Below are positions 1 to 64,000 of a DNA stretch of 64,000 bases, in pieces; the stretch's first letter is position 1, and the number at the start of each line of letters is the position of its first letter. Origin of the DNA: Trueperaceae bacterium (GTDB lineage: Bacteria; Deinococcota; Deinococci; Deinococcales; Trueperaceae); contig OZ243913.1 in assembly GCA_965213705.1 (NCBI GenBank), positions 2,112,001 through 2,176,000 on the forward strand, given 5' to 3'. A program made the position numbers and the translations under genes. The notes beneath the pieces are model-generated. The model saw only the letters and a program-made list of their open reading frames with translations. It was not told the origin of the DNA and searched no databases.

Positions 1-592
1 TCAAAACCTGCGCCAACCGCGCCCGCAACACCTCGTCGCGCCAGTTGCCGCTCAGGTCGTAGGCCATCATCTTCGTCCACACGACCACGTCTGCGAGGGT
101 CCACGGCTCGGGTTCAAAACCCAGCACCAGAAACTCCGGCGGCAGCGCGCCGCGCCGCGTGTCCAAAAACGTGTTGATGCCGCTCACGTAAGCGTCCAGC
201 GTGGCGAGCGTTTCCGGGCTGAACGCCCCAAGCGCCTTTTCAGCGTGGCGGTAGACGCCGAGCGTGCGCAAAAAAGTGTCGGTGGGCAGCGTCGCCTCGC
301 CCAGCACTTCGGACAGGCGGCCCGCGCCGACGCGGCGCTGAAACTCCATCTGCCACAGCCGGTCTTGCGCGTGGACGAAGCCGAGCGCGAAGTAAGCGTC
401 TTGTGGCGTTTGCGCGTAGATGTGCGGCACGGCGTAGCGGTCGCGTACGACCTCGACGGTGTTGCTCAAACCGGGCAGGTCCAGGGTGCCCCGCACCTTG
501 GGCAGCGAGCTGCGCAGGTAGATAAAACCGCCCAGCACGGCGAGGATGAGGACAAAAACGAGGACGAGCAGCCCGCGGAAAAGACGCATCAT
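1..592 (-). CDS. Penicillin acylase (Ntn-hydrolase, S45) family protein, 5' part; runs off the window
   Basis: Translated by hand (not in the ORF track): MMRLFRGLLVLVFVLILAVLGGFIYLRSSLPKVRGTLDLPGLSNTVEVVRDRYAVPHIYA...ALGFVHAQDRLWQMEFQRRVGAGRLSEVLG. GGAGG RBS upstream. Confidence 0.9.
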   Translation of the reverse strand, partial: MMRLFRGLLVLVFVLILAVLGGFIYLRSSLPKVRGTLDLPGLSNTVEVVRDRYAVPHIYAQTPQDAYFALGFVHAQDRLWQMEFQRRVGAGRLSEVLGEATLPTDTFLRTLGVYRHAEKALGAFSPETLATLDAYVSGINTFLDTRRGALPPEFLVLGFEPEPWTLADVVVWTKMMAYDLSGNWRDEVLRARLAQVL

Positions 593-694
593 TTTCAAAG
601 CCTCCGAAACTGAACCAGTTTACCGCGCTCGAGTGTACCAAGCGCGGTAAACTGGACAGAACAACGTCGGAGAGCCGAAAACGTTTGCTTGGGC

Positions 695-1873
695 TTAAAT
701 GCCCCGCCCACCCCGGCCCGGCGCGGCGCTCGGCGCCGGCCTGGTTGCGGCCGGCTGGCTTTGTCCGGCCGCCCCCGCTACGCCGCCCGACTCGACCAGC
801 CGCGCAAACTCTTTGGCGTCGACCGAGCGCTCGATGCCGGTGTTGTAACTGATGATACGTCGCAAGTGCATCTCGGCGAGACACGCGTCCATCGTGACCA
901 TACCGACTTGACCGCCCATCTGAATTTGCGACAAGATTTGGTGCGTTTTGCCCTCGCGGATGAGGTTGCGCACCGCGGGCGTCGCCATCATAAACTCGTA
1001 GGCCAGAACGCGCCCGTCACCGCCGGCGCGCGGAACGAGTTGCTGGGTCAAAATGGCGACGAGGTTGTTGGCGAGCTGTACGCGCACCTGTTCTTGCTGC
1101 GCTTCGGGGAACACGTCGATAATGCGGTCGACCGCCTCGGGCGCGGAGTTGGTGTGCAAGGTGCCCATGACCAGGTGCCCGGTCTCGGCCGCCGTCACCG
1201 CCGCCCCGATGGTTTCGTGGTCGCGCATCTCGCCTACCAAAATAACGTCGGGGGCTTGGCGCAGCACGCTCCGCAACGCTTTGGCGAAATTTTGCGTGTC
1301 TTCACCGATTTCGCGCTGGTTGACGATGCACTCTTTGTGTTGGTGATAGAACTCGATAGGGTCTTCAATCGTGACGATGTGTTTGTGATACTCGCGGTTG
1401 ATGAGGTCTATCATGGTGGCGAGCGTGGTCGACTTGCCCGAACCCGTAGGCCCGGTGACCAAAACGAGGCCGCGCGGCTGCCGCGCCACGTCGCCGATGT
1501 GTTTGGGAATCCCCATTTCCTCAAAACTCAGGATGTTCTCGCTGATGGTCCGCAATACCCCGCCGACCGAGCTGCGCTGAAAAAACACGTTGACCCGAAA
1601 GCGGCCCTGGCCGGACAAGCTGAACGAGAAGTCGAGTTCGCGCGTCTCTTCGAAAATCCGCTGTTTTTTCTCGTCCATCATGGAGTACATCAGGCGGCGG
1701 GTAGTGGTGGGCGTCATGACTTCGAACTCGGTGGTTCGCCATTCGCCGCTCAGACGCAGCATCGGCGGCAAGCCCACGGTAAGAATAAGGTCCGAGGCGC
1801 GGCGTTCCATCGCCAAGCGCAACAGCGTAACGATGTCGACCTGCATCTGGGTCGCTTTGAGTTGGTCAGCCAC
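695..1873 (-). CDS. pilT: Type IV pilus retraction ATPase PilT
   Basis: Walker A GPTGSGKST, TIEDPIE, LRQAPDVILVGEMRD, TGHLVMGTLH, AVRNLIRE motif. Confidence 0.95.
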   Translation of the reverse strand: MADQLKATQMQVDIVTLLRLAMERRASDLILTVGLPPMLRLSGEWRTTEFEVMTPTTTRRLMYSMMDEKKQRIFEETRELDFSFSLSGQGRFRVNVFFQRSSVGGVLRTISENILSFEEMGIPKHIGDVARQPRGLVLVTGPTGSGKSTTLATMIDLINREYHKHIVTIEDPIEFYHQHKECIVNQREIGEDTQNFAKALRSVLRQAPDVILVGEMRDHETIGAAVTAAETGHLVMGTLHTNSAPEAVDRIIDVFPEAQQEQVRVQLANNLVAILTQQLVPRAGGDGRVLAYEFMMATPAVRNLIREGKTHQILSQIQMGGQVGMVTMDACLAEMHLRRIISYNTGIERSVDAKEFARLVESGGVAGAAGQSQPAATRPAPSAAPGRGGRGI

Positions 1874-1966
1874 TTTCTACTCCTTAAACGCCGGCGTGCG
1901 AAAAGCTCTTTTTTGCCGTCCGCCCCCGCCCTCGCCAAAGACGGTTTTTCAGGTTTTGCCGGCAAC

Positions 1967-4627
1967 CTAGTCGGAGGTGCGCGCGAGCACCTCTTCTAAG
2001 GTCGTGATGCCCTGAAACGCCTTGTGAATGCCGTCGTCGCGGAGCGTGCGCATTCCGTTTTTGACGGCGATGTCTTTAATGATGTTGGCCGGGGACTCGC
2101 GGGCGATGGCACTCTCCATCTCTTCGCCGACGGCTAAAAACTCGTGGATGCCGTAACGGCCGTTGTAGCCCGAGCCGCTGCACTTTTCGCAGCCGACACC
2201 CCGGTACAGCAGCTTGCCGCGGATGTCCGCCTCGGACACGCCTATGCGCCGCAACACGTCGGGTTCGGGCGTGTACTCGACCTTGCAGTTGCCGCACACC
2301 TTGCGGACCAAACGCTGCGCCAGCACCCCGATGAGCGAGGCCGAGACGTTGAACGGTTCGACGCCCATTTCGGTGAGCCTTGTCACCACGCTCGGCGCGT
2401 CGTTGGTGTGCAAGGTGGCGATGAGCAGGTGACCGGTCAGCGCCGCCTCGACCGCAATTTTGGCCGTTTCGGTATCGCGAATCTCGCCGACCATGATGAT
2501 GTCCGGGTCTTGACGCAAAAACGCGCGCAACGCTCGAGCAAAGTCCAGACCCGCCTTGACGTTGACTTGTGTCTGGTTGATGCCCGGAATCTCGTATTCG
2601 ACCGGGTCTTCGACGGTCGTCACGTTGACCTCGGGCATCGCCAAACGTTTCAGGATGGAGAACGTGGTAAAAGACTTGCCCGAACCCGTAGGGCCGGTAA
2701 TCAAAAACATGCCGTAGGGTTTTTTGATGACGTCGGAAAAAGCCTGAAAATTGTAGTCGGCGAAGCCGAGCTGTTCGATTTCGGGAATCGAAGACGCCTT
2801 TTTTAGGATGCGCATGACCGACTTTTCGCCGTAAACAGTCGGCAACGTGGAGAGTCGCAAGTCGACCTCGACGTTTTTGTCCTTGAAACGCACGCGGCCG
2901 TCTTGGGGCATTCGCCGTTCGGCGATGTTGAGCCCGCCCATAATCTTGATGCGCGCAGCCATCGCGCTCGCGGCGGCGCGCGGCATCGTCATGTACTCGC
3001 GCAGTGACCCGTCCTTGCGCACGCGCACCAGCACGCGGTTGGGCTGCGGCTCTATGTGAATGTCCGAAATATCGTTGAGGACCGCTTCGCGGATGATGCT
3101 GTTGACGATTTTGACGAGCGCGTTGTCGTCGATGGCGCTTGTATCCTCGGCTTGTTCTTGTGCCCGCCCGCCGACCTCTTCCAAAACCGTTTTGGTGAGT
3201 TCGTCCATGTCCTCGCCGCCGCGGTAAAAGCGGTTGAGGAGGCCGCTCAAGGCCTCTTCGGTGGCGACGGCGGGTTGGATTTCCTTGCCGGTGATAAGCC
3301 GAATGTCGTCGAGGGCGAACACGTGCCGGGGGTCTTTCATGGCGACGACGAGGGTATTGCCTTCCAAGCGCACCGGCATCGCGCTGTAGCGCCGCGCGGT
3401 CGCTTCGGGCACGAGCGTCACCGCGTAGCTGTCGACCTTGGTGGTACCTATGTCGATGTACTCGTAGCCGAGCTGCATCGCCAGACTTTTGGCGAGCATT
3501 TCCGGGCTGATTTTACCCGACTGTACGAGCGTGTCTTCCAAGCGGCCGCCGCCCGAGCGTTGCCGGTTGAGTGCGTCGTCGACGTCGGTCTGGGTCACGT
3601 AGCCTAAGTCGATGAGAATTTCGCCCAGCGGTTTGACGCGCCCGAGCTTGTTTTGCTCGTCCAAGGCTTTGCGCAACTGTTCGCGCTTGAGCTTGCGGTT
3701 TTGCAGCAGGGTCTCGCCCAAACGGCCTTTGTTGTCGGCGTACATCGTTTCAATCCGCTGCAACACGGCCGTTTCGGGGCTGACGACAAAGCGGAGCGGA
3801 CGTTGTGCGATGGCTTCTAAGTCCGGAATACGCCGGGGGTCGGCCAGGGCGATGATGAGGTCGTCTCCGTCTTCCCGGTAAGGCACGGCGTTGAACTGTA
3901 CCGCGTCGAAGCGGAGCAAGTTGGCGGCCAAGGCTTCGTCGAAGGGCGCGTCTGAAAGTTTGGCAACGTAGTCGACACCGACCTGTTCGGCCAACAACGT
4001 CGCCAGCTCTTCTTCGCTCAACAAGCCTCTCGTGATGAAGATGCGGCCCAACAGACCGCCCGTGCGACTTTGTTCTTCGACGGACTGCCGCAACTGTTCG
4101 ACGCTGATAAGGCCACGCTCGACGGCCAAGTTGCCGAGCCGCTGGCTGACGTCGACCTCTAAGTCCTGGGGCGGCTCGAGCCCCAGTTCCGGATAGTGCG
4201 TGGCGACGGCCCACTGCAGCTCTTTGCTGAGCGCTTGGTACGGCTCGACCGTACACCCCGACGCGTCCTCGACCTCTTCTATCGCAAAAGCGTCGAGCGG
4301 GTCTTCAAAAGCGACGCGTAGCCGGTTACCCTCGAGCGCAAACGGAAACGCGCCCACCTCGAAAGCCAAGTCTGCCGGGACTTTGCTCAGGGCTTCGTGC
4401 ATGACCTCGACCCTGGGCAACACGACCAAGGGAATCCCGATAGACTCTTCGACCGCTCGAGCGATTCTCTGCTCGGAAATAACCCCGATGTTGACCAAAA
4501 TATCCGCCAAGCGCCCGCCGACCTCTGAATGCCGACCGATGGCTTGCTGCAACGCCTCGTCGTTGACGTAGCCGCGCTCCAACAGCACAGCGCCCAAGCG
4601 TTTGTCGCCTATAGAGAGAACGGCCAC
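1967..4627 (-). CDS. pilF: Type IV pilus assembly ATPase (PilB/Thermus PilF type) with three N-terminal GSPII/MshEN domains
   Basis: Repeated RLGxxL motifs (RLGAVLLERG, RLGNLAVERG, RLGETLLQ), GPTGSGKS, LRQDPDIIMVGEIRD, CGNC...CEKC zinc motif. Confidence 0.93.
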   Translation of the reverse strand: MAVLSIGDKRLGAVLLERGYVNDEALQQAIGRHSEVGGRLADILVNIGVISEQRIARAVEESIGIPLVVLPRVEVMHEALSKVPADLAFEVGAFPFALEGNRLRVAFEDPLDAFAIEEVEDASGCTVEPYQALSKELQWAVATHYPELGLEPPQDLEVDVSQRLGNLAVERGLISVEQLRQSVEEQSRTGGLLGRIFITRGLLSEEELATLLAEQVGVDYVAKLSDAPFDEALAANLLRFDAVQFNAVPYREDGDDLIIALADPRRIPDLEAIAQRPLRFVVSPETAVLQRIETMYADNKGRLGETLLQNRKLKREQLRKALDEQNKLGRVKPLGEILIDLGYVTQTDVDDALNRQRSGGGRLEDTLVQSGKISPEMLAKSLAMQLGYEYIDIGTTKVDSYAVTLVPEATARRYSAMPVRLEGNTLVVAMKDPRHVFALDDIRLITGKEIQPAVATEEALSGLLNRFYRGGEDMDELTKTVLEEVGGRAQEQAEDTSAIDDNALVKIVNSIIREAVLNDISDIHIEPQPNRVLVRVRKDGSLREYMTMPRAAASAMAARIKIMGGLNIAERRMPQDGRVRFKDKNVEVDLRLSTLPTVYGEKSVMRILKKASSIPEIEQLGFADYNFQAFSDVIKKPYGMFLITGPTGSGKSFTTFSILKRLAMPEVNVTTVEDPVEYEIPGINQTQVNVKAGLDFARALRAFLRQDPDIIMVGEIRDTETAKIAVEAALTGHLLIATLHTNDAPSVVTRLTEMGVEPFNVSASLIGVLAQRLVRKVCGNCKVEYTPEPDVLRRIGVSEADIRGKLLYRGVGCEKCSGSGYNGRYGIHEFLAVGEEMESAIARESPANIIKDIAVKNGMRTLRDDGIHKAFQGITTLEEVLARTSD

Positions 4628-5103
4628 TCTGACCTCCTTAAAAGTGCAGCTTCCAGCTTGCGAGCCGCGCGCGTGTGGGGCAGGCCTCCTGCCGAAAGAG
4701 GGGTCACCAAGACGCTCGTCAAGCCCGCCAAGTTCGCGCCCAAGACGTCGGTAAAAAGTTGGTCGCCGACCATCGCCGTTTCAAAGGCTTGGCTGCCCAA
4801 CAGGGTCAGGCCGCGCCGAAACCCGAACCAGAAAGGCTTGCCGACCAAAGCCAACCCGGGCACGCCCAAGGTCTGCGACCACTGCCGCACCCGCCGCGGT
4901 TGACCGTTGCTCAAGATGAGCAGGGGCACGTCGGCAGCTTTGAGCGACCCGACCCAGTCGTGAAAGCTGGACGTGATGTCAGGGCTGTTCGACGCGACGA
5001 GGGTGTCGTCCAAGTCGACCATCACCGCGCGTATCCCGTGGCGGTTCAGCACCGCAGGTGCGAGGTCGTGAACGGCGTCTATCATGAGATCGGGCCTCAA
5101 CAC
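4609..5103 (-). CDS. YqeG-family HAD IIIA phosphatase
   Basis: DLDDTL motif I, ILSN, GKP, MVGDQLFTDVLGAN. Confidence 0.88.
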   Translation of the reverse strand: MLRPDLMIDAVHDLAPAVLNRHGIRAVMVDLDDTLVASNSPDITSSFHDWVGSLKAADVPLLILSNGQPRRVRQWSQTLGVPGLALVGKPFWFGFRRGLTLLGSQAFETAMVGDQLFTDVLGANLAGLTSVLVTPLSAGGLPHTRAARKLEAALLRRSEWPFSL

Positions 5104-5389
5104 TCTGGGTGCAGTCTAGCACCGCCGGTTGCGGGGCAGAGATAAGATATTTACTACGCTGTCCCCGTTGGCAAAAAATGAAAAACCTTACCCCCCAAAG
5201 GTTTTTAGCTGCACTCGCCGTTTCGCCCTGTGGTCAACCCCACGCACCGGCGCCGCTTTCTGTGGTATGCTCACTTCATGTAACCGCCATATTGTGTAGG
5301 GCAAGGTGTTCGCACCTTGCCCTTTGTGCTACCGGCCGCAGACCTTTTAAATCTTCAAGCCAGCAGTCACCACAATCCAGGAGGCAACC

Positions 5390-5440
5390 ATGAGCGAATC
5401 TCGGTTTATCAGCAGCAGACACCGCGAGGACGCCTTATGA
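5390..5440 (+). CDS. Putative 16-aa upstream ORF (MSESRFISSRHREDAL)
   Basis: GGAGG RBS before ATG 5390; its TGA overlaps the ATG at 5437 (ATGA). Confidence 0.35.
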   Translation: MSESRFISSRHREDAL

Positions 5441-5829
5441 AACGCCCCAAAATAAGAACGCTGGAAGAGTTGCACCCTCACGTCAAAGCCGGGCGCTACC
5501 GCATCTGTTCGCACGCGACGAAACACGCGACCTGCGAAGGCTTTACCGAGTCCGACATCGTCGGGGCCATACTCTACGGCAAAGAGCTGTTGCGCTACAC
5601 CCAAGACGAAAGACTGCTGGCGCTGGGGTACATGCACCCCAGTCCCACGGTCAAAATCCCGCTTCACGTTGTTTTGGAGTACGCCAAACCCAGGTGGGTC
5701 GACGTGGTGACCGCGTTTATCCCGCAAGAAGCGCACCGCGTGGTCTCGAGGGCGCGCCTGGCCCAAATCCTCCGCCACGACCGCCACGAGCCGAACGTGC
5801 GCGAGGTCGGAGTAAGCAGTTGGGGCTGA
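5437..5829 (+). CDS. DUF4258-like protein (small RelE/BrnT-like toxin fold), no adjacent antitoxin
   Basis: YRICSHATKH...ESDIVGAILYG...LLALG...PLHVVLEY...VVTAFIP pattern; start set at ATG 5437 after GAGGA. Confidence 0.65.
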   Translation: MKRPKIRTLEELHPHVKAGRYRICSHATKHATCEGFTESDIVGAILYGKELLRYTQDERLLALGYMHPSPTVKIPLHVVLEYAKPRWVDVVTAFIPQEAHRVVSRARLAQILRHDRHEPNVREVGVSSWG

Positions 5830-5838
5830 TTCGGCAGG

Positions 5839-5954
5839 GAAAGTACCGGGTAAAAGGTACCAGGTGAAAACTGCTGAGTGGAAACTACCGGGTGAAAAGT
5901 ACCGAGTCAAACCTCATCAAACCCGGTACCGGGTACTTGTTCACTAGCTTTTCA
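5839..5954. repeat. Degenerate 14-mer (2x7) tandem repeat/hairpin element, consensus GAAAAGTACCGAGT
   Basis: aaaaggtaccaggt gaaaactgctgagt ggaaactaccgggt gaaaagtaccgagt, followed by a partly complementary arm; lies between convergent genes. Confidence 0.75.
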
Positions 5955-6713
5955 TCACCTCAGCCCGTACACCCGCGCGGCGTTGTCGTCGGTGTAGGCC
6001 TCGACCTCGTGTTCGTGTTCGCCCCTGAGTTCGGCCAAAAACCGGGCGGTGTAACGCACGTTCGCCGGCACGTTTTCGCGTCCCCGACGCGGGACCGGCG
6101 CGAGATAAGGGCTGTCGGTTTCGACGAGCAAACGGTCCCGGGGCACCGCGCGCGCGACGTTTTGCAGGACTGTGGCGTTTTTAAAAGTGAGGTTGCCCGC
6201 GAAAGAAACGTACCAGCCCAGGGCCAGGCCCGTCTCGAGCAGGCCCTCGTGCCCGTTGAAGCAGTGCAAAATACCCTTGCCGTAGCCCACCTGCCGCACC
6301 ATCTCCGCCGCCGTGCGGGACGCCGCGTCCCCTTCTCGCTTGTCGCGAACGTGCAAGATGAGCGGTTTGTCCAGCTCGGCGGCGAGCGCAGCTTGCCACA
6401 CGAACGCCGCCCGCTGCGTTTGTAAGGTTTCTAGGTCCCAATAAGTGTCGAACCCCGTTTCACCGACGGCTACAACCTTCGGGTGCCGGGCGAGGGCGGC
6501 CACGGCTTCTCTCGTTCCCCGGTTCGCCGCGTCGCTGGCATGGTTGGGATGAAGCCCGACCGCCGCCCAGACGTTGTCGAAACGTTCAGCCAGCTGCAAG
6601 ACGTTTCGACAACTCTCCAGGGTCGTACCCACGCTGACCAGGGCGCGCAACTGGGGGTCAACGGCTCCGATGGGGTCGGCACAAGCGTCTAAGTGGCAGT
6701 GGCTGTCGGTCAT
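5955..6713 (-). CDS. tatD: TatD family deoxyribonuclease
   Basis: MTDSHCHLD, VGLHP, AVGETGFD, LILHVRD, ILHCF, ETDSPYLAP; leaderless start (TATCAT 6 nt upstream). Confidence 0.93.
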   Translation of the reverse strand: MTDSHCHLDACADPIGAVDPQLRALVSVGTTLESCRNVLQLAERFDNVWAAVGLHPNHASDAANRGTREAVAALARHPKVVAVGETGFDTYWDLETLQTQRAAFVWQAALAAELDKPLILHVRDKREGDAASRTAAEMVRQVGYGKGILHCFNGHEGLLETGLALGWYVSFAGNLTFKNATVLQNVARAVPRDRLLVETDSPYLAPVPRRGRENVPANVRYTARFLAELRGEHEHEVEAYTDDNAARVYGLR

Positions 6714-6899
6714 GAAAGGATGATAACGCGCGCCCCGAAAGGTTGATGAAGCGTCCGCAAAAAAGAAGCCGAGCGGTTTTTCCCAGACTCGGCTTATGAG
6801 ATGCCTGTGAGAATTTTGTAAGAGGCCGTTTGCTACCTTAACTTTACTTAAAGAGGACGCCGTCAGAACGGCGTCCTTGCCAGAAAGCGAGGCGGCATC

Positions 6900-7070
6900 G
6901 TGGTGCAATACGTCGTGTTCGGGGAAACGGTTCAGAGGCTTTCGAACGATGAACTCAGCGTAACTATAAACAAGTGTGAAACGGCCATCGCCGACGGTTC
7001 AGCAGAAATCGAAGACTACGAGGCGTTTGTGCTCTGCCAACAAGAGTTGGTGCGCCGGACCTGGTCTTAA
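6900..7070 (+). CDS. Small hypothetical protein, 56 aa (below ORF-track cutoff)
   Basis: GTG...TAA: VVQYVVFGETVQRLSNDELSVTINKCETAIADGSAEIEDYEAFVLCQQELVRRTWS; GAGG upstream; fills an otherwise empty 460-nt gap. Confidence 0.6.
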   Translation: MVQYVVFGETVQRLSNDELSVTINKCETAIADGSAEIEDYEAFVLCQQELVRRTWS

Positions 7071-7171
7071 GTTGAAAGACGGTTTGCACCGTCCGGTTCT
7101 AAATCTTTGCGCAGCTTTGACAGGCGCGGGCGACTCATCACCTGCGCCTGTCTTTTCGCTTACACTGAGCC

Positions 7172-7798
7172 ATGCGACGGCTCTTTTTTTTTACTTTCAT
7201 CACAGTTTGCTTTCTGGCGGGCTGCGTACCCGCAACAGTTTCGGTAAGCACGGAGGCCGCGGCGTTGGCTCAAGCACCCCAAGACTACGAAGGCAGGGCG
7301 TCTTGGTACGGCCCCGGTTTCGCGGGCAGGCGCACGGCGAACGGTGAAATCTTCGACCCCTCCCAGCTCACCGCGGCGCACAAAACGCTGCCTTTCGGTA
7401 CGCAGGTGCGCGTGACCAACCTCAACAACGGGCGCAGCACTCTGGTCCGCATCAACGACCGCGGGCCTTTCAAACCGGGCCGAATCATCGACCTGTCGCG
7501 CGCCGCCGCCGAGCAAATCGGCATGATTGGCAGCGGCACCGCGCCGGTGCAGTTGGAACTCATGAGCACCAACAGCAGCGCTGCGCTGACCACGGCTATC
7601 GACTCGAGCCTACAAGGCTACGCGGTCGTTTCAGCTCGGTACGAAACCGGGACGCTGCTGATGCTGAGTTCAGCCCAAGCGCCCGAGCCTTTGCTCGCCC
7701 GCGTCGTCGGCACCACCTCGCCCGAAGGCGTCGACATGTTGATTTCGCCGAGGCTGTCGAACGAACTCGGCGACGGCATCGTTGTCCTCAACCCCTGA
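7172..7798 (+). CDS. rlpA: Septal ring lytic transglycosylase RlpA family lipoprotein
   Basis: Lipobox LAGC; GRASWYG, TANGE, TAAHKTLPFGT, VRINDRGPF, IIDLS. Confidence 0.92.
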   Translation: MRRLFFFTFITVCFLAGCVPATVSVSTEAAALAQAPQDYEGRASWYGPGFAGRRTANGEIFDPSQLTAAHKTLPFGTQVRVTNLNNGRSTLVRINDRGPFKPGRIIDLSRAAAEQIGMIGSGTAPVQLELMSTNSSAALTTAIDSSLQGYAVVSARYETGTLLMLSSAQAPEPLLARVVGTTSPEGVDMLISPRLSNELGDGIVVLNP

Positions 7799-8556
7799 CG
7801 CAGGCCGCGGCGAGTTCGCGGGCCAGCACACCTACACCTCCGCTCGTTTCAGCCGCGCGGATGAGGGCCGACCCCACCACGACGCCGTCGGCAAGAGCTG
7901 CGACTTCCCTGGCCGTGTCCCCGCTCGAGACCCCGAAACCGACCGCCACGGGCAAGTCCGTGACCGCGCCGACCCGCGCCAAAAAGTCGGGCAGCTCGTC
8001 ACTCACGGCCTCGCGCGCCCCGGTCACGCCCGTTACCGAAACCGCGTAAACAAAACCGCGGCAAGCTTCGGTGACCAGTCGAAGCCGCTGTTCGGTCGAG
8101 GTTGGAGCTACCAAAAACACGGTATCGAGGTCGACGCCGCGCGCCGCCGGAATCAGCGTTTCGGCCTCGTCGGGGGGTAAGTCGGGCAAGATGACGCCGT
8201 CGGCCCCGGACATTTTCAGGTCGTCGAGGAAGCCTTCTTCACCGCTTTCGTAACAGTAAATCGGATTGTAATAAGTCATGAGGACAATAGGCTTGTCGGT
8301 CTCAGCCCGCAGTTCGCGGATGAGGTCGAAGGTCTTGCGCGTGGTCATGCCCTGGGAGAGCACCCGCTCGGACGCTTTCTGAATCGTCGGCCCGTCGCCT
8401 AAGGGGTCGGAGTAGGGGAGACCGACTTCAAGCAAGTCTGCAACTTTCAGCAGCTCGAGGGCGTTCTTGACAAACGCCCGCTCGTCCGGAAACCCCGCCG
8501 TCATGTAGGGCACGAAGGCGGCGCGGCCTTCGCGTTCGGCCCTGGCGAACGCTGCG

Positions 8557-8570
<14 letters not shown>
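7788..8570 (-). CDS. trpA: Tryptophan synthase alpha chain
   Basis: [44 protein letters not shown]. Confidence 0.97.
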
Positions 8571-9780
<1,210 letters not shown>

Positions 9781-9874
9781 GACGACTCCTTAAAATTAAA
9801 AATGCAAAGTTCAAATTTTAGGCCGGGGTAAGACTCTCGAGCCGAGAACTGTGTTTGTCCTCGCTAAAACCGCG

Positions 9875-9937
9875 TCACCAACGTTGGTGGCGGCGCTTGA
9901 AGCTGCGCGGTGTGCGGATGCGCGGTCTGGGTTTCAT
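9875..9937 (-). promoter_or_regulatory. Putative trp leader peptide (MKPRPRIRTPRSFKRRHQRW*), leaderless, upstream of trpB
   Basis: TAAACT -10 box 7 nt before the ATG; 20 codons ending TGG TGA; the Trp codon lies in the palindrome CACCAACGTTGGTG. Confidence 0.7.
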
Positions 9938-9974
9938 CGACTACAGTTTAAAAGAACTTCGGAGAAATGTCCAA

Positions 9975-10880
9975 CTAAAGCAAGCGCTCGAGTTCTCCCA
10001 AAACCACGAGGCCGCCGTTGATGTCCGCGTCCGTCTCCGTCAGGCTCCACACCGCCGAAAGAACGCCGTGCGCAAAGCCCCAGGCGGCAACCTCCTGACG
10101 ACTTAACCCCAGCATCTCGCTGAAGATGTTCACGCGGGTGTCCAGAATATGCCGCAGGTCGGGTCGCCGCTCTACGCCCCACGAGTTGCGCAAAAAGGTT
10201 CCCACGTCGTAACCGCGCGGCCCGACGATGCCCTTGGGGTCGATGGCGAGGTAGGGTGCCCGGTCGGCGCTCAAAATATTGCCGTGGTGCAGGTCGGCGT
10301 GTAGGAGAACCGGGGTTTCGGTTGTTTGCAATAATTCATCAAAAAGTCCAGTTGCTTTGTCTACAAGGTTGTGAGCCAAAGGCCCCACGGTCTGCCGCGG
10401 GTAGTCGTAGAGTTCTCTAGCCCAGCTCCGCAACGTGCGGAAACTGTTCGGCTCTGTGACGGGTCGCCATAGGTGTTGCATGAGTTCGGCGGCGATACGG
10501 GTCGCGCCCGCGTCGTCGTCGGTGTTCCACAGCGAGACGCCGGGTTGCAGGCGCTCGAGCAACATCACCCCCACCGTTTCGTCCGCTTGAATGAGACGGC
10601 ACATCCCGTCGCCGTCGTACAGGCGCAGGGCCTCGAGTTCGCGGGCAAAGTCGTCGCTCGGCGGACTCATTTTGAGGACGAACGGCGTCCCGTCCGACCC
10701 TTCGGCAAAGGCGACGACGTTGTAAGACAGCTCCTCGGCCAGTCCCGTCACGCGAACTCGCCAGCGGGTCTCGAGGCCCGCAGTCAGCTCGTCCAATCCG
10801 GCCAGCCAGGGCGCGGCGTCCTCGTGAACGTCGTGAAGTTTTTGGATGAGGCTGGCGGGGAGGTTCACGGAGTTAGCCAA
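9975..10880 (-). CDS. Aminoglycoside/hydroxyurea phosphotransferase family (APH(6)-like) kinase
   Basis: VLKM, RELEALRLYDG, LLERLQPG, LLHADLHHGNIL, AIDPKG. Confidence 0.85.
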   Translation of the reverse strand: MANSVNLPASLIQKLHDVHEDAAPWLAGLDELTAGLETRWRVRVTGLAEELSYNVVAFAEGSDGTPFVLKMSPPSDDFARELEALRLYDGDGMCRLIQADETVGVMLLERLQPGVSLWNTDDDAGATRIAAELMQHLWRPVTEPNSFRTLRSWARELYDYPRQTVGPLAHNLVDKATGLFDELLQTTETPVLLHADLHHGNILSADRAPYLAIDPKGIVGPRGYDVGTFLRNSWGVERRPDLRHILDTRVNIFSEMLGLSRQEVAAWGFAHGVLSAVWSLTETDADINGGLVVLGELERLL

Positions 10881-11806
10881 GAGAGCAAGTCAGGAGAAAG
10901 GGGAAAGGAAAAAGGAGAAAGGGAGGTGAGGTGGTAAAGCTCGAGCCCCTCCGCTACAGTCATCTCGACCGGTTTAGAGACGAGGCCGAGGGTGTGCGCC
11001 AGCAGGCCGACGACTCGCTCCGGTTTCACGCCGTGTTCTTGAAGCGCCGTCAAGGTGAGCGAGCCCCTGCGTTTCGCCATGCGCCCGCCTGTTTCGTCCA
11101 ACAACAGCGGCACGTGCAAAAAAACTGGCGGTTCTGCGCCTAGGGCTCGGTACAGCAGGATTTGGGCCGCGGTGCTCTCGAGCAGGTCGGCCCCGCGCAC
11201 GACCTCGGTGATGTTCATGGCGATGTCGTCCACAGTTACGGCGAGTTGATAGGCCCATTCCCCGTCGGCTCGTTTCACCACGAAGTCGCCGACGCGAAAG
11301 GTTTGCTCGCCTTGTAATGAATCCTCAAACGAAACGCTGTCCCCGTCGGTGCGAAAGCGGAGGCTTGGGGTTTTGCCGTCGAGACGTTTCTGCTCCCTGA
11401 CCTTCTCATTCAGCGCCCGTTCGAGTTCCCCATAAGCCGGCATCTCCCCGTGCGGGGCCGAGGCAATTTCGCGTAAGTCTTTGCGGGACAAGTAACATTC
11501 GAAAAGTTTGTTTTGGGTCTCGAGCTTCTTCAACGTCTTTTCATAAAGATGATGACGCTTGCTTTGCAGGTAAGGCGCGAACTTTCCGCCGACATCCGGC
11601 CCTTCGTCCCAGGTCAGGCCGAGCCAGCGAAGTTCGTCGAGGTTAGTTCTCACCATTTCCGCACGGCTCCGCGCCGAGTCCAGGTCTTCGACGCGCATAA
11701 CGAAGGTGCCGTTTCGGGTTTTAGTTTGCCAGTACGCCACGAGCGCCGTCCGCGCGTTGCCGAGGTGCAAGTAACCGGTGGGGGAGGGGGCGTAGCGGCC
11801 TCGCAT
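10865..11806 (-). CDS. gluQ: Glutamyl-Q tRNA(Asp) synthetase
   Basis: RYAPSPTGYLHLGN, RVEDLD, AYQLAVTVDD, VRGADLL, RMAKR; no anticodon-binding domain. Confidence 0.88.
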   Translation of the reverse strand: MRGRYAPSPTGYLHLGNARTALVAYWQTKTRNGTFVMRVEDLDSARSRAEMVRTNLDELRWLGLTWDEGPDVGGKFAPYLQSKRHHLYEKTLKKLETQNKLFECYLSRKDLREIASAPHGEMPAYGELERALNEKVREQKRLDGKTPSLRFRTDGDSVSFEDSLQGEQTFRVGDFVVKRADGEWAYQLAVTVDDIAMNITEVVRGADLLESTAAQILLYRALGAEPPVFLHVPLLLDETGGRMAKRRGSLTLTALQEHGVKPERVVGLLAHTLGLVSKPVEMTVAEGLELYHLTSLSPFSFPLSPDLLSWLTP

Positions 11807-11811
11807 AAGGA

Positions 11812-12390
11812 TTACTTTACGACGATGCCTGTTTCGTCCATCTGCTCGATAACCGCCAAACTCACGATGGGCACCCCGCAGGCCTCGAGCCGCTGCCGCC
11901 CTTCCTCGAACGCTTTTTCGATGACCACGCCGATGCCCACGACCGCCGCGCCGCTCTGCCGAACCGTGCGCACAAGCGCGTCGTTGGTCAAGCCCGAGGC
12001 CAAAAAGTCGTCGATGATAAGCACGCGGTCGTCGGCGCTCAGGTACTCGGGCGAAATCATCAGCTTGGTCACGCCGCCCTTGGTGTGGCTCGGCGCTTCG
12101 GCGTAAAAGTAGCCGTCCGGCATGGTGACGGGCCGACGCTTGCGGGCGAAGACCAGCGGCACGTCGAACGCGACCGCCGCCGCCAGCGCGGGTGCGATGC
12201 CGCTCGTTTCGGCGGTGACGATTTTGGTGACGTTTTCGACCCCGGCCGCCGTCACGCGTTCGTAAAACTCCTTCCCCATCGCCATCGTCAGACCGGGCTC
12301 GAGCCGGTGGTTCAAGAAGCCGTCGACCTTGAGAATCCCGTTGCCGAGGTATTTGCCCTCGGCGCGAATGCGCTCGAGCAGCGCCTTCAC
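11812..12390 (-). CDS. xpt: Xanthine phosphoribosyltransferase
   Basis: ILKVDGFLNH, TAETSGIAPA, FARK, LIIDDFLASG, VIEKAFE; GTG start overlaps the upstream stop. Confidence 0.92.
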   Translation of the reverse strand: MKALLERIRAEGKYLGNGILKVDGFLNHRLEPGLTMAMGKEFYERVTAAGVENVTKIVTAETSGIAPALAAAVAFDVPLVFARKRRPVTMPDGYFYAEAPSHTKGGVTKLMISPEYLSADDRVLIIDDFLASGLTNDALVRTVRQSGAAVVGIGVVIEKAFEEGRQRLEACGVPIVSLAVIEQMDETGIVVK

Positions 12391-14471
12391 CCGGCGACCT
12401 CGCCCGCCAAAGCCCGCGCCCCCGCCACTCCGACGTCCAACGCGTTCGTCAAAAAGGCCCAGACGTCCGCCTGCTCTTCGATGAGAATGCGGGTCGGTTT
12501 GCCCATTCCGTGCCCCGCTTTGGTCTGAACACGGATGAGAACGGGCGCGTCGCCGCCTTGCGCGGCTTGCAGCGCGGCGGCGAACTTGAACGAGTGCGCG
12601 GGCACCACGCGGTCGTCGAAGTCGCCAGTTGTCACAAGCGTCGCGGGGTAGGCGGTGCCCTTTTTCAGGTTGTGGAGCGGCGAGTAAGCCAGCAGCGTTT
12701 CGAACTGTCCGGGCTCGTCCGCCGAGCCGTAGTCCGAGGCCCAAGCCCAGCCGATGGTGAAGTGGTGAAACCTCAGCATGTCCAACACGCCGACCGCGGG
12801 CAGTGCCGCCGCGAACAGCTCGGGCCGCTGCGTCATGGCCGCGCCTACCAAGAGGCCGCCGTTCGAGCCGCCTTGGACGGCAAGTTTTTCAGGTGAGGTG
12901 ACGCCCTCGTCGACAAGATACTCGGTGCAGGCGATAAAGTCGTCGAAGACGTTCTGCTTGCGCTCCAGGATGCCCGCCTCGTGCCAGGCTTTGCCATACT
13001 CGCCGCCGCCGCGCAGGTTGGCGACGGCGAGTACGCCGCCCGCCTCTAACCAGACGAGTCTACTCACCGAAAACGCCGGCGTGAGTGAGATGTTGAAGCC
13101 GCCGTAGCCGTAGAGCAAGGTAGGGTTTCGTCCGTCGATTTGTAAGTCTTTGCGGTGAACGAGGAACATGGGCACGCGGGTCCCGTCGGGACTTGTCGCG
13201 AACACCTGCCGCGTGGTGTAGGGCGTGGCGTCGAAGGCCAACTCGGGCGCGTACAGGGTTTCGCTGGCACCCGTCGCCGCGTTGTAGCGGTAGCTCGTCG
13301 TTGGGTGCAAAAACGAGGTGAAGCTGTAAAACAGTTCCGCGTCGTCCCGTTCGGCGTTGAGCGCGACGACCGAGCCGAGCGTGGGCAAGTCTACGTCGCC
13401 CCGGTACTCGCCGCTGAGGCTGTACCGCTTCAGGCGGTGGCTGGCGTCTTGCATTACCAGGCAAACGAACTCGTCGCCGAGCAGTTGGACGTGCTCAACG
13501 GTGTCTTCAGTCTCGGGAACGAGGGTGCGCCAGGTAGTTTCGGGCTGCTCGAGGTCGGTGGCGACAACGCGTCTGCGGTCCGCCCCGGAGTCGGTCAAAA
13601 AGTAAAACGTCGCGCCGTCGTTGCCCAAAAAGGTAAAGCTTGCCTCCCACTCGGTGACGAGGTCTCGAAACTCATTCTCTGTTGCCAAGTCGCGGTAATA
13701 AACGAGGTTGCGCTGCTCGGTGCTGCGTCTGACGTGCAGGACGAGGTAACGCCCGTCGTCGGAGACTCTGGGGTGAAACATCCACTTGGGTTCGTCGGGG
13801 CGCGCGTAAATGAGCGTGTCGGTCTCGGCGTCTGTACGCAGCCTGTGCAAACGCAGCTCGGCGTTCTCGTTGGCTCCGGTGTAGGCCGCGCCTTGTGTGG
13901 GCACGGGAAAGCGTTGGTAGTAAAACCCCGAGCCGTCCGGCAGCCAAGTCGCGGCGGAAAATTTCGACCAGGGCAGCTGTTCACTCAGGTCGCTCCCGGT
14001 CGCGACGTCGCGCACCTGCCACGTTTGCCAGTCCGAGCCGCTGTCGCTCGTGGCGTAGGCCAAAAACGTGCCATCTTCGCTTACCGACACGCTGCTCAGC
14101 GCCACCGTGCCGTCGGTAGACAGGGCGTTTGCGTCGAGCAGGATGCGGCCTGCGTCCTCCGGATTCGCCATAACATAGAGCACGTCTTGGTTCTGCAACC
14201 CGTCGTTGCGAAACTGAAAGTAGCGCCCGCCTTTTTTGAAGGGGGCTGAACGTTTGGGGTAGTCCCAGAGTTCGGTCAAACGCTTCTTGAGACGGTCTCG
14301 AGCCTCCAAACCTTCCAAATGCCCAAAGGTCAGCTCGTTTTGCGCCTCTATCCAGGCGCGCACTTCGGGCGTGTCGGCGGGGGCCTCCAACCAGCGGTAG
14401 GGGTCGGCGACTTGAGTGCCGTGGTAGTCGTCGACGTGGTCGCTTTGTTTGCTTTCCGGATAGTCGAACAT
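12387..14471 (-). CDS. Prolyl oligopeptidase (S9A)
   Basis: ADPYRWLE, YGYGGF, NLRGGGEYG, GGSNGGLL (catalytic Ser), DDRVVPAHS, AGHG. Confidence 0.95.
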   Translation of the reverse strand: MFDYPESKQSDHVDDYHGTQVADPYRWLEAPADTPEVRAWIEAQNELTFGHLEGLEARDRLKKRLTELWDYPKRSAPFKKGGRYFQFRNDGLQNQDVLYVMANPEDAGRILLDANALSTDGTVALSSVSVSEDGTFLAYATSDSGSDWQTWQVRDVATGSDLSEQLPWSKFSAATWLPDGSGFYYQRFPVPTQGAAYTGANENAELRLHRLRTDAETDTLIYARPDEPKWMFHPRVSDDGRYLVLHVRRSTEQRNLVYYRDLATENEFRDLVTEWEASFTFLGNDGATFYFLTDSGADRRRVVATDLEQPETTWRTLVPETEDTVEHVQLLGDEFVCLVMQDASHRLKRYSLSGEYRGDVDLPTLGSVVALNAERDDAELFYSFTSFLHPTTSYRYNAATGASETLYAPELAFDATPYTTRQVFATSPDGTRVPMFLVHRKDLQIDGRNPTLLYGYGGFNISLTPAFSVSRLVWLEAGGVLAVANLRGGGEYGKAWHEAGILERKQNVFDDFIACTEYLVDEGVTSPEKLAVQGGSNGGLLVGAAMTQRPELFAAALPAVGVLDMLRFHHFTIGWAWASDYGSADEPGQFETLLAYSPLHNLKKGTAYPATLVTTGDFDDRVVPAHSFKFAAALQAAQGGDAPVLIRVQTKAGHGMGKPTRILIEEQADVWAFLTNALDVGVAGARALAGEVAG

Positions 14472-14541
14472 GCCCTAAATTACCACGCGCCGCTGGGGTA
14501 GTTTGCGTGCAATTTTGTTGTGAGCCTGCGTTCGCCCTCGC

Positions 14542-14892
14542 TCACGAGGTTCGTGTATACGCGTAAGCCCAAGCCATGAGCACGGCCTGGAGCGGCAAGC
14601 GCAGCCACAAAAAAACCGGCGCAATTCCGAAAGCCGCCGCGTTCTGGGCCATGTAGAGGTTCGCAGGAAACACGGCGGCCAGCAGCGCGACGAGTCCCCA
14701 GGCGGCGAGGGTCTGGGTCGCCGGGACGAGCAGGGCTGCGCCCAACAGCAGCTCGAGCCCGCCGCTCACGTACACGAGTACCAAAGGCCACGGTAGATAA
14801 GGCGGCACGACGGACGCATAAAGCTGCGGCCTCAAAAAATGGTTGAGGCCCGCCAGGATGAACACCAGGGCGAAGACGTACCTGAAGACCAT
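14542..14892 (-). CDS. DoxX/MauE-like membrane protein
   Basis: AGLNHF, VPPYLP, SGGLELLLG, VFPANLYMA, LRLPLQ; start could be a few codons upstream. Confidence 0.8.
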   Translation of the reverse strand: MVFRYVFALVFILAGLNHFLRPQLYASVVPPYLPWPLVLVYVSGGLELLLGAALLVPATQTLAAWGLVALLAAVFPANLYMAQNAAAFGIAPVFLWLRLPLQAVLMAWAYAYTRTS

Positions 14893-14917
14893 TTTGACCA
14901 CGCCGTCCCGACCTCGC

Positions 14918-14966
14918 ACTTCAAACCTGAGTTACTTCACAGCCTGAGTTACTTCAAACCTGAGTT
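14918..14966. repeat. Three tandem 16-17 nt direct repeats (ACTTCAAACCTGAGTT)
   Basis: acttcaaacctgagtt / acttcacagcctgagtt / acttcaaacctgagtt, no spacers. Confidence 0.85.
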
Positions 14967-15053
14967 AACAGCTCACTCTAACAGCCCGGTTTACGCGCAG
15001 GGCCCGAGGAAGGGTCGCAAAAGGCGAGAAGGTGAGTGCGCGGACGGCGCTCC

Positions 15054-15302
15054 TTACCGCAGGGTAGTCTGCAAGGTGCCTTGCCACGCACACGCCGGAC
15101 AAGCCGCGCGGCTGCTGTCGTCCCAGTCGGCCTCCCCCAAGTGCTCGCCGACGACGAAAAGTTCGCGGGTCTCGGGCTCGAGCCTCACGTCGTAGGTAAC
15201 GACGGCCGAGGTGAGGATGGTCAGCTCGACGCCGCCGCAGTTCGGACACAGCTGCTCGAGGGCTGAAGGGATGGACGGTGAAAGGGCAGGAAGGGTCGTC
15301 AC
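15054..15302 (-). CDS. Small zinc-ribbon hypothetical protein
   Basis: CPNC...CPAC, 82 aa. Confidence 0.6.
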   Translation of the reverse strand: MTTLPALSPSIPSALEQLCPNCGGVELTILTSAVVTYDVRLEPETRELFVVGEHLGEADWDDSSRAACPACAWQGTLQTTLR

Positions 15303-15405
15303 GTTTACCTTTGTACACTTTTTACTCTTACAAGAGTCTTATCGTGACTCGTGTAAGATGGGGTGCGTCGGGGTTACCGAGCAGTTTCGACCCAAGGAGT
15401 GCGCC

Positions 15406-16134
15406 GTGAAGCTAAAGTTGGGCTTTTGCTTGTGTCTGTTGAGCCTCGTTTTTGTGCAGGCTCAAACGTCGAGCACTCTGGAGGCCGTCAAAACGCGCGG
15501 CGAGTTGCGTTGCGGCGTGAGCGACGGTTCACCCGGTGAACTCGTCCAAACCGAAGACGGCGGTTTGATGGGCTTTTTCAGCGAGACTTGCCGCGCCGTT
15601 GCCGCTGCCGTGCTGGGTGACAAAAACGCCGTCGTTTACCTGCCGCTGTCCCCAAGCGAGCAGTTTACCGCGCTGCGCCGGGGCGACGTGGACCTGCTGG
15701 TCGGACGCATCACGGAGACCGTATCCAGGGACGCCGAGGTCGACTTCGGGCCGGTCGTGTTTCACGACGGAGCCCAGCACTACGCGCCGGCCCTGCTGCA
15801 AGGGGACGACGTTTGGCGCGACACGGTGAGTTGGACCATCCACGCGCTCGTCCAGGCCGAGGAGTGGGGCGTCACCTCACAAAACGTCGGCGGGACTGCC
15901 GACGCGGCGGCTGCGCCGCAGTTGAAGCGGTTTTTGGACCTCGAGGGCGGCCTGGCGACACAGCTTGGGCTCGAGCCCGACGCGCTGCGCCGAACCTTAG
16001 CGCAAACGGGCAACTACGGCGAAATCTACGAGCGCCACCTCGGACCGAACGCGACCTCGAGCTTGCCCAGGGGCCAAAATCGCCTCTGGAGCGAGGGGGG
16101 CTTACTCTACGCACCGCCTTTCAGCACAAGGTAG
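15406..16134 (+). CDS. AapJ-like amino-acid ABC substrate-binding protein, internally shortened (242 aa)
   Basis: AAGGAG RBS, signal peptide, TLEAVKTRGELRCGV, CRAVAAAVLGD, ALVQAEEWGVTSQN, GNYGEIYERHLG, GGLLYAPPF. Confidence 0.8.
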   Translation: MKLKLGFCLCLLSLVFVQAQTSSTLEAVKTRGELRCGVSDGSPGELVQTEDGGLMGFFSETCRAVAAAVLGDKNAVVYLPLSPSEQFTALRRGDVDLLVGRITETVSRDAEVDFGPVVFHDGAQHYAPALLQGDDVWRDTVSWTIHALVQAEEWGVTSQNVGGTADAAAAPQLKRFLDLEGGLATQLGLEPDALRRTLAQTGNYGEIYERHLGPNATSSLPRGQNRLWSEGGLLYAPPFSTR

Positions 16135-16413
16135 AGTCGCCCGCCCAAACGTAGGGGTTCGACTTCGCTCGAGCTGAATGGTATTCGACGTGCGGACAAA
16201 ACGCCCTGAAAAGCCGCCGAGTCTTTTGTCCTAGCCGGCCTGCAGCTTGAGCGCCTGGCCTAACAAGCAGGTATAAAGTTTGACAGCAGGTGTAAAACCC
16301 GACTTCCCGTGGTCCGCACCAACCGAGCCGCCGCACGACCGGTCACCACCCTGCGAACTTGTGCAGGAGTACCGCCCCGGATGGAAACCTGGTTCAAGTC
16401 GACGAAAAAGCCG

Positions 16414-17523
16414 TCAAGCCAGCAGCGTCGCGCTGAAAGTCGGCCAGCTCAGGGTGACCCGTTCGCCGGGCCGGCGCATGGTGCCGAAACCCTGGCTGAG
16501 GTTCTGCACGCGCACGTTCACCGTGACACCCCGCGACACCACCCGGTAGAGCGTGTCGGTGCCGATGTAGTAGGCCTCGGCAATCTCGCCCTCGAGCCGG
16601 GTCACCCCGTCCGCGGACGACACCCTTTCCTCGGCGGGTTGCAAACTGATTTTCTCGGGCCGTATGGCAATGCTCGCGTCTGCGCCCAGCGCCAAGTCGT
16701 GGCCCTTGAGCCGGGCGACGAGCTTGCGGCCGTCGGGCAGCTCGAGCACGCCCGTGTCGCCGTTTTTACTCGTCAGTTTGCCCTCTAAGAAGTTCGTCTC
16801 GCCTATAAAGTCCGCGACGAAGCGGTTGGCGGGCGCTTCGTAAATCTCGTCGGGCCGGCCGGTCTGCAGCACTTTTCCGGCGCTCATCACCGCGACGCGG
16901 TCGGCCATCGTGATGGCCTCTTCCTGGTCGTGGGTGACGAAAATAAAAGTGATGCCTACCTCGCGCTGCATCTGCTTGAGTTCGAACTGCATCGTTTTAC
17001 GCAGCTTGAGGTCGAGCGCGCCCAAAGGCTCGTCCAGCAAGAGCACGGCCGGACGGTTGACGAGGGCCCTCGCGAGGGCGACCCGTTGCCGCTGCCCGCC
17101 GGAAAGTTGGTTGGGTTTACGCTCGGCGACCTGCGGAAGTTGCACCAACGCGAGCGCGTCCACGGCGCGCTGTTTCGCCTCCGCAGTGGGCACCTTCGCC
17201 ATTCTCAAGCCGAACATCACGTTTTGCAGCACGCTCATGTGCGGGAACAGCGCGTAGTCTTGAAACACCGTGTTGACCGGCCGGTGAAACGAGGGTACGC
17301 CCTGCACCGCCCGTCCGCGGATAAGGACCGAACCCGCGGTGGGCTGCTCGAACCCCGCGATGGTGCGCAGCGTCGTCGTCTTGCCGCAGCCCGACGGGCC
17401 GAGCAGCGCGAAGAACTCGCCGTCCGCAATGCTCAACGACACGTCGTCGATGGCGCGTACCGTCGCGCCGCCGGAAGTGAATTTCTTGACGACGTTTCTA
17501 AGCTCGACCGAAGGTGTGCTCAT
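16414..17523 (-). CDS. potA: Polyamine ABC transporter ATP-binding protein
   Basis: GPSGCGKTT, RPVNTVFQDYALFPHM, LSGGQRQRVALARALVNRP, C-terminal TOBE region. Confidence 0.88.
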   Translation of the reverse strand: MSTPSVELRNVVKKFTSGGATVRAIDDVSLSIADGEFFALLGPSGCGKTTTLRTIAGFEQPTAGSVLIRGRAVQGVPSFHRPVNTVFQDYALFPHMSVLQNVMFGLRMAKVPTAEAKQRAVDALALVQLPQVAERKPNQLSGGQRQRVALARALVNRPAVLLLDEPLGALDLKLRKTMQFELKQMQREVGITFIFVTHDQEEAITMADRVAVMSAGKVLQTGRPDEIYEAPANRFVADFIGETNFLEGKLTSKNGDTGVLELPDGRKLVARLKGHDLALGADASIAIRPEKISLQPAEERVSSADGVTRLEGEIAEAYYIGTDTLYRVVSRGVTVNVRVQNLSQGFGTMRRPGERVTLSWPTFSATLLA

Positions 17524-17585
17524 GTTCACAGCTTAACAAGTTCGTTGAATTTTTTATAAACCCGCTCGGGCCATGCGCGTTAGAG

Positions 17586-17639
17586 TGCAGCCGACCAGGT
17601 TGCAGTCGACCAGGTTGAGTTGACTAGGGTGCAGCCAAC
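17586..17639. repeat. Degenerate ~15-nt direct repeats in a divergent promoter region
   Basis: tgcagccgaccaggt / tgcagtcgaccaggt / tgagttgactagggt / tgcagccaac. Confidence 0.6.
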
Positions 17640-17720
17640 ACCGGCTTGACATTCTCCTTTTACGATGCTTTAGGGCTGGCAACGCTGCAGGAAAACACAC
17701 AAGGTGTCAAAGGAGAAAAA

Positions 17721-19145
17721 GTGTTCAAAAAGACGGTGGTTTTGGGGTTTCTGTTTTGCTCGAGCCTCGCGCTGTTGGCGGCTTGCGGTCAGCAGGAACC
17801 GGTAACGGGTCTCGAGCCCTCAGCTTTAAACGCGCCCACTTTCAGCAGTGCGGCGGTTGCCCAGCACAGTGACCGCTGTGCCGATGTGAATAAAAACAGT
17901 TTGGAACTGGGTGCCGACCTTATTCAGTACGACTGCCACGGCAAGGCGAACCAGAGATTCACGTTTCACCCGGTCGCGGGCAAAACAAACACCTACGTTC
18001 TCAGAAGTGAGTCGTCAGGCTTGTGCGCGGACGTGTCCCTGTCGCAAAAAGTGAGTGGCGACTACGTCGTTCACCAGTGGAGTTGTCACGCTAAAACCAA
18101 CCAGCAGTTCACGCTGAAAGCCGGCGGCACCAGCAAAGTGTTTTCGCTCGTCGCCGGGCACGACGGCCGTTGCGTGAGCGTGGCGGACGGAAATACCGAC
18201 AACCGTGCCAACCTCGTCGCGCATACTTGCAACGGTGCCAAAAGTCAACTCTGGACGTTGGCAGGGTACGCGGCTGCCGGCGCACCAGCACCCGCACCGG
18301 CACCGACAAGCGTGACGGTCGTCGCGGCGGGCGACATCGCCTGCGACCCGACCGCCGACGCGGGTTACAACGGCGGCGACGGCACCGCGGACCGCTGCCA
18401 CATGAAGGCAACCGCGGCGGTGGCCGAGTCGCTGCGGCCCGACGCCGTCTTGGTGCTTGGCGACCTGCAGTACAACACGGGCGAGTACGAGGAATTTTTG
18501 GAGTCCTACGGTCCCAGCTGGGGGCGGCTCAAGTCCAAAACCTACCCCATTCCGGGTAACCACGAGTACGACACCAAAAACGCCGCCGGGTACTACAAGT
18601 ATTTCGGCAGCCGCGCGGGCGACCCCGCCAAGGGCTACTACAGTTTCGACCTCGGCGACTGGCACGTCGTCGCGCTCAACACCAACTTGGCCTGCAGTGT
18701 GGTGAGCTGCGCGGCGGGCTCGGCCCAGGAGCGCTGGTTGCGCGCGGACCTGGCGGCTACCGACAAAAAGTGCGTCCTGGCGACCATGCACCACCCGCGC
18801 TACAGCTCGGGGCGGCACGGCGGCTATTCAAGCAGCGCTGCGCTGTGGAAAGCCTTAGTCGACGGCGGTGCCGACCTGGTTTTAGCGGGCCACGACCACC
18901 ACTATGAACGCTTCGCGCCGCAGGACGCCTCGGGGCGCAAGGCGAGCGGCGGCTTGCGGCAGTTTATCGTCGGGACCGGGGGCAAGAGCGTCTACGCCGT
19001 GGGCAGCCCGCGGGCGAACAGCGAGAAGATTATCGGCAATACTTACGGCGTCCTCGAGATTAAACTCGGTCAAATTGCTTACGACTGGGCGTTTGTCGAC
19101 GAGGCCGGGAAACGGCTCGACACAGGCACAGCGAGCTGCAACTAG
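17721..19145 (+). CDS. Lipoprotein with ricin-type beta-trefoil lectin domain and calcineurin-like metallophosphoesterase domain
   Basis: LAAC lipobox; three CxDV...QxxC...NQxF/W repeats; PAPAPA linker; AAGD, LGDLQY, PGNHEY, HHPRYS, AGHDHHYER. Confidence 0.88.
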   Translation: MFKKTVVLGFLFCSSLALLAACGQQEPVTGLEPSALNAPTFSSAAVAQHSDRCADVNKNSLELGADLIQYDCHGKANQRFTFHPVAGKTNTYVLRSESSGLCADVSLSQKVSGDYVVHQWSCHAKTNQQFTLKAGGTSKVFSLVAGHDGRCVSVADGNTDNRANLVAHTCNGAKSQLWTLAGYAAAGAPAPAPAPTSVTVVAAGDIACDPTADAGYNGGDGTADRCHMKATAAVAESLRPDAVLVLGDLQYNTGEYEEFLESYGPSWGRLKSKTYPIPGNHEYDTKNAAGYYKYFGSRAGDPAKGYYSFDLGDWHVVALNTNLACSVVSCAAGSAQERWLRADLAATDKKCVLATMHHPRYSSGRHGGYSSSAALWKALVDGGADLVLAGHDHHYERFAPQDASGRKASGGLRQFIVGTGGKSVYAVGSPRANSEKIIGNTYGVLEIKLGQIAYDWAFVDEAGKRLDTGTASCN

Positions 19146-19158
19146 ACCGGCAGGGTTG

Positions 19159-19204
19159 AAAAAAGAGGAGGTCGCCGCTTCGAAGCGGCGACCTCCTCTT
19201 TTTT
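19159..19204. terminator. Bidirectional intrinsic terminator
   Basis: Perfect palindrome aaaaaagaggaggtcgccgcttcgaagcggcgacctcctctttttt between convergent genes. Confidence 0.9.
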
Positions 19205-19316
19205 CTCTTTTGGGCTTTTCGAAACTTCGTTAATGTTTCAATCAAAATGTCCAGCTCGTCCTAAGTGTCGCTGTAAAGCATTTTGACTTCAGTGCGAGTC
19301 GCTTCTCATGGCTTTA

Positions 19317-19946
19317 CTACTCCAACGCAAGGTTGACAGACGTGACACCCGCAGTTACAAAATAACCGAGCCAACTCACAATGCCCAGCAGCTTAGCGCC
19401 GTCTTCAACAATAGGCAGAGCCCCGACGGTCAAGAGGTCAATCGCTAAAGACAGCCCAAAAAAGCCTAAAGCCAGGAGAAGGAAAATAAAGCTCGTTCCC
19501 TGGATGAACGTTCTAAACCTGACGATAATGAAAGCCACGGCGAGACCATATCCGGCGAAGAGAACCAGCTCGCTCATCCCGAACAGTTTAGGAAAGATAT
19601 ACTCGTGCATGAGAAAGAAATCGTCTATCAGCAACGCCAGCGTCAGAGCGCCGGTGAAGAGAAAAAAGCGTGCTGCCTCACGCGCTCTCGTGCGCCTCAG
19701 GACGCCAAAGCAGAAAAAACAGACGGCGGCGGTTGCACACCAAAGCAGAGCGCCGAGGTTTGAAATGACACCCTCAAAAGGAGAATCGCCCGCGCTCGCG
19801 GACGGGTCGCGCAAGAACCAGTTTATAGGCAGGCCCAGTCGGTAGCTCGACCACTCTACAATGCCCAGGAGCAGCAGGGCCGGTAGGTAGAGGCTGAGAA
19901 GTGTGGGGAAGGACCGCTTAAGCTGTTTATCGATATTGAGAAAGAT
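19317..19946 (-). CDS. Multi-pass membrane hypothetical protein; probable non-canonical (ATC) or lost start
   Basis: Frame stays open and hydrophobic upstream of the track's TTG (19814) to ATC 19946; RDP...SNLG...LLIDDFFLMHE...EDGAKLLG. Confidence 0.65.
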   Translation of the reverse strand: MFLNIDKQLKRSFPTLLSLYLPALLLLGIVEWSSYRLGLPINWFLRDPSASAGDSPFEGVISNLGALLWCATAAVCFFCFGVLRRTRAREAARFFLFTGALTLALLIDDFFLMHEYIFPKLFGMSELVLFAGYGLAVAFIIVRFRTFIQGTSFIFLLLALGFFGLSLAIDLLTVGALPIVEDGAKLLGIVSWLGYFVTAGVTSVNLALE

Positions 19947-19952
19947 ACTGGC

Positions 19953-19981
19953 ATACTACACAAACGTCATCAAAATGTCAA
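19953..19981 (-). promoter_or_regulatory. Sigma70-type promoter TTGACA-17nt-TAGTAT
   Basis: Near-consensus hexamers with a 17-nt spacer. Confidence 0.7.
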
Positions 19982-20156
19982 CGATGTCGCAAAAGTATGA
20001 AATCTCACAAAAGTAGGGTTGCGAGACAAGGCATGGTGTAGGTCAAACTCATATCTTTCCTTACCGGTCCAGCCTGTCCTTTTTACTGCATGAGCGCGAG
20101 GTGAGAAAGAGAGCGGACCACGAATACTTCTCGCTATACTCAGAAAATAGCGAACA

Positions 20157-20194
20157 GAAGAAAGGCGACTGCTTCAAAGCAGTCGCCTTTCTTC
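20157..20194 (-). terminator. Intrinsic terminator after potD
   Basis: gaagaaaggcgactgctt...aagcagtcgcctttcttc inverted repeat. Confidence 0.8.
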
Positions 20195-20206
20195 CAAGCT
20201 TCTAAG

Positions 20207-21280
20207 TTACTGGCCGATTTGAATGCGCAACTCGTCCCAGGCGTCGTTGTAAAGCGCTTCGCGCTCGGGGTCTTGCTCGACGAAGAAAAGTCGTTCGCGC
20301 GTCTCCGCCGACGGGTAGATGCCGGGGTCGTTCAAGAGGTCGGCTTCGACAAAGTCGCCCTCGACCGCGGCCCGGTTGGGCGAGCCGTAAGCGGTGTAGT
20401 TCGAGATGTCCGCGCCGACTTGTGGGTCCAGGATGTAGTCGATGAAGGTTTCGGCAAGCGCTTTGTTGGGCGCGCCGACCGGAATCGCTAAGTTGTCAAT
20501 CCAAAAACTCGCGGCGTCTGCGGGAATCACGTAGGCGTAGGTGTCGCAGTCGCACTCGTCCATCACCTGAAAGATGTCGCCGGAATACTCGACCACAACG
20601 TCCGCCTCGCCGCGGACCAGCACTTCTTGGCCGTCGTCCTGGTTGATGTAGGTGACGTTGCCGCCGCGCTCGAGCAAGTAGTCTTTAGCCTCTTGAACCT
20701 TCTCGGGGTCTGCAGTGTTTGGGTCGTAACCGAGCTTGACCAGGGCCACACCCATCATCGAGCGGACGTCCTCCAGCCACGACACCGGCCCGTCGTACTC
20801 GAACACGTCGTCCCAGGTCGTAATTTCCCGGCCGACTTTTTCCGTGTTGTAGCCGATGCCGATGGTGCCCCACTGGTAAGGCACGCTGTAGGTGTTGTCG
20901 GGGTCGAAGTACAGCCCCAAAAAGGTGTCGTCCAGGTTGACGAGGTTGGGGATGTTGGACTTGTCGAGCGGCTCGAGCAAATCCTCGCTGGTCATTAGAA
21001 TCAGCACGGTCGAGGACGGCACCACGATGTCGTAACCGGGGTTGCCCTGGCGGATGCGCGCCAGCATGTCGTCGTCGGTGGGGAAGGTGTCGTACTGAAC
21101 GGTGACGCCGCACAACTCTTCAAAGTTTGGGATGGTGTCCTCGGCGATGTAGGTCGTCCAATTGTAGACGGTGAGGCTTTGGCCCTCGAAACCTTCGGGA
21201 CAAGTCCACGAGGTCGTGGGAGTTTGGGCAAGCGCGGTGGCGAGACACGTTGCAGCGAGGGCTAAAAACAGCTTTTTCAT
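20207..21280 (-). CDS. potD: Spermidine/putrescine-binding periplasmic protein (PotD/PotF family)
   Basis: Signal peptide, VYNWTTYI, GYDIVVPS, YSVPYQWGTIGIGYN, WIDNLAIP. Confidence 0.88.
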   Translation of the reverse strand: MKKLFLALAATCLATALAQTPTTSWTCPEGFEGQSLTVYNWTTYIAEDTIPNFEELCGVTVQYDTFPTDDDMLARIRQGNPGYDIVVPSSTVLILMTSEDLLEPLDKSNIPNLVNLDDTFLGLYFDPDNTYSVPYQWGTIGIGYNTEKVGREITTWDDVFEYDGPVSWLEDVRSMMGVALVKLGYDPNTADPEKVQEAKDYLLERGGNVTYINQDDGQEVLVRGEADVVVEYSGDIFQVMDECDCDTYAYVIPADAASFWIDNLAIPVGAPNKALAETFIDYILDPQVGADISNYTAYGSPNRAAVEGDFVEADLLNDPGIYPSAETRERLFFVEQDPEREALYNDAWDELRIQIGQ

Positions 21281-21417
21281 GCGTCCTCCTTTGAGAAGAA
21301 TGTCACAGGTAAGATACCATTCGGGAGTTTAAGGTGCAACGCGGACCCGTTCACGCGACCTTTAGGGGAGGGCCGCGCCTCGGTAAAAGCGTGACGGCCC
21401 GGTTTTTGGAGGCGAAC

Positions 21418-22275
21418 ATGTCCGGCAGCGAGTCGAAAGTTACCGACCCAACTTATCTTTTGGGCGACCAGTACAAAACGGCCGACAACCTGCGCGCCCG
21501 CATGGCGCTCCACCAGCGCTTCAGCACGAACAAAGAGGACTTTGCACGCTGGGTCTTCGACCATATTGAAGCGCCGGAAAGTGCGCAAGTGCTCGAGCTG
21601 GGCACCGGCCCCGCCAACTTCTGGGTTAAAAACCGCGAGCGGGTTCCGCAAGGCTGGCGGGTCACACTCACGGATTTGTCGCCGGGAATGCTCGAGGAGG
21701 CTAGGAAAGTGACGGAAAACATCGACGCCTCGTTCGCGTACAAACTTGTCGACGCCCAAGCCATCCCTTTTGAAGCCGATACTTTCGACGTCGTCATCGC
21801 CAACCACATGCTCTACCACGTGCCGGACTTGTCCAAGGCCGTCGCCGAGGTTCGCCGCGTCCTCAAACCCGGTGGCACACTTTACGCCGCGACGAACGGT
21901 AAGGGGCACATGCTCGAGCTGTACGACTTTGTGCGCGACCACCTCGCCGACCGTCTACCCGGCGTGAACTTTACGATGGCGGATACCGCAACCTTTCGCT
22001 CAAACTTCGGTTTGGAAAACGGCGGTGCGGTGCTTGCAAGGCAGTTCGACCACGTAAGCTTGGACACGCTACCCAACAACGCCCTCAGCGTCACCGAGGC
22101 CGAGCCGTTTATGGCTTACATTTTGTCGACGCACTCGGTCCAAGCGTCTTTGCCGGAGCCGTCGAAAGCGAAGGCCGCCGCGCTCATCGAAGAGGCGACG
22201 CGAGAAGTCGAAAGGCGGCTCGAGCGTGGCCCCATCCACATCACAAAAGCAACCGGCTTGTTCGTCGCCTTTTAA
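21418..22275 (+). CDS. Class I SAM-dependent methyltransferase
   Basis: GGAGG RBS; VLELGTGP, DLSPGML, FDVVIANHMLYHV, RVLKPGG. Confidence 0.9.
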   Translation: MSGSESKVTDPTYLLGDQYKTADNLRARMALHQRFSTNKEDFARWVFDHIEAPESAQVLELGTGPANFWVKNRERVPQGWRVTLTDLSPGMLEEARKVTENIDASFAYKLVDAQAIPFEADTFDVVIANHMLYHVPDLSKAVAEVRRVLKPGGTLYAATNGKGHMLELYDFVRDHLADRLPGVNFTMADTATFRSNFGLENGGAVLARQFDHVSLDTLPNNALSVTEAEPFMAYILSTHSVQASLPEPSKAKAAALIEEATREVERRLERGPIHITKATGLFVAF

Positions 22276-22350
22276 AAAGTTGAGTCAAACCACTTTCAAC
22301 TCGGTACTTTGGACTCGGTACTTTTCTCAATCCGGTAGTTTAACTACCTC
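22276..22350. repeat. Heptamer-periodic repeat element (ACTCGGTACTTTTC family)
   Basis: actcggt actttgg actcggt acttttc; reverse complement of the 5839 unit. Confidence 0.7.
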
Positions 22351-22380
22351 TCGACCCCTATATCAGCTAAGCTAAACCCT

Positions 22381-23652
22381 ATGTTGGACCTCAAGTTTAT
22401 CCGCGAGCAACCCGAAACCGTGCGCCGCGCGATTCGCGCCAAGCAGCTTCACGCCGCCGAAGCCAAGCTCAACCAACTCCTCGTGGTGGACGAAGAGCAC
22501 CGCCTGTTGCGGCAGGACTTGGAGGAAAAACAGGCGCTGCGCAACGCCAGCAGCAAACGCATCGGCGAACTGAAGCGCCGCGGCGAGAGTGCGGACGACC
22601 TCATGCGCGAGATGGGCCAGGTGTCCGAAGAGGTGAAGCGGCTCGAGGACAGGAGTCGCAGCCTGGACGCCGTTTTGCAAGAACTCATGCTCGAGATGCC
22701 CAACCCCCCGCACGAATCGGTCCCTTACGGCGCGAGCGAACACGACAACGTGGTCGTTAGGGAGTGGGGCGAGCGGCGCGCCTTTGAATTTACGCCTAAA
22801 CCCCACTGGGACTTTGCCGTGACACGCGGCTGGATTGACTTCGAGCGGGGTGTCAAGACGACGGGGGCGGGCTTTCCTATTTTTAAAGGTGACGGTGCCA
22901 AGTTGGTGCGCGCCTTGAGAAACTACTTTTTAGATACGCTGGTGGAGCAGGGCTATACCGAACTCGAGCCTCCTCTTATGGTTAACCCCGCGAGCGCTTT
23001 GGCGACCGGGCAGTTACCCGACAAAGAAGGGCAAATGTATGAAGTCACCGACGGTTTTTACCTGGTGCCGACTTCGGAACTGGTGTTGGCCGGGATGCAC
23101 CGGGACGAGATTCTGGATGAAAACGCCTTGCCGCTCAAATACACTGCTTTCAGCCCGTGTTTTCGGCGCGAGGCGGGCAGTTACGGCGCGGACGTGCGCG
23201 GCCTCAACCGCCTGCACCAGTTCGACAAAGTGGAGATGGTGCAGTTCACGCGGCCTGAAAACAGTTATGAAGCGCTTGAGACCATGACCGATGCCTCCGA
23301 AGCCATCCTGGAGAGCCTCGGTTTGACTTACCGCCGTTTGCTCATGTGTACGGGCGACATGGGTTTCACCCAAGCTAAAAAGTACGACATCGAGGTGTGG
23401 AGTCCAGGTCAAGAACGCTGGCTGGAAGTCTCCTCGCTCAGCAACATCACCGACTTTCAAGCACGTCGCCTCAAAACGCGCTACCGACCGGGGGGGCAGG
23501 GCAAGCCTGAATTGGTCCACACGCTGAACGGCAGTGCGATGGGCTTTCCGCGCACGATTGCGGCGCTGCTCGAGAACGGCCAGAACGAGGACGGCAGCGT
23601 CACTTTGCCCGCCGCGCTGCACGGTTATTTCGGGCGGGACCGCTTGGTTTGA
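22381..23652 (+). CDS. serS: Serine--tRNA ligase
   Basis: MLDLKFIRE, coiled-coil arm, LVPTSE, CFRREAGS, RLHQFDKVE, EVSSLSN, HTLNGS. Confidence 0.98.
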   Translation: MLDLKFIREQPETVRRAIRAKQLHAAEAKLNQLLVVDEEHRLLRQDLEEKQALRNASSKRIGELKRRGESADDLMREMGQVSEEVKRLEDRSRSLDAVLQELMLEMPNPPHESVPYGASEHDNVVVREWGERRAFEFTPKPHWDFAVTRGWIDFERGVKTTGAGFPIFKGDGAKLVRALRNYFLDTLVEQGYTELEPPLMVNPASALATGQLPDKEGQMYEVTDGFYLVPTSELVLAGMHRDEILDENALPLKYTAFSPCFRREAGSYGADVRGLNRLHQFDKVEMVQFTRPENSYEALETMTDASEAILESLGLTYRRLLMCTGDMGFTQAKKYDIEVWSPGQERWLEVSSLSNITDFQARRLKTRYRPGGQGKPELVHTLNGSAMGFPRTIAALLENGQNEDGSVTLPAALHGYFGRDRLV

Positions 23653-23718
23653 GGCTCGAGCCTTCGTAACACCCCTGGACGGTTGCAGTCCGTTCAAAAA
23701 ACGCCTGTTCTCACCTGT

Positions 23719-23955
23719 ATGACGATTGAACTTACTCAAGATGAGGAACGGCTCATTCGAGGGCTCATAGAAACCGGGCGCTACGAAGATGACCGCGCCG
23801 TGCTGAAGCAGTCGCTCAAACTCATTCAGGACTACGAAAGCCGCTTGGCTTACCTCCGCGCCGAAATTCAAAAAGGCGAAGACAGCGGGGACTACCGACC
23901 CTTTGACGTAGAGGACACCATCAGACGGGCGCGGGAGCGGCACGAGCAGCGTTGA
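23719..23955 (+). CDS. parD: ParD-family antitoxin
   Basis: MTIELT...IETGRY...LRAEIQKGEDSG; directly upstream of parE. Confidence 0.82.
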   Translation: MTIELTQDEERLIRGLIETGRYEDDRAVLKQSLKLIQDYESRLAYLRAEIQKGEDSGDYRPFDVEDTIRRARERHEQR

Positions 23956-24252
23956 CACCGAAAGTAGTTTTTCGCCCAGCGGCAGACGTCGACCTGCTCA
24001 TCCTCTGGGACTTTATCGCCCGTAACAACCCCAATGCTGCTGACAATTATCTTCGCTGGTTGGCGGACAAGTTCGAATTACTGGCAACCCAAACTTTTAT
24101 AGGCAGAGCCCGCGACGACTTGAAGCCCGGCCTGCGCAGTTTCGTGGCGGGAAACCACGTCATTTTTTATCTGCCTAACCCAAGACGGGATTGCTGTCGA
24201 GCGCGTTTTAGAGGGGCGTCAGAACGTAGAGGGCGTTTTTTCAGAAGGGTAA
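23952..24252 (+). pseudogene. parE: ParE/RelE toxin with a one-base-insertion frameshift near 24177
   Basis: ADVDLLILWDFIARNNPNAAD...IGRARDDLKPGLRSFVAGNHVIFY; the ParE-like C-terminus TQDGIAVERVLEGRQNVEGVFSEG* is in the next frame; the span is 301 nt. Confidence 0.8.
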
Positions 24253-24273
24253 GCGAAAAAGACCATGCGAGCC

Positions 24274-26208
24274 CTACCTGTTCCGCCCGCCCCCCGGTCC
24301 CCAGCGCCCGTGATAGCTCTCAGCCTTGGGTTCGGGCTCGAGCCGCTCGTCGCGCTTTTTGGGCGTGTGGGTCACAGGCTCGTCGTAGCCCTGTAAGTAC
24401 CCCCTGGCCTGAAGGTTGAACATCTGCGCGTAGGTTCCGGCGCGCGCCAGAAGTTCCTCGTGCGAGCCCGTTTCCGCAATCACGCCGTCTTCCAGCACGA
24501 CGATGTGGTCGGCCAGGCGCACGGTGCTGAAACGGTGCGAGATGATGACGGTGATGCGCCCCGCAGCTTGCCGGCGCAACGCTTCGACCACCTCGAACTC
24601 GGCGTTGGCATCGAGCGCGGCGGTGGGCTCGTCGAAAATCAAGACCGAGCCGCCCCGGAAGTACAGCCGCGCCAGCGCCACGCGCTGCCACTGCCCGCCG
24701 GAGAGTTGCCGCCCGCCCTCGAACCAGCGGCCGAGCTGGTTGTCGTAACCTTCGGGCAACGCCTCGATAAACTCGGACGCCCCAGCTTGAGCGCTCGCCG
24801 TCCGGACCGCCTCGTCCTCCGAACCTTCGCTGCGGCCCAAGGCCACGTTTTCGCGCACCGACATCTGGTACTGCCCGAAGTCCTGAAAGATGATGCTCAT
24901 TTCCTCGCGTAGGCTGCGCGGGCTGAAGCGCGTCGCGTCTTGCCCGTTGACGAGAATCACGCCCGAAGTCGGTTCGTAGAGCCGCGTCAGCAGTTTCACG
25001 AGCGTCGTCTTGCCCGCGCCGTTTTCGCCGACCAGGGCGAGCGCCTGCCCCCGTTCGACCCGGAACGACACGTCGCGCAACACGTCGGCGTCGGTCAGCG
25101 GGTAGCGAAAACTCACCCCCTGAAACTCGATGGTGTCAACCGGACCCTGCCAGGTCTCGCCCACGTCCAGGTCGCGGCTCGGCAACTCCAAAAACTCGAA
25201 CAGGTTGCGCATGTAGAGGAGGTTCTGGTAGATTCCCGTAAAACCAGACAGCAGGTTGGAAAACTGCCCCTGCAACTGCGCGATGCCCTGCACAAAGAGC
25301 GAAAAGTCGCCGACCGTGAGGAGCCCCTGCGCCGCGCGCCTCAACACGACAAGCGTCGCCGCGCCGATGAGTCCCGCCGAAAAGAGCGAAGCGCCCAAAC
25401 CCCAGGCACTGCGCCGCCGGATGAGCGACACGAGTTGGCCGCGGAACTTTTCGTAGTAAGTTTGCCAGCGCGTGAGGAGGTAGTTCTCAAAACCGAACAG
25501 CCGCACCTCTTTGATAGCGCCGTCGTTGGTGAGGAGGTAGCCGAGGTAGTTTTGTACGCGGGCGTCCGCCGCTTGCCGCCTCAGCATCCTATAACCTTGC
25601 GTGCCGAACCGGCTCGTCACCCACACGCCCGGCACTGCCGCGGCCAAGACCAGCGGCACCACGCTCGCCCCGAGCTGCGCCATGAGCGCGCTCACCGAAG
25701 CCAGGGTGATGACCGACTGGAGCAATGTGATGATTTGCGTGAACACGCCCAGGGGCCGCGAGCCCACCTCGCGGTAGGCGTTTTGCAGCGCGTCATAGGT
25801 GCCGGCGTCCTCGAACTGGGACAGCTCGAGCTGAGACGCTTTGCTCAAAATCCGCCGACTGATGCTGTTCTGCAGCCGGTCGCCCAAGAGTTCGCGGTTG
25901 GCGCCTTGCACGGTCGAGAGGAGGCTCGAGAACGCCCCCACCCCGACCTGGAGCAGCAACAGCCCGAGCAGCCGCCCGAACGCTTGGTCCACGCTGCCGA
26001 GCTGCCCGCTTACCGCCGCGGCGACCGCGTCGAACAGCAGTTTGCTTATCCACAGAGACGCCGCCGGGACGAAAGCTTGCACCAGGCTCAGCGCCGCAAT
26101 CAGGACTGTTTGCACCCGGCTCGCGTCCCAGACGAGCGAGAGCGTCGCGCGGAAGTCGCGCAGGTAGACGCGCCAGTTTTGCAGGGTCACGGCCTTGTCT
26201 GCGGTCAC
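24274..26208 (-). CDS. ABC exporter, fused permease/ATP-binding protein
   Basis: TM N-half; GENGAGKTT, LSGGQWQRVALAR, IFDEPT, ISHRFSTVR. Confidence 0.92.
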   Translation of the reverse strand: MTADKAVTLQNWRVYLRDFRATLSLVWDASRVQTVLIAALSLVQAFVPAASLWISKLLFDAVAAAVSGQLGSVDQAFGRLLGLLLLQVGVGAFSSLLSTVQGANRELLGDRLQNSISRRILSKASQLELSQFEDAGTYDALQNAYREVGSRPLGVFTQIITLLQSVITLASVSALMAQLGASVVPLVLAAAVPGVWVTSRFGTQGYRMLRRQAADARVQNYLGYLLTNDGAIKEVRLFGFENYLLTRWQTYYEKFRGQLVSLIRRRSAWGLGASLFSAGLIGAATLVVLRRAAQGLLTVGDFSLFVQGIAQLQGQFSNLLSGFTGIYQNLLYMRNLFEFLELPSRDLDVGETWQGPVDTIEFQGVSFRYPLTDADVLRDVSFRVERGQALALVGENGAGKTTLVKLLTRLYEPTSGVILVNGQDATRFSPRSLREEMSIIFQDFGQYQMSVRENVALGRSEGSEDEAVRTASAQAGASEFIEALPEGYDNQLGRWFEGGRQLSGGQWQRVALARLYFRGGSVLIFDEPTAALDANAEFEVVEALRRQAAGRITVIISHRFSTVRLADHIVVLEDGVIAETGSHEELLARAGTYAQMFNLQARGYLQGYDEPVTHTPKKRDERLEPEPKAESYHGRWGPGGGRNR

Positions 26209-26229
26209 GTCGTCACGGGGTTAAAGCCC

Positions 26230-26357
26230 GAGTAGGAGAGACAGGAAGTGGGGGAGAAAATTCTTAGTTGTTGATTGTTAATTTTTAGACTAAAAACCAA
26301 CAACCGACAACCCACAACCCTCTTTTTACTTTCCACTCGGTCCTCGGTACTTTCTCT
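26230..26357. repeat. Nested heptamer-periodic hairpin elements
   Basis: Outer purine arm gagtaggagagacaggaagtggg and pyrimidine arm actttcc actcggt cctcggt actttct; inner arms ttagttg ttgattg and aacaacc gacaacc cacaacc. Confidence 0.72.
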
Positions 26358-26771
26358 TCAACGTTTGAGCCCCAACAGCGCCATGACCGTCGGCACCGCC
26401 ACGACGCCGTGCATGATCTCGAGCGCCCAGCCTGTAATAGGGCTCAGTGCGGCCCTGATGGGACCTAATAGGAACAGTACGAACACAATAGCCGCAATGG
26501 TCAAAAAAGCTGGGTTCGGGTTGGCGAGAAACTTATCCAAGCCCCAGTACACCGCGCCGGCGACGAGTGCCGGGACGATGCTGAACAGCAAAATTGGTAC
26601 TAGCCCGACGTTGTCGGACACAGGAGTCTCAACGACGAGCAGCGGGCCGCCCAAAATGGCCCGCGCGATGAAGTAAACAACCGCGTTGATGGCCGCCGCG
26701 ATGACGCCGGCCGTGAGTCCCGCCCGCAGGGCCGCGCCGAAAGTAACGTTGGTGTTCGCTGTCGTGGTCAT
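26358..26771 (-). CDS. Small 4-TM membrane protein (DUF6069-like)
   Basis: Hydrophobic helices, LEIMHGVVA; coupled to the upstream gene. Confidence 0.7.
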   Translation of the reverse strand: MTTTANTNVTFGAALRAGLTAGVIAAAINAVVYFIARAILGGPLLVVETPVSDNVGLVPILLFSIVPALVAGAVYWGLDKFLANPNPAFLTIAAIVFVLFLLGPIRAALSPITGWALEIMHGVVAVPTVMALLGLKR

Positions 26772-27127
26772 AAAACTCCTTTAGGGTTTGAGTCTCGCCC
26801 CGCGCGCCGCGCTCGTTGTTGGACGGCGAGACTGTAAGAGCGTTCAAGCAGCGCCACCGCCCGCGCCACGTCTTCGTCTTCGCGAATATAAAAACTGACC
26901 CAGCCGCTCTCCGGCAAGACGTGGTGGCGTTCCGCCGCGCCCGCACCGACAAGCTCTTCACGAACCTTGACCGGAAACGGTACGTCTACGAGCCGGTCGC
27001 CGTGAACATGCCCGATTTCCCGCGTGCCGAGTCGGTACTCGAGCCCGCCGAAGCGGTGTGGGTGAACCCCTACACCTTCCCAGGCACCTACTGTTTTCTC
27101 GATGTCTCGCCCTGCACCCTCAACCAT
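26768..27127 (-). CDS. DUF5519/luciferase-like family protein
   Basis: PHRFGGLEY, REIGHVHG, DVPFP, HHVLPESGWVS. Confidence 0.8.
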   Translation of the reverse strand: MVEGAGRDIEKTVGAWEGVGVHPHRFGGLEYRLGTREIGHVHGDRLVDVPFPVKVREELVGAGAAERHHVLPESGWVSFYIREDEDVARAVALLERSYSLAVQQRARRAGRDSNPKGVL

Positions 27128-27144
27128 CCTCGTCCTCCAAACTG

Positions 27145-27158
27145 TTTAGCCGGCTAAA
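27145..27158. promoter_or_regulatory. Palindromic operator TTTAGCCGGCTAAA (probable MarR site)
   Basis: Perfect 14-bp palindrome; near copy CTTAGTCAGCTAAA at 27644-27657. Confidence 0.6.
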
Positions 27159-27598
27159 TCAAGCGGGCTCACCGTTGCTCAGGTTGTCTCGCACCTGTAA
27201 AAGCATTCTTCTGAACAGCGCCCGCTCCGGCTCGGTCAGGTTGGCGGTAACCTCTTCTTCCAACGTTCGCCACACGGTTTCGATGCTCGTCCTGAGCGCG
27301 TTGCCCCGTTGCGTCGTCCGGACGAACGAAACGCGGGCGTCGGTCGGGCAGGCTTGGCGCTCGAGCAAACCACTTTTCTCCATCCGCCGTACCATCCGCG
27401 TGACCGTCGGCGGTTGCACACCCAGCCGCTCGGCGAGTTGGGTAAGGGTCAAGCGGTTGTCTTGCCACAGCGCCACCAAAATCATCTCTTGCCCCACGTG
27501 CACGCGAACTCGGCTAGTAGCTCGCCCGTGCGGGCGCGATGCGCCTTGCAGATTTGCACGACGAGGTAGTTGACGGATTGTGGAGAGCAGGAGTCCAT
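27159..27598 (-). pseudogene. MarR-family regulator with a 1-nt deletion near 27504
   Basis: MDSCSPQSVNYLVVQICKAHRARTGELLAEF then a frame change to VHVGQEMIL...LAERLGVQPPTVTRMVRRMEKSGLLER...DAR; the span is 440 nt (one short of 441). Confidence 0.8.
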
Positions 27599-27641
27599 AC
27601 CTTGAACAATTTTCCAGCCGACGAACCTCTCGACTTAAAAC

Positions 27642-27670
27642 AGCTTAGTCAGCTAAACAAAATTTGTCAA
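27642..27670 (-). promoter_or_regulatory. Promoter TTGACA-17nt-TAAGCT overlapping the second operator
   Basis: Minus strand TTGACA aattttgtttagctgac TAAGCT. Confidence 0.7.
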
Positions 27671-27831
27671 GTGAAAGATGCTGTGCACGTTGCAGCATCT
27701 TGGGTGTTGAGGCTCTAAGGCGGGCTCGAGCCTACAAAAAGCCTGTTGGAAAGGCTCGTTCAGCAACCTTTCCATTATTGTGCCAACTGGCGAAATTCTT
27801 TCAGCGCTCAGTTCTAAAGGTGGAGACGCCC

Positions 27832-27872
27832 GGTTACGAATTGGTTACGACACCGAAAACCGACTCGTAACC
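27832..27872 (+). promoter_or_regulatory. OmpR-type tandem site GGTTACGA x2 (11-bp period) plus inverted copy TCGTAACC
   Basis: Copies at 27832, 27843 and 27865 upstream of a gene adjacent to a response regulator. Confidence 0.5.
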
Positions 27873-27947
27873 GCACCCTTCTAAACTCTGGGTTGTAGGG
27901 CGGCAGGCAACCTTGACCGGCTCTGCAAATTTGATAAGGAGGACAAC

Positions 27948-28724
27948 ATGAACACCAAGACAAAAGAAAGACTCGCCGCCCTCGGGCTGACAGGCGCGCT
28001 ATTGGGCGGAGGCGCGCTCGTCTTCGCGCAAACCCAGACCACGCCGGCTCAAACCACGCCGGCTCAGACCATACCGGCCCAAACCACACCGGCTCAGGTG
28101 ACGCCGGACGGCCTGAAAGCCGGGCGTTTCGGCCTGAACGGGCGCGGTTTCGGCTTGCACGGCGCGGGCTTCGGGCGTTTGGCGCTGGGCACGACTGTCG
28201 AAGTTGCTTTTTACGACGGCGACCCCGCGGCGGGCGGCACCGTCACCGATACCCTGAACTTTACCTATGGTGAAGACAGTGAGGCGGGCTTCGTCCAGTC
28301 GCTCGAGGCGGCGCGGCAAAGCGCGGCCTACATGACGGTGAACATCGGCGAGCAAACCCGGACGGTGGACCTCTCCGCGGTCACGCTGCCGACGAACGGG
28401 CGCGGGCTGTTGCCGCACGAGTTGGCTCGAGGCTTAGGCGACGACAGCACCGTCACCGCCACCTTTTACGACGGCGACCCCGAAGCGGGTGGGCAGGTCA
28501 CCGACACTCTCACTTTCACTTATGGCTCAGACAGCGAGGCGGGCTTTGCCGACAGTTTCTCGACCGCCGCCGAAACTGCCGACTTCGTGACGGTTACGAC
28601 GAGCCCACAGTCTTACACGGTCGACCTGTCCCAGGTGCAAGCGCGGGGCCGACTCGGTCTCGGCGACAGCTTCAACGACGGCTTTGGACAGCGTGGTTTC
28701 GGCGGACGCCGCGGTCACAGGTAA
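27948..28724 (+). CDS. Secreted hypothetical protein with QTTPA repeats and a duplicated ~60-aa domain
   Basis: GGAGG RBS, signal peptide; FYDGDP..GG.VTDTL.FTYG.DSEAGF...TVDLS occurs twice. Confidence 0.8.
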   Translation: MNTKTKERLAALGLTGALLGGGALVFAQTQTTPAQTTPAQTIPAQTTPAQVTPDGLKAGRFGLNGRGFGLHGAGFGRLALGTTVEVAFYDGDPAAGGTVTDTLNFTYGEDSEAGFVQSLEAARQSAAYMTVNIGEQTRTVDLSAVTLPTNGRGLLPHELARGLGDDSTVTATFYDGDPEAGGQVTDTLTFTYGSDSEAGFADSFSTAAETADFVTVTTSPQSYTVDLSQVQARGRLGLGDSFNDGFGQRGFGGRRGHR

Positions 28725-28782
28725 ACCGGGTCGTGACGAACCTCGCTTTACGCCCAGGGGCGTGACGAGCGACGTGAACAGC

Positions 28783-28824
28783 GCAGTGAGGCGTCGGGCG
28801 GAATACTCCCCGACGCCTCACTGC
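28783..28824. terminator. 16-bp stem-loop
   Basis: gcagtgaggcgtcggg ... cccgacgcctcactgc; no U-tract. Confidence 0.55.
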
Positions 28825-28875
28825 CCGACGTCTCGCTGCGTAAACCCATCCCCGGAAACGGATTAGGCTAGGTCT

Positions 28876-29532
28876 ATGCGTTTGTTGCTGGTCGAAGACG
28901 AACCCAACATTGCCAAACCCGTGTTGCGCGCCCTGGAAGCGCAAGGCCACAAGGTGCGGCACGCGCCAGACCTGGAGACGGCTCGAGACCTCTTTTTGGA
29001 GGCCGAACCCGACCTGATGCTTCTGGACGTGCGTTTGCCGGAAAGCGAGGACGGCGGCTTCGTGCTGGCTCGAGAAGCGCGCGCCGCGGGCTACGGCGGC
29101 CCGATTTTGTTCATGACCGCGCGGGACGCCCTCGCAGACCGCGTCATGGGTTTGGATGAGGGCGGCGACGACTACGTGGTCAAACCCTTCGACTTGCCCG
29201 AGTTGCTGGCTCGAGTGCGGGCGTTGTTGCGGCGCGTTCAAGAAGTCAAAACGAGCCGCATCGAACGCGGGCCTTTGGACCTCGACCTGACGAACCGCAC
29301 CGTGCGTTGGGCGGGAGTCCCGGCGGAACTTTCCAACCGCGAATACGCGCTCTTAGAACGCTTGGCGCTGTCGCCGAACCGCACCTACAGCCCTGAAGAC
29401 TTGGTCGACCTCGTGTGGGGTGACGAGGCGCAGGGTACCGGCGTGGTCAAGGTATGCGTGCATCACCTGCGCAACAAGCTGTCCAGCGAGGTGGTGCGCA
29501 CCGTGCCGGGCGGTTACCGCCTGGGCACATGA
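28876..29532 (+). CDS. OmpR/PhoB-family response regulator
   Basis: MRLLLVEDE, LLDVRLP, FMTARD, DDYVVKPF, wHTH with RTVPGGYR. Confidence 0.95.
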   Translation: MRLLLVEDEPNIAKPVLRALEAQGHKVRHAPDLETARDLFLEAEPDLMLLDVRLPESEDGGFVLAREARAAGYGGPILFMTARDALADRVMGLDEGGDDYVVKPFDLPELLARVRALLRRVQEVKTSRIERGPLDLDLTNRTVRWAGVPAELSNREYALLERLALSPNRTYSPEDLVDLVWGDEAQGTGVVKVCVHHLRNKLSSEVVRTVPGGYRLGT

Positions 29533-30869
29533 GTTTGCGCGCCCGGCTGGCGCTGTTCATCGCCGTGGCGATTGCCGCGGCGCTGCTGGTGCAGGGCCTG
29601 TTCGGCTACGTGAGTTTTCGGCAGCAGGCTTACGCGAGTTTGGACCGCAACTTGCGTTTGTACCTGACGCAACTCCAAACGTCCCAGCGCGAGCGCGGCC
29701 CGCGCGGCGGCTCACGTAACGCGCAAGTTTTGGGCGAGCTTTTCGAGGGCTACGTTGCTAGCGCGCGCGTCGTCAGAGAAGGCCGGGTGGTTGCGCAGTC
29801 GGAGGCTTTTCCGGCGGACGTGCCGGTCGGGTTCGAGTCGCAACCCGACATGCACGGCGGTTGGCGCGTCGGCAGCGCCGCGCTGCGCCCAGCGCCGCCG
29901 AGCCTGCCCCAGGCTGCCGCGCAGGGCTCGCCCGCTACTTATCCCGCTGAGTACGTTCAAGCTGCCGTTTCGTCGCGCGAACTGCTCGAGGGTTTGCAGC
30001 GCTACCGCCGCACGCTTCTCGCCACGGTGGTCGGCGTTTCCTGGTTGGGCGCGCTGGTCGCCCTGCTGCTCAGCCGCCCCGCCTTGCGCCCCTTGCAGCA
30101 CCTGCTCGGCACGGCGCGGCGCGTGGCGGACTCGGGCGACCTGTCGCTCCGGGTGCCGCCCGGCGGGGGCGGTGAGTTGGGCGAACTGAGCGCGACCTTC
30201 AACCGGATGCTGGAACGTCTGGCCGCCTTCGGCGCGCGGGAAAACAGCTTTACCCGCAACGCCTCGCACGAACTTCGCACCCCCCTGGCCGCGATGCGGT
30301 TGCACCTCAGTTCCTACCGCGAGGGTTACGGCAGCGCCGAAGAAACGCTTTTAGTGTTGAACGAAGAGGTCGAGCGGATGACGCGCCTGAGCGAAGCCCT
30401 TTTAACGCTCGCCCGCGAAGGTCGGACGCAGCGCGTCGGCGTGGACTTGGCAGAACTTGCTAAAGAGACGGCCGGCGAGGCCGGAGCCCAGTACCGGGGC
30501 CCGGAGCGCCTCGAGCTGTCCGGCGACCCCCTCTTGGTGCGCCAAGCCCTCGTCAACCTGCTGGAAAACGCGCGCAAACACGCGCCCGGTGCCGAAGTTG
30601 AGGTGAGGCTCGAGACCCGGACCTTCTCGACTCAAACCTTCGCCGTCGTGAGCGTTACGGACAGCGGGCCGGGACTTACGCCCGAAGCCATGAACCGAGC
30701 CGGTGAGGCGTTTTACCGCGCGCCGGGCACGCGCGCTCCGGGCAGCGGTTTGGGTCTGGCCGTGGCGAAACAGGTCGCCGAGACCCACGGCGGGCGGCTC
30801 GAGCTTGTGCGGGGCGCGCCGACGGGTTTACGAGCCGAACTGTGGCTGCGCTTGTCCCCGGACTCTTAA
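29529..30869 (+). CDS. HAMP-domain sensor histidine kinase
   Basis: Two TMs, HAMP, NASHELRTPL, NLLENARKH, DSGPG, GSGLGLA; ATGA overlap. Confidence 0.94.
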   Translation: MSLRARLALFIAVAIAAALLVQGLFGYVSFRQQAYASLDRNLRLYLTQLQTSQRERGPRGGSRNAQVLGELFEGYVASARVVREGRVVAQSEAFPADVPVGFESQPDMHGGWRVGSAALRPAPPSLPQAAAQGSPATYPAEYVQAAVSSRELLEGLQRYRRTLLATVVGVSWLGALVALLLSRPALRPLQHLLGTARRVADSGDLSLRVPPGGGGELGELSATFNRMLERLAAFGARENSFTRNASHELRTPLAAMRLHLSSYREGYGSAEETLLVLNEEVERMTRLSEALLTLAREGRTQRVGVDLAELAKETAGEAGAQYRGPERLELSGDPLLVRQALVNLLENARKHAPGAEVEVRLETRTFSTQTFAVVSVTDSGPGLTPEAMNRAGEAFYRAPGTRAPGSGLGLAVAKQVAETHGGRLELVRGAPTGLRAELWLRLSPDS

Positions 30870-30886
30870 ACGGGGAGACTCAGGCT

Positions 30887-31240
30887 TTAGGATGAATCGG
30901 GGCGGGAGACGGCGGTGCTGAGTGGGGTCGGCTGCGTCTGCGCGTCGCCCAACACGTGTGCAGCCCCCCCGCCGAAGGTGACCCGGTCGACAAAACGGCC
31001 AAAGTGCGAAGGTCCGAAAAACAGCTGCGTTACCGCAGTTATCTCGGCGTCGTGAATGTCCAACAGGGTTTGCACCGCGGCGGGATAGGCGGAACGGTTG
31101 TGGTCCGTGTGTGCGCCGAGACAGGGCGACGCGTGAGCTAGGAGAGCGTTCTTGGCCTCGGTTGCAGGAGTAACGGCGCGCCGAAAGGCGGCGGCCTGGA
31201 CGCTGAACACGAAGTGCTGCAACAGAGTTTTGTGAACCAT
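30887..31240 (-). CDS. Hypothetical protein (~117 aa)
   Basis: ATG preceded by TACACT at 6 nt (leaderless pattern); no recognised motif. Confidence 0.45.
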   Translation of the reverse strand: MVHKTLLQHFVFSVQAAAFRRAVTPATEAKNALLAHASPCLGAHTDHNRSAYPAAVQTLLDIHDAEITAVTQLFFGPSHFGRFVDRVTFGGGAAHVLGDAQTQPTPLSTAVSRPDSS

Positions 31241-31373
31241 AAAACCAGTGTAGGTTCTCAGGCCTGTTCGCGCCTCGGCAAAAATCACACCCGACGCGAC
31301 CCGTCACGTACACCCGTCGGCTGAACACGAAGTTACGAGGCGAACGGCTGACCCTTGCTCGAGCGAACCAGCG

Positions 31374-31811
31374 TCAGTTCAGGGGTGGCATGTCCACTTG
31401 CCAGTAGCGCACAGGTGCAACCGGCGACCCCGCCAGACGGCGCAGCGTGGCGAGCTGGCCCACGTGCGTTGCCGCGTCGGTCAAAGGCCCTTGCCAAAGT
31501 TGCCCCAAGCTCACCTCACCCGCGGGCTCGAGACCTTGCACAAAAGCGCGGTCGAGGGCGCGCAAACCCTCTAAAAAGCGTGCGCGTTCCTCTTCCCAAC
31601 TCAGGGGATCGAGCTTGGCAAGCGCAACCTCTTCGAACTGCGCGTGGGCGAAGCGCACCAGTCCGGTCATGTGTCGGACCGTTTGGCCGGGACTGCGCAC
31701 CTCGGCACCCGCCGCGAAGTCGCCGAAACCCGCGGGCGCGTTTTCTGTCACGTGCTCGAAGCGGTAGGCGAGGGCGGCGAGGTAGTGGCGCAGCGTGTCC
31801 ACGGTCGTCAC
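31374..31811 (-). CDS. DinB/YfiT-like hypothetical protein
   Basis: RSPGQTVRHM, DAATHVGQLATLRRLAGSP. Confidence 0.72.
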   Translation of the reverse strand: MTTVDTLRHYLAALAYRFEHVTENAPAGFGDFAAGAEVRSPGQTVRHMTGLVRFAHAQFEEVALAKLDPLSWEEERARFLEGLRALDRAFVQGLEPAGEVSLGQLWQGPLTDAATHVGQLATLRRLAGSPVAPVRYWQVDMPPLN

Positions 31812-32692
31812 GGCGTTTCTCCTTGGGTCGGCGAGCTTGCCTCGACGACGCGCACCGGGAAGGGTTCGGTCGCGCTGCCCACGTAGAGACTGCGGTGCGG
31901 AAAAGGAATTTCGACGCCCGCCGCGTCGAACGCTTTTTTGATGTCGACTTGCATACTGTTGCGAAGCTCGAGGTAATTTTCGGTCTTGGCCCAGACGTTG
32001 AACTGGTAGTCGACCGACGAGTCGCCGAAGCCTTGCGCGATAAAGACGGGCTCGGGCTCGTCTAAGCAGAGTTTGTTGTTATAGGCGACCTCTTTCAGCA
32101 GCTTGACGACCTCGCCCAAGTCCTCTTTGTAGGCGACGCCGACGTTTATGTCGACCCGGCGCAGCGGAAAGCGGTTGAGGTTGGTGATTTTCGTCTTCAC
32201 CATCGTCTCGTTGGGAATGCGGATGAACAGGTTGTCAAAGGTACGCAGCTTCGTCGACAACAGGTCGATGCTTAGCACCTCGCCCGTGACGCCGTCGACG
32301 GTGATGACGTCGCCGACTTCGACAGCGCGCTCCAGCACCACGAACAGCCCGCTGATAAGGTTCGACACCGACGTTTGCGACGCGAAACCGACCGCCAGGG
32401 TGACGATGCCCGCCGCGCCGAGTAGCACCCCGAAGTCGAAGCCGAGTTCGCGCAACGCCGAGACGAAAAACAAACCCAAAATCGCGTAGGAGACGGTGCG
32501 CCTGAGCAGCATGAGCTGCTGCCGCGACAGGGTTTTTCCAAAGGCCCGCACCGCGCCCACCCTGGCTAAACGCGCCAACACAAAACCGCTGACAATCAAA
32601 ATAACGGCTTTTAAAACTGAGCCCAGTGCCTCGACCTGCCACACCTGGGCGACCCAGGTGGACAGGCTCGAGCGCAGCGCCTCTAAAGTCAC
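31808..32692 (-). CDS. mscS: Small-conductance mechanosensitive channel
   Basis: GFASQTSVSNLISG, VGDVI, IPNETM, FGDSSV, EIPFPHR. Confidence 0.93.
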   Translation of the reverse strand: MTLEALRSSLSTWVAQVWQVEALGSVLKAVILIVSGFVLARLARVGAVRAFGKTLSRQQLMLLRRTVSYAILGLFFVSALRELGFDFGVLLGAAGIVTLAVGFASQTSVSNLISGLFVVLERAVEVGDVITVDGVTGEVLSIDLLSTKLRTFDNLFIRIPNETMVKTKITNLNRFPLRRVDINVGVAYKEDLGEVVKLLKEVAYNNKLCLDEPEPVFIAQGFGDSSVDYQFNVWAKTENYLELRNSMQVDIKKAFDAAGVEIPFPHRSLYVGSATEPFPVRVVEASSPTQGETP

Positions 32693-33492
32693 ACGTCCTC
32701 CTTGAACAGTTTGCTAAAGGCGCGCACTACCAGGTTTTTGTCCGCGTGTTGGCGGGGCTCGCCCAGGCGCACGGTCGGTCCGACCTCGCGCGGCACCTTT
32801 TTGGAAACCTCCAGGCCCGCCAAGTCGCCGTCCGCTTCGCGCTCCAGGGTGACTTTCGGCGTCCACAAAAACCGGCTCTCGCCGCGGTACACCGCGAGGT
32901 ACTGGACCGGCAGCTTGACGCGTTCTAAGAGCAGCGGGTTGCCCGCCCGGTTGCGCACGCACACCGGCGTGACCGCGCGGTGCGGGCGGAACACCAGCTC
33001 GCCCAGGCTCAAACGCCCGGCGGTGCGGCTGGCGTAACAGAACTCACCCGCGACGGTCGACGACCCGAACCAGGTGTCGGACGGGCGGTACGTGGGCAGC
33101 TCGAGCAGCGTCCCCGTCTTCTCCAGACCGACGCGCACCCACACCGGCGTGCTGACGTACAGGGTCGCCTCTTCGCCGCTCGGAACGTACAGCGGCACCT
33201 CCGGCTTGACCACGACGGCGCGGTCGGCCAGCACGGGGGCCAGGTTCAAGCCCGTCCCGGTTTTCCCGAAGCCGAAGCGCAGCTGCTCGGCACCCTCGGG
33301 CGGCGCGAGTTCGGCGGGGAGAGCGACGTCCACGGCGCTCTCGACGGGGTCGTCTTCCTGGCGGTAAGCCACGCGCCACTCGTGGGCTAAGTTACTCACC
33401 CACAGCTCCAAGGGGCCGACGCGCCAGTACCCCGTCACGCCCTCGGCCAACGCGAAGTCGCCCCAGGGGCTCGTTTTTGTTTCGGCTGCCAT
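32689..33492 (-). CDS. Hypothetical protein (DUF432-like), coupled to mscS
   Basis: LAPVLADRAVVVKP, YVSTPVW, SDTWFG..GEFCY. Confidence 0.7.
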   Translation of the reverse strand: MAAETKTSPWGDFALAEGVTGYWRVGPLELWVSNLAHEWRVAYRQEDDPVESAVDVALPAELAPPEGAEQLRFGFGKTGTGLNLAPVLADRAVVVKPEVPLYVPSGEEATLYVSTPVWVRVGLEKTGTLLELPTYRPSDTWFGSSTVAGEFCYASRTAGRLSLGELVFRPHRAVTPVCVRNRAGNPLLLERVKLPVQYLAVYRGESRFLWTPKVTLEREADGDLAGLEVSKKVPREVGPTVRLGEPRQHADKNLVVRAFSKLFKEDV

Positions 33493-33541
33493 AATTCAGC
33501 TTACCGCAGGCCCTGGCCTCAAGCCCAGACCTCGAGCCTCC

Positions 33542-34837
33542 TCAACCCATGCGCGCGGGCAAAAACAGGGCGAGTTGGGGGAACGCCGTCAGCAGCGCGG
33601 CCAACCCTAACAGCACGAGGAAAAAGGGAAAGGCGGCTCGAGCGACAAAGCCGATAGACTTGCCGCTCACGCCCTGAATTACGAACAAGTTGAAGCCGAC
33701 CGGCGGCGTAATCTGCGCGGCCTCGACCATCAGCACCAAAAAGATGCCGAACCACAGCGGCGAAAACCCGGCCGCCACGACCAGCGGCAGCGTGATGGGC
33801 AGCGTCACCACAATCATCGAAATGCCGTCCAAAAAGAAGCCCAGCAGGATATAAAACCCGACCAGCACCGCGACGAGCGCGTAAGGCGACAAACCCATGC
33901 CGACAATCGTTTGGGCCAGGGCCTTGGGGATGCCGAGCACGCCCATCGCGGTCGAGAGCACGGCCGCGCCCGCGACGATTAAACCGATCATGCAGGTGGT
34001 CCGCACCGAGCCGAGCACCGCCTCGAGAAAGCCCTCAAGCGTGAGCGTCCGGTAGAGGAGCGCCAGCAGCAGCGCCCCGACCACGCCGATGGCCGCCGAC
34101 TCGGTCGGCGTGGCGAGCCCCGCGTAGATGCTGCCCAGCACCGCCAAGATGAGCAAGGTGACCGGCAGCAAACCCAGCAACCCGCGCCACCGTTGCGCCC
34201 AGGTGTAGCGCTCACTGCGTTCCGGCGTGAGCGCGGGCCGCACCAAACTGATGCCGACGATGTAGAGCATAAACCCGCTCGCCAGCAGCAAGCCGGGGAC
34301 GACGCCGGCGATAAACAGTTGCCCGATGGACACCTGCGCCAGCACGCCGTAAATAATCATCACGAGCGAGGGCGGGATGAGAAAGCCGAGCGTGCCCGCC
34401 CCGCCGAGCGAGCCCAGCACGAGCGCGTCGTTGTAGCCGCGCTTGCGCAGCTCAGGAATGGTGATTTTACCAATCGTCGCCGCCGTCGCCGCCGACGAGC
34501 CCGACACGGCGGCGAACAGGGTACTCGCGACGACGTTGGTGTGAACCAGGCCGCCGGGCAGGTTTTCCAACCACGGTGCCAGGCCTGCGAACATCCGCTC
34601 GGAGATTTTGGTGCGCAGCAGCAACTCGCCCATAAAGATGAACAGCGGCAGCGCCACGAGCGCCCACGAGTTCGTGCTGTTGAAACCGATGGTCGCTAAG
34701 ATGTTCAGGGCCGGAAGGGGCGCGAACAACTGCAGCGCGGTCACGGCGAGCAAAAACAGCGACACCGCCACCCACACGCTGAGGCCCAACAGTAAGAACA
34801 GCAAGGGCAAAAGGACGGCGAGGGCGGTCAGAAGCAA
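33542..34837 (-). CDS. dctM: TRAP transporter large permease
   Basis: ALPLFIFMGELL, AVSGSSAATAATIG, GTLGFLIPPS, ATPTESAA, ITPPVGFNLFV. Confidence 0.95.
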   Translation of the reverse strand: MLLTALAVLLPLLFLLLGLSVWVAVSLFLLAVTALQLFAPLPALNILATIGFNSTNSWALVALPLFIFMGELLLRTKISERMFAGLAPWLENLPGGLVHTNVVASTLFAAVSGSSAATAATIGKITIPELRKRGYNDALVLGSLGGAGTLGFLIPPSLVMIIYGVLAQVSIGQLFIAGVVPGLLLASGFMLYIVGISLVRPALTPERSERYTWAQRWRGLLGLLPVTLLILAVLGSIYAGLATPTESAAIGVVGALLLALLYRTLTLEGFLEAVLGSVRTTCMIGLIVAGAAVLSTAMGVLGIPKALAQTIVGMGLSPYALVAVLVGFYILLGFFLDGISMIVVTLPITLPLVVAAGFSPLWFGIFLVLMVEAAQITPPVGFNLFVIQGVSGKSIGFVARAAFPFFLVLLGLAALLTAFPQLALFLPARMG

Positions 34838-34849
34838 GGTTACCTCCGG

Positions 34850-34937
34850 TTGGGTGGGGGAGTAGGGGAGTAGGATGTTGGGAAGTAGAAGTTTTACTTT
34901 CCACTTTCTACTCGGTCCTCGGTACTTTTTTCCTCTC
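34850..34937. repeat. Heptamer-periodic purine/pyrimidine hairpin element between dctQ and dctM
   Basis: gagtagg ggagtag gatgttg ggaagta gaag / actttcc actttct actcggt cctcggt acttttt. Confidence 0.75.
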
Positions 34938-35449
34938 TACAGCGACTGTGTGATGGGTGCCCGCTTCGCGCCGGGCAGCCAGGACTCGGCGACCATCACG
35001 AAGAACTGGAGCCAGAGCAGCGCGGCCCCCAGCGCGACCGCCCCGTGCGGCACGGCGAGGGGCGTCCGTGACGGCATAAACGAGCGCGAGGCGTAGGTAA
35101 CCGACGTCAAAAACTGCTTCCCAAAGGCGTAGACCAGCAGCGTCGCAAAAAACAGGCCGACCAGCAGCACGAAGCGCTCGAGCCACAAACCCGCCCGCTC
35201 GCCTAAGCGCTCGCGCAAGATTTCGACGCGGATGTGCTCACCTCTTTGCAGCGTGTAAGCCGCGCCTAAGTAAATCATCGCCGCCAAAAAGTAACCGCTG
35301 TACTCTTCGGCCACTTGCGTCGAGCGGCCGAAAAAGGTGCGCAGGACGATTTCAGTGGTGATGAGCGCGGTGGTGGCGACCAGGAGCAGGCCCGCCAGCC
35401 AGCCGCCGAACGCCACTACGCGTTTGAGAAGTTTGAGCACCGGACGCAC
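34937..35449 (-). CDS. dctQ: TRAP transporter small permease
   Basis: EIVLRTFF, AEEYSGY, LGAAYTLQRGEHIRVEIL; GTG start at 35449. Confidence 0.9.
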   Translation of the reverse strand: MRPVLKLLKRVVAFGGWLAGLLLVATTALITTEIVLRTFFGRSTQVAEEYSGYFLAAMIYLGAAYTLQRGEHIRVEILRERLGERAGLWLERFVLLVGLFFATLLVYAFGKQFLTSVTYASRSFMPSRTPLAVPHGAVALGAALLWLQFFVMVAESWLPGAKRAPITQSL

Positions 35450-35460
35450 GGCCGAGCGCG

Positions 35461-36438
35461 CTACTGTCCGCGGAACGTCGTCAAAACCTCGGCACCTTCG
35501 TCCCCGGCCAGCTCGAGCCAGCTCGTTTCCAGGTCGGCCGCGACCCCTCGCATCGCTTCGACAAGTTCGGGCGCAACCTCGCTCGTCACGGTCATCCCGT
35601 TGCTCTCCAAGGTGGCGACCGCGGCGTCGTCGGCTCCTCGGGACGCCGCCCACTGCGCGGTTTCGGTCTCGGCGGCGGCCTCCAGCAGGGCGTTTTGTTC
35701 GCTTTCGCTGAGCCTGTTGAAGGCGTCTAAGTTCACCGTCACCATGTTGAGCGGGAAGGCGTAGCCGATGCGGGTAAAGTCGTTCGTGACTTCCCACAGC
35801 GAGGCGTCGACGCCGGTCTGCGACGAGGTCAAAACCGAGTTGATAAGGCCGGTCGAAAGTGCGGTGTAGAGTTCGCTGAAGGGAATCGCCAGCCCTTGCG
35901 CCCCCAAGCCCTCGGCGAACTTGGCGCTGTTGGCGTCGTAGGTGCGCATCTTGAGGCCCTGGATGTCGCTCGGCGCGGTCAGCGGCGTCGCGGTGTAGAT
36001 GCCGCTCGGCGGCCACGGCGCGGCGTAGAGCAACCGCTGGTTGTTGCGCTCCAGCGCGGCCTCGTAAGCGGGCTTGGCGGTTTCATAGAGGGCGCGAGCC
36101 TCGTCATAAGACCCGACCAGCAGCGGCAACGAACTGAGGCCGAACAGCGGCACGTCGCCCTGCGCGTTGCCCATCAGGTTCTCGGCGATGGGCAGCGTGC
36201 CGTCGCGCACCACGCCCAGCACCTCCTGCCCCTGAAACCCGAGCGAGCCGCCCGCGTTGACGTCGATGACCAGACTGCCGCCGGTCTTTTCACTCACCAA
36301 GTCGGCAAAGTTCAGCACGCCCTGCGTGTGAAAGTTCGTCTCGGGCCAGGCGACGTGCATCGTCCACTTCGTCTGGGCGAAACCGGAAGAAACGAACAGC
36401 AAAACGACGAGTAAAAGAATCCTGCGGACATTCGGCAT
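35461..36438 (-). CDS. dctP: TRAP transporter substrate-binding protein
   Basis: GGAGG RBS, signal peptide, NFHTQG, PWPPSGIY, GLKMRTY, ELYTALSTG. Confidence 0.92.
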   Translation of the reverse strand: MPNVRRILLLVVLLFVSSGFAQTKWTMHVAWPETNFHTQGVLNFADLVSEKTGGSLVIDVNAGGSLGFQGQEVLGVVRDGTLPIAENLMGNAQGDVPLFGLSSLPLLVGSYDEARALYETAKPAYEAALERNNQRLLYAAPWPPSGIYTATPLTAPSDIQGLKMRTYDANSAKFAEGLGAQGLAIPFSELYTALSTGLINSVLTSSQTGVDASLWEVTNDFTRIGYAFPLNMVTVNLDAFNRLSESEQNALLEAAAETETAQWAASRGADDAAVATLESNGMTVTSEVAPELVEAMRGVAADLETSWLELAGDEGAEVLTTFRGQ

Positions 36439-36699
36439 GGCGCTGACCTCCTGAAAGACGTTAGGGTCACGGCTCGAGATGGTTTGTAACCCTTTGCGCC
36501 AAAATAACATTTACTTTGTGAAAAGCTTGTGAGAGACCGAAGCTGCGTCCATTTTGAAAATTGGTAAGTTAGACTCGAGTGTACTTGCCTGACGTTAGAA
36601 ACCTTTTTTAACCTTGACACGCTCCTCTTAAACCCTGAATAATCATTTCAGCAAAACCAGACTGGCGGTTCACTGAGTGAAACAAATTAGGTTGACAAA

Positions 36700-37536
36700 G
36701 TGAAGCGAACCGACGTGCCGACGCAAGAGCGGCCGCTTTACCTGCTCGAGTTCTTCAGTCTCGCCCAACCCGCGTGGGGCCTGAGCGAGCTGGCGCAGGC
36801 GAGCGGCTTGCCCAAGGCGAGCTGTCTGCGGGCGCTGCGCGTTTTGGAAACGTACGGCCTCGTGCAGCGGAGCGAGCAGCGTTACCGCTTGGGCGCGCGC
36901 CTCATCGCCCTGGGCAGCCTGGTTCAGGAGAGCTTTCCGCCCCGCCGGGTCGCGCTGCCACACCTGCAAACCCTCCGCGACGCAACTCTGCAGTCGGCGC
37001 AGTGGGTGGTGCTGGAGGGGCTCGAGGGCGTTTACCTGGAGGTCGTCGAGTCGCGCTCGAGGGTGCGGCTGTACATCGCGCCCGGACGCCGCGCGCCGCT
37101 CTACGCCGGAGCCTCGACGCGGCTGCTGCTCGCCTTTGCCGACGCCGAGGTGCAGAACGAGGTGTTCGCAACCAAGCGGGTGCGCTACACCAGCACGACC
37201 CCGACCGACGCGGGCCAGCTCCGCGCCCTGTTGCGGACGAGCCGCCAGACCTGGTTCGCGGCGAGCTTCGGCGAGCTGGAGGCTTTTTCCGCCGAACTCG
37301 CCGCGCCGGTCTTCGGCGGCAAGGGCGAACTCGTCGCTACCGTCAGCGTCGCCGGGGCCGAGACGCACTACCGCGACTTGGTAACCCTGCGGGGCTACGT
37401 CGCCGCCCTGAACACGGCGGCCGAACGCGTCTCGCGCGAACTCGGGTTCGAAGCGCCGTGGGGCGGCGACCCGGCGGCGTTTATGAAGTCCATCGAAGCC
37501 AGGGTCGCCTTTTTGAACGCGGACGCGGTAGGCTAA
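36700..37536 (+). CDS. IclR-family transcriptional regulator
   Basis: GLSELAQASGLPKAS HTH, YRLG, PGRRAPLYAGAS, LAAPVF. Confidence 0.9.
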   Translation: MKRTDVPTQERPLYLLEFFSLAQPAWGLSELAQASGLPKASCLRALRVLETYGLVQRSEQRYRLGARLIALGSLVQESFPPRRVALPHLQTLRDATLQSAQWVVLEGLEGVYLEVVESRSRVRLYIAPGRRAPLYAGASTRLLLAFADAEVQNEVFATKRVRYTSTTPTDAGQLRALLRTSRQTWFAASFGELEAFSAELAAPVFGGKGELVATVSVAGAETHYRDLVTLRGYVAALNTAAERVSRELGFEAPWGGDPAAFMKSIEARVAFLNADAVG

Positions 37537-37539
37537 CTT

Positions 37540-38304
37540 ATGCCGACCATCGACCTCAACGCCGACGCGGGCGAAGCCTTCGGACGCTGGCGGGTTGCCG
37601 ACGAAACGGCGTTGTTCCCGCACCTGACCTCGGTCAACCTGGCCTGCGGTTTCCACGCGGGCGACCCACGGACCATCCTCGAGTCCGTACGCCTCGCCAA
37701 GCGTTTCAGTGTGGCCGTCGGCGCTCACCCCGGTTTCCCTGACAAAGTCGGCTTCGGGCGGCGCGACCTGGCTGCTACGGAAGACGAGGTCTACGCCGAC
37801 ACCTTGTACCAGCTCGGCGCGTTGGGCGCGTTCTTAAAGCTCGAGTCCCTCCCCATGCACCACGTCAAGGCGCACGGCGCGCTTTACCTGAAGATGGCGC
37901 GGGACGAGAGGACGGCTCGCGGGGTCTCGGCAGCCGTCGCCGCCTTCGACCCCGCGCTGCCGCTCGTCGTGCTGGGCGGGCCGGGCGGCGAAACCATGCA
38001 GCGGGCCGCCGAGGCCGCCGGTCTAAAAACGGTCGCCGAGGCTTTCCCCGACCGCGCCTACTTAGCCGACGGCTCCCTCGCCCCGCGCGGCTTGACCGGG
38101 GCCGTCCTGGACGACCCCGAGCGCGTCGCCGAGCGCGCTATAAAAATGGCGACCGGTGCCGCCCTGGACGCCCTGGACGGCGGCACGGTCACCGTGCAGG
38201 CCGACACGCTCTGCCTCCACGGCGACAACGACCACGCCCCCGCCAACGCCGCCGCGGTGCGCCGCGCCCTGGCCGCGGCGGGCGTCGAGGTACGCACGTT
38301 CTAA
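37540..38304 (+). CDS. pxpA: 5-oxoprolinase subunit A (LamB/YcsF)
   Basis: IDLNADAGE, NLACGFHAGDP, GAHPGFPD..GFGRR, HVKAHGALY, TLCLHGD. Confidence 0.93.
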   Translation: MPTIDLNADAGEAFGRWRVADETALFPHLTSVNLACGFHAGDPRTILESVRLAKRFSVAVGAHPGFPDKVGFGRRDLAATEDEVYADTLYQLGALGAFLKLESLPMHHVKAHGALYLKMARDERTARGVSAAVAAFDPALPLVVLGGPGGETMQRAAEAAGLKTVAEAFPDRAYLADGSLAPRGLTGAVLDDPERVAERAIKMATGAALDALDGGTVTVQADTLCLHGDNDHAPANAAAVRRALAAAGVEVRTF

Positions 38305-39797
38305 CCCGTGGGCTCTACCTGACCTTCGGCACGGGCCTGAGCCGCGAAGCGAACGCCGCGGTTCACGCGCACGCCGCCGCCCTTCTGCAAACTCTTCTCC
38401 CCGGCGTCACCGACGTCTTGCCGGGTTACAGCAACCTTTACATCGAATACGACGCCGCCGTCTTGACCGAAGAAACCGTTTTGCGCTGGGCCGAGGCGGT
38501 GGACACGGCCGGGGACAGAAGTGCCCCCCGCACCGTCACCGTACCCGTGCGTTACGACGGTGAGGACTTAGCCGAGGTCGCCGCCCGCACCGGTTTGAAC
38601 GTGGACGAGGTCGTGCAGCGGCACAGTTCGACGCCGTACCACGTCTACGCGCTGGGTTTTACGCCCGGTTTTCCGTTTATGGCCTCGGTCGACGAAGCGT
38701 TACGGCTGCCCCGCCGCGCCTCACCGCGCGCCGCCGTGCCCGCCCACAGCGTGGCGATAGCGAACGAACAAACCGGCGTCTACCCCTTGAGCACGCCGGG
38801 CGGTTGGAACTTGCTCGGCACGACCCTCGAGCCCGTTTACGACCCGCACCGCCCCGAGCCTTTTTTGCTGCGACCGGGCGACCGCGTGAAGTTCGAGCCC
38901 ACCCAGGGCGACGCGCCGCCGGAACCGAGGCGGCTCGAGCTGCTGCCCTTAGAACCGCGCCACCCCTTGTTTAAAGTCCATACCCCCGGCCTCCTCGACC
39001 TCGTCCTCGACCGCGGGCGCTTTTTGGCGGGCCGCTTCGGGCTCGGTCGGAGCGGCCCGCTGGACGCCGCCCTCGCCGCCCTCGCCAACCGCCTGCTCGG
39101 CAACCCGCCCGACGCCCCGCTCGTCGAACTCACCCTCACCGGCCCCACGCTCGAGGTGCTTCAAAAAGGCGTGCTCGCCTTTGCGGGCTGGTCGCTGCTG
39201 CCCGTCCTGAACGGGGAGGTGCGGGCACCTTTCTCGAGCTTTGGGGTCAAACGGGGCGACGTGTTGAGTTTTCAGCCTCAATCCAGAGGCTGCCGCAGCT
39301 ACTTAGCCGTGGCGGGCGGATTTCAGAGCAACACTTTTATGGGCAGCGCGTCGACTGACTTGAAAGGCTACGTCGGCCGACCCCTGAAAGGAGGCGACGT
39401 GTTGGGACAGGCCGAGCGGCGCACGCCTCGAGCGGGCCGCAGCTTCCAGCCCTACCGTTTCTTTTCGGAGGTCGAAACGCTGCGCCTGTTGCCGGGGCCG
39501 CAACCCAGTTCGGACGCCCTCGCCGTCCTGTTCGGAAACGCCTTCACCGTGGCGAGCGCGGACCGGATGGGGATTCGGCTCGAGGGTGCAACCGTCCCCG
39601 GCGGCGAAGTCTTGTCCCAAGCGATTCCCTTAGGAGCCGTGCAGGTCACGCCGAGCGGGATGCCGATTCTTCTCCTCCACGACCGCGGCACGCTGGGCGG
39701 TTACGCCAAGCCCGCCCTGCTGCACCCGCGCGACCTGGGCCGGGCGGCGCAGTTGCGACCGGGTGCGTTGGTGCGGTTTGTACCGGTAGAGGAGTAG
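38301..39797 (+). CDS. pxpB: Fused 5-oxoprolinase subunits B/C (KipI-KipA / allophanate hydrolase 1+2); start uncertain
   Basis: VPVRYDGEDL, LGFTPGFPF, TGVYPLSTPGGWNLLG, DRGR, ANRLLGN, DRMGIRL, GTLGGYAK; the open frame extends to CTA at 38301, first canonical start is 38418. Confidence 0.88.
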   Translation, partial: LTRGLYLTFGTGLSREANAAVHAHAAALLQTLLPGVTDVLPGYSNLYIEYDAAVLTEETVLRWAEAVDTAGDRSAPRTVTVPVRYDGEDLAEVAARTGLNVDEVVQRHSSTPYHVYALGFTPGFPFMASVDEALRLPRRASPRAAVPAHSVAIANEQTGVYPLSTPGGWNLLGTTLEPVYDPHRPEPFLLRPGDRVKFEPTQGDAPPEPRRLELLPLEPRHPLFKVHTPGLLDLVLDRGRFLAGRFGLGRSGPLDAALAALANRLLGNPPDAPLVELTLTGPTLEVLQKGVLAFAGWSLLPVLNGEVRAPFSSFGVKRGDVLSFQPQSRGCRSYLAVAGGFQSNTFMGSASTDLKGYVGRPLKGGDVLGQAERRTPRAGRSFQPYRFFSEVETLRLLPGPQPSSDALAVLFGNAFTVASADRMGIRLEGATVPGGEVLSQAIPLGAVQVTPSGMPILLLHDRGTLGGYAKPALLHPRDLGRAAQLRPGALVRFVPVEE

Positions 39798-39870
39798 GGG
39801 AGAGGAAGTAGGAAGTAAAGACTTTTGGTTTTACTTTCCACTTTCTACTCGGTACTTTTCACTTCTTTCA
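39788..39870. repeat. Heptamer-periodic hairpin element between convergent genes
   Basis: gagtagg ggagagg aagtagg aagtaaa / actttcc actttct actcggt acttttc. Confidence 0.75.
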
Positions 39871-40216
39871 GCATCCCCTCACGCTTTTCCTCTTCGTAAA
39901 GCCGCTCGCCGACAAACTGTTTGAGGAGCGTCTGGTAGCCGGTGCCCTTCTTAAAGGCCAACGCCTTGAGGCGTTTGATGACGTCTGCCTCGAGCCGAAT
40001 CGAGGTGGTGCTCGAGCGCACCTTTGGGCGAGGCGGGGGCAGGTGGCTCGGCCGTTCGGCAGGGCGCTCGAACGCTGCTGCGTCCAAGTCGTGCTCGTCC
40101 CACCACGCTTGCTCCTCCGCCTCAGTTTCGAAATCGGGTACCTCTTGCAAACTTGCGACGGTGGCGCGTTCGCTCGCGCTCTTCGGGGTTGGTTTTTCCC
40201 TGGTCTTTGTGGTCAC
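39845..40216 (-). CDS. BrnA/CopG-family antitoxin
   Basis: PDFETEAEEQAWWDEHD, TSIRLEADVIKRLKALA..KG.GYQTLLKQFV. Confidence 0.85.
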   Translation of the reverse strand: MTTKTREKPTPKSASERATVASLQEVPDFETEAEEQAWWDEHDLDAAAFERPAERPSHLPPPRPKVRSSTTSIRLEADVIKRLKALAFKKGTGYQTLLKQFVGERLYEEEKREGMLKEVKSTE

Positions 40217-40479
40217 CTCTGCTCCTTTCGGTACCGTCTTTTCTGGGTGTCATTGGCCTCTCGAGCCGTAACCGGCCTGATGTCGTCACCGCGCAAGGTG
40301 TAGACGACGAACAAAATCCGCCCTGCTTCGCTCGCGCCGATGATGGCGAAACGGCGCTCTACCGTTTTGCGAGCGGTCACCGTCAACAAGTCGGGATCTA
40401 ACAAAGCTTCCTCGACCTCATAAGGCTCGAGCCCGTGCCGTGCGATGTGGTCGATATTCGCATCATCCTAGTCGAACAA
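40213..40479 (-). pseudogene. brnT: BrnT-family toxin with a nonsense codon at position 4
   Basis: TTG TTC GAC TAG GAT GAT GCG AAT = LFD*DDANIDHIARHGLEPYEVEEAL...ERRFAIIGASEAGRILFVVYTLRGDDIRPVTAR; TAG (40468-70) sits where the FxWD Trp is expected. Confidence 0.85.
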
Positions 40480-40583
40480 AAAGCCGCTCCTGACCTGCGC
40501 CTGAGTTTAAGTCTGTGTACCGACGATTGTCAATATACTGGTTTCTAATGATACTGACGGTCTCGGCACAGGTAAACTGGCGC

Positions 40584-41762
40584 ATGGACTGGATTAAAAC
40601 GGCGCAAGCCGAACTCGAGCGGCAAGGTTTGGCGGGCTGGCTTCTCTACGACTTTCGCGGCAGCAACCCCGTCGCCAAGCGGTTTCTCGACCTCGGCGGG
40701 GGCCTCCTCAGCCGCCGCGTCTTTTTGTACCTTCCCGCCGTCGGCACCCCGACCCTCCTCCTCCACGCCATCGAGCGCGGCTCATTGCCCGAACTTCCCT
40801 TTAAGGTGCGCGCCTACAGCAGCCGAGAATCGTTGAAGGAAGAATTGAAGAAGATGCTGCCGCAAGCCAAAGTCGCCCTGGAGTATTCTCCCGACAACGA
40901 CATCCCTTATATTTCTCATGTCGATGCTGGCACGGTCGACATGCTGCGCGGGCTCGGCGTGGAAGTCGTGAGTTCAGCCGACCTCCTGCAAGCCTTCAGC
41001 GCCTGGACGCCCGAACAGCTCGACGCCCACCTGAAAGCCGCCGAGCACGTGCTGCAGGCCAAAGACATCACCTTCGAATTCCTGTCCCTACAAACGCAGA
41101 TGGGCACGACGATTCGGGAGACGACCCTGCAAAAGGTCATCACCGACTACTTCGACGCGCAGGGGCTCGAGTACGACCACCCGCCCATCGTCGGTTTCGG
41201 CCCGCACGCGGGCGACCCACACTATTCTCCCAAAGCGGGCGCGGACGCCGTCCTCAAGCCGGGCGATGCCGTTTTAGTCGACCTCTGGGCCAAGCTGCCC
41301 GAACAAGACGCGCCCTATGCCGACATCACCTGGATGGGCTGCTACGGGGAACCCTCTGAAAAGTTGCAAGAGGTTTGGGAAACGGTGCGGGATGCTCGAG
41401 ACCTGGCCGTCGCCACCATCCAAAAAGCTTACGGCGAAGGCCGCTACCCGCAAGGCCGCGAAATCGACCGCGCCACGCGCGACTTTATCACCGGCAAGGG
41501 CTACGGCGACGCTTTTATTCACCGCACCGGCCACAGCTTGGGCACCCGGCACACCCACGGCGAGGCGGTTCACTTGGACGACTTCGAAACCCGCGACACC
41601 CGTGAGTTGCGGCCCGGCATCGCGGTGACGGTGGAGCCGGGGGTGTACCTGAAAGACTTCGGCGTGCGCAGCGAAATCAACCTTGTGTTGGAGGAGGGTG
41701 GGCCACGGGTGACGACGGAGGAGCAGCGGGAGTTGGTTGTCGTTCCGGTGCCGGGGAGTTAA
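40584..41762 (+). CDS. M24-family (Xaa-Pro) aminopeptidase
   Basis: GDPHY, VDLWAK, YADITW, HRTGHSLG, TVEPGVY, GVRSE; leaderless start. Confidence 0.9.
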   Translation: MDWIKTAQAELERQGLAGWLLYDFRGSNPVAKRFLDLGGGLLSRRVFLYLPAVGTPTLLLHAIERGSLPELPFKVRAYSSRESLKEELKKMLPQAKVALEYSPDNDIPYISHVDAGTVDMLRGLGVEVVSSADLLQAFSAWTPEQLDAHLKAAEHVLQAKDITFEFLSLQTQMGTTIRETTLQKVITDYFDAQGLEYDHPPIVGFGPHAGDPHYSPKAGADAVLKPGDAVLVDLWAKLPEQDAPYADITWMGCYGEPSEKLQEVWETVRDARDLAVATIQKAYGEGRYPQGREIDRATRDFITGKGYGDAFIHRTGHSLGTRHTHGEAVHLDDFETRDTRELRPGIAVTVEPGVYLKDFGVRSEINLVLEEGGPRVTTEEQRELVVVPVPGS

Positions 41763-41781
41763 AGATTTGCGGAGAGGGTAG

Positions 41782-42027
41782 CTATTCTGCATAGGTGAGG
41801 TCGTTTTTGACAAAGTTATCTAAAGAATAGTTGGGGTACTCGAGCCCGTGCGAGGTGTACCAGCGGATGGCTTCTTGACGGGCTAAGCCCAAAACGCTCC
41901 CCGCCTTGGCAACTGTCATGCGTTCTTGCCGGACGAGGAGTAGCAGCACACCCTCGAGGATTTCGCGCTGCGGCTCGTTGCCTAAAGCCTCGAGGACTTC
42001 GGTGGGTAGCTCGAGGTGGAGGGTCAT
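41782..42027 (-). CDS. UPF0175-family putative antitoxin (orphan)
   Basis: MTLHLELP...MTVAKAGSVLGLARQE HTH-like; no PIN gene follows. Confidence 0.7.
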   Translation of the reverse strand: MTLHLELPTEVLEALGNEPQREILEGVLLLLVRQERMTVAKAGSVLGLARQEAIRWYTSHGLEYPNYSLDNFVKNDLTYAE

Positions 42028-42156
42028 GAGTTTATCTTAATCGAAATAAGACTTGCGTAAGAATGATTTCGAAACAGTACGAGCGTATCAAGCTTACGCT
42101 GTCTGAAGTTCTCAGTCGCCCCTCTGTCTGCCGAAAGGGCTTTCGAACACGTCCTT

Positions 42157-45135
42157 TTACTCAGACTCGTTGAGGCGTTGATAAACCTTTTGTAGCATCC
42201 ACTCCTTCACTGCATCACTAAAGCCTCTGTTGTCCATAATCTTTGCAAAGATGTCCTGGTTCAGTTCCATGCGTTCAATCAACTTAGTCACGAAGGCTTC
42301 GTCGAACCCGTACTTGAAATTGCCAATCGTGTTGGTCTTGGCTTGCTGCGCCAGCACCTCGTCTTGCACAAGCTCTTCTTCGATTTGGTTGAAAAAGAAC
42401 TTGTCCGCGTTGGTAAAGTCTGTGCCGAAGCGGTCATTCAAAATGTCGATAATCTCCGAGAGCTTCGCCTCGAGTTCCTTTTCGGCGCGGTCGCCCGCTT
42501 CCGAAAGCGGGGTTAAGGCCGCGTCTCCACCTTTTTCTAAAACGATGTTGCCTTCGTTTATTTTTTGCAGGCGGTAATACTCGAGCGCAACCTCGTCGTT
42601 GAGTTGAAATCCCTCACCGACTTCACGTTGAGGCAGTTTGCTCCCCAAGAACCGCGCGTAAGCATAAAACTTTTCCAGCTCCACATCCTCGAAAGGTACA
42701 ATCTGTGCCAGAAATGCGTACAACCTTATAAATACCGTCAGTGCATTTTTGAAGTCTTCTTTTTTCTCGGCGGTATCCTGCGCTTTAAACCTGTCCACCG
42801 CCGGGTCGATGTACGCGTTAAGGCGCTGGTGGTCGCGGTAACTTCCCGTTTTGTGCGACCTGAAAAAGACCTGTGCAAACAGTTCGACTTCGTCCTCGTA
42901 AATAACCTGAAAAGCGCCCAGCTCGGTCTTCAGGTCGTAAAGCTTGTTGGGGTCGGTGTGCCCTGAGAGCGTCGTCTTTTCGTAAAACGGTTGAAACGCC
43001 TCCAGTATTTCCTCTTCTTCGTTGACAAAGTCGAGGACGAAGGTGTCTTCTTTACCGGGATAGGTGCGGTTGAGGCGCGAAATGGTTTGCACCGCCCGCA
43101 CGCCCGAGAGCTTTTTATCCACGTACATCGTGTGCAGCAGCGGCTGGTCGAAACCCGTTTGGTACTTGTCTGCGACCAAAAGCAGTTGATACTCCTCCGA
43201 CGCGAACCGCTCCGGCAGCTCCCGTTCGCCAAAACCGTTCAGGTCGAACTCGCTGTACTGAAGGCCCGTTTCCCTATCTGTAAACGCCGTGAACGCAACC
43301 AGCGCCCGAATATCGGTGTACCCTTTCTCTGCCAAGTAGTCGTCGAATGCCTTCTTGTAGCGCACCACATGGGGGCGCGACCGGATGACCACCATCGCTT
43401 TGGCCTTGCCGCCGATTTTGTACATCACGCACTGGCGAAAGTGTTCAATCATCACTTCTGTTTTTTGCGCCAAGTTGTGCGGATGCAGCGACACGAACCG
43501 CGCGATGGCTCGAGCCGCCTTCTTTTTGTTGATTTTGGGGTCGTCTTCGATTTCTTTTGAGAGGCGGTAGTACGTTTTGTAGGTCGTGTAGTTCTGCAAC
43601 ACGTTCATGATGAAACCCTCTTCGATGGCCTGGCGCATCGAGTAAAGGTGGAAAGGCTCGGGCTTGCCTTCGGCGTTGGGCGTGCCGAAAGCTTCCAGCG
43701 TTTTAGGTTTGGGCGTCGCCGTGAACGCGAAAAAGCTCAAGTTTTCTTGCCTACCCCGCGCCTGCATCGCTTTGCGGATGTCGTCCTCGGTATCGTCGGC
43801 ATTATCCTGGCTCGCAGCGTTCTCTAAATCCGTGTCGGACGTGCCCAGCACCTCGTTCAAACTTCTGGACGCCTCACCACCTTGCGAGCTGTGCGCCTCG
43901 TCCACGATGACCGCGTAACGCCGCTCGGTGAGTTCGTCGGCTTTACCCAGCACGAACGGGAACTTTTGCAAGGTTGTAATAATAATCTGCGTTCCCGCCT
44001 CGAGCGCCTCTGCAAGTTGGCCCGCGTCCTTGTCAATCCGTTGCACCACGCCCTGTTTGTGCTCGAACTGATAGATGGTGTCTTGCAACTGCCTGTCCAG
44101 CACCCGCCGGTCGGTAATCACGATGACCGAGTCAAAAACGCGCTCGTCGTCAGCATCGTAGAGCCCTGAGAGTCGGTACGCCAGCCACGCAATCGAATTG
44201 CTCTTGCCACTTCCCGCCGAGTGCTGCACCAAGTAGCTGTGGCCTGCGCCCCGCGCCTTGGCGTCCTCGGAAAGTTTGCGCACCACGTCCAGTTGGTGAT
44301 ACCTCGGAAAAATCAGCGACTCGCGCCGCACGGTGCGACCGTCCACCTTGAGTTCTTTCTTTTCCAAATGCAAAAACTTACCGATAATGTCCAGCCAAGT
44401 GTCTTTTGCCCATACCTCTTCCCACAGATAAGCCGTGCGGTGCTTGTGTTCGTTCGGCGGGTTGCCCGCCCCCTTGTCATGGCCCCGATTAAAGGGCAAG
44501 TAGCGCGTTTGCTCGCCGTCTACACGTGTAGTCATATAGGCTTCGTCGGTGTCTACCGCAAAATGTACCAACGCCCGCTTTTTGAACTGAAACAGCAACT
44601 CGCGCGGGTCGCGGTCTTGGCTGTACTGCCGCTGTGCGTTCGACACGCTTTGCCCCGTAAACTGGTTTTTCAGCTCGACCGTCGCCACGGGCAGCCCGTT
44701 TAAGCTGAGCAGCAAATCTACCGACTTGCGCGACTCCTTAGGGCTGTAGTGAAGCTGCCGCGTTACGGTAAGCACATTCTGGCGATAAAGCGCTATCGTC
44801 TCGGGGTTCAGCCCTGACGACGGCTTGAAATAGGCCAGCTTAAAGCGCACTCCGTAGTCGATAATGCCGTGACGCAGCACGTCCAACATGCCCCGGTTGT
44901 CCAGTTCCTTGAAAAGCCGCTGCGTGAGCTTCGCTTCGGCGCTCTCGCCGTGGATGCCGGAGAGCTTTTCCCACGCCTGCGGCTGCGTCGCTTTCAAAAA
45001 CGCCAGCACCGCCCCTTTGTCAAAAGCAAGCTCTTTGCTGAAGCCGCGCCCGTCTCCCTCGGTATAGCCGCCGTCCATGACCAAGCTGCGGACAATCGCC
45101 GCTTCAAAAGCATTTTCGGTCGTCGCCGTGCTCAT
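42157..45135 (-). CDS. hsdR: Type I restriction enzyme R subunit
   Basis: VDLLLSLNGLPVATVELKN nuclease, HSAGSGKS, IVDEAHSSQ, FTATPK, KYQTGFDQP, QTISRLNR. Confidence 0.97.
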   Translation of the reverse strand: MSTATTENAFEAAIVRSLVMDGGYTEGDGRGFSKELAFDKGAVLAFLKATQPQAWEKLSGIHGESAEAKLTQRLFKELDNRGMLDVLRHGIIDYGVRFKLAYFKPSSGLNPETIALYRQNVLTVTRQLHYSPKESRKSVDLLLSLNGLPVATVELKNQFTGQSVSNAQRQYSQDRDPRELLFQFKKRALVHFAVDTDEAYMTTRVDGEQTRYLPFNRGHDKGAGNPPNEHKHRTAYLWEEVWAKDTWLDIIGKFLHLEKKELKVDGRTVRRESLIFPRYHQLDVVRKLSEDAKARGAGHSYLVQHSAGSGKSNSIAWLAYRLSGLYDADDERVFDSVIVITDRRVLDRQLQDTIYQFEHKQGVVQRIDKDAGQLAEALEAGTQIIITTLQKFPFVLGKADELTERRYAVIVDEAHSSQGGEASRSLNEVLGTSDTDLENAASQDNADDTEDDIRKAMQARGRQENLSFFAFTATPKPKTLEAFGTPNAEGKPEPFHLYSMRQAIEEGFIMNVLQNYTTYKTYYRLSKEIEDDPKINKKKAARAIARFVSLHPHNLAQKTEVMIEHFRQCVMYKIGGKAKAMVVIRSRPHVVRYKKAFDDYLAEKGYTDIRALVAFTAFTDRETGLQYSEFDLNGFGERELPERFASEEYQLLLVADKYQTGFDQPLLHTMYVDKKLSGVRAVQTISRLNRTYPGKEDTFVLDFVNEEEEILEAFQPFYEKTTLSGHTDPNKLYDLKTELGAFQVIYEDEVELFAQVFFRSHKTGSYRDHQRLNAYIDPAVDRFKAQDTAEKKEDFKNALTVFIRLYAFLAQIVPFEDVELEKFYAYARFLGSKLPQREVGEGFQLNDEVALEYYRLQKINEGNIVLEKGGDAALTPLSEAGDRAEKELEAKLSEIIDILNDRFGTDFTNADKFFFNQIEEELVQDEVLAQQAKTNTIGNFKYGFDEAFVTKLIERMELNQDIFAKIMDNRGFSDAVKEWMLQKVYQRLNESE

Positions 45136-46136
45136 GGCTGCTCCTCTTCGACAAACTGCATCGTTTCGACAAAGCGCACGTAGGCAACTTCCCGAAACAC
45201 GCTGATAAGCCGCTCACGCTGGCTCTCGGAGAGTGAACTTTTGAGCTTCATATTGTCATCGTAGCAGGTGCGCAAAAACTCGAAGTCGTCAAGCTCCTCA
45301 AATACTGTCAAATTGGGAATAAAAGAGGGTAAGGTGTCTTCTACAAGTTCCAACGTGTCTGGGTCGAAGTAGCGCACGCCCGGCCTGGCATGTTTCTCAA
45401 ATTCGCGGCCCTGAAAATTCGGCTTGCCGTTCCGTGAAGGCCAGTACACCCCGAAAAACTCCGCCGTGCCCGACTTGTAAACCTTAGCAATCTGCACCGA
45501 GCCGTCCACCTCGCGCTCGCTCTCGTCACGCGCCCTGCTGATGAGAACTTGGAGGGGTTCCATGTCGAGCTTAGCGTCGAACCTGTCGTCATCGAGGAAC
45601 ATCATTTTGAAGTCGTCAGATGCTTTATCAGCCAAATTGTCGGGATTGCCTAGAAACGTGTAGCTCCGCGTCTTGCTGGGGTCATTTGTGTACTCATTGG
45701 GGATAAACCCCTCAGCATCCTTGGAGTAGTAAAGCTGCCAAATCCGAAATCGGTTCTCAGACCAGCTCCAGCCACCGAACAAAAACCTCGCCTCTGCCCG
45801 CAGTTCGTGAATGTCTCTGCCCGCCGCGCCCGAGTCGTCGATGATGTTAGTCACCAAAGACGTAAACAAAGTGGCGAGGTAGTCAAGCACTTCGCTGATG
45901 TCGGTGCGGCTGCTCTGCAAACGCCGGTTGAGATTAATGGAGGAGATAAGGTTCAGGATGAGCGGGTACGCCCGCGCCGTGTTTCCCGCGAAGCAGATAA
46001 GGCAGTCGGAGCGCGGCAGTTCAAACAGCTTGATGCCCTGGTTCCACTTTTCGCCACCCGTAAGAGAACTGTCCGTCGCAAAGACCAGCTCCTCGGCGTC
46101 ATTCGCCTGCCGAATCCAGGCCGCGCAGAGCGTCAC
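45132..46136 (-). CDS. Uncharacterised proteasome-beta/Ntn-hydrolase-like protein inside the type I RM operon
   Basis: (M)TLCAAW...LVFATDSSLT...IKLF...ICFAG...FLFGGW...YTFLGN...VDGSVQI; GTGA overlap with hsdS and ATGA overlap with hsdR. Confidence 0.8.
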   Translation of the reverse strand: MTLCAAWIRQANDAEELVFATDSSLTGGEKWNQGIKLFELPRSDCLICFAGNTARAYPLILNLISSINLNRRLQSSRTDISEVLDYLATLFTSLVTNIIDDSGAAGRDIHELRAEARFLFGGWSWSENRFRIWQLYYSKDAEGFIPNEYTNDPSKTRSYTFLGNPDNLADKASDDFKMMFLDDDRFDAKLDMEPLQVLISRARDESEREVDGSVQIAKVYKSGTAEFFGVYWPSRNGKPNFQGREFEKHARPGVRYFDPDTLELVEDTLPSFIPNLTVFEELDDFEFLRTCYDDNMKLKSSLSESQRERLISVFREVAYVRFVETMQFVEEEQP

Positions 46137-47464
46137 CCCGTCTCCCCCTCACCCCGCACGTCCACTTTCCCCGTTACCACCTCAGAAACAAGAGCCGTGC
46201 GGTATTCATGCAAAAGCTCAATTTGCTTTTCAGCTTGGCTGATGGTGGTGTCGATTTGGGAGGTTTTCTCGTCAAGATAAAAGATAATAGCTTCTTGTTC
46301 ATTGACTGGTGGACAGAGAATTTCAAAATCCTTGGTTTGAGACTGGTTAAGAATTGGAAGTGTTGCAGAATTAGCTGAGCTAACAACTTTTTCTTTGAAG
46401 GAGTATAAAAAATAAGTTCCAAAGTAAGGATTCATCTTTCCACCATCAAAATGAATAGCATTTATCTGTTGATTAGAAAAAGCAGAACCAGCGGTAATGC
46501 CTACTTTACCAAGTGTTGCTCCAATGCCTACCAATAATGTTGTTTCAGCGGGATAAGTCTTTAGATTTAGTTTGTCGAGTGCATGTCTGCTGATTTTCCT
46601 CTTCGAATTTTGGATGATTAGTTTGTCTTCAAAGTCAGATGGTGTGAACCAGTCAACGTCACCATTGAAGAAGTCGGGCTCATTAGTTGGTGGGGTTTTC
46701 CCAGTTTCTACACGGTGAGCAACACGCCTTATTTTCGTTACTTTCCAATGCTCCGGCACCTCCTCAATCCACTCCACCCCCGAATCTTTCATCTTCACCG
46801 CCGGGTCTAAGCCCTTGGTCACGGCCCGGTTAATCACGGCGGCGCGCTCCTCTTGCAAAAGCGCAATCATGCGCCGTTTTTTGCTTATCAGGTCATCAAT
46901 CTGCGCGGTATGGCGGTCTAGGTAAGCGGTGATGTGCTGTTGTTCCTCGAGGGGTGGTTTTATGGCTGGAAGTGCGTGGACTTTACTAGCATTTAAGTTA
47001 GCCTGAGTGTTGCTGCTTGCCAACTGGATAACGTGGGGTTTGATATGATTTAACCAATGGAATAAATAATCAGAAATTATCTTTGAACTGTTTAATTCAA
47101 TTCCTAAAATCGCTTGGTTGATAGAAGCCTCTGTACCCAACTTGGCAACTTTCCCGAGGCTGGCGTACATCGAATAGATTAACGTTCCCAAAGGCAGCAC
47201 ATCAAGATTTTTTGATTTAAGACCGTCATCCGTAATTCTCTTTTCGGTCTCAGTGACTATAGGTTCGCGCGTCATGTCCGCAATACTTACCCAAGCAACG
47301 CCTTCATCTACTTTGAACGTCCAATAATCAGTATTGTTTGTGTCAGGTGTTCCGCCAGAGTAAAATCTGTTAGTACAATATTTTACCTTCACAATTTCCC
47401 AATGCTCCGGTATTTCCCCAAGCCACTCAACGCCGGAATCTTTGTACCTTTTATACGGCTTCAT
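46133..47464 (-). CDS. hsdS: Type I restriction-modification specificity subunit
   Basis: KDSGVEWLGEIPEHW and its internal repeat KDSGVEWIEEVPEHW, PPLEEQ, two AT-rich TRDs, ALVSEVVTGK. Confidence 0.96.
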   Translation of the reverse strand: MKPYKRYKDSGVEWLGEIPEHWEIVKVKYCTNRFYSGGTPDTNNTDYWTFKVDEGVAWVSIADMTREPIVTETEKRITDDGLKSKNLDVLPLGTLIYSMYASLGKVAKLGTEASINQAILGIELNSSKIISDYLFHWLNHIKPHVIQLASSNTQANLNASKVHALPAIKPPLEEQQHITAYLDRHTAQIDDLISKKRRMIALLQEERAAVINRAVTKGLDPAVKMKDSGVEWIEEVPEHWKVTKIRRVAHRVETGKTPPTNEPDFFNGDVDWFTPSDFEDKLIIQNSKRKISRHALDKLNLKTYPAETTLLVGIGATLGKVGITAGSAFSNQQINAIHFDGGKMNPYFGTYFLYSFKEKVVSSANSATLPILNQSQTKDFEILCPPVNEQEAIIFYLDEKTSQIDTTISQAEKQIELLHEYRTALVSEVVTGKVDVRGEGETG

Positions 47465-47524
47465 TTACGGCGAGATGACCGTCAGCTCGGGAAAGGCCGC
47501 CCGGTACACCTTTTGGTTAAACAT
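47465..47524 (-). pseudogene. 19-aa relic of the vapC 3' end (MFNQKVYRAAFPELTVISP)
   Basis: Matches the VapC C-terminus TFDQKVYRAAFPKLTIISP; TAATG overlap with abrB; its stop abuts the hsdS ATG. Confidence 0.8.
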
Positions 47525-47772
47525 TACCACCCGCGCTGCTTGCCAAGCTCCGCCGTGATGCTTTCCGAGGTTTTGCCGCTGCCGTCGGCCAGTGCCCCGG
47601 CGTAGCGGGCGAACACGCCCTTCTCGCGCACCGGGCGCACGGTCATTTGGCCGTTGTCACCGACCTCGAACGTCAGCACGTCACCCTTGCGCAGTTTCAG
47701 CGCATCGCGCACCTCGGCGGGAATCGTGACTTGACCTTTGCTGGTGACCTTGGCATTTCCTACGACTGCCAC
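47524..47772 (-). CDS. AbrB/MazE/SpoVT-family antitoxin (VapB-like), copy 2
   Basis: KVTSKGQVTIPAEVRDALKLRKGD; identical to 50529-50777 except the last few residues. Confidence 0.9.
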   Translation of the reverse strand: MAVVGNAKVTSKGQVTIPAEVRDALKLRKGDVLTFEVGDNGQMTVRPVREKGVFARYAGALADGSGKTSESITAELGKQRGW

Positions 47773-47788
47773 AAAGACGCACCTCCAA

Positions 47789-47833
47789 GTAAGGCAAGTA
47801 TACGCCTTACGGTAAGGTAGTGGCGCGGCTTAC
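47789..47833 (-). promoter_or_regulatory. Antitoxin promoter/operator: GTAAGGC-N8-GCCTTAC and CCTTAC-N-GTAAGG around a TATACT -10 box
   Basis: Inverted repeats seen directly; duplicated at 50794-50838. Confidence 0.7.
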
Positions 47834-47845
47834 TTTACTGCTTCT

Positions 47846-49927
47846 TCATCCCTGCAAAACCTCTTGCAGCATCCCCTCGGTCTCCTGCTCCAAGCTCATA
47901 ATCTCCGCGCGGATGTCGCTCAGGGGGCGCAGCGGCTTGTACTGGTAAAAGTATTTGGTAAAGGAGATTTCGTAGCCCTTCACGGTTTTGCTTTCGTCTA
48001 TCCAGGCATCCGGCACGTGGGGCAAGACCTCGCGCCCGAAGTAGGCTTGTATGTCGTCTTTCAGCGGGACGTTTTCATAGTCGCGTAGTTGCGTATCCGG
48101 TTCGGGATTGCCTTTGCTGTCGGTGCAAATGTCGGCCAGTTCGTCCCGCTCGCCCAGTGCGTTCATAATGGCTTTTTTCAGGGGTGCGTTCAGTTTCAGC
48201 TCACTTTTCTTGATGGCAGCGTTCAGGTCACGCTCGAAGGCGTCGCGATTTTTGTAAAGTTTCTGGGTGTCCAGGGCTTGCAGCATGGCTTTAACGTCAT
48301 CCTGTAATTGTTTTCCCTCAGCTATCTCCGCTTGAGCCGCAGTGCCTTTTTTGTTGGATTTGGCTAAGTTGGCAAAAGCACTTTCGTCATCCAATCGGTC
48401 TAGGCGTTCTTCGTTCGCCTGGAAGCTCAAACGTAGCGGGCGCTCCACCGTGATGCGCCAGTAGCCGAAATCCTCGTTGTCGAAAATTTTGCTCACGGTC
48501 AGGGTTTCGTCGTCTCCGTTTTTGCCGAAGCTGCGCACCTCGCCGTCTCGGTTATCGCCGTGTATCTCGGTAATGGCGGCGATTTGGTTGGGACTACCCT
48601 CTTCGCCGTCGGCGATTTCGTTGCGCTTGTTACCGAGGCTGCGGCTCATCTTTTGATAGTAGTTCACGGCGTTGATAAGCTGGACCTTGCCCCGGCGCTC
48701 GAGCGCTTTATTGTTGCTCAAAATCCAGATGTAGGTGTAAATACCCGTGTTGTAAAAGAGCTGGTCGGGCAGCGCGATGATGGCTTCTAACCAATCGTTT
48801 TCGATAATCCACTTGCGTATGTCGCTCTCACCGCTGCCCGCGCCGCCGGAGAACAGCGGCGAACCGTTGAAGACGATGCCGACGCGGCTGCCGCCCTCGC
48901 TTTTGGGCTTCATCTTGGAAAGCATGTGCTGCAAGAACAAAAACGAGCCGTCGTTGATTCTCGGCAAGCCAGCGCCGAAGCGACCGGCGAAGCCTTTGTT
49001 TTCATACTCGTCTGTGATGTGCTTTTGCACCTTGCGCCATTCCACGCCGAAGGGCGGGTTGGAAAACATGTAGTCGAAGCGTTCGTCCCGTAGGCCGTCG
49101 CTGGTAAAGGTGTTGCCGAACTTGATGTTCGAGACGTTTTGGCCTTTAATCAGCATGTCGCTCTTGCAAATCGCGTAGCTCTCGGGGTTGATTTCTTGAC
49201 CAAAAACGACGGGTTTGGCGTCTTTATTGAGTTCGCGGATGTAGTCTTCTGCAATCGAGAGCATCCCGCCCGTGCCGCAGGCGGGGTCATAGATGGTTTT
49301 CACAACGCCCTTTTGTTGCAGTAACACCGCGTCGTTGTGAAGCAGCACGTTTACCATCAGCCGAATCACTTCGCGGGGGGTGAAGTGTTCGCCTGCGGTT
49401 TCGTTGGAGAGTTCGGAAAACTTGCGAATGAGTTCTTCGAAGACGTAGCCCATTTCCATGCTGTTGACCGCGTTAGGGTGCAAGTCGGTCTTGGCGAATT
49501 CTTTAAGAACCAGCAGTAGGATGTTGGCATTGTCCAGGCGGTCTATGTGTTCGTTGAAGCGAAAATACTCCATAATCTCGCGTCCGCTGGCTGAAAAGCC
49601 GTTGATGTAGTTTTTGAGGTTGGCGGCTAAGTTGTCGGGGTCTTCTTTGAGTTTTTGAAAGTCATACTTGCTGATGTTGTGAAAAGAGAGACCGGCTTGG
49701 CTGTTTAAGACAGGCTCCAAGTTACTCACGTTCAGCGCTTTGGCCCTGGTTTCGTAAAAGGTTATCACCTTGGCTTTGGTAGGCTCCAACACGCAGTCGA
49801 GACGGCGCAAGACGGTAAAGGGCAAAATCACCTTGCCGTAGTCGGCTTGTTTGTAGTCGCCGCGCAGTAAGTCGGCGACGCCCCAAATAAAACTGGCAAG
49901 TTCTTTCACTTTTGTGCTGCGGGTCAT
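47846..49927 (-). CDS. hsdM: Type I restriction-modification methyltransferase subunit
   Basis: FIWGVADLLRG, GEHFTPREV, YDPACGTGGML, SNPPFG, LPDQLFYNTGI. Confidence 0.97.
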   Translation of the reverse strand: MTRSTKVKELASFIWGVADLLRGDYKQADYGKVILPFTVLRRLDCVLEPTKAKVITFYETRAKALNVSNLEPVLNSQAGLSFHNISKYDFQKLKEDPDNLAANLKNYINGFSASGREIMEYFRFNEHIDRLDNANILLLVLKEFAKTDLHPNAVNSMEMGYVFEELIRKFSELSNETAGEHFTPREVIRLMVNVLLHNDAVLLQQKGVVKTIYDPACGTGGMLSIAEDYIRELNKDAKPVVFGQEINPESYAICKSDMLIKGQNVSNIKFGNTFTSDGLRDERFDYMFSNPPFGVEWRKVQKHITDEYENKGFAGRFGAGLPRINDGSFLFLQHMLSKMKPKSEGGSRVGIVFNGSPLFSGGAGSGESDIRKWIIENDWLEAIIALPDQLFYNTGIYTYIWILSNNKALERRGKVQLINAVNYYQKMSRSLGNKRNEIADGEEGSPNQIAAITEIHGDNRDGEVRSFGKNGDDETLTVSKIFDNEDFGYWRITVERPLRLSFQANEERLDRLDDESAFANLAKSNKKGTAAQAEIAEGKQLQDDVKAMLQALDTQKLYKNRDAFERDLNAAIKKSELKLNAPLKKAIMNALGERDELADICTDSKGNPEPDTQLRDYENVPLKDDIQAYFGREVLPHVPDAWIDESKTVKGYEISFTKYFYQYKPLRPLSDIRAEIMSLEQETEGMLQEVLQG

Positions 49928-50091
49928 TTTGCAATCTTACCAACGTTTGAGGCTCGAGCAGAGCGTGTTAAACTCACGCCCACCATGAAATTCTCAGCCG
50001 CCACCCTCCCCACCGAACACGCCGAGCACGTCACCCGACAGCGCGTCACGGGGGCGGGGCTCGAGTCTTTACACTTTTCATACGCCTTCAT

Positions 50092-50535
50092 TTACGGCGA
50101 GATGATGGTTAGTTTGGGAAAGGCCGCCCGGTACACCTTTTGGTCGAAGGTGAGGAGCCGCGTCTGGTGGTAGCTCGCGTGCGCGCCGATGATGAAGTCC
50201 GCCAGGATGCGCCGGGGACCCTCGTCGTTCGGTTGGCTGTTGCGTTGGCTGCGGCGGCGCTCGATGTAACCCCCGTAGGCGCGGCCCGCCAAGCGCCACA
50301 GGTCGTTCGGCATAGCCCACTCGACCCGGATGCGCGTGTCTTCTAAAAAGGTGGTGACAAAACGTTCGCTGCGCGCGGGCTCGGCGATGAGTTCGCAGTA
50401 GACCGGCGGTGAGATGATGAGTTCGCCGGACTCAGCGGTAGACTCGAGGGCGCGCTCGAGGGCGTCCAAGTCCGCTGCCTTTTCTCCTTGCAGGAGGCTT
50501 AGCAGCACGTTGGTATCGACGGCGGTCGTTACCAC
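50092..50535 (-). CDS. vapC: PIN-domain toxin VapC
   Basis: AVDTNVLL, VYCEL, LADFIIGAHA, LLTFD. Confidence 0.92.
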   Translation of the reverse strand: MVTTAVDTNVLLSLLQGEKAADLDALERALESTAESGELIISPPVYCELIAEPARSERFVTTFLEDTRIRVEWAMPNDLWRLAGRAYGGYIERRRSQRNSQPNDEGPRRILADFIIGAHASYHQTRLLTFDQKVYRAAFPKLTIISP

Positions 50536-50777
50536 CCACGCTCCTTCTTAAGCTCCGCCGTGATGCTTTCCGAAGTTTTGCCGCTGCCGTCGGCCAGTGC
50601 CCCGGCGTAGCGGGCGAACACGCCCTTCTCGCGCACCGGGCGCACGGTCATTTGGCCGTTGTCACCGACCTCGAACGTCAGCACGTCACCCTTGCGCAGT
50701 TTCAGCGCATCGCGCACCTCGGCGGGAATCGTGACTTGACCTTTGCTGGTGACCTTGGCATTTCCTACGACTGCCAC
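50529..50777 (-). CDS. AbrB/MazE/SpoVT-family antitoxin (VapB-like), copy 1
   Basis: SKGQVTIP motif; overlaps the vapC start. Confidence 0.92.
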   Translation of the reverse strand: MAVVGNAKVTSKGQVTIPAEVRDALKLRKGDVLTFEVGDNGQMTVRPVREKGVFARYAGALADGSGKTSESITAELKKERGW

Positions 50778-51252
50778 AAAGACGCACCTCCAAGTAAGGC
50801 AAGTATACGCCTTACCGTAAGGTGGCGGTGCGGCTTACCTAGCGGCTCTACCTCCAGCTTGGGAGCACGTTAACCCCCACCATAAACTTCTCATCCGCCA
50901 CCCTCCCCGCCGAACAAGTCCGCGCACGTCACCCGGCAGCGCGTCACGGAGACGGGGCTCGAGTGCATCTTTTATACCTACCAGCCCGGTGTAACGTTCA
51001 AACGTCACCAGCACGAAGCGGAGCAGACTACAGTTGTACTGAGCGGCGAACTCGTCTTCGCTTTCGACGCTGAGGAGGTGGGTTCGGCGGGGGCGCGGCG
51101 GTGCTGATTCCAAGGGGTAAGCCGCATCGGGCTTACGGGCCGGAGGGCGTGCCGGAGACGCGCACCTACAACGTGTTCAGCCCGGTGCGTAACGAGTTGC
51201 CTCGAGCGGCTACGCGGTAGAATTACCAGTCTCGCGACCCGCACGCCCTGTC

Positions 51253-51705
51253 ATGCCGAGGCCTTATCTTATGCTCACCCACCCCGACCTGCGCACCCTC
51301 ACCCTTCACGCCGACTGGGACGACAGCCTCGTCTCCGAACTGTGCCACGTCGCGCTGTTTTACTGCGAGAACGGCTTCTGGGACCGGCTCAAGGACGAGG
51401 CGCTAAACGTCCTCGAAACGCTGAACGGCGACACCTCCAGTTTGCACCGGCCCTTGCGGCAAGCCTTCAACGCTTGGCTGCTCGAGACGCAAAAGTACGA
51501 CTTCGACTTTGGAGCCGCCGAAGATTTGAGCGACCTTACCGCCGCCGAGCAGCGCCTCGCGGACGAGGTGCTCAACTACCACGCCGACCCCGCGATGTAC
51601 TCAATCGTCCACGCGGTCGACGAAGACCGGGGCGACGACGCTTGGTTTTTGTGCTACCTGTCGGACGTTGAGGACTTGGGGTTGGACAAGACGATTTCGG
51701 CTTGA
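51253..51705 (+). CDS. Acidic hypothetical protein
   Basis: 150-aa ORF; counted 30 D/E versus 10 K/R. Confidence 0.72.
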   Translation: MPRPYLMLTHPDLRTLTLHADWDDSLVSELCHVALFYCENGFWDRLKDEALNVLETLNGDTSSLHRPLRQAFNAWLLETQKYDFDFGAAEDLSDLTAAEQRLADEVLNYHADPAMYSIVHAVDEDRGDDAWFLCYLSDVEDLGLDKTISA

Positions 51706-51905
51706 GCGGCTCATCAAAACACAACCGCTTTTGAACCCTGCCCCCTCAACAAGGGGGGTGGCCCTTCGGGCCGGGGGGATTTGCAACGAGGCCGCGAACT
51801 CGCCCAAACGTGAATTAGTTCGAGCCACAGAGGAGCGGGGTTCCGCTACGATTCAGGCATGACGTTTTTGAGTGATTGCCGACAGCTGAAAAAGCTCGAG
51901 CCCTC

Positions 51906-52106
51906 ATGCTGAGCCAAATACTTGTCGGACTTCTCACGGGCAGCGTCGGGGTGGGCTACTTCATGTACGGGAAAAAGCGCTCGAGATTCGTCCCCATGCT
52001 GGCGGGCGCGGCGCTCTGTCTTTACCCCTACGCGGTCAGCAACCTGTTCTGGTTGCTCGCTGTCGGCGCGGCGCTCCTCGCACTGCCTTTTGTGCTGAAG
52101 GTTTGA
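51906..52106 (+). CDS. Small membrane protein
   Basis: GSVGVGYFMYGKK...LCLYPY; three hydrophobic segments. Confidence 0.75.
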   Translation: MLSQILVGLLTGSVGVGYFMYGKKRSRFVPMLAGAALCLYPYAVSNLFWLLAVGAALLALPFVLKV

Positions 52107-52153
52107 GTCACCCCGACCTCTTTTTGCCGTGGTAAACCGTTACACTGGTCGCC

Positions 52154-52783
52154 ATGACAGCCCCGACCCTACCCGCCGAGCTAACTTTCGACGAGCGCGG
52201 CCTCGTCCCCGTCATCACCCAAGACGCTTCCAGCGGCGAGGTGCTGATGTTCGCCTGGGCGACCCGCGAAGCCGTAGAGAAAACGCTGCAAACCCGCCAA
52301 GCCCACTACTTCAGCCGTTCGCGCGGCGAACTGTGGCGCAAGGGCGCGACGAGCGGGCACGTTCAGGAGGTCGTCGAGGTCCGCTACGACTGCGACGGTG
52401 ACGCGGTGCTCTACCGCGTGCTGCAAACCGGCGCGGCCTGCCACACGGGTGCTCGGAGTTGCTTTTACCGCGCTTTGACCGAGGAGGCAAGTCCCTCACT
52501 GGGCGACGTGATGGGGCTGCTCGAGCGCGTCGTCGGCGACCGCCTGGCAACCCTGCCCGAAGGTTCTTACGTCACAAAACTGCACGAACGCGGTTTGGGT
52601 TATATCGCGCAAAAGGTCGTCGAGGAGGCGGGCGAGAGCATCGTCGCGGCCTTGGAGCACAAGGACGACGAACTGCTGGGCGAGGCCGCCGACCTCGTGT
52701 TTCACCTCACGGTGCTCTTGAAAGAAAGAGGTTTGAGTTTGAAGGAAGTGACGGACGTTTTAGCTGCGCGGCACCGAGACTAG
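52154..52783 (+). CDS. hisIE: Bifunctional phosphoribosyl-AMP cyclohydrolase / phosphoribosyl-ATP diphosphatase
   Basis: [53 protein letters not shown]. Confidence 0.96.
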
Positions 52784-53063
52784 AAGGGAGCGGAGGAGGT
52801 ACAAGGTTCTCTCCCCCGCTCCTCCCAGTCCTCTCTCGCACGTCGGCGCCGAGTGCCAGGGCGAACAGGTAGCGACCTGTGGGTTCTTTGACGTGTGGGA
52901 CTCGACCGCGGGAGTGTTCAAGACCGCCCCCAACCCTCGGAACTGCTTACGGAAGTAAAAAATTTTGGATAGGGTGTCCCGACGCGCCTCTTTGAACTTG
53001 TCTACTCACGTCTCTAAGCAAAAGGGTGGGCGGGTTTCATGAGGCGCGGCGACACTGGTAGAC

Positions 53064-53291
53064 GTGGACGGGTTCAGCGCAGCAACGGTTTGGCTTCAAG
53101 AGGCGGCGCTCTCGCCCGCCGTCTGGCAAGGCGAGGTGGACTGCGTCGTCGGGCCGTTCTCGAGCCGCAAATTGGCCCAAAATTTTGTCACGTTCCAAGT
53201 CGACTTCGACCCCGAAGCTGCCGTCGTCAACGACCTTTTCGCGCGCGGCGACGCCTGGTACGTCGAGTTGCGCACCCTGCATTGGGGCTGA
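53064..53291 (+). CDS. Small hypothetical protein
   Basis: 75-aa ORF, GTG start, protein-like composition (VVGPFSS...AWYVEL). Confidence 0.5.
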   Translation: MDGFSAATVWLQEAALSPAVWQGEVDCVVGPFSSRKLAQNFVTFQVDFDPEAAVVNDLFARGDAWYVELRTLHWG

Positions 53292-53303
53292 GAAAGCTCG
53301 CGG

Positions 53304-54194
53304 TCAGCGTTTGCGCTCGAGCCCGCGCAACGGCAACCGGTACAACTCGCGCCACAAGCCCGCTTTGGGGTAGTAGTCGGCACTTTTTAAGAACAGCCGG
53401 TACCCTTCGGCCTGGTGGCCGGTTTCGAAACAGCGCCGCACTCCGTAGCGAAACATGCGCGCCAGTACCAGGTTGCGGTCCCGGCGCCGAGCCGGGCCGC
53501 CTGCATATTCGTTGCGCCGGTCTCGTTCCAGAACGAAGTCGACCCCGAGGAGCAGCGAGGCGACCTCGTTCGTTTTGGTCGCCTCGTGTTGCCGGTAGCC
53601 GTAGATGACGGGTGAGGTCACGAACGCAAAACCCGGCGCGGTGCCGAGTCGCAAAAACAGGTCGTGGTCTTCCGACGAGATGTTTTTTTCCAGAAAGCCG
53701 CCGCTCGCTTTCAACAGGTCCGTCCGAACGGCCGCCGCTACCGTGATGGGGTAGCGGGCCCTGGCCGCCGCCAGGTAGTCCGGCCAATATTCGGCAGCCA
53801 GGGGTTCGCGCCGTGACGCCAAAAATGTGGCTTCGTCGCTGAACCTGTCGGGTTTGGACATAATGATGGTGGCCTGGTGCGCCCGCGCCACTTCGTCGTA
53901 AACGGCCAAGCTCCAGGGCAGCAGCAGGTCGTCGCTGTCCAAAAAGACGACGTACTCGCCGCGGGCATGTTTCAGGCCCAAGTTGCGAGCGCTGCCCGGT
54001 CCCCGGTTGGTCTGCCTGAGCGCGGTCACCCGGTCGCCGCACCTCTCCAGCAGGGCGTGCGTCTCGTCGGCGGAACCGTCGTCGACGACGATGGTTTCAA
54101 AATCTTCAAACGTCTGAGCGAAAACCGACTGCAGCGTGCGCTCGAGCAGCGCCGCGCGGTTGTAGGTCGGAATGATAAGGGAGAATCGGGGCAT
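53304..54194 (-). CDS. Glycosyltransferase family 2
   Basis: SLIIPTYNR, VVDDGSAD, GPGSARNLG, FLDSDD, EDHDLFLR. Confidence 0.92.
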   Translation of the reverse strand: MPRFSLIIPTYNRAALLERTLQSVFAQTFEDFETIVVDDGSADETHALLERCGDRVTALRQTNRGPGSARNLGLKHARGEYVVFLDSDDLLLPWSLAVYDEVARAHQATIIMSKPDRFSDEATFLASRREPLAAEYWPDYLAAARARYPITVAAAVRTDLLKASGGFLEKNISSEDHDLFLRLGTAPGFAFVTSPVIYGYRQHEATKTNEVASLLLGVDFVLERDRRNEYAGGPARRRDRNLVLARMFRYGVRRCFETGHQAEGYRLFLKSADYYPKAGLWRELYRLPLRGLERKR

Positions 54195-54441
54195 ACCACC
54201 CTGTATCCTAGCTGAAGCCGCCGTTTTGGGGTAGGAAAAAGAGCACGTCGCGGCCGTGCGTTTTTGCAGAAACGGCAGACCTGCTTGGGTAAAAAGTCGC
54301 GGGTGAAAAGTCTTGGGTGACCAGGGGTGTGAAGAAACCGGGTTGGCTGTGACGGGAAAGTCAGCTTGCGCGAGGCTGCGAGAGTCGCAAACTCGAGTAC
54401 ACCACGCCGTTGCCGAGGGCGCGTGTGCCACAATGACTTTC

Positions 54442-55497
54442 ATGACCAAAAAAAGGAACAGCTCAAGCGACGTAGCTCCCGGCGGTGCGGCACTGGCAAC
54501 GGACAGGCGCAGCGGCGGGATGGACATGGAGCGCGCCCTCGTCCTCGACACGGTGCGGGTGACCGAGCAAGCGGCTATCGCCGCGAGTCGGGTGGCGGGT
54601 AAGGGCGACGCGGACTTGGTCGACCAAGCGGGCACCGACGCCATGCGCACCGTCCTGAACGAACTCGACATCGACGGCGAAATCGTCATCGGCGAGGGCG
54701 AGCGTGACGAAGCGCCGATGCTCTACATCGGTGAACGGGTCGGCCGGGCCGGGCCGGACGCCTGGGCCGTCGACATCGCCGTCGACCCGGTCGAGGGCAC
54801 GAACATCACCGCGCGACTTATCAGCAACTCGGTCGCGGTCATCGCGATTGCTGAGAAGGGCGGACTGTTCCAGGCGCCCGACACCTACATGGAAAAGCTC
54901 ATCGTCGGGCCGCCCGCCGCGGGCAAAGTGGACCTGAGTTGGCCGGTCGCGGCGAACCTGCGCAGCGTCGCGATGAGCTTGGACCGCGCCGTAAGCGACC
55001 TGACCGTGGTGATTTTGGACCGCCCCCGGCACGAACAGCTCATCAAAGAGGTGCGCGAGACCGGCGTGCGCGTGAAACTCATCGGCGACGGCGACGTGAT
55101 TGCGGCCTTGTCGGCGGCGGTGCGCGGCACCAACGTCCACGCGGTCATGGGCACGGGCGGCGCGCCCGAAGGCGTCCTCGCGGCGGCGGCCATGAAGTGT
55201 TTGGGCGGCGAGATTCAGGGCCGTTTCAAACCGCGCAACGACGCCGAAAAAGCGCGTCTGGAGGCGATGGGCGCGTCTACCGAGAAAGTCTACACGACCG
55301 ACGACTTAGCGCCCGGCAAAAACATCGTCTTCAGCGCGACCGGCATTACCGACGGCGACCTGCTGCGCGGCGTCAAGTTTTTCAAAAACGGCGCACGCAC
55401 GCACACCGTGGCGATGGGGTACCACTCGAGAGTGGTGCGCTTCTCAGACGCGGTCCACCTGCTCGAGGCGGGCGCGCGGGTCAACATCCAGATGTAG
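54442..55497 (+). CDS. glpX: Class II fructose-1,6-bisphosphatase
   Basis: [55 protein letters not shown]; start may be 54442 or ~54520. Confidence 0.95.
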
Positions 55498-55682
55498 GTT
55501 CAAGTGTGGTTTTCCTGCAGGCCGGTAGCTACGGCTTTTACCTCTTTTACCTCCCGTCCCGCGTGCCGGCGGTCTGATGCCCGAGAACGAAGGTCGAGGC
55601 GGACAAGCCGGGGTGGTCCTGGGCGTCACGGTGAAACTAGGCGCCTCATGCAAACCGGACGGTTTTACCCTACACTGTCCGC

Positions 55683-56216
55683 ATGTTCGCCACCGACTTT
55701 TTCTTCGAAAAACTGTCCACCGGAGAAACGGCCTTTTACCCTTACGGCGCGATGAGTCGCGGTTACGTCTTGACACCCGAACAAGAAGTCGAAGCCCGGC
55801 GGCGCATGAAGCGCCTAGTGGGATTTTGGGTGGCGGAATTCGTTTCCATGATGTTGCTCATTTGGTTTGTGAGCTTCTCACCCGTAACCCTGGTGTTGCT
55901 CTTGGGCACGTTGGCCCTTTTGTCGGAAAGTGTCTCCCACTTTTACCTGAGTCCCGTTCTCAATCCGGCGCGCCGGGCACCCAAACTGGGTTTCAAAGGG
56001 TGGTTGCGTGGTTTGGGCAGGGTGCGGGGCCAAAGCCGAGCGGCAGGTATTTTCCTCTTCTTGACGGCTTTGCTGTGGATTTTTATTGGAATGTTGCCAC
56101 AGGGTCCAAACACGGGTCCAGACATAGCCGCCTTTCTTATGGCCGCTGTTTTTGTGGTTTTTGGCGCAGTCCATTTTTACGCTGCCGACGAACACGGTGT
56201 AAAAACGAGGCGCTGA
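55683..56216 (+). CDS. Membrane hypothetical protein
   Basis: FYPYGAMSRGYVL followed by four hydrophobic segments; TACACT 6 nt upstream. Confidence 0.72.
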   Translation: MFATDFFFEKLSTGETAFYPYGAMSRGYVLTPEQEVEARRRMKRLVGFWVAEFVSMMLLIWFVSFSPVTLVLLLGTLALLSESVSHFYLSPVLNPARRAPKLGFKGWLRGLGRVRGQSRAAGIFLFLTALLWIFIGMLPQGPNTGPDIAAFLMAAVFVVFGAVHFYAADEHGVKTRR

Positions 56217-56301
56217 GAACCCGGCCCAGCCGGGTCGAACTGTAAGGTCTGCGCCTCGCGATGAGCCAGATGTTTGTGCCAAGTTCCGCTGGAGGCGTGA
56301 C

Positions 56302-57081
56302 GTGAAGCTCGAGCTGCTGCCCCTTTTGCAAACCCAACGAGACCTCTACGAGGTTCCGCGCGGCCCGGCGCGTTTTGGGGCTTATCTCGAGGCGATGACC
56401 GGGGGTGGGGAAGACCTCGTTTTGCCCTTGGCGGGCATGAACCCGCTGGGCAAGGAACACGTGGCCGCGCTCGTCGACAGCCTCCTCGCTTGGGACGCCG
56501 AAGCGCGAGTCGCCGAGGTGTTGGCGGTAGCTTCGGACCAGCTCGGTGGGTTTGACGGCGTTTTGAAAGTCGGCCTCGTGCTGACCGACGACCTTGGGGG
56601 CGGCTGGACGAACCGTTACCTGAGCGACATGACGCAGCGCTTCAAAAATGCTTATGACTTGGAGAACCGCTGGGCGCTCGTGCCGGTATGGACGAGCCAA
56701 GTTTGGACGCCGGCCGCCCTCGAGCAAGCCGTCCTGAGCACGGTCTACCGCACGGTTTACAAACAGGTTCACGGTTTGCCGGTCACGCTCGCGGAAATGT
56801 TGGAGCAAGAGGGGCGAGCTTTGGACTTTGCCGGGGTAACGTTCGCGCTCGAGCCGGATGACCTAGAGTACAGCCGTGCGGTGTTGGGGCCGTACACGTC
56901 CGCGACCGAGTGGGCGGTAATTTTACCTTGCCTTTACGGCGACGCGGCGGCGCGCTCGGTCGGACATCCGCCTTTGGGCTTGTCACCAAACGCGGGTTAC
57001 GCGGTGGCGCTCTCGGGCGCGCGGCGCGAAGCCGGTAGCGGCCTTACCCGTCGGCCTGACGTTCTCTTGACAGCCCCCTGA
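56302..57081 (+). CDS. Hypothetical protein
   Basis: 259-aa ORF with GGAGG RBS; MNPLGKEH, DDLGGGWTNRY, LYGDAAA. Confidence 0.75.
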   Translation: MKLELLPLLQTQRDLYEVPRGPARFGAYLEAMTGGGEDLVLPLAGMNPLGKEHVAALVDSLLAWDAEARVAEVLAVASDQLGGFDGVLKVGLVLTDDLGGGWTNRYLSDMTQRFKNAYDLENRWALVPVWTSQVWTPAALEQAVLSTVYRTVYKQVHGLPVTLAEMLEQEGRALDFAGVTFALEPDDLEYSRAVLGPYTSATEWAVILPCLYGDAAARSVGHPPLGLSPNAGYAVALSGARREAGSGLTRRPDVLLTAP

Positions 57082-57146
57082 CCTTGCGCTGAACTGCTTT
57101 CGTTACGCTGCGAGAGCTGCGAAAACAGCGAAAGGGAGGTAAGGGA

Positions 57147-58694
57147 ATGACGACCAGAACAGGACGCGTGTGGCTCGGTGTGGTGGTGGCAATGTTTTTT
57201 GCCGGGGCACAAGCTCAGGACCCGGCGCAAGCCCCGGACTCGCAACCGGCGGACGTGTATCCGACCGTGGCGATAGACAGCCCGGCTGCACCGTTTATCC
57301 TGACGAACCAGTACGCCCAAGCGCAGGGCGCGACCGCCGAGTGGCGCAAGATGGAAGGCGTCGCGCTCGACGCCGCCAACGGCCGCCTCTACATCGCCAT
57401 GAGCGAAATCGGCAAGGGCATGAGCGACGGCGAGGGTGACATTCAACTCGAGGAAAACCCCTGCGGCATCGTCTATACGGCCGAGCTGAGCGACACCTTC
57501 GAAATGGGCGCGCTGCAACCCCTCGTGGTGGGCGGCCCCTTCGACGAGACCGCCGCGGAAAACGAATGCAGTTTGGAGGGCATTTCCAACCCCGACAACG
57601 TGGCTGTCGACGCGCGCGGACGCGTCTGGATAGGCGAGGATTCGGGCTACCACCTCAACAACGCGCTGTGGGTTTACGACCCGGCGACGCAGGAGCTGAC
57701 CCGTTTCGCCACCGTCCCGCTCGGGGCCGAGGTGACGGGTTTACACGTCAGCGCCGCGGGTACGCTGTTCATGAACATCCAGCACCCCGACGCGACGAAC
57801 CTCTACCCCTTCAACCGCGGTACGGTCGGCGTGGTGACGGGTTTCAACGCCAACACCGACGACTTTACCGAGTTGGCCGTCCCGCAAGGCGACGCCCAAA
57901 AACAGGCGCAGGTCGCCGCGGGCGAGTACAGCGTCATCGGCCGCGTCGGCGACGCGATTCCAAGTGCACCGGGCGGCTCGAGCTTCGGCGAAATCAACGC
58001 CTTACAAACCGGTGAGCACCTGTTTTTCTGCAACGACCCCGACGGCAACATGTTTTTGCCGACGAGCGAGTCCGGCAATGAAGGGTACTTGTACACCAAC
58101 TTCGAATGCCGCCCCGGCGGCGTGAGCAAGCTCTACATCCGTCAGGCCGACGACGGCACCTGGAACGTGATTGAGGGCGAGCAGGTGGACTTTGCAGGTG
58201 TCAACGGCACCATGACGAACTGCTTTGCCAGCGTGACCCCGTGGAATACCGGCTTAAGCGGCGAAGAGTACCCGGCCGAACGCAGCGAGGACTGGACCGA
58301 CAACGCCGTCACCATGCGTGAGTACTTAGGAAAAGCGGCCAACCCCTTCGACTACGGTTACGTTATCGAACTCATCCCCGGCGAAGGCGTCGGCAGCGAG
58401 GTTGTCAAGCACTACGCGATGGGTCGCATCAGCGTCGAGAACGCGCTCGTCATGCCGGACGGCAAAACGGTCTACTACGGCAACGACGGCACCGACCGCG
58501 TTTTGCACAAGTTCATCGCCGACGAGCCCGGCAACTTAGACGCAGGCACCCTCTACGCCGCCAAGGCGGCGCAACAGGGCGACGGCAGCTTCGCGCTGAC
58601 CTGGTTGGAGCTGGGCCACAGCACCAGTGAAGAGGTTTACGCGGCTATCCGCGAGCTGGACGGCCAAATTACCCTGGCGGGGCAGGACCGGTAA
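57147..58694 (+). CDS. phoX: PhoX-family (DUF839) alkaline phosphatase, apparently circularly permuted
   Basis: Signal peptide; GAT..RKMEG, NPDN, IGED, GAEVTG, MNIQHP come before PDG, TNFE, GTMTNC..TPW..EEY, MGRISVEN, GTLYAAK. Confidence 0.85.
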   Translation: MTTRTGRVWLGVVVAMFFAGAQAQDPAQAPDSQPADVYPTVAIDSPAAPFILTNQYAQAQGATAEWRKMEGVALDAANGRLYIAMSEIGKGMSDGEGDIQLEENPCGIVYTAELSDTFEMGALQPLVVGGPFDETAAENECSLEGISNPDNVAVDARGRVWIGEDSGYHLNNALWVYDPATQELTRFATVPLGAEVTGLHVSAAGTLFMNIQHPDATNLYPFNRGTVGVVTGFNANTDDFTELAVPQGDAQKQAQVAAGEYSVIGRVGDAIPSAPGGSSFGEINALQTGEHLFFCNDPDGNMFLPTSESGNEGYLYTNFECRPGGVSKLYIRQADDGTWNVIEGEQVDFAGVNGTMTNCFASVTPWNTGLSGEEYPAERSEDWTDNAVTMREYLGKAANPFDYGYVIELIPGEGVGSEVVKHYAMGRISVENALVMPDGKTVYYGNDGTDRVLHKFIADEPGNLDAGTLYAAKAAQQGDGSFALTWLELGHSTSEEVYAAIRELDGQITLAGQDR

Positions 58695-58702
58695 GATTCT
58701 GA

Positions 58703-58729
58703 CGGGCCGGGGTACTGTACCCCGGCCCG
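58703..58729 (+). terminator. Stem-loop after phoX
   Basis: cgggccggggtac t gtaccccggcccg. Confidence 0.65.
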
Positions 58730-58732
58730 CCT

Positions 58733-58777
58733 CTTCACAAACGCTTCACCTTGTCCCGTCCTGACAAAGTCATGACA
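58733..58777 (+). promoter_or_regulatory. Putative PHO box
   Basis: CTTCAC at 58733/58744 and TGACA at 58762/58773, each pair with 11-bp period, upstream of pstS. Confidence 0.5.
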
Positions 58778-58808
58778 CCTTTTGAGTACATTTCTTTTCG
58801 GAGGCACC

Positions 58809-59702
58809 ATGAAAAAAATCACCTTGTTGCTAAGCACCCTCACCCTCTTGACGCTCGGTTCGGCCCTGGCCCAAGACATCAACGTCGCGGGCTCCTCGAC
58901 CGTTTACCCGATTACTTTGGGCATGGCCGAAGAGTACAACATCGAAACCGGCACCGACATCTCGGTACAGTCGACCGGCACCGGCGGCGGCTTCGAGCTG
59001 TTTTGCAACGGCGAAACCGACATCAATGACGCCAGCCGCCCCATCAAGCAAGAAGAAATCGACGCCTGCGCCGCCAACGGCATCACGCCTATCGAACTGT
59101 CGGTCGCCTACGACGCCCTGACCATCGCGGTGAACCCCGAAAACGACTGGGTCGACTGCATGACCACCGAAGAGCTGAACCTGCTCTGGCAACCCGACTC
59201 GGCCGTGCAGCAGTGGAGCGACGTCCGTAGCGACTGGCCCAGCGAACCCGTCAACCTGTTCGGTCCCGCCACCACGAGCGGAACGTTTGACTACTTTACC
59301 GAAACCATCATCGGCGAGTCGGGTGCCAGCCGCACTGATTACTTTCCGAGCGAAGAGGACGAGGTCCTGGCCGAGAACGTGACCAACGACCTTTACGCGC
59401 TTGTGTACCTGGGCTACGCCTACTACGCTGAAGACACCGAGCGCCTGAAAGCCGTCGCCATCGACAGCGGTGAAGGCTGCGTCGAGCCGTCGGTCGAAAA
59501 CATCGAGAACGGTACCTACACGCCGCTGTCGCGCCCGCTCTTTATCTACGTGTCGGACCAAGCGATGGCCGAAAACCAAAACGTCCGCGACTTCGTCGAG
59601 TTCTACCTGAACGCCGACAACCGCGAAATCATCGCCGATACCGGTTACGCCGTTTTAAACGACAGCGTTTACGAAGAAGGCATAAGCAAGCTTGGCGAGT
59701 AA
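58809..59702 (+). CDS. pstS: Phosphate ABC transporter substrate-binding protein
   Basis: AGSSTVYP, STGTGGGF, DASRPIK, SGTFDYF, YTPLSRPLFIY. Confidence 0.95.
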   Translation: MKKITLLLSTLTLLTLGSALAQDINVAGSSTVYPITLGMAEEYNIETGTDISVQSTGTGGGFELFCNGETDINDASRPIKQEEIDACAANGITPIELSVAYDALTIAVNPENDWVDCMTTEELNLLWQPDSAVQQWSDVRSDWPSEPVNLFGPATTSGTFDYFTETIIGESGASRTDYFPSEEDEVLAENVTNDLYALVYLGYAYYAEDTERLKAVAIDSGEGCVEPSVENIENGTYTPLSRPLFIYVSDQAMAENQNVRDFVEFYLNADNREIIADTGYAVLNDSVYEEGISKLGE

Positions 59703-59721
59703 AACCTCGCTGTAAGCTTTA

Positions 59722-59756
59722 GAGCGACCTCCGAGCTTGGAGCCCGGAGGTCGCTC
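59722..59756 (+). terminator. Stem-loop between pstS and pstC (terminator or mRNA stabiliser)
   Basis: gagcgacctccg ... cggaggtcgctc. Confidence 0.6.
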
Positions 59757-59957
59757 GGCTGAGCCGCAGGACCGGCAAACCCGAAGCGAGCGGCGTCATA
59801 CCGACGTGTACCTGTTACTATTTTGAGGATGCTCCTGGTCGCTTCTTCGCGGCCGCCGCAAGGAGAAGACAAAGCTGGCGCGGTTGCTGACTACCTCGAC
59901 CGAGTTTGTAGGGCTTGGGGTCTAAAACCTGCACCGAACTATCTTTCGAGGAGGATC

Positions 59958-60890
59958 ATGGCGAGCCGACTACAACGTGCCGACCTGAGCAAGCGCGCCA
60001 ACCGCAACTTAGGCGAAAACGCTATTCAACTGGCGCTCCTGGCCTGCGCAAGTATTTCTGTCCTGACAACGCTGGGCGTCGTCGTCGCGCTGTCGAGCGA
60101 AACGGTGAGTTTTTTTGCCGAGCCGTCGGTCACGTTCCGGGAGTTTTTCACCGGCACGCAGTGGACGCCGCTGTTCAACGAAGCGCAGCGGCACTTCGGT
60201 ATTTTGCCGCTGCTGCTCGGCACCCTGCTGGTCACCTCGATTGCGCTCGTGGTGGGGATGCCCTTGGGCCTCGGCGCGGCCGTCTTTTTGTCGGAGTTCG
60301 CCTCGCGGCGCCTTCGGCGCGGCGTCGTGCCGGTTCTGGAAGTCTTAGCGGGCATTCCGACGGTGGTCTTGGGGTACTTCGCGCTCCTTACCGTAACACC
60401 GTTTTTGAAAGGATTTATTCCCGGCCTGTCGACCTCGAACGCGCTCTCGGCGGGCGTCGTGGTGGGTTTTATGATTATGCCGACCATCAGCAGCATTTCC
60501 ATCGACGCGATGCAAGCCGTGCCGCGCGGCCTGCGCGAGGCCGCCTACGGGCTCGGCTCGACCAAAGCCGAAGTCATTTCCAAAGTCATCATCCCGGCGG
60601 CGCTCTCGGGCATCGTCGCTTCGTTTATTTTGGCGATGTCTCGAGCCATCGGCGAAACGATGATAGTGACGCTCGCCGCGGGCCAGCTTCCCAACGTGAC
60701 CTTCGACCCGCGCGACACCGTCGAGACGATGACGGCCTTTATCGCCAACACCGCCCAGGGCGACCAGGAAGCGGGCTCGATAGGCTCGAGGTCGCTCTAT
60801 GCGGTCGGCATGTCGCTGTTTTTGATAACCCTGCTCCTCAACATCGTGTCGCAACAGGTCGTGCGGCGTTTCAGCGAGAAGTACGAGTAA
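59958..60890 (+). CDS. pstC: Phosphate ABC transporter permease PstC
   Basis: GILPLLLGT, EVLAGIPTVVLG, LREAAYGLG, SRAIGETM. Confidence 0.95.
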   Translation: MASRLQRADLSKRANRNLGENAIQLALLACASISVLTTLGVVVALSSETVSFFAEPSVTFREFFTGTQWTPLFNEAQRHFGILPLLLGTLLVTSIALVVGMPLGLGAAVFLSEFASRRLRRGVVPVLEVLAGIPTVVLGYFALLTVTPFLKGFIPGLSTSNALSAGVVVGFMIMPTISSISIDAMQAVPRGLREAAYGLGSTKAEVISKVIIPAALSGIVASFILAMSRAIGETMIVTLAAGQLPNVTFDPRDTVETMTAFIANTAQGDQEAGSIGSRSLYAVGMSLFLITLLLNIVSQQVVRRFSEKYE

Positions 60891-62164
60891 TGGACGCGAG
60901 CCAAGCCCAAGGTCGCGTCCCGGTCTCGAGCCCCAAAAAAGGGTTGCTGTCCGGCGCGGAGCGCGCGCAGCTCAAGCGCCGCCAACAGCGCGGCAAGGTG
61001 TTGCAGGTCGTCACGTTCGTGCCGGTGGTGGCCGGGCTACTCCTAATCGTGTTCGTGTTCGCCGCCAACATCAACCGGATTTTTTCCTGGCAGGTAGTGG
61101 CTCCGTCCAGCAGCTCGAGCGGGCAAACTTTCCCGGCCGACGAGGTCGAAAACGTGCGTGAAGGTCTGCGGCTCGAGCTGCTGGCCCAGGGTGAAACCGC
61201 CGAGGCCAATGACGCGCTGTTCGGCGACGCCGAAGAACTGCGCAAGTTCAACCGGCGCAACCGGGTCGACTACCTGCCCTACGCCGACGGTCTGAGCGAC
61301 CGCGTGTACGTGTGGTCGTTGCGCGACGACATCGAAGACCAGTACGGCTACTTGGAGGGCCGCGCTCGCCGCGACGAACTCTTGGCCGAAGCCCAGACCG
61401 AGAACTACAACTTTTTCCTCAACCCGATGCTCGACCGCGAGTTTGTAACGCGCGGCAACTCGCGCGCGCCGCAGATGGCCGGGTTTTACAACGCGATTGT
61501 CGGCACGCTCTGGGTCATCGGCTTGGTCATTTTGTTCTCAGCCGTCATCGGCGTGGGCAGCGCGGTGTACTTGGAGGAGTACGCGCCGAAGAACGCCTTC
61601 AGCGCTTTTTTAGAGGTGAACTTGCGCAACTTGGCCGGGGTGCCGTCCATCGTTTACGGCATTTTGGGGTTGTACGTGTTCGTGCGCGCCTTGTCGTTCG
61701 AGCGCAGTGTGATTTCGGCGGCACTCACCCTAACGCTCTTGATTTTGCCGGTTGTCATCATCGCCGCGCGCGAGGCGATTCGCAGCGTGCCCGACAGTTT
61801 ACGGCAGGCGAGCTACGGCTTAGGCGCGACGAAGTGGCAGACGGTGAGCAAAGTGGTCTTGCCCAACGCCGTCGGCGGCATCGTGACGGGCGTGATTTTA
61901 GCCGTCGCCAGGGCCATCGGCGAGACCGCGCCGCTGCTCTTAGTCGGCGGCGCCGGCCTGGTGACGAGCGTGCCTGGGGGCTGGGACGTGCTCAAAGACA
62001 CCTTCACGGTGATGCCGCTGCAGATTTACACCTACTTCGGGCTACCCAACCAGGACGCCTTTTTGCCGGTCGCCTCGGCGGGCATCGTCGTCTTGCTCAT
62101 CATTTTGATTTTTATCTACCTCGTCGCGTTCGTCATTCGGGCGCGCTTCGAGCGGAACTGGTAA
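60890..62164 (+). CDS. pstA: Phosphate ABC transporter permease PstA with an enlarged extracytoplasmic insert
   Basis: AVYLEEY, NLAGVPSIVYG, LRQASYGLGATKWQT, ARAIGETAPL; TAATG coupling. Confidence 0.94.
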   Translation: MDASQAQGRVPVSSPKKGLLSGAERAQLKRRQQRGKVLQVVTFVPVVAGLLLIVFVFAANINRIFSWQVVAPSSSSSGQTFPADEVENVREGLRLELLAQGETAEANDALFGDAEELRKFNRRNRVDYLPYADGLSDRVYVWSLRDDIEDQYGYLEGRARRDELLAEAQTENYNFFLNPMLDREFVTRGNSRAPQMAGFYNAIVGTLWVIGLVILFSAVIGVGSAVYLEEYAPKNAFSAFLEVNLRNLAGVPSIVYGILGLYVFVRALSFERSVISAALTLTLLILPVVIIAAREAIRSVPDSLRQASYGLGATKWQTVSKVVLPNAVGGIVTGVILAVARAIGETAPLLLVGGAGLVTSVPGGWDVLKDTFTVMPLQIYTYFGLPNQDAFLPVASAGIVVLLIILIFIYLVAFVIRARFERNW

Positions 62165-62174
62165 GGAGGGAATG

Positions 62175-62245
62175 AAAGTTATTCGTTTTTAGTTACTCGT
62201 TTTTGGTTTTACGAACGACGAGTAACGAACGGCGAACGACGCTCA
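62175..62245. repeat. Heptamer-periodic hairpin element (second subtype)
   Basis: gttattc gttttta gttactc gtttttg / acgaacg acgagta acgaacg gcgaacg. Confidence 0.7.
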
Positions 62246-62249
62246 ACTT

Positions 62250-63065
62250 ATGGCACTCCCCGGCTTAAAGCAACTAGAAGGCCACAAAACCATTCGCACC
62301 GCACCCGTCGGCGACGAAGACGCGGTCGTGAGCATCAAAGACTTGGCGCTGTGGTACGGAGACTTTCAGGCGCTCCACGGCAACACGGTCAACTTTCCGC
62401 GCAACCAGGTGACCGCCCTCATCGGCGCCTCGGGCTGCGGTAAGTCTACGCTTTTGCGGTGCATCAACCGCATGAACGACCTCATTCTGGGCGTAAAAAT
62501 CAAAGGGCACGCCGTTTACGAAGGCGTCGAACTCTACGACCCGAGCATCGACGCGGTCGAGGTGCGCCGCCGCATCGGGATGGTCTTTCAAAAACCCAAC
62601 CCGTTTCCGAAAAGCATCTTCGACAACGTGGCTTTCTCCCCGCGCTTGAACGGTTACAAGGGCGACCTGAGCGCCCTCGTCGAAAAGTCTTTGAAGGGCG
62701 CGGCGCTTTGGGACGAGGTCAAGGACAAGCTCAAAGCGTCGGGCCTAAGTCTGTCGGGCGGGCAGCAACAGCGGCTGTGTATCGCTCGCGCGATGGCCCA
62801 GGAGCCCGAAGTGATTTTGATGGACGAGCCTACCAGCGCGCTCGACCCAATTGCTACCGACAAAATCGAAGAACTCATCAACGAGATAAAAAAAGACTAC
62901 ACCGTCATCATCGTCACGCACAACATGCAGCAGGCGGGCCGCGTCGCCGACCGGACCGTTTACATGCACTTGGGCTACATCGTCGAAGAAGGCCCCACCG
63001 ACCAGATGTTTACCAACCCCAAACACGAGGTGACCGAGCAGTATATTTCGGGGCACTTCGGCTAG
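62250..63065 (+). CDS. pstB: Phosphate ABC transporter ATP-binding protein
   Basis: [44 protein letters not shown]. Confidence 0.97.
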
Positions 63066-63163
63066 GAGTGCGCTTGCAGCCCTGCGGCGGCTCTCTACTT
63101 CTGCTCGGTAGAACTTGTCGCAGTGGTCTCGTCGCAGTAAACTTTCTGGTGCTACCATAAAGT

Positions 63164-63418
63164 ATGACCACACGTAGCACCACAGCTAAGTTCTCTATCA
63201 GTATTCATGCGGAGTTGATAAGTTTTCTCGAACGTTATCAAAGAGAGCACGGCCTCAGTAGCCGTAGCGAAGTCATCACGAAAGCTCTCAAGACGCTCCG
63301 CGAAGCCGAACTAGCGCGCGCTTACCAGGACCACGCTGAAGATTGGCAAAACGATTCCGACCGAGACTTTTGGGACCGAGCAGCCGTAGCTGACGGTTTG
63401 GATAACGACTCTCGCTGA
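63164..63418 (+). CDS. Ribbon-helix-helix antitoxin (MazE-like)
   Basis: KFSISI...SSRSEVITKALK...AVADGL; TGATG coupling to the toxin. Confidence 0.85.
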   Translation: MTTRSTTAKFSISIHAELISFLERYQREHGLSSRSEVITKALKTLREAELARAYQDHAEDWQNDSDRDFWDRAAVADGLDNDSR

Positions 63419-63756
63419 TGCGCCTTGAACGTGGCGACATCGTGTTGGTGGACTTCGAACCCGCTAGGCAAACCGAAGCCGACAAAATTCGCCCGAGCAT
63501 CGTCGTTACCAATGACCAAGCCAACGCTTACGGTACGAGCGTCGTGGTCGTTCCCGTCACGAGCAATACCAAACGGGTTTACCCCTTTCAACTGTTTTTG
63601 CCTGCCGAACAAACCGGGCTGGATGAAAATAGCAAAGCGCAAGTCGAACTGTTGCGAAGCGTCAGCAGAAGCCGGTTGGGCAAACGCGTCGGCAGCTTAC
63701 CGAAACCTTTGCTGCTCGAGCTTGGTGAACGCCTCAAGCTTCATCTCGAGCTTTAG
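63418..63756 (+). CDS. mazF: PemK/MazF-family endoribonuclease toxin
   Basis: RGDIVLVDFEP, EADKIRPSIVV, VVPVTS, SKAQVELLRSVS. Confidence 0.93.
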   Translation: MRLERGDIVLVDFEPARQTEADKIRPSIVVTNDQANAYGTSVVVVPVTSNTKRVYPFQLFLPAEQTGLDENSKAQVELLRSVSRSRLGKRVGSLPKPLLLELGERLKLHLEL

Positions 63757-63819
63757 CTCTACCGAGCAAAAAAGCTTTCCAGCGTCTTCCCCCTGGTCGC
63801 TTTTATAGCGGTCGGCGGC

Positions 63820-63999
63820 GTGGGGGTCTACCTCCCCTCCACCCACCTCACCCTTCACGAAAGCCACCAAGCGCTCCGGGGACTTGTCAAACAGGGCGTG
63901 GCCGAGGTTTGGGTCACCGACGAGGGGGGTATCGTCTACGTTTTTCCGGAGCTGTTCGCGGGCTACAAGGACGGAGCCAGCGGCCCCTTTGCGCGGTGA
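63820..63999 (+). pseudogene. Probable 3' gene fragment (59 codons)
   Basis: ...LRGLVKQGVAEVWVTDEGGIVYVFPEL...; looks like a protein C-terminus with no convincing 5' part. Confidence 0.35.
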
Positions 64000-64000
64000 T

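Follow-up and report, generated by a model that had tools for sequence, protein, structure and literature searches.

A predicted proteasome-fold threonine hydrolase encoded between hsdS and hsdR, a possible guard effector of one type I restriction-modification lineage

A type I restriction-modification (RM) operon in the 64,000-nucleotide stretch of DNA analysed here (the window) holds, between hsdS and hsdR, a gene whose product resembles a proteasome beta subunit, raising the question of what such a protein does inside an RM system. The gene, called X below, and its neighbours are as follows.

42157..45135, minus strand: hsdR (992 aa; Pfam, PADLOC)
45132..46136, minus strand: X, a putative proteasome-beta-like Thr1 Ntn hydrolase gene (334 aa, GTG start)
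46133..47464, minus strand: hsdS (443 aa; Pfam, PADLOC)
47524..47772, minus strand: AbrB/MazE-like antitoxin gene, duplicated, between hsdM and hsdS; cargo outside the conserved unit
47846..49927, minus strand: hsdM (693 aa; Pfam, PADLOC)

The gene and its operon

The initial annotation described a 334-aa open reading frame coupled to both flanking genes, and the coordinates confirm it: X shares 4 nt with hsdS at its start (GTGA) and 4 nt with hsdR at its stop (ATGA), and a GGAG motif lies directly upstream of the GTG start. Among the sequencing runs listed, none was of RNA. Since X has 794 homologues at E<=1e-3, it is not a chance product, and an artefact or shadow ORF was rejected. A Met-Thr start is common to the relatives (position 2 is Thr in 78 of 81 rows and Ser in one, two rows being truncated), and every motif named earlier was found again, namely T-L-C-A-A-W, FATDS (with D21 in mature numbering), IKLF (K35), CFAG (G50), FLFGGW, YTFLGN and VDGSVQI. 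The reported drop in GC content exists (54.6% for X against 60.9% for the genome), but it is modest and operon-wide, not specific to X (hsdR 54.8%, hsdS 44.1%).

All 66 aligned loci keep the nuclease D...ExK, Walker A and DEAH motifs of HsdR, and the HsdM motifs DPACGTG and NPPF are also intact; a decoy RM without active HsdR was rejected. Unrelated cargo is plentiful in the same hsd operons (GmrSD, RhuM, Schlafen, SIR2, PIN, Kiwa, AAA). A cargo scan found no alpha subunit, HslU or ATP-grasp/transglutaminase gene beside X, whose neighbours were hsdS and hsdR.

Fold and predicted active site

The structure model of X (pLDDT 84.5, pTM 0.80) returned 500 counted Foldseek matches, all at E<=0.001 (best E 4.4e-9), and among the matches listed all were proteasome subunits. 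Structural alignment gave Z 18.1 against the Thermoplasma acidophilum beta subunit (6bdf) and Z 17.9 over 204 aligned residues against Anbu (5nyw), a comparison that re-ranked only Foldseek's own matches; Z scores of about 18 to both 20S beta and Anbu support the proteasome-beta Ntn fold proposed at the outset. The aligned part is

45348..46136, minus strand: proteasome/Anbu-like core of X, residues 1-263 (structural alignments, conserved residues)

Among 66 aligned members, T2 is present in 65 and replaced by Ser in one, while D22, K36 and G51 are kept in 66 of 66. These ORF positions correspond to mature Thr1, Asp21, Lys35 and Gly50, and the match to Thr1/Asp17/Lys33/Gly47 of the proteasome suggested before holds. 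The profile of a stand-alone sister family, described below, matched HslV 4hnz at E 0.0019 with D22 aligned on D17. X has G163-N164 where beta subunits have Gly-Ser, and its Ser129-like site, placed by motif and secondary structure, reads Asp in 41, Asn in 13, Glu in 10 and Gly in one among the rows listed of 66. The Ser/Asp pair, which completes the catalytic pentad of an active 20S beta subunit, is required in the proteasome (PMC11947121). We conclude that X has a modelled proteasome-beta fold with conserved Thr1/Asp/Lys/Gly and is a predicted threonine hydrolase. Thus an Ntn fold, conserved catalytic residues and, as detailed below, an RM association, the absence of any of which had been named beforehand as refuting the proposal, were all found by computation.

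Profile searches of Pfam, NCBIfam and PADLOC placed no family above cut-off for X and gave only sub-threshold matches for 7-8 distant relatives (best PF00227 at E 0.015 and HslV at E 0.063). Neither X nor its alignment, used as query against PDB sequences, returned anything meaningful, and a phage collection searched with X gave no match. The ESM Atlas gave unnamed clusters at 0.96 and one cluster with PF00227 in 14% of its members. X shares with Anbu, 20S beta and HslV the modelled fold (Z 17-18), the Thr1-Asp-Lys triad and the oxyanion Gly, and with Anbu the lack of a propeptide (PMC5666114), but it differs from all three in its identity of ~13-18%, below Pfam and NCBIfam thresholds, in its apparent lack of a conserved Ser129-like residue, in having no alpha subunit and neither HslU nor the operon genes of Anbu, and in an extra helical tail and a fixed place in hsd operons. 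X scores below the curated cut-offs and lacks these partner genes, and the reading that it is a regular HslV, Anbu or 20S subunit was rejected. Fuchs, Alva and Lupas (2021, PMC8665760) described 22 uncharacterised proteasome homologues, e.g. PMI, WPH and PHD, which X resembles as a divergent prokaryotic proteasome-like protein with an intact triad. Either the X family or the sister family might correspond to one of these named subfamilies; the accessions listed for 10 clusters (few per cluster) included none of their representatives.

Distribution, sister family and C-terminal tail

The claimed association with hsd genes was borne out by a neighbourhood survey of homologues: X stands in an hsd operon at 84 of 84 distinct close-relative loci examined, from about ten phyla, and although identity among these proteins falls to 41%, none lies away from hsd. 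All 80 fetched loci lie within hsd operons: hsdS is upstream and hsdR downstream in 77, and contig ends cut the other three; G517 and two viral contigs likewise carry X in hsd context. In the HsdR tree, the 68 X-positive rows (67 distinct) all fall within one clade of 73 (support 0.987), and 0 of 48 HsdRs outside it carry X. Within this clade X is optional. Of the six non-seed Bacteroidota genomes that represent the clade without bias, two have it, and one of the negatives stops at a contig break. It is missing from the closest HsdR relative, G149 (81%, degraded), and from three intact-looking systems (G524, G507 and G333); an obligatory subunit of the RM lineage was rejected. Co-evolution of X with HsdR is loose, because the X tree conflicts with the HsdR tree in 23 splits and shares 14 of 45 supported ones, compared with 33 of 44 shared and three conflicting between HsdM and HsdR. 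Nine of the 19 clade-specific HsdR residues lie within 845-976, and these clade-specific residues also occur in X-negative clade members. In the X tree all 66 RM-clade rows group on a long stem, with an unreliable support of 0.49 after rerooting.

The stand-alone sister family shares its active site with X and occupies many unrelated contexts, with neither nearby hsd genes nor a helical tail at any of 91 loci. Its members often neighbour defence systems: of 76 scanned loci, 21 have a non-generic PADLOC neighbour. Before any filtering, the rate of PADLOC neighbours (30/198) was close to that of the window control (5/47), and a difference of 28/198 against 0/47 appeared only after post hoc removal of generic mad2/mad3/QatD/ankyrin matches. 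Compared with this family, X of the RM clade has gained a helical tail of ~60 aa, strong acidity and changed pocket residues.

45135..45326, minus strand: RM-clade-specific helical C-terminal domain of X, residues 271-334, missing from the stand-alone sister family

A C-terminal extension of ~100 aa had been claimed. An extension does exist, but because structural alignment to proteasome beta and Anbu runs, at best, to residue ~263, the RM-clade-specific part comes to ~60-65 aa (271-332). Folded alone from a single sequence, the tail gave pLDDT 64 and no Foldseek match, which is not proof of a new fold; an ESM Atlas search with it yielded leads only, and hhalign against Hsd segments revealed no copy (probability under 2%). 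Net charge per 100 aa is -5.3 in RM-clade X against +1.1 in the sister family, with Hsd proteins at -0.9 to -1.6 and other ORFs at -0.4. R24, invariant in the sister family, is mostly C/T/S in RM-clade X; R55 and G34 are invariant. Distances between tails correlated with those of HsdR and HsdM (rho 0.63 and 0.65) more than core distances did (0.47 and 0.42), a correlation that linkage to the 5' end of hsdR, or host composition, may explain. For X with the fragments HsdM 1-175 and HsdR 745-992, complex prediction returned no verdict (score 0.00).

A possible guard effector and its alternatives

The gene prrC lies between hsdS and hsdR, and its product has an ABC-ATPase/HEPN architecture. PrrC is embedded within the ecoprrI locus and activated when EcoprrI is inhibited (PMC12707154). 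Like it, X is an optional accessory gene inside a type I RM locus, co-oriented with the hsd operon, but PrrC is an anticodon nuclease and X has an unrelated Ntn fold. In Ronin, RonA is proposed to be caged by HsdMS (10.1101/2023.04.06.535777); X is similarly a candidate effector tightly linked to hsd genes, whereas Ronin, as described there, has no hsdR and a 61-aa membrane protein as effector, and the X locus has HsdR with intact motifs. PADLOC, Pfam and NCBIfam gave no PrrC or RonA homology for X.

The interpretation in the initial annotation, where guarding the RM complex was one of three suggested functions, is partly supported. Our preferred reading, to which we give a probability of roughly 40%, is that X is a stand-alone defence protease that became the guard effector of a single type I RM lineage; it would likely stay silent while bound to the Hsd complex and be activated once a phage disables RM. 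Removal of the start Met would expose Thr1 without a propeptide, as in Anbu, and the ancestor of X would have been a stand-alone defence protein resembling the sister family. The helical tail and acidic surface may then dock X on basic HsdM/HsdR surfaces, from which an anti-restriction protein, e.g. an acidic DNA mimic, would displace or free it; once free, X would use a hydrophobic S1 pocket to cleave a single host protein or a small, specific set of them, and so arrest the infected cell. As no alpha subunit or unfoldase accompanies it, X is probably a narrow-specificity, ATP-independent enzyme, not a degradation barrel. The optional presence of X, the conflict between the X and HsdR trees and the unrelated cargo in the same operons argue against the guard reading, as do the apparent lack of a conserved Ser at the Ser129-like site and the inactivity of Anbu on standard substrates (PMC5666114). 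We are more doubtful of the wider version, in which a proteasome-fold threonine protease was recruited twice into immunity: once as an antiphage family that stands alone and is widespread, and once as the fourth subunit of one type I RM lineage, docked by an acidic helical domain acquired anew and freed by phage DNA mimics to cut a host target. Under this wider version, X and its sister would give a prokaryotic proteasome homologue its first immune role.

The optional presence and the tree conflict would fit an independent defence cargo, protective alone, that is confined to the HsdR clade only through a single entry into the hsdS-hsdR slot and is exchanged by recombination between related operons. 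This slot and a neighbouring one hold varied defence genes, and the sister family lives without hsd. Against this, X is never away from hsd in 84 loci at identities down to 41%, whereas sister contexts are many and unrelated, and tail, acidic charge and the pocket change at R24 all coincide with the entry of X into hsd. We consider such a passenger unlikely.

A somewhat smaller chance is left to a restriction regulator that would cleave HsdR (or HsdM) once unmethylated host sites arise, replacing ClpXP-type alleviation and easing inter-phylum transfer. In types IA and IB, HsdR is a substrate of ClpXP (PMC12707154), and a regulatory X would likewise control type I RM by proteolysis; the housekeeping, ATP-dependent ClpXP is encoded elsewhere, whereas X is operon-encoded without a linked ATPase. 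The tight overlap with hsdS and hsdR, the spread of the X-bearing system over many phyla and the cluster of clade-specific residues in HsdR 845-976 would suit regulation. The intact-looking X-less systems of the same clade speak against it, as do the active site shared with a sister family that has no hsd neighbour, the lack of an unfoldase linked to X and the recurrence of the HsdR residues in X-negative members.

The initial annotation also proposed that X removes phage anti-restriction proteins. Such a protease would cut RM-bound phage inhibitors and restore restriction so that the cell survives, and the same hsd context evidence could be cited for it as for the guard reading. DNA-mimic inhibitors of restriction are acidic. 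Since X is itself strongly acidic, direct binding to them would be disfavoured, and we hold this proposal to be very improbable. Least probable of all is that X is not a protease. It would then be a transpeptidase or amidase of the Ntn class (ligating as connectase does, or using a small amide as substrate), or a scaffold whose chemistry is vestigial. The apparent lack of a conserved Ser129-like residue would allow this, as would connectase, a ligase whose example means that proteasome-like need not mean hydrolysis (PMC8665760). Against it stand the invariant triad and oxyanion Gly and, from re-ranked Foldseek matches only, proteasome beta and Anbu as structural neighbours.

Among openly readable papers and the main texts of preprints we found none on the pairing of an X-type gene with type I RM, although subscription articles or the candidate tables in bioRxiv supplements could list the sister family; proteasome/Ntn terms had 0 matches in 10.1101/2025.01.08.631966, 10.1101/2025.01.08.631726 and PMC13069673. 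Most prokaryotic proteasome homologues are without known function or informative context (PMC8665760), and the near-invariant hsd context of the RM-linked X clade makes a direct test of biological role possible. If the guard reading is true, protease chemistry would join the RM back-up layer beside the tRNase PrrC and the membrane protein RonA. Setting the RM-linked clade against its stand-alone sister offers a natural comparison of effector-sensor coupling, and a narrow-specificity Ntn enzyme might become a tool, as connectase did.

The gene, its operon and its predicted fold

X, a gene for a predicted proteasome-beta-like Thr1 Ntn hydrolase, lies between hsdS and hsdR of a type I restriction-modification (RM) operon, whose surroundings include duplications and small genes.

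45132-46136, (-) strand: X, an ORF of 334 aa
47436-47823 and 50063-50828, (-) strand: duplicated cassette with an AbrB/MazE-like antitoxin repeat (300 nt, 97%)
49976-50066 and 50873-50964: direct repeats of ~90 nt (89-91%), 897 nt apart, bracketing the antitoxin-PIN pair
39845-40216 and 41782-42027, (-) strand: CopG/BrnA-type antitoxin and a small gene of UPF0175-like type, both close to the hsd operon

The initial annotation had described X as an ORF coupled to both neighbors, and it indeed overlaps hsdS by 4 nt and hsdR by 4 nt. Pfam and PADLOC assigned hsdM, hsdS and hsdR in the window, and the Hsd catalytic motifs are preserved in 64-66 of 66 aligned loci. Neither Pfam, PADLOC nor NCBIfam assigned a family to X, and the named members among its 794 homologues are called 'hypothetical' or 'uncharacterized'. 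Longer X variants (367-398 aa) occur at L012, L038, L040, L066, L070, L073, L076, L077 and L078, and six Bacteroidota loci (L007, L010, L023, L024, L034 and L065) carry a conserved 108-114-aa ORF without a Pfam match immediately 5' of X, in the hsdS-X gap. In the window, one cassette copy (50063-50828) has the antitoxin repeat upstream of a PIN gene (50092-50535); in the other (47436-47823), between hsdM and hsdS, the antitoxin repeat recurs and only the 3' end of the PIN gene is left. A stub of the hsdS 5' end also sits upstream of hsdM, in a 100-nt repeat (81%).

An AlphaFold2 model of X from 119 sequences (pLDDT 84.5) matched proteasome subunits in Foldseek (best E 4.4e-9), and realignment restricted to the top 1000 matches gave Z scores of 18.1 against archaeal beta and 17.9 against Anbu over residues 2-263, which supports the proposed proteasome-beta fold. 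The expected Thr1/Asp/Lys/Gly set was also found, as D22, K36 and G51 (ORF numbering) are invariant in 66 full loci and T2 is replaced once, by Ser; in a profile comparison of the stand-alone sister family with HslV, D22 pairs with D17 (E 0.0019). X has no propeptide, and in Anbu Met removal uncovers Thr1 (PMC5666114). The S1 positions, set by offset from the catalytic residues (L25, G34, F49, T53, A56 and Y57), suggest a hydrophobic pocket. The usual serine is not evident, in line with what had been claimed: the putative Ser129-like site is D, N or E, and therefore the Ser/Asp pair that the proteasome requires (PMC11947121) is not evident in X, whose catalysis may be atypical or activation-dependent.

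Association with one HsdR clade

Scanning one genome per species yielded 114 X relatives, and the best 80 of these (41-66% identity) came, by their record titles, from cyanobacteria, Bacteroidota, desulfobacteria, Acidobacteria, Nitrospirota, Chloroflexota, gamma- and epsilonproteobacteria and others. An hsd operon surrounds X in all of these best 80 loci, with hsdS upstream in 79, hsdR downstream in 78 and both in 77, the other three being cut by contig ends. Adding the window, one sampled-genome locus (G517) and two viral contigs, and leaving out G491 and G909 (duplicates of L023 and L057), brought the count to 84/84, so that the neighborhood survey bore out the claimed pairing with type I RM operons.

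Reciprocal sampling of genomes showed that X is rare. In the window's phylum this HsdR type occurs in 34 of 301 genomes and X in the window's genome alone; in Bacteroidota the figures are 42 of 301 and three, seed counted, and three further samples gave 0/255, 1/255 and 0/254 X-positive non-seed genomes. An HsdR tree was built from 121 rows, with sampling asymmetric because X-positive rows were picked by likeness to X. All 68 X-positive rows (67 distinct) fell inside a single 73-row clade (support 0.987), and the 48 rows outside it were all negative. Five rows inside the clade are X-negative: the hsdS-hsdR slot holds other cargo in G524, G507 and G333, G504 meets a contig end, and G149 (HsdR 81%) has a degraded operon. 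X is therefore clade-restricted but optional. The G149 operon (L121:7035-12899), is the closest RM relative at 74-79% DNA identity; its hsdM is split, its hsdS has half the usual length and its hsdR carries a frameshift.

The X and HsdR trees had 14 of 45 supported splits in common and 23 in conflict, while the HsdM and HsdR trees shared 33 of 44, with 3 in conflict. These topologies indicate that X has been swapped among operons of its HsdR clade, and departure from the clade was not seen. Because further cargo (GmrSD, RhuM, Schlafen, SIR2, PIN, Kiwa and AAA) is found in these operons, hitchhiking, with X riding as uncoupled cargo, stays a rival explanation, unlikely in itself and the likeliest of the alternatives.

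Stand-alone relatives and features of RM-clade X

Plasmid and genome searches recovered X relatives at 27-35% identity, a sister family whose alignment, used as query, retrieved 717 proteins. The C-terminal domain of X is missing from all 91 sister loci (median length 276 aa), and hsd genes lie near none of them, with at least 1 kb of flank on one side in 70 and on both in 42. Seven of the eight plasmid-collection records were inspected; of these seven, two adjoin Gabija, one Eleos dynamins and one PD-T7-5. At a PADLOC cut-off of E<=1e-10, raw match rates were similar for sister neighbors (30/198; 217 minus 19 from near-duplicate loci) and control window genes (5/47). The control matches were all generic (ABC, methyltransferase and TatD), and sister neighbors gave long matches to Eleos, Lamassu, SIR2-HerA, Gabija, Hachiman and SIR2-Argonaute; with generic classes dropped post hoc, the counts were 28/198 (21/76 loci) versus 0/47. 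This is suggestive of a defense role for the sister family and short of proof. At L085:5950-6876, an E. coli sister gene downstream of a PD-T7-5 gene is broken into 208- and 91-aa ORFs; its DNA, annotated hypothetical, recurs with 99% identity or more in 129 of 5426 E. coli genomes. In viral contigs L249, L251, L252 and L255 the sister gene recurs between 629-aa and ~510-aa ORFs, with no PADLOC match among the representatives scanned.

RM-clade X has a helical domain (271-332) with conserved C291, Y292, L298 and Y319, for which a search found no fold match. Net charge per 100 aa is -5.3 in RM-clade X, +1.1 in the sister family and -0.9 to -1.6 in Hsd proteins; 8% of 312 other ORFs reach -4 or below, and the core of RM-clade X is acidic too. 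R24, invariant in the sister family, is mostly C, T or S in the RM clade. Tail distances correlated with those of HsdR and HsdM (rho 0.63 and 0.65; core, 0.47 and 0.42), most highly at HsdM 81-160 and HsdR 801-960, a correlation that may also stem from linkage or from the composition of the host genome.

A candidate guard of a type I system

An RM operon with an embedded effector is an already known architecture, and the effector class of X is undescribed in the searchable literature, where, outside subscription papers and preprint supplements, we found no account that links a proteasome-like gene to RM operons or to defense. Fuchs et al. present 22 new proteasome homologues without informative genomic context (PMC8665760), and the X family may be among them.

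ClpXP-like control of HsdR by X ranks behind hitchhiking as a doubtful reading. Clearance of inhibitors by X is improbable, and a non-proteolytic chemistry is the least probable of all.

The most economical account, to which we assign a probability of about 0.4, is that X is a stand-alone defense hydrolase turned guard of one type I lineage. Its ancestor would have been a stand-alone defense hydrolase captured by one type I RM lineage; the captured protein would have acquired a putative docking domain, and X would now guard its RM system, with a presumed trigger and target, in the manner of PrrC (PMC12707154) or RonA (10.1101/2023.04.06.535777).
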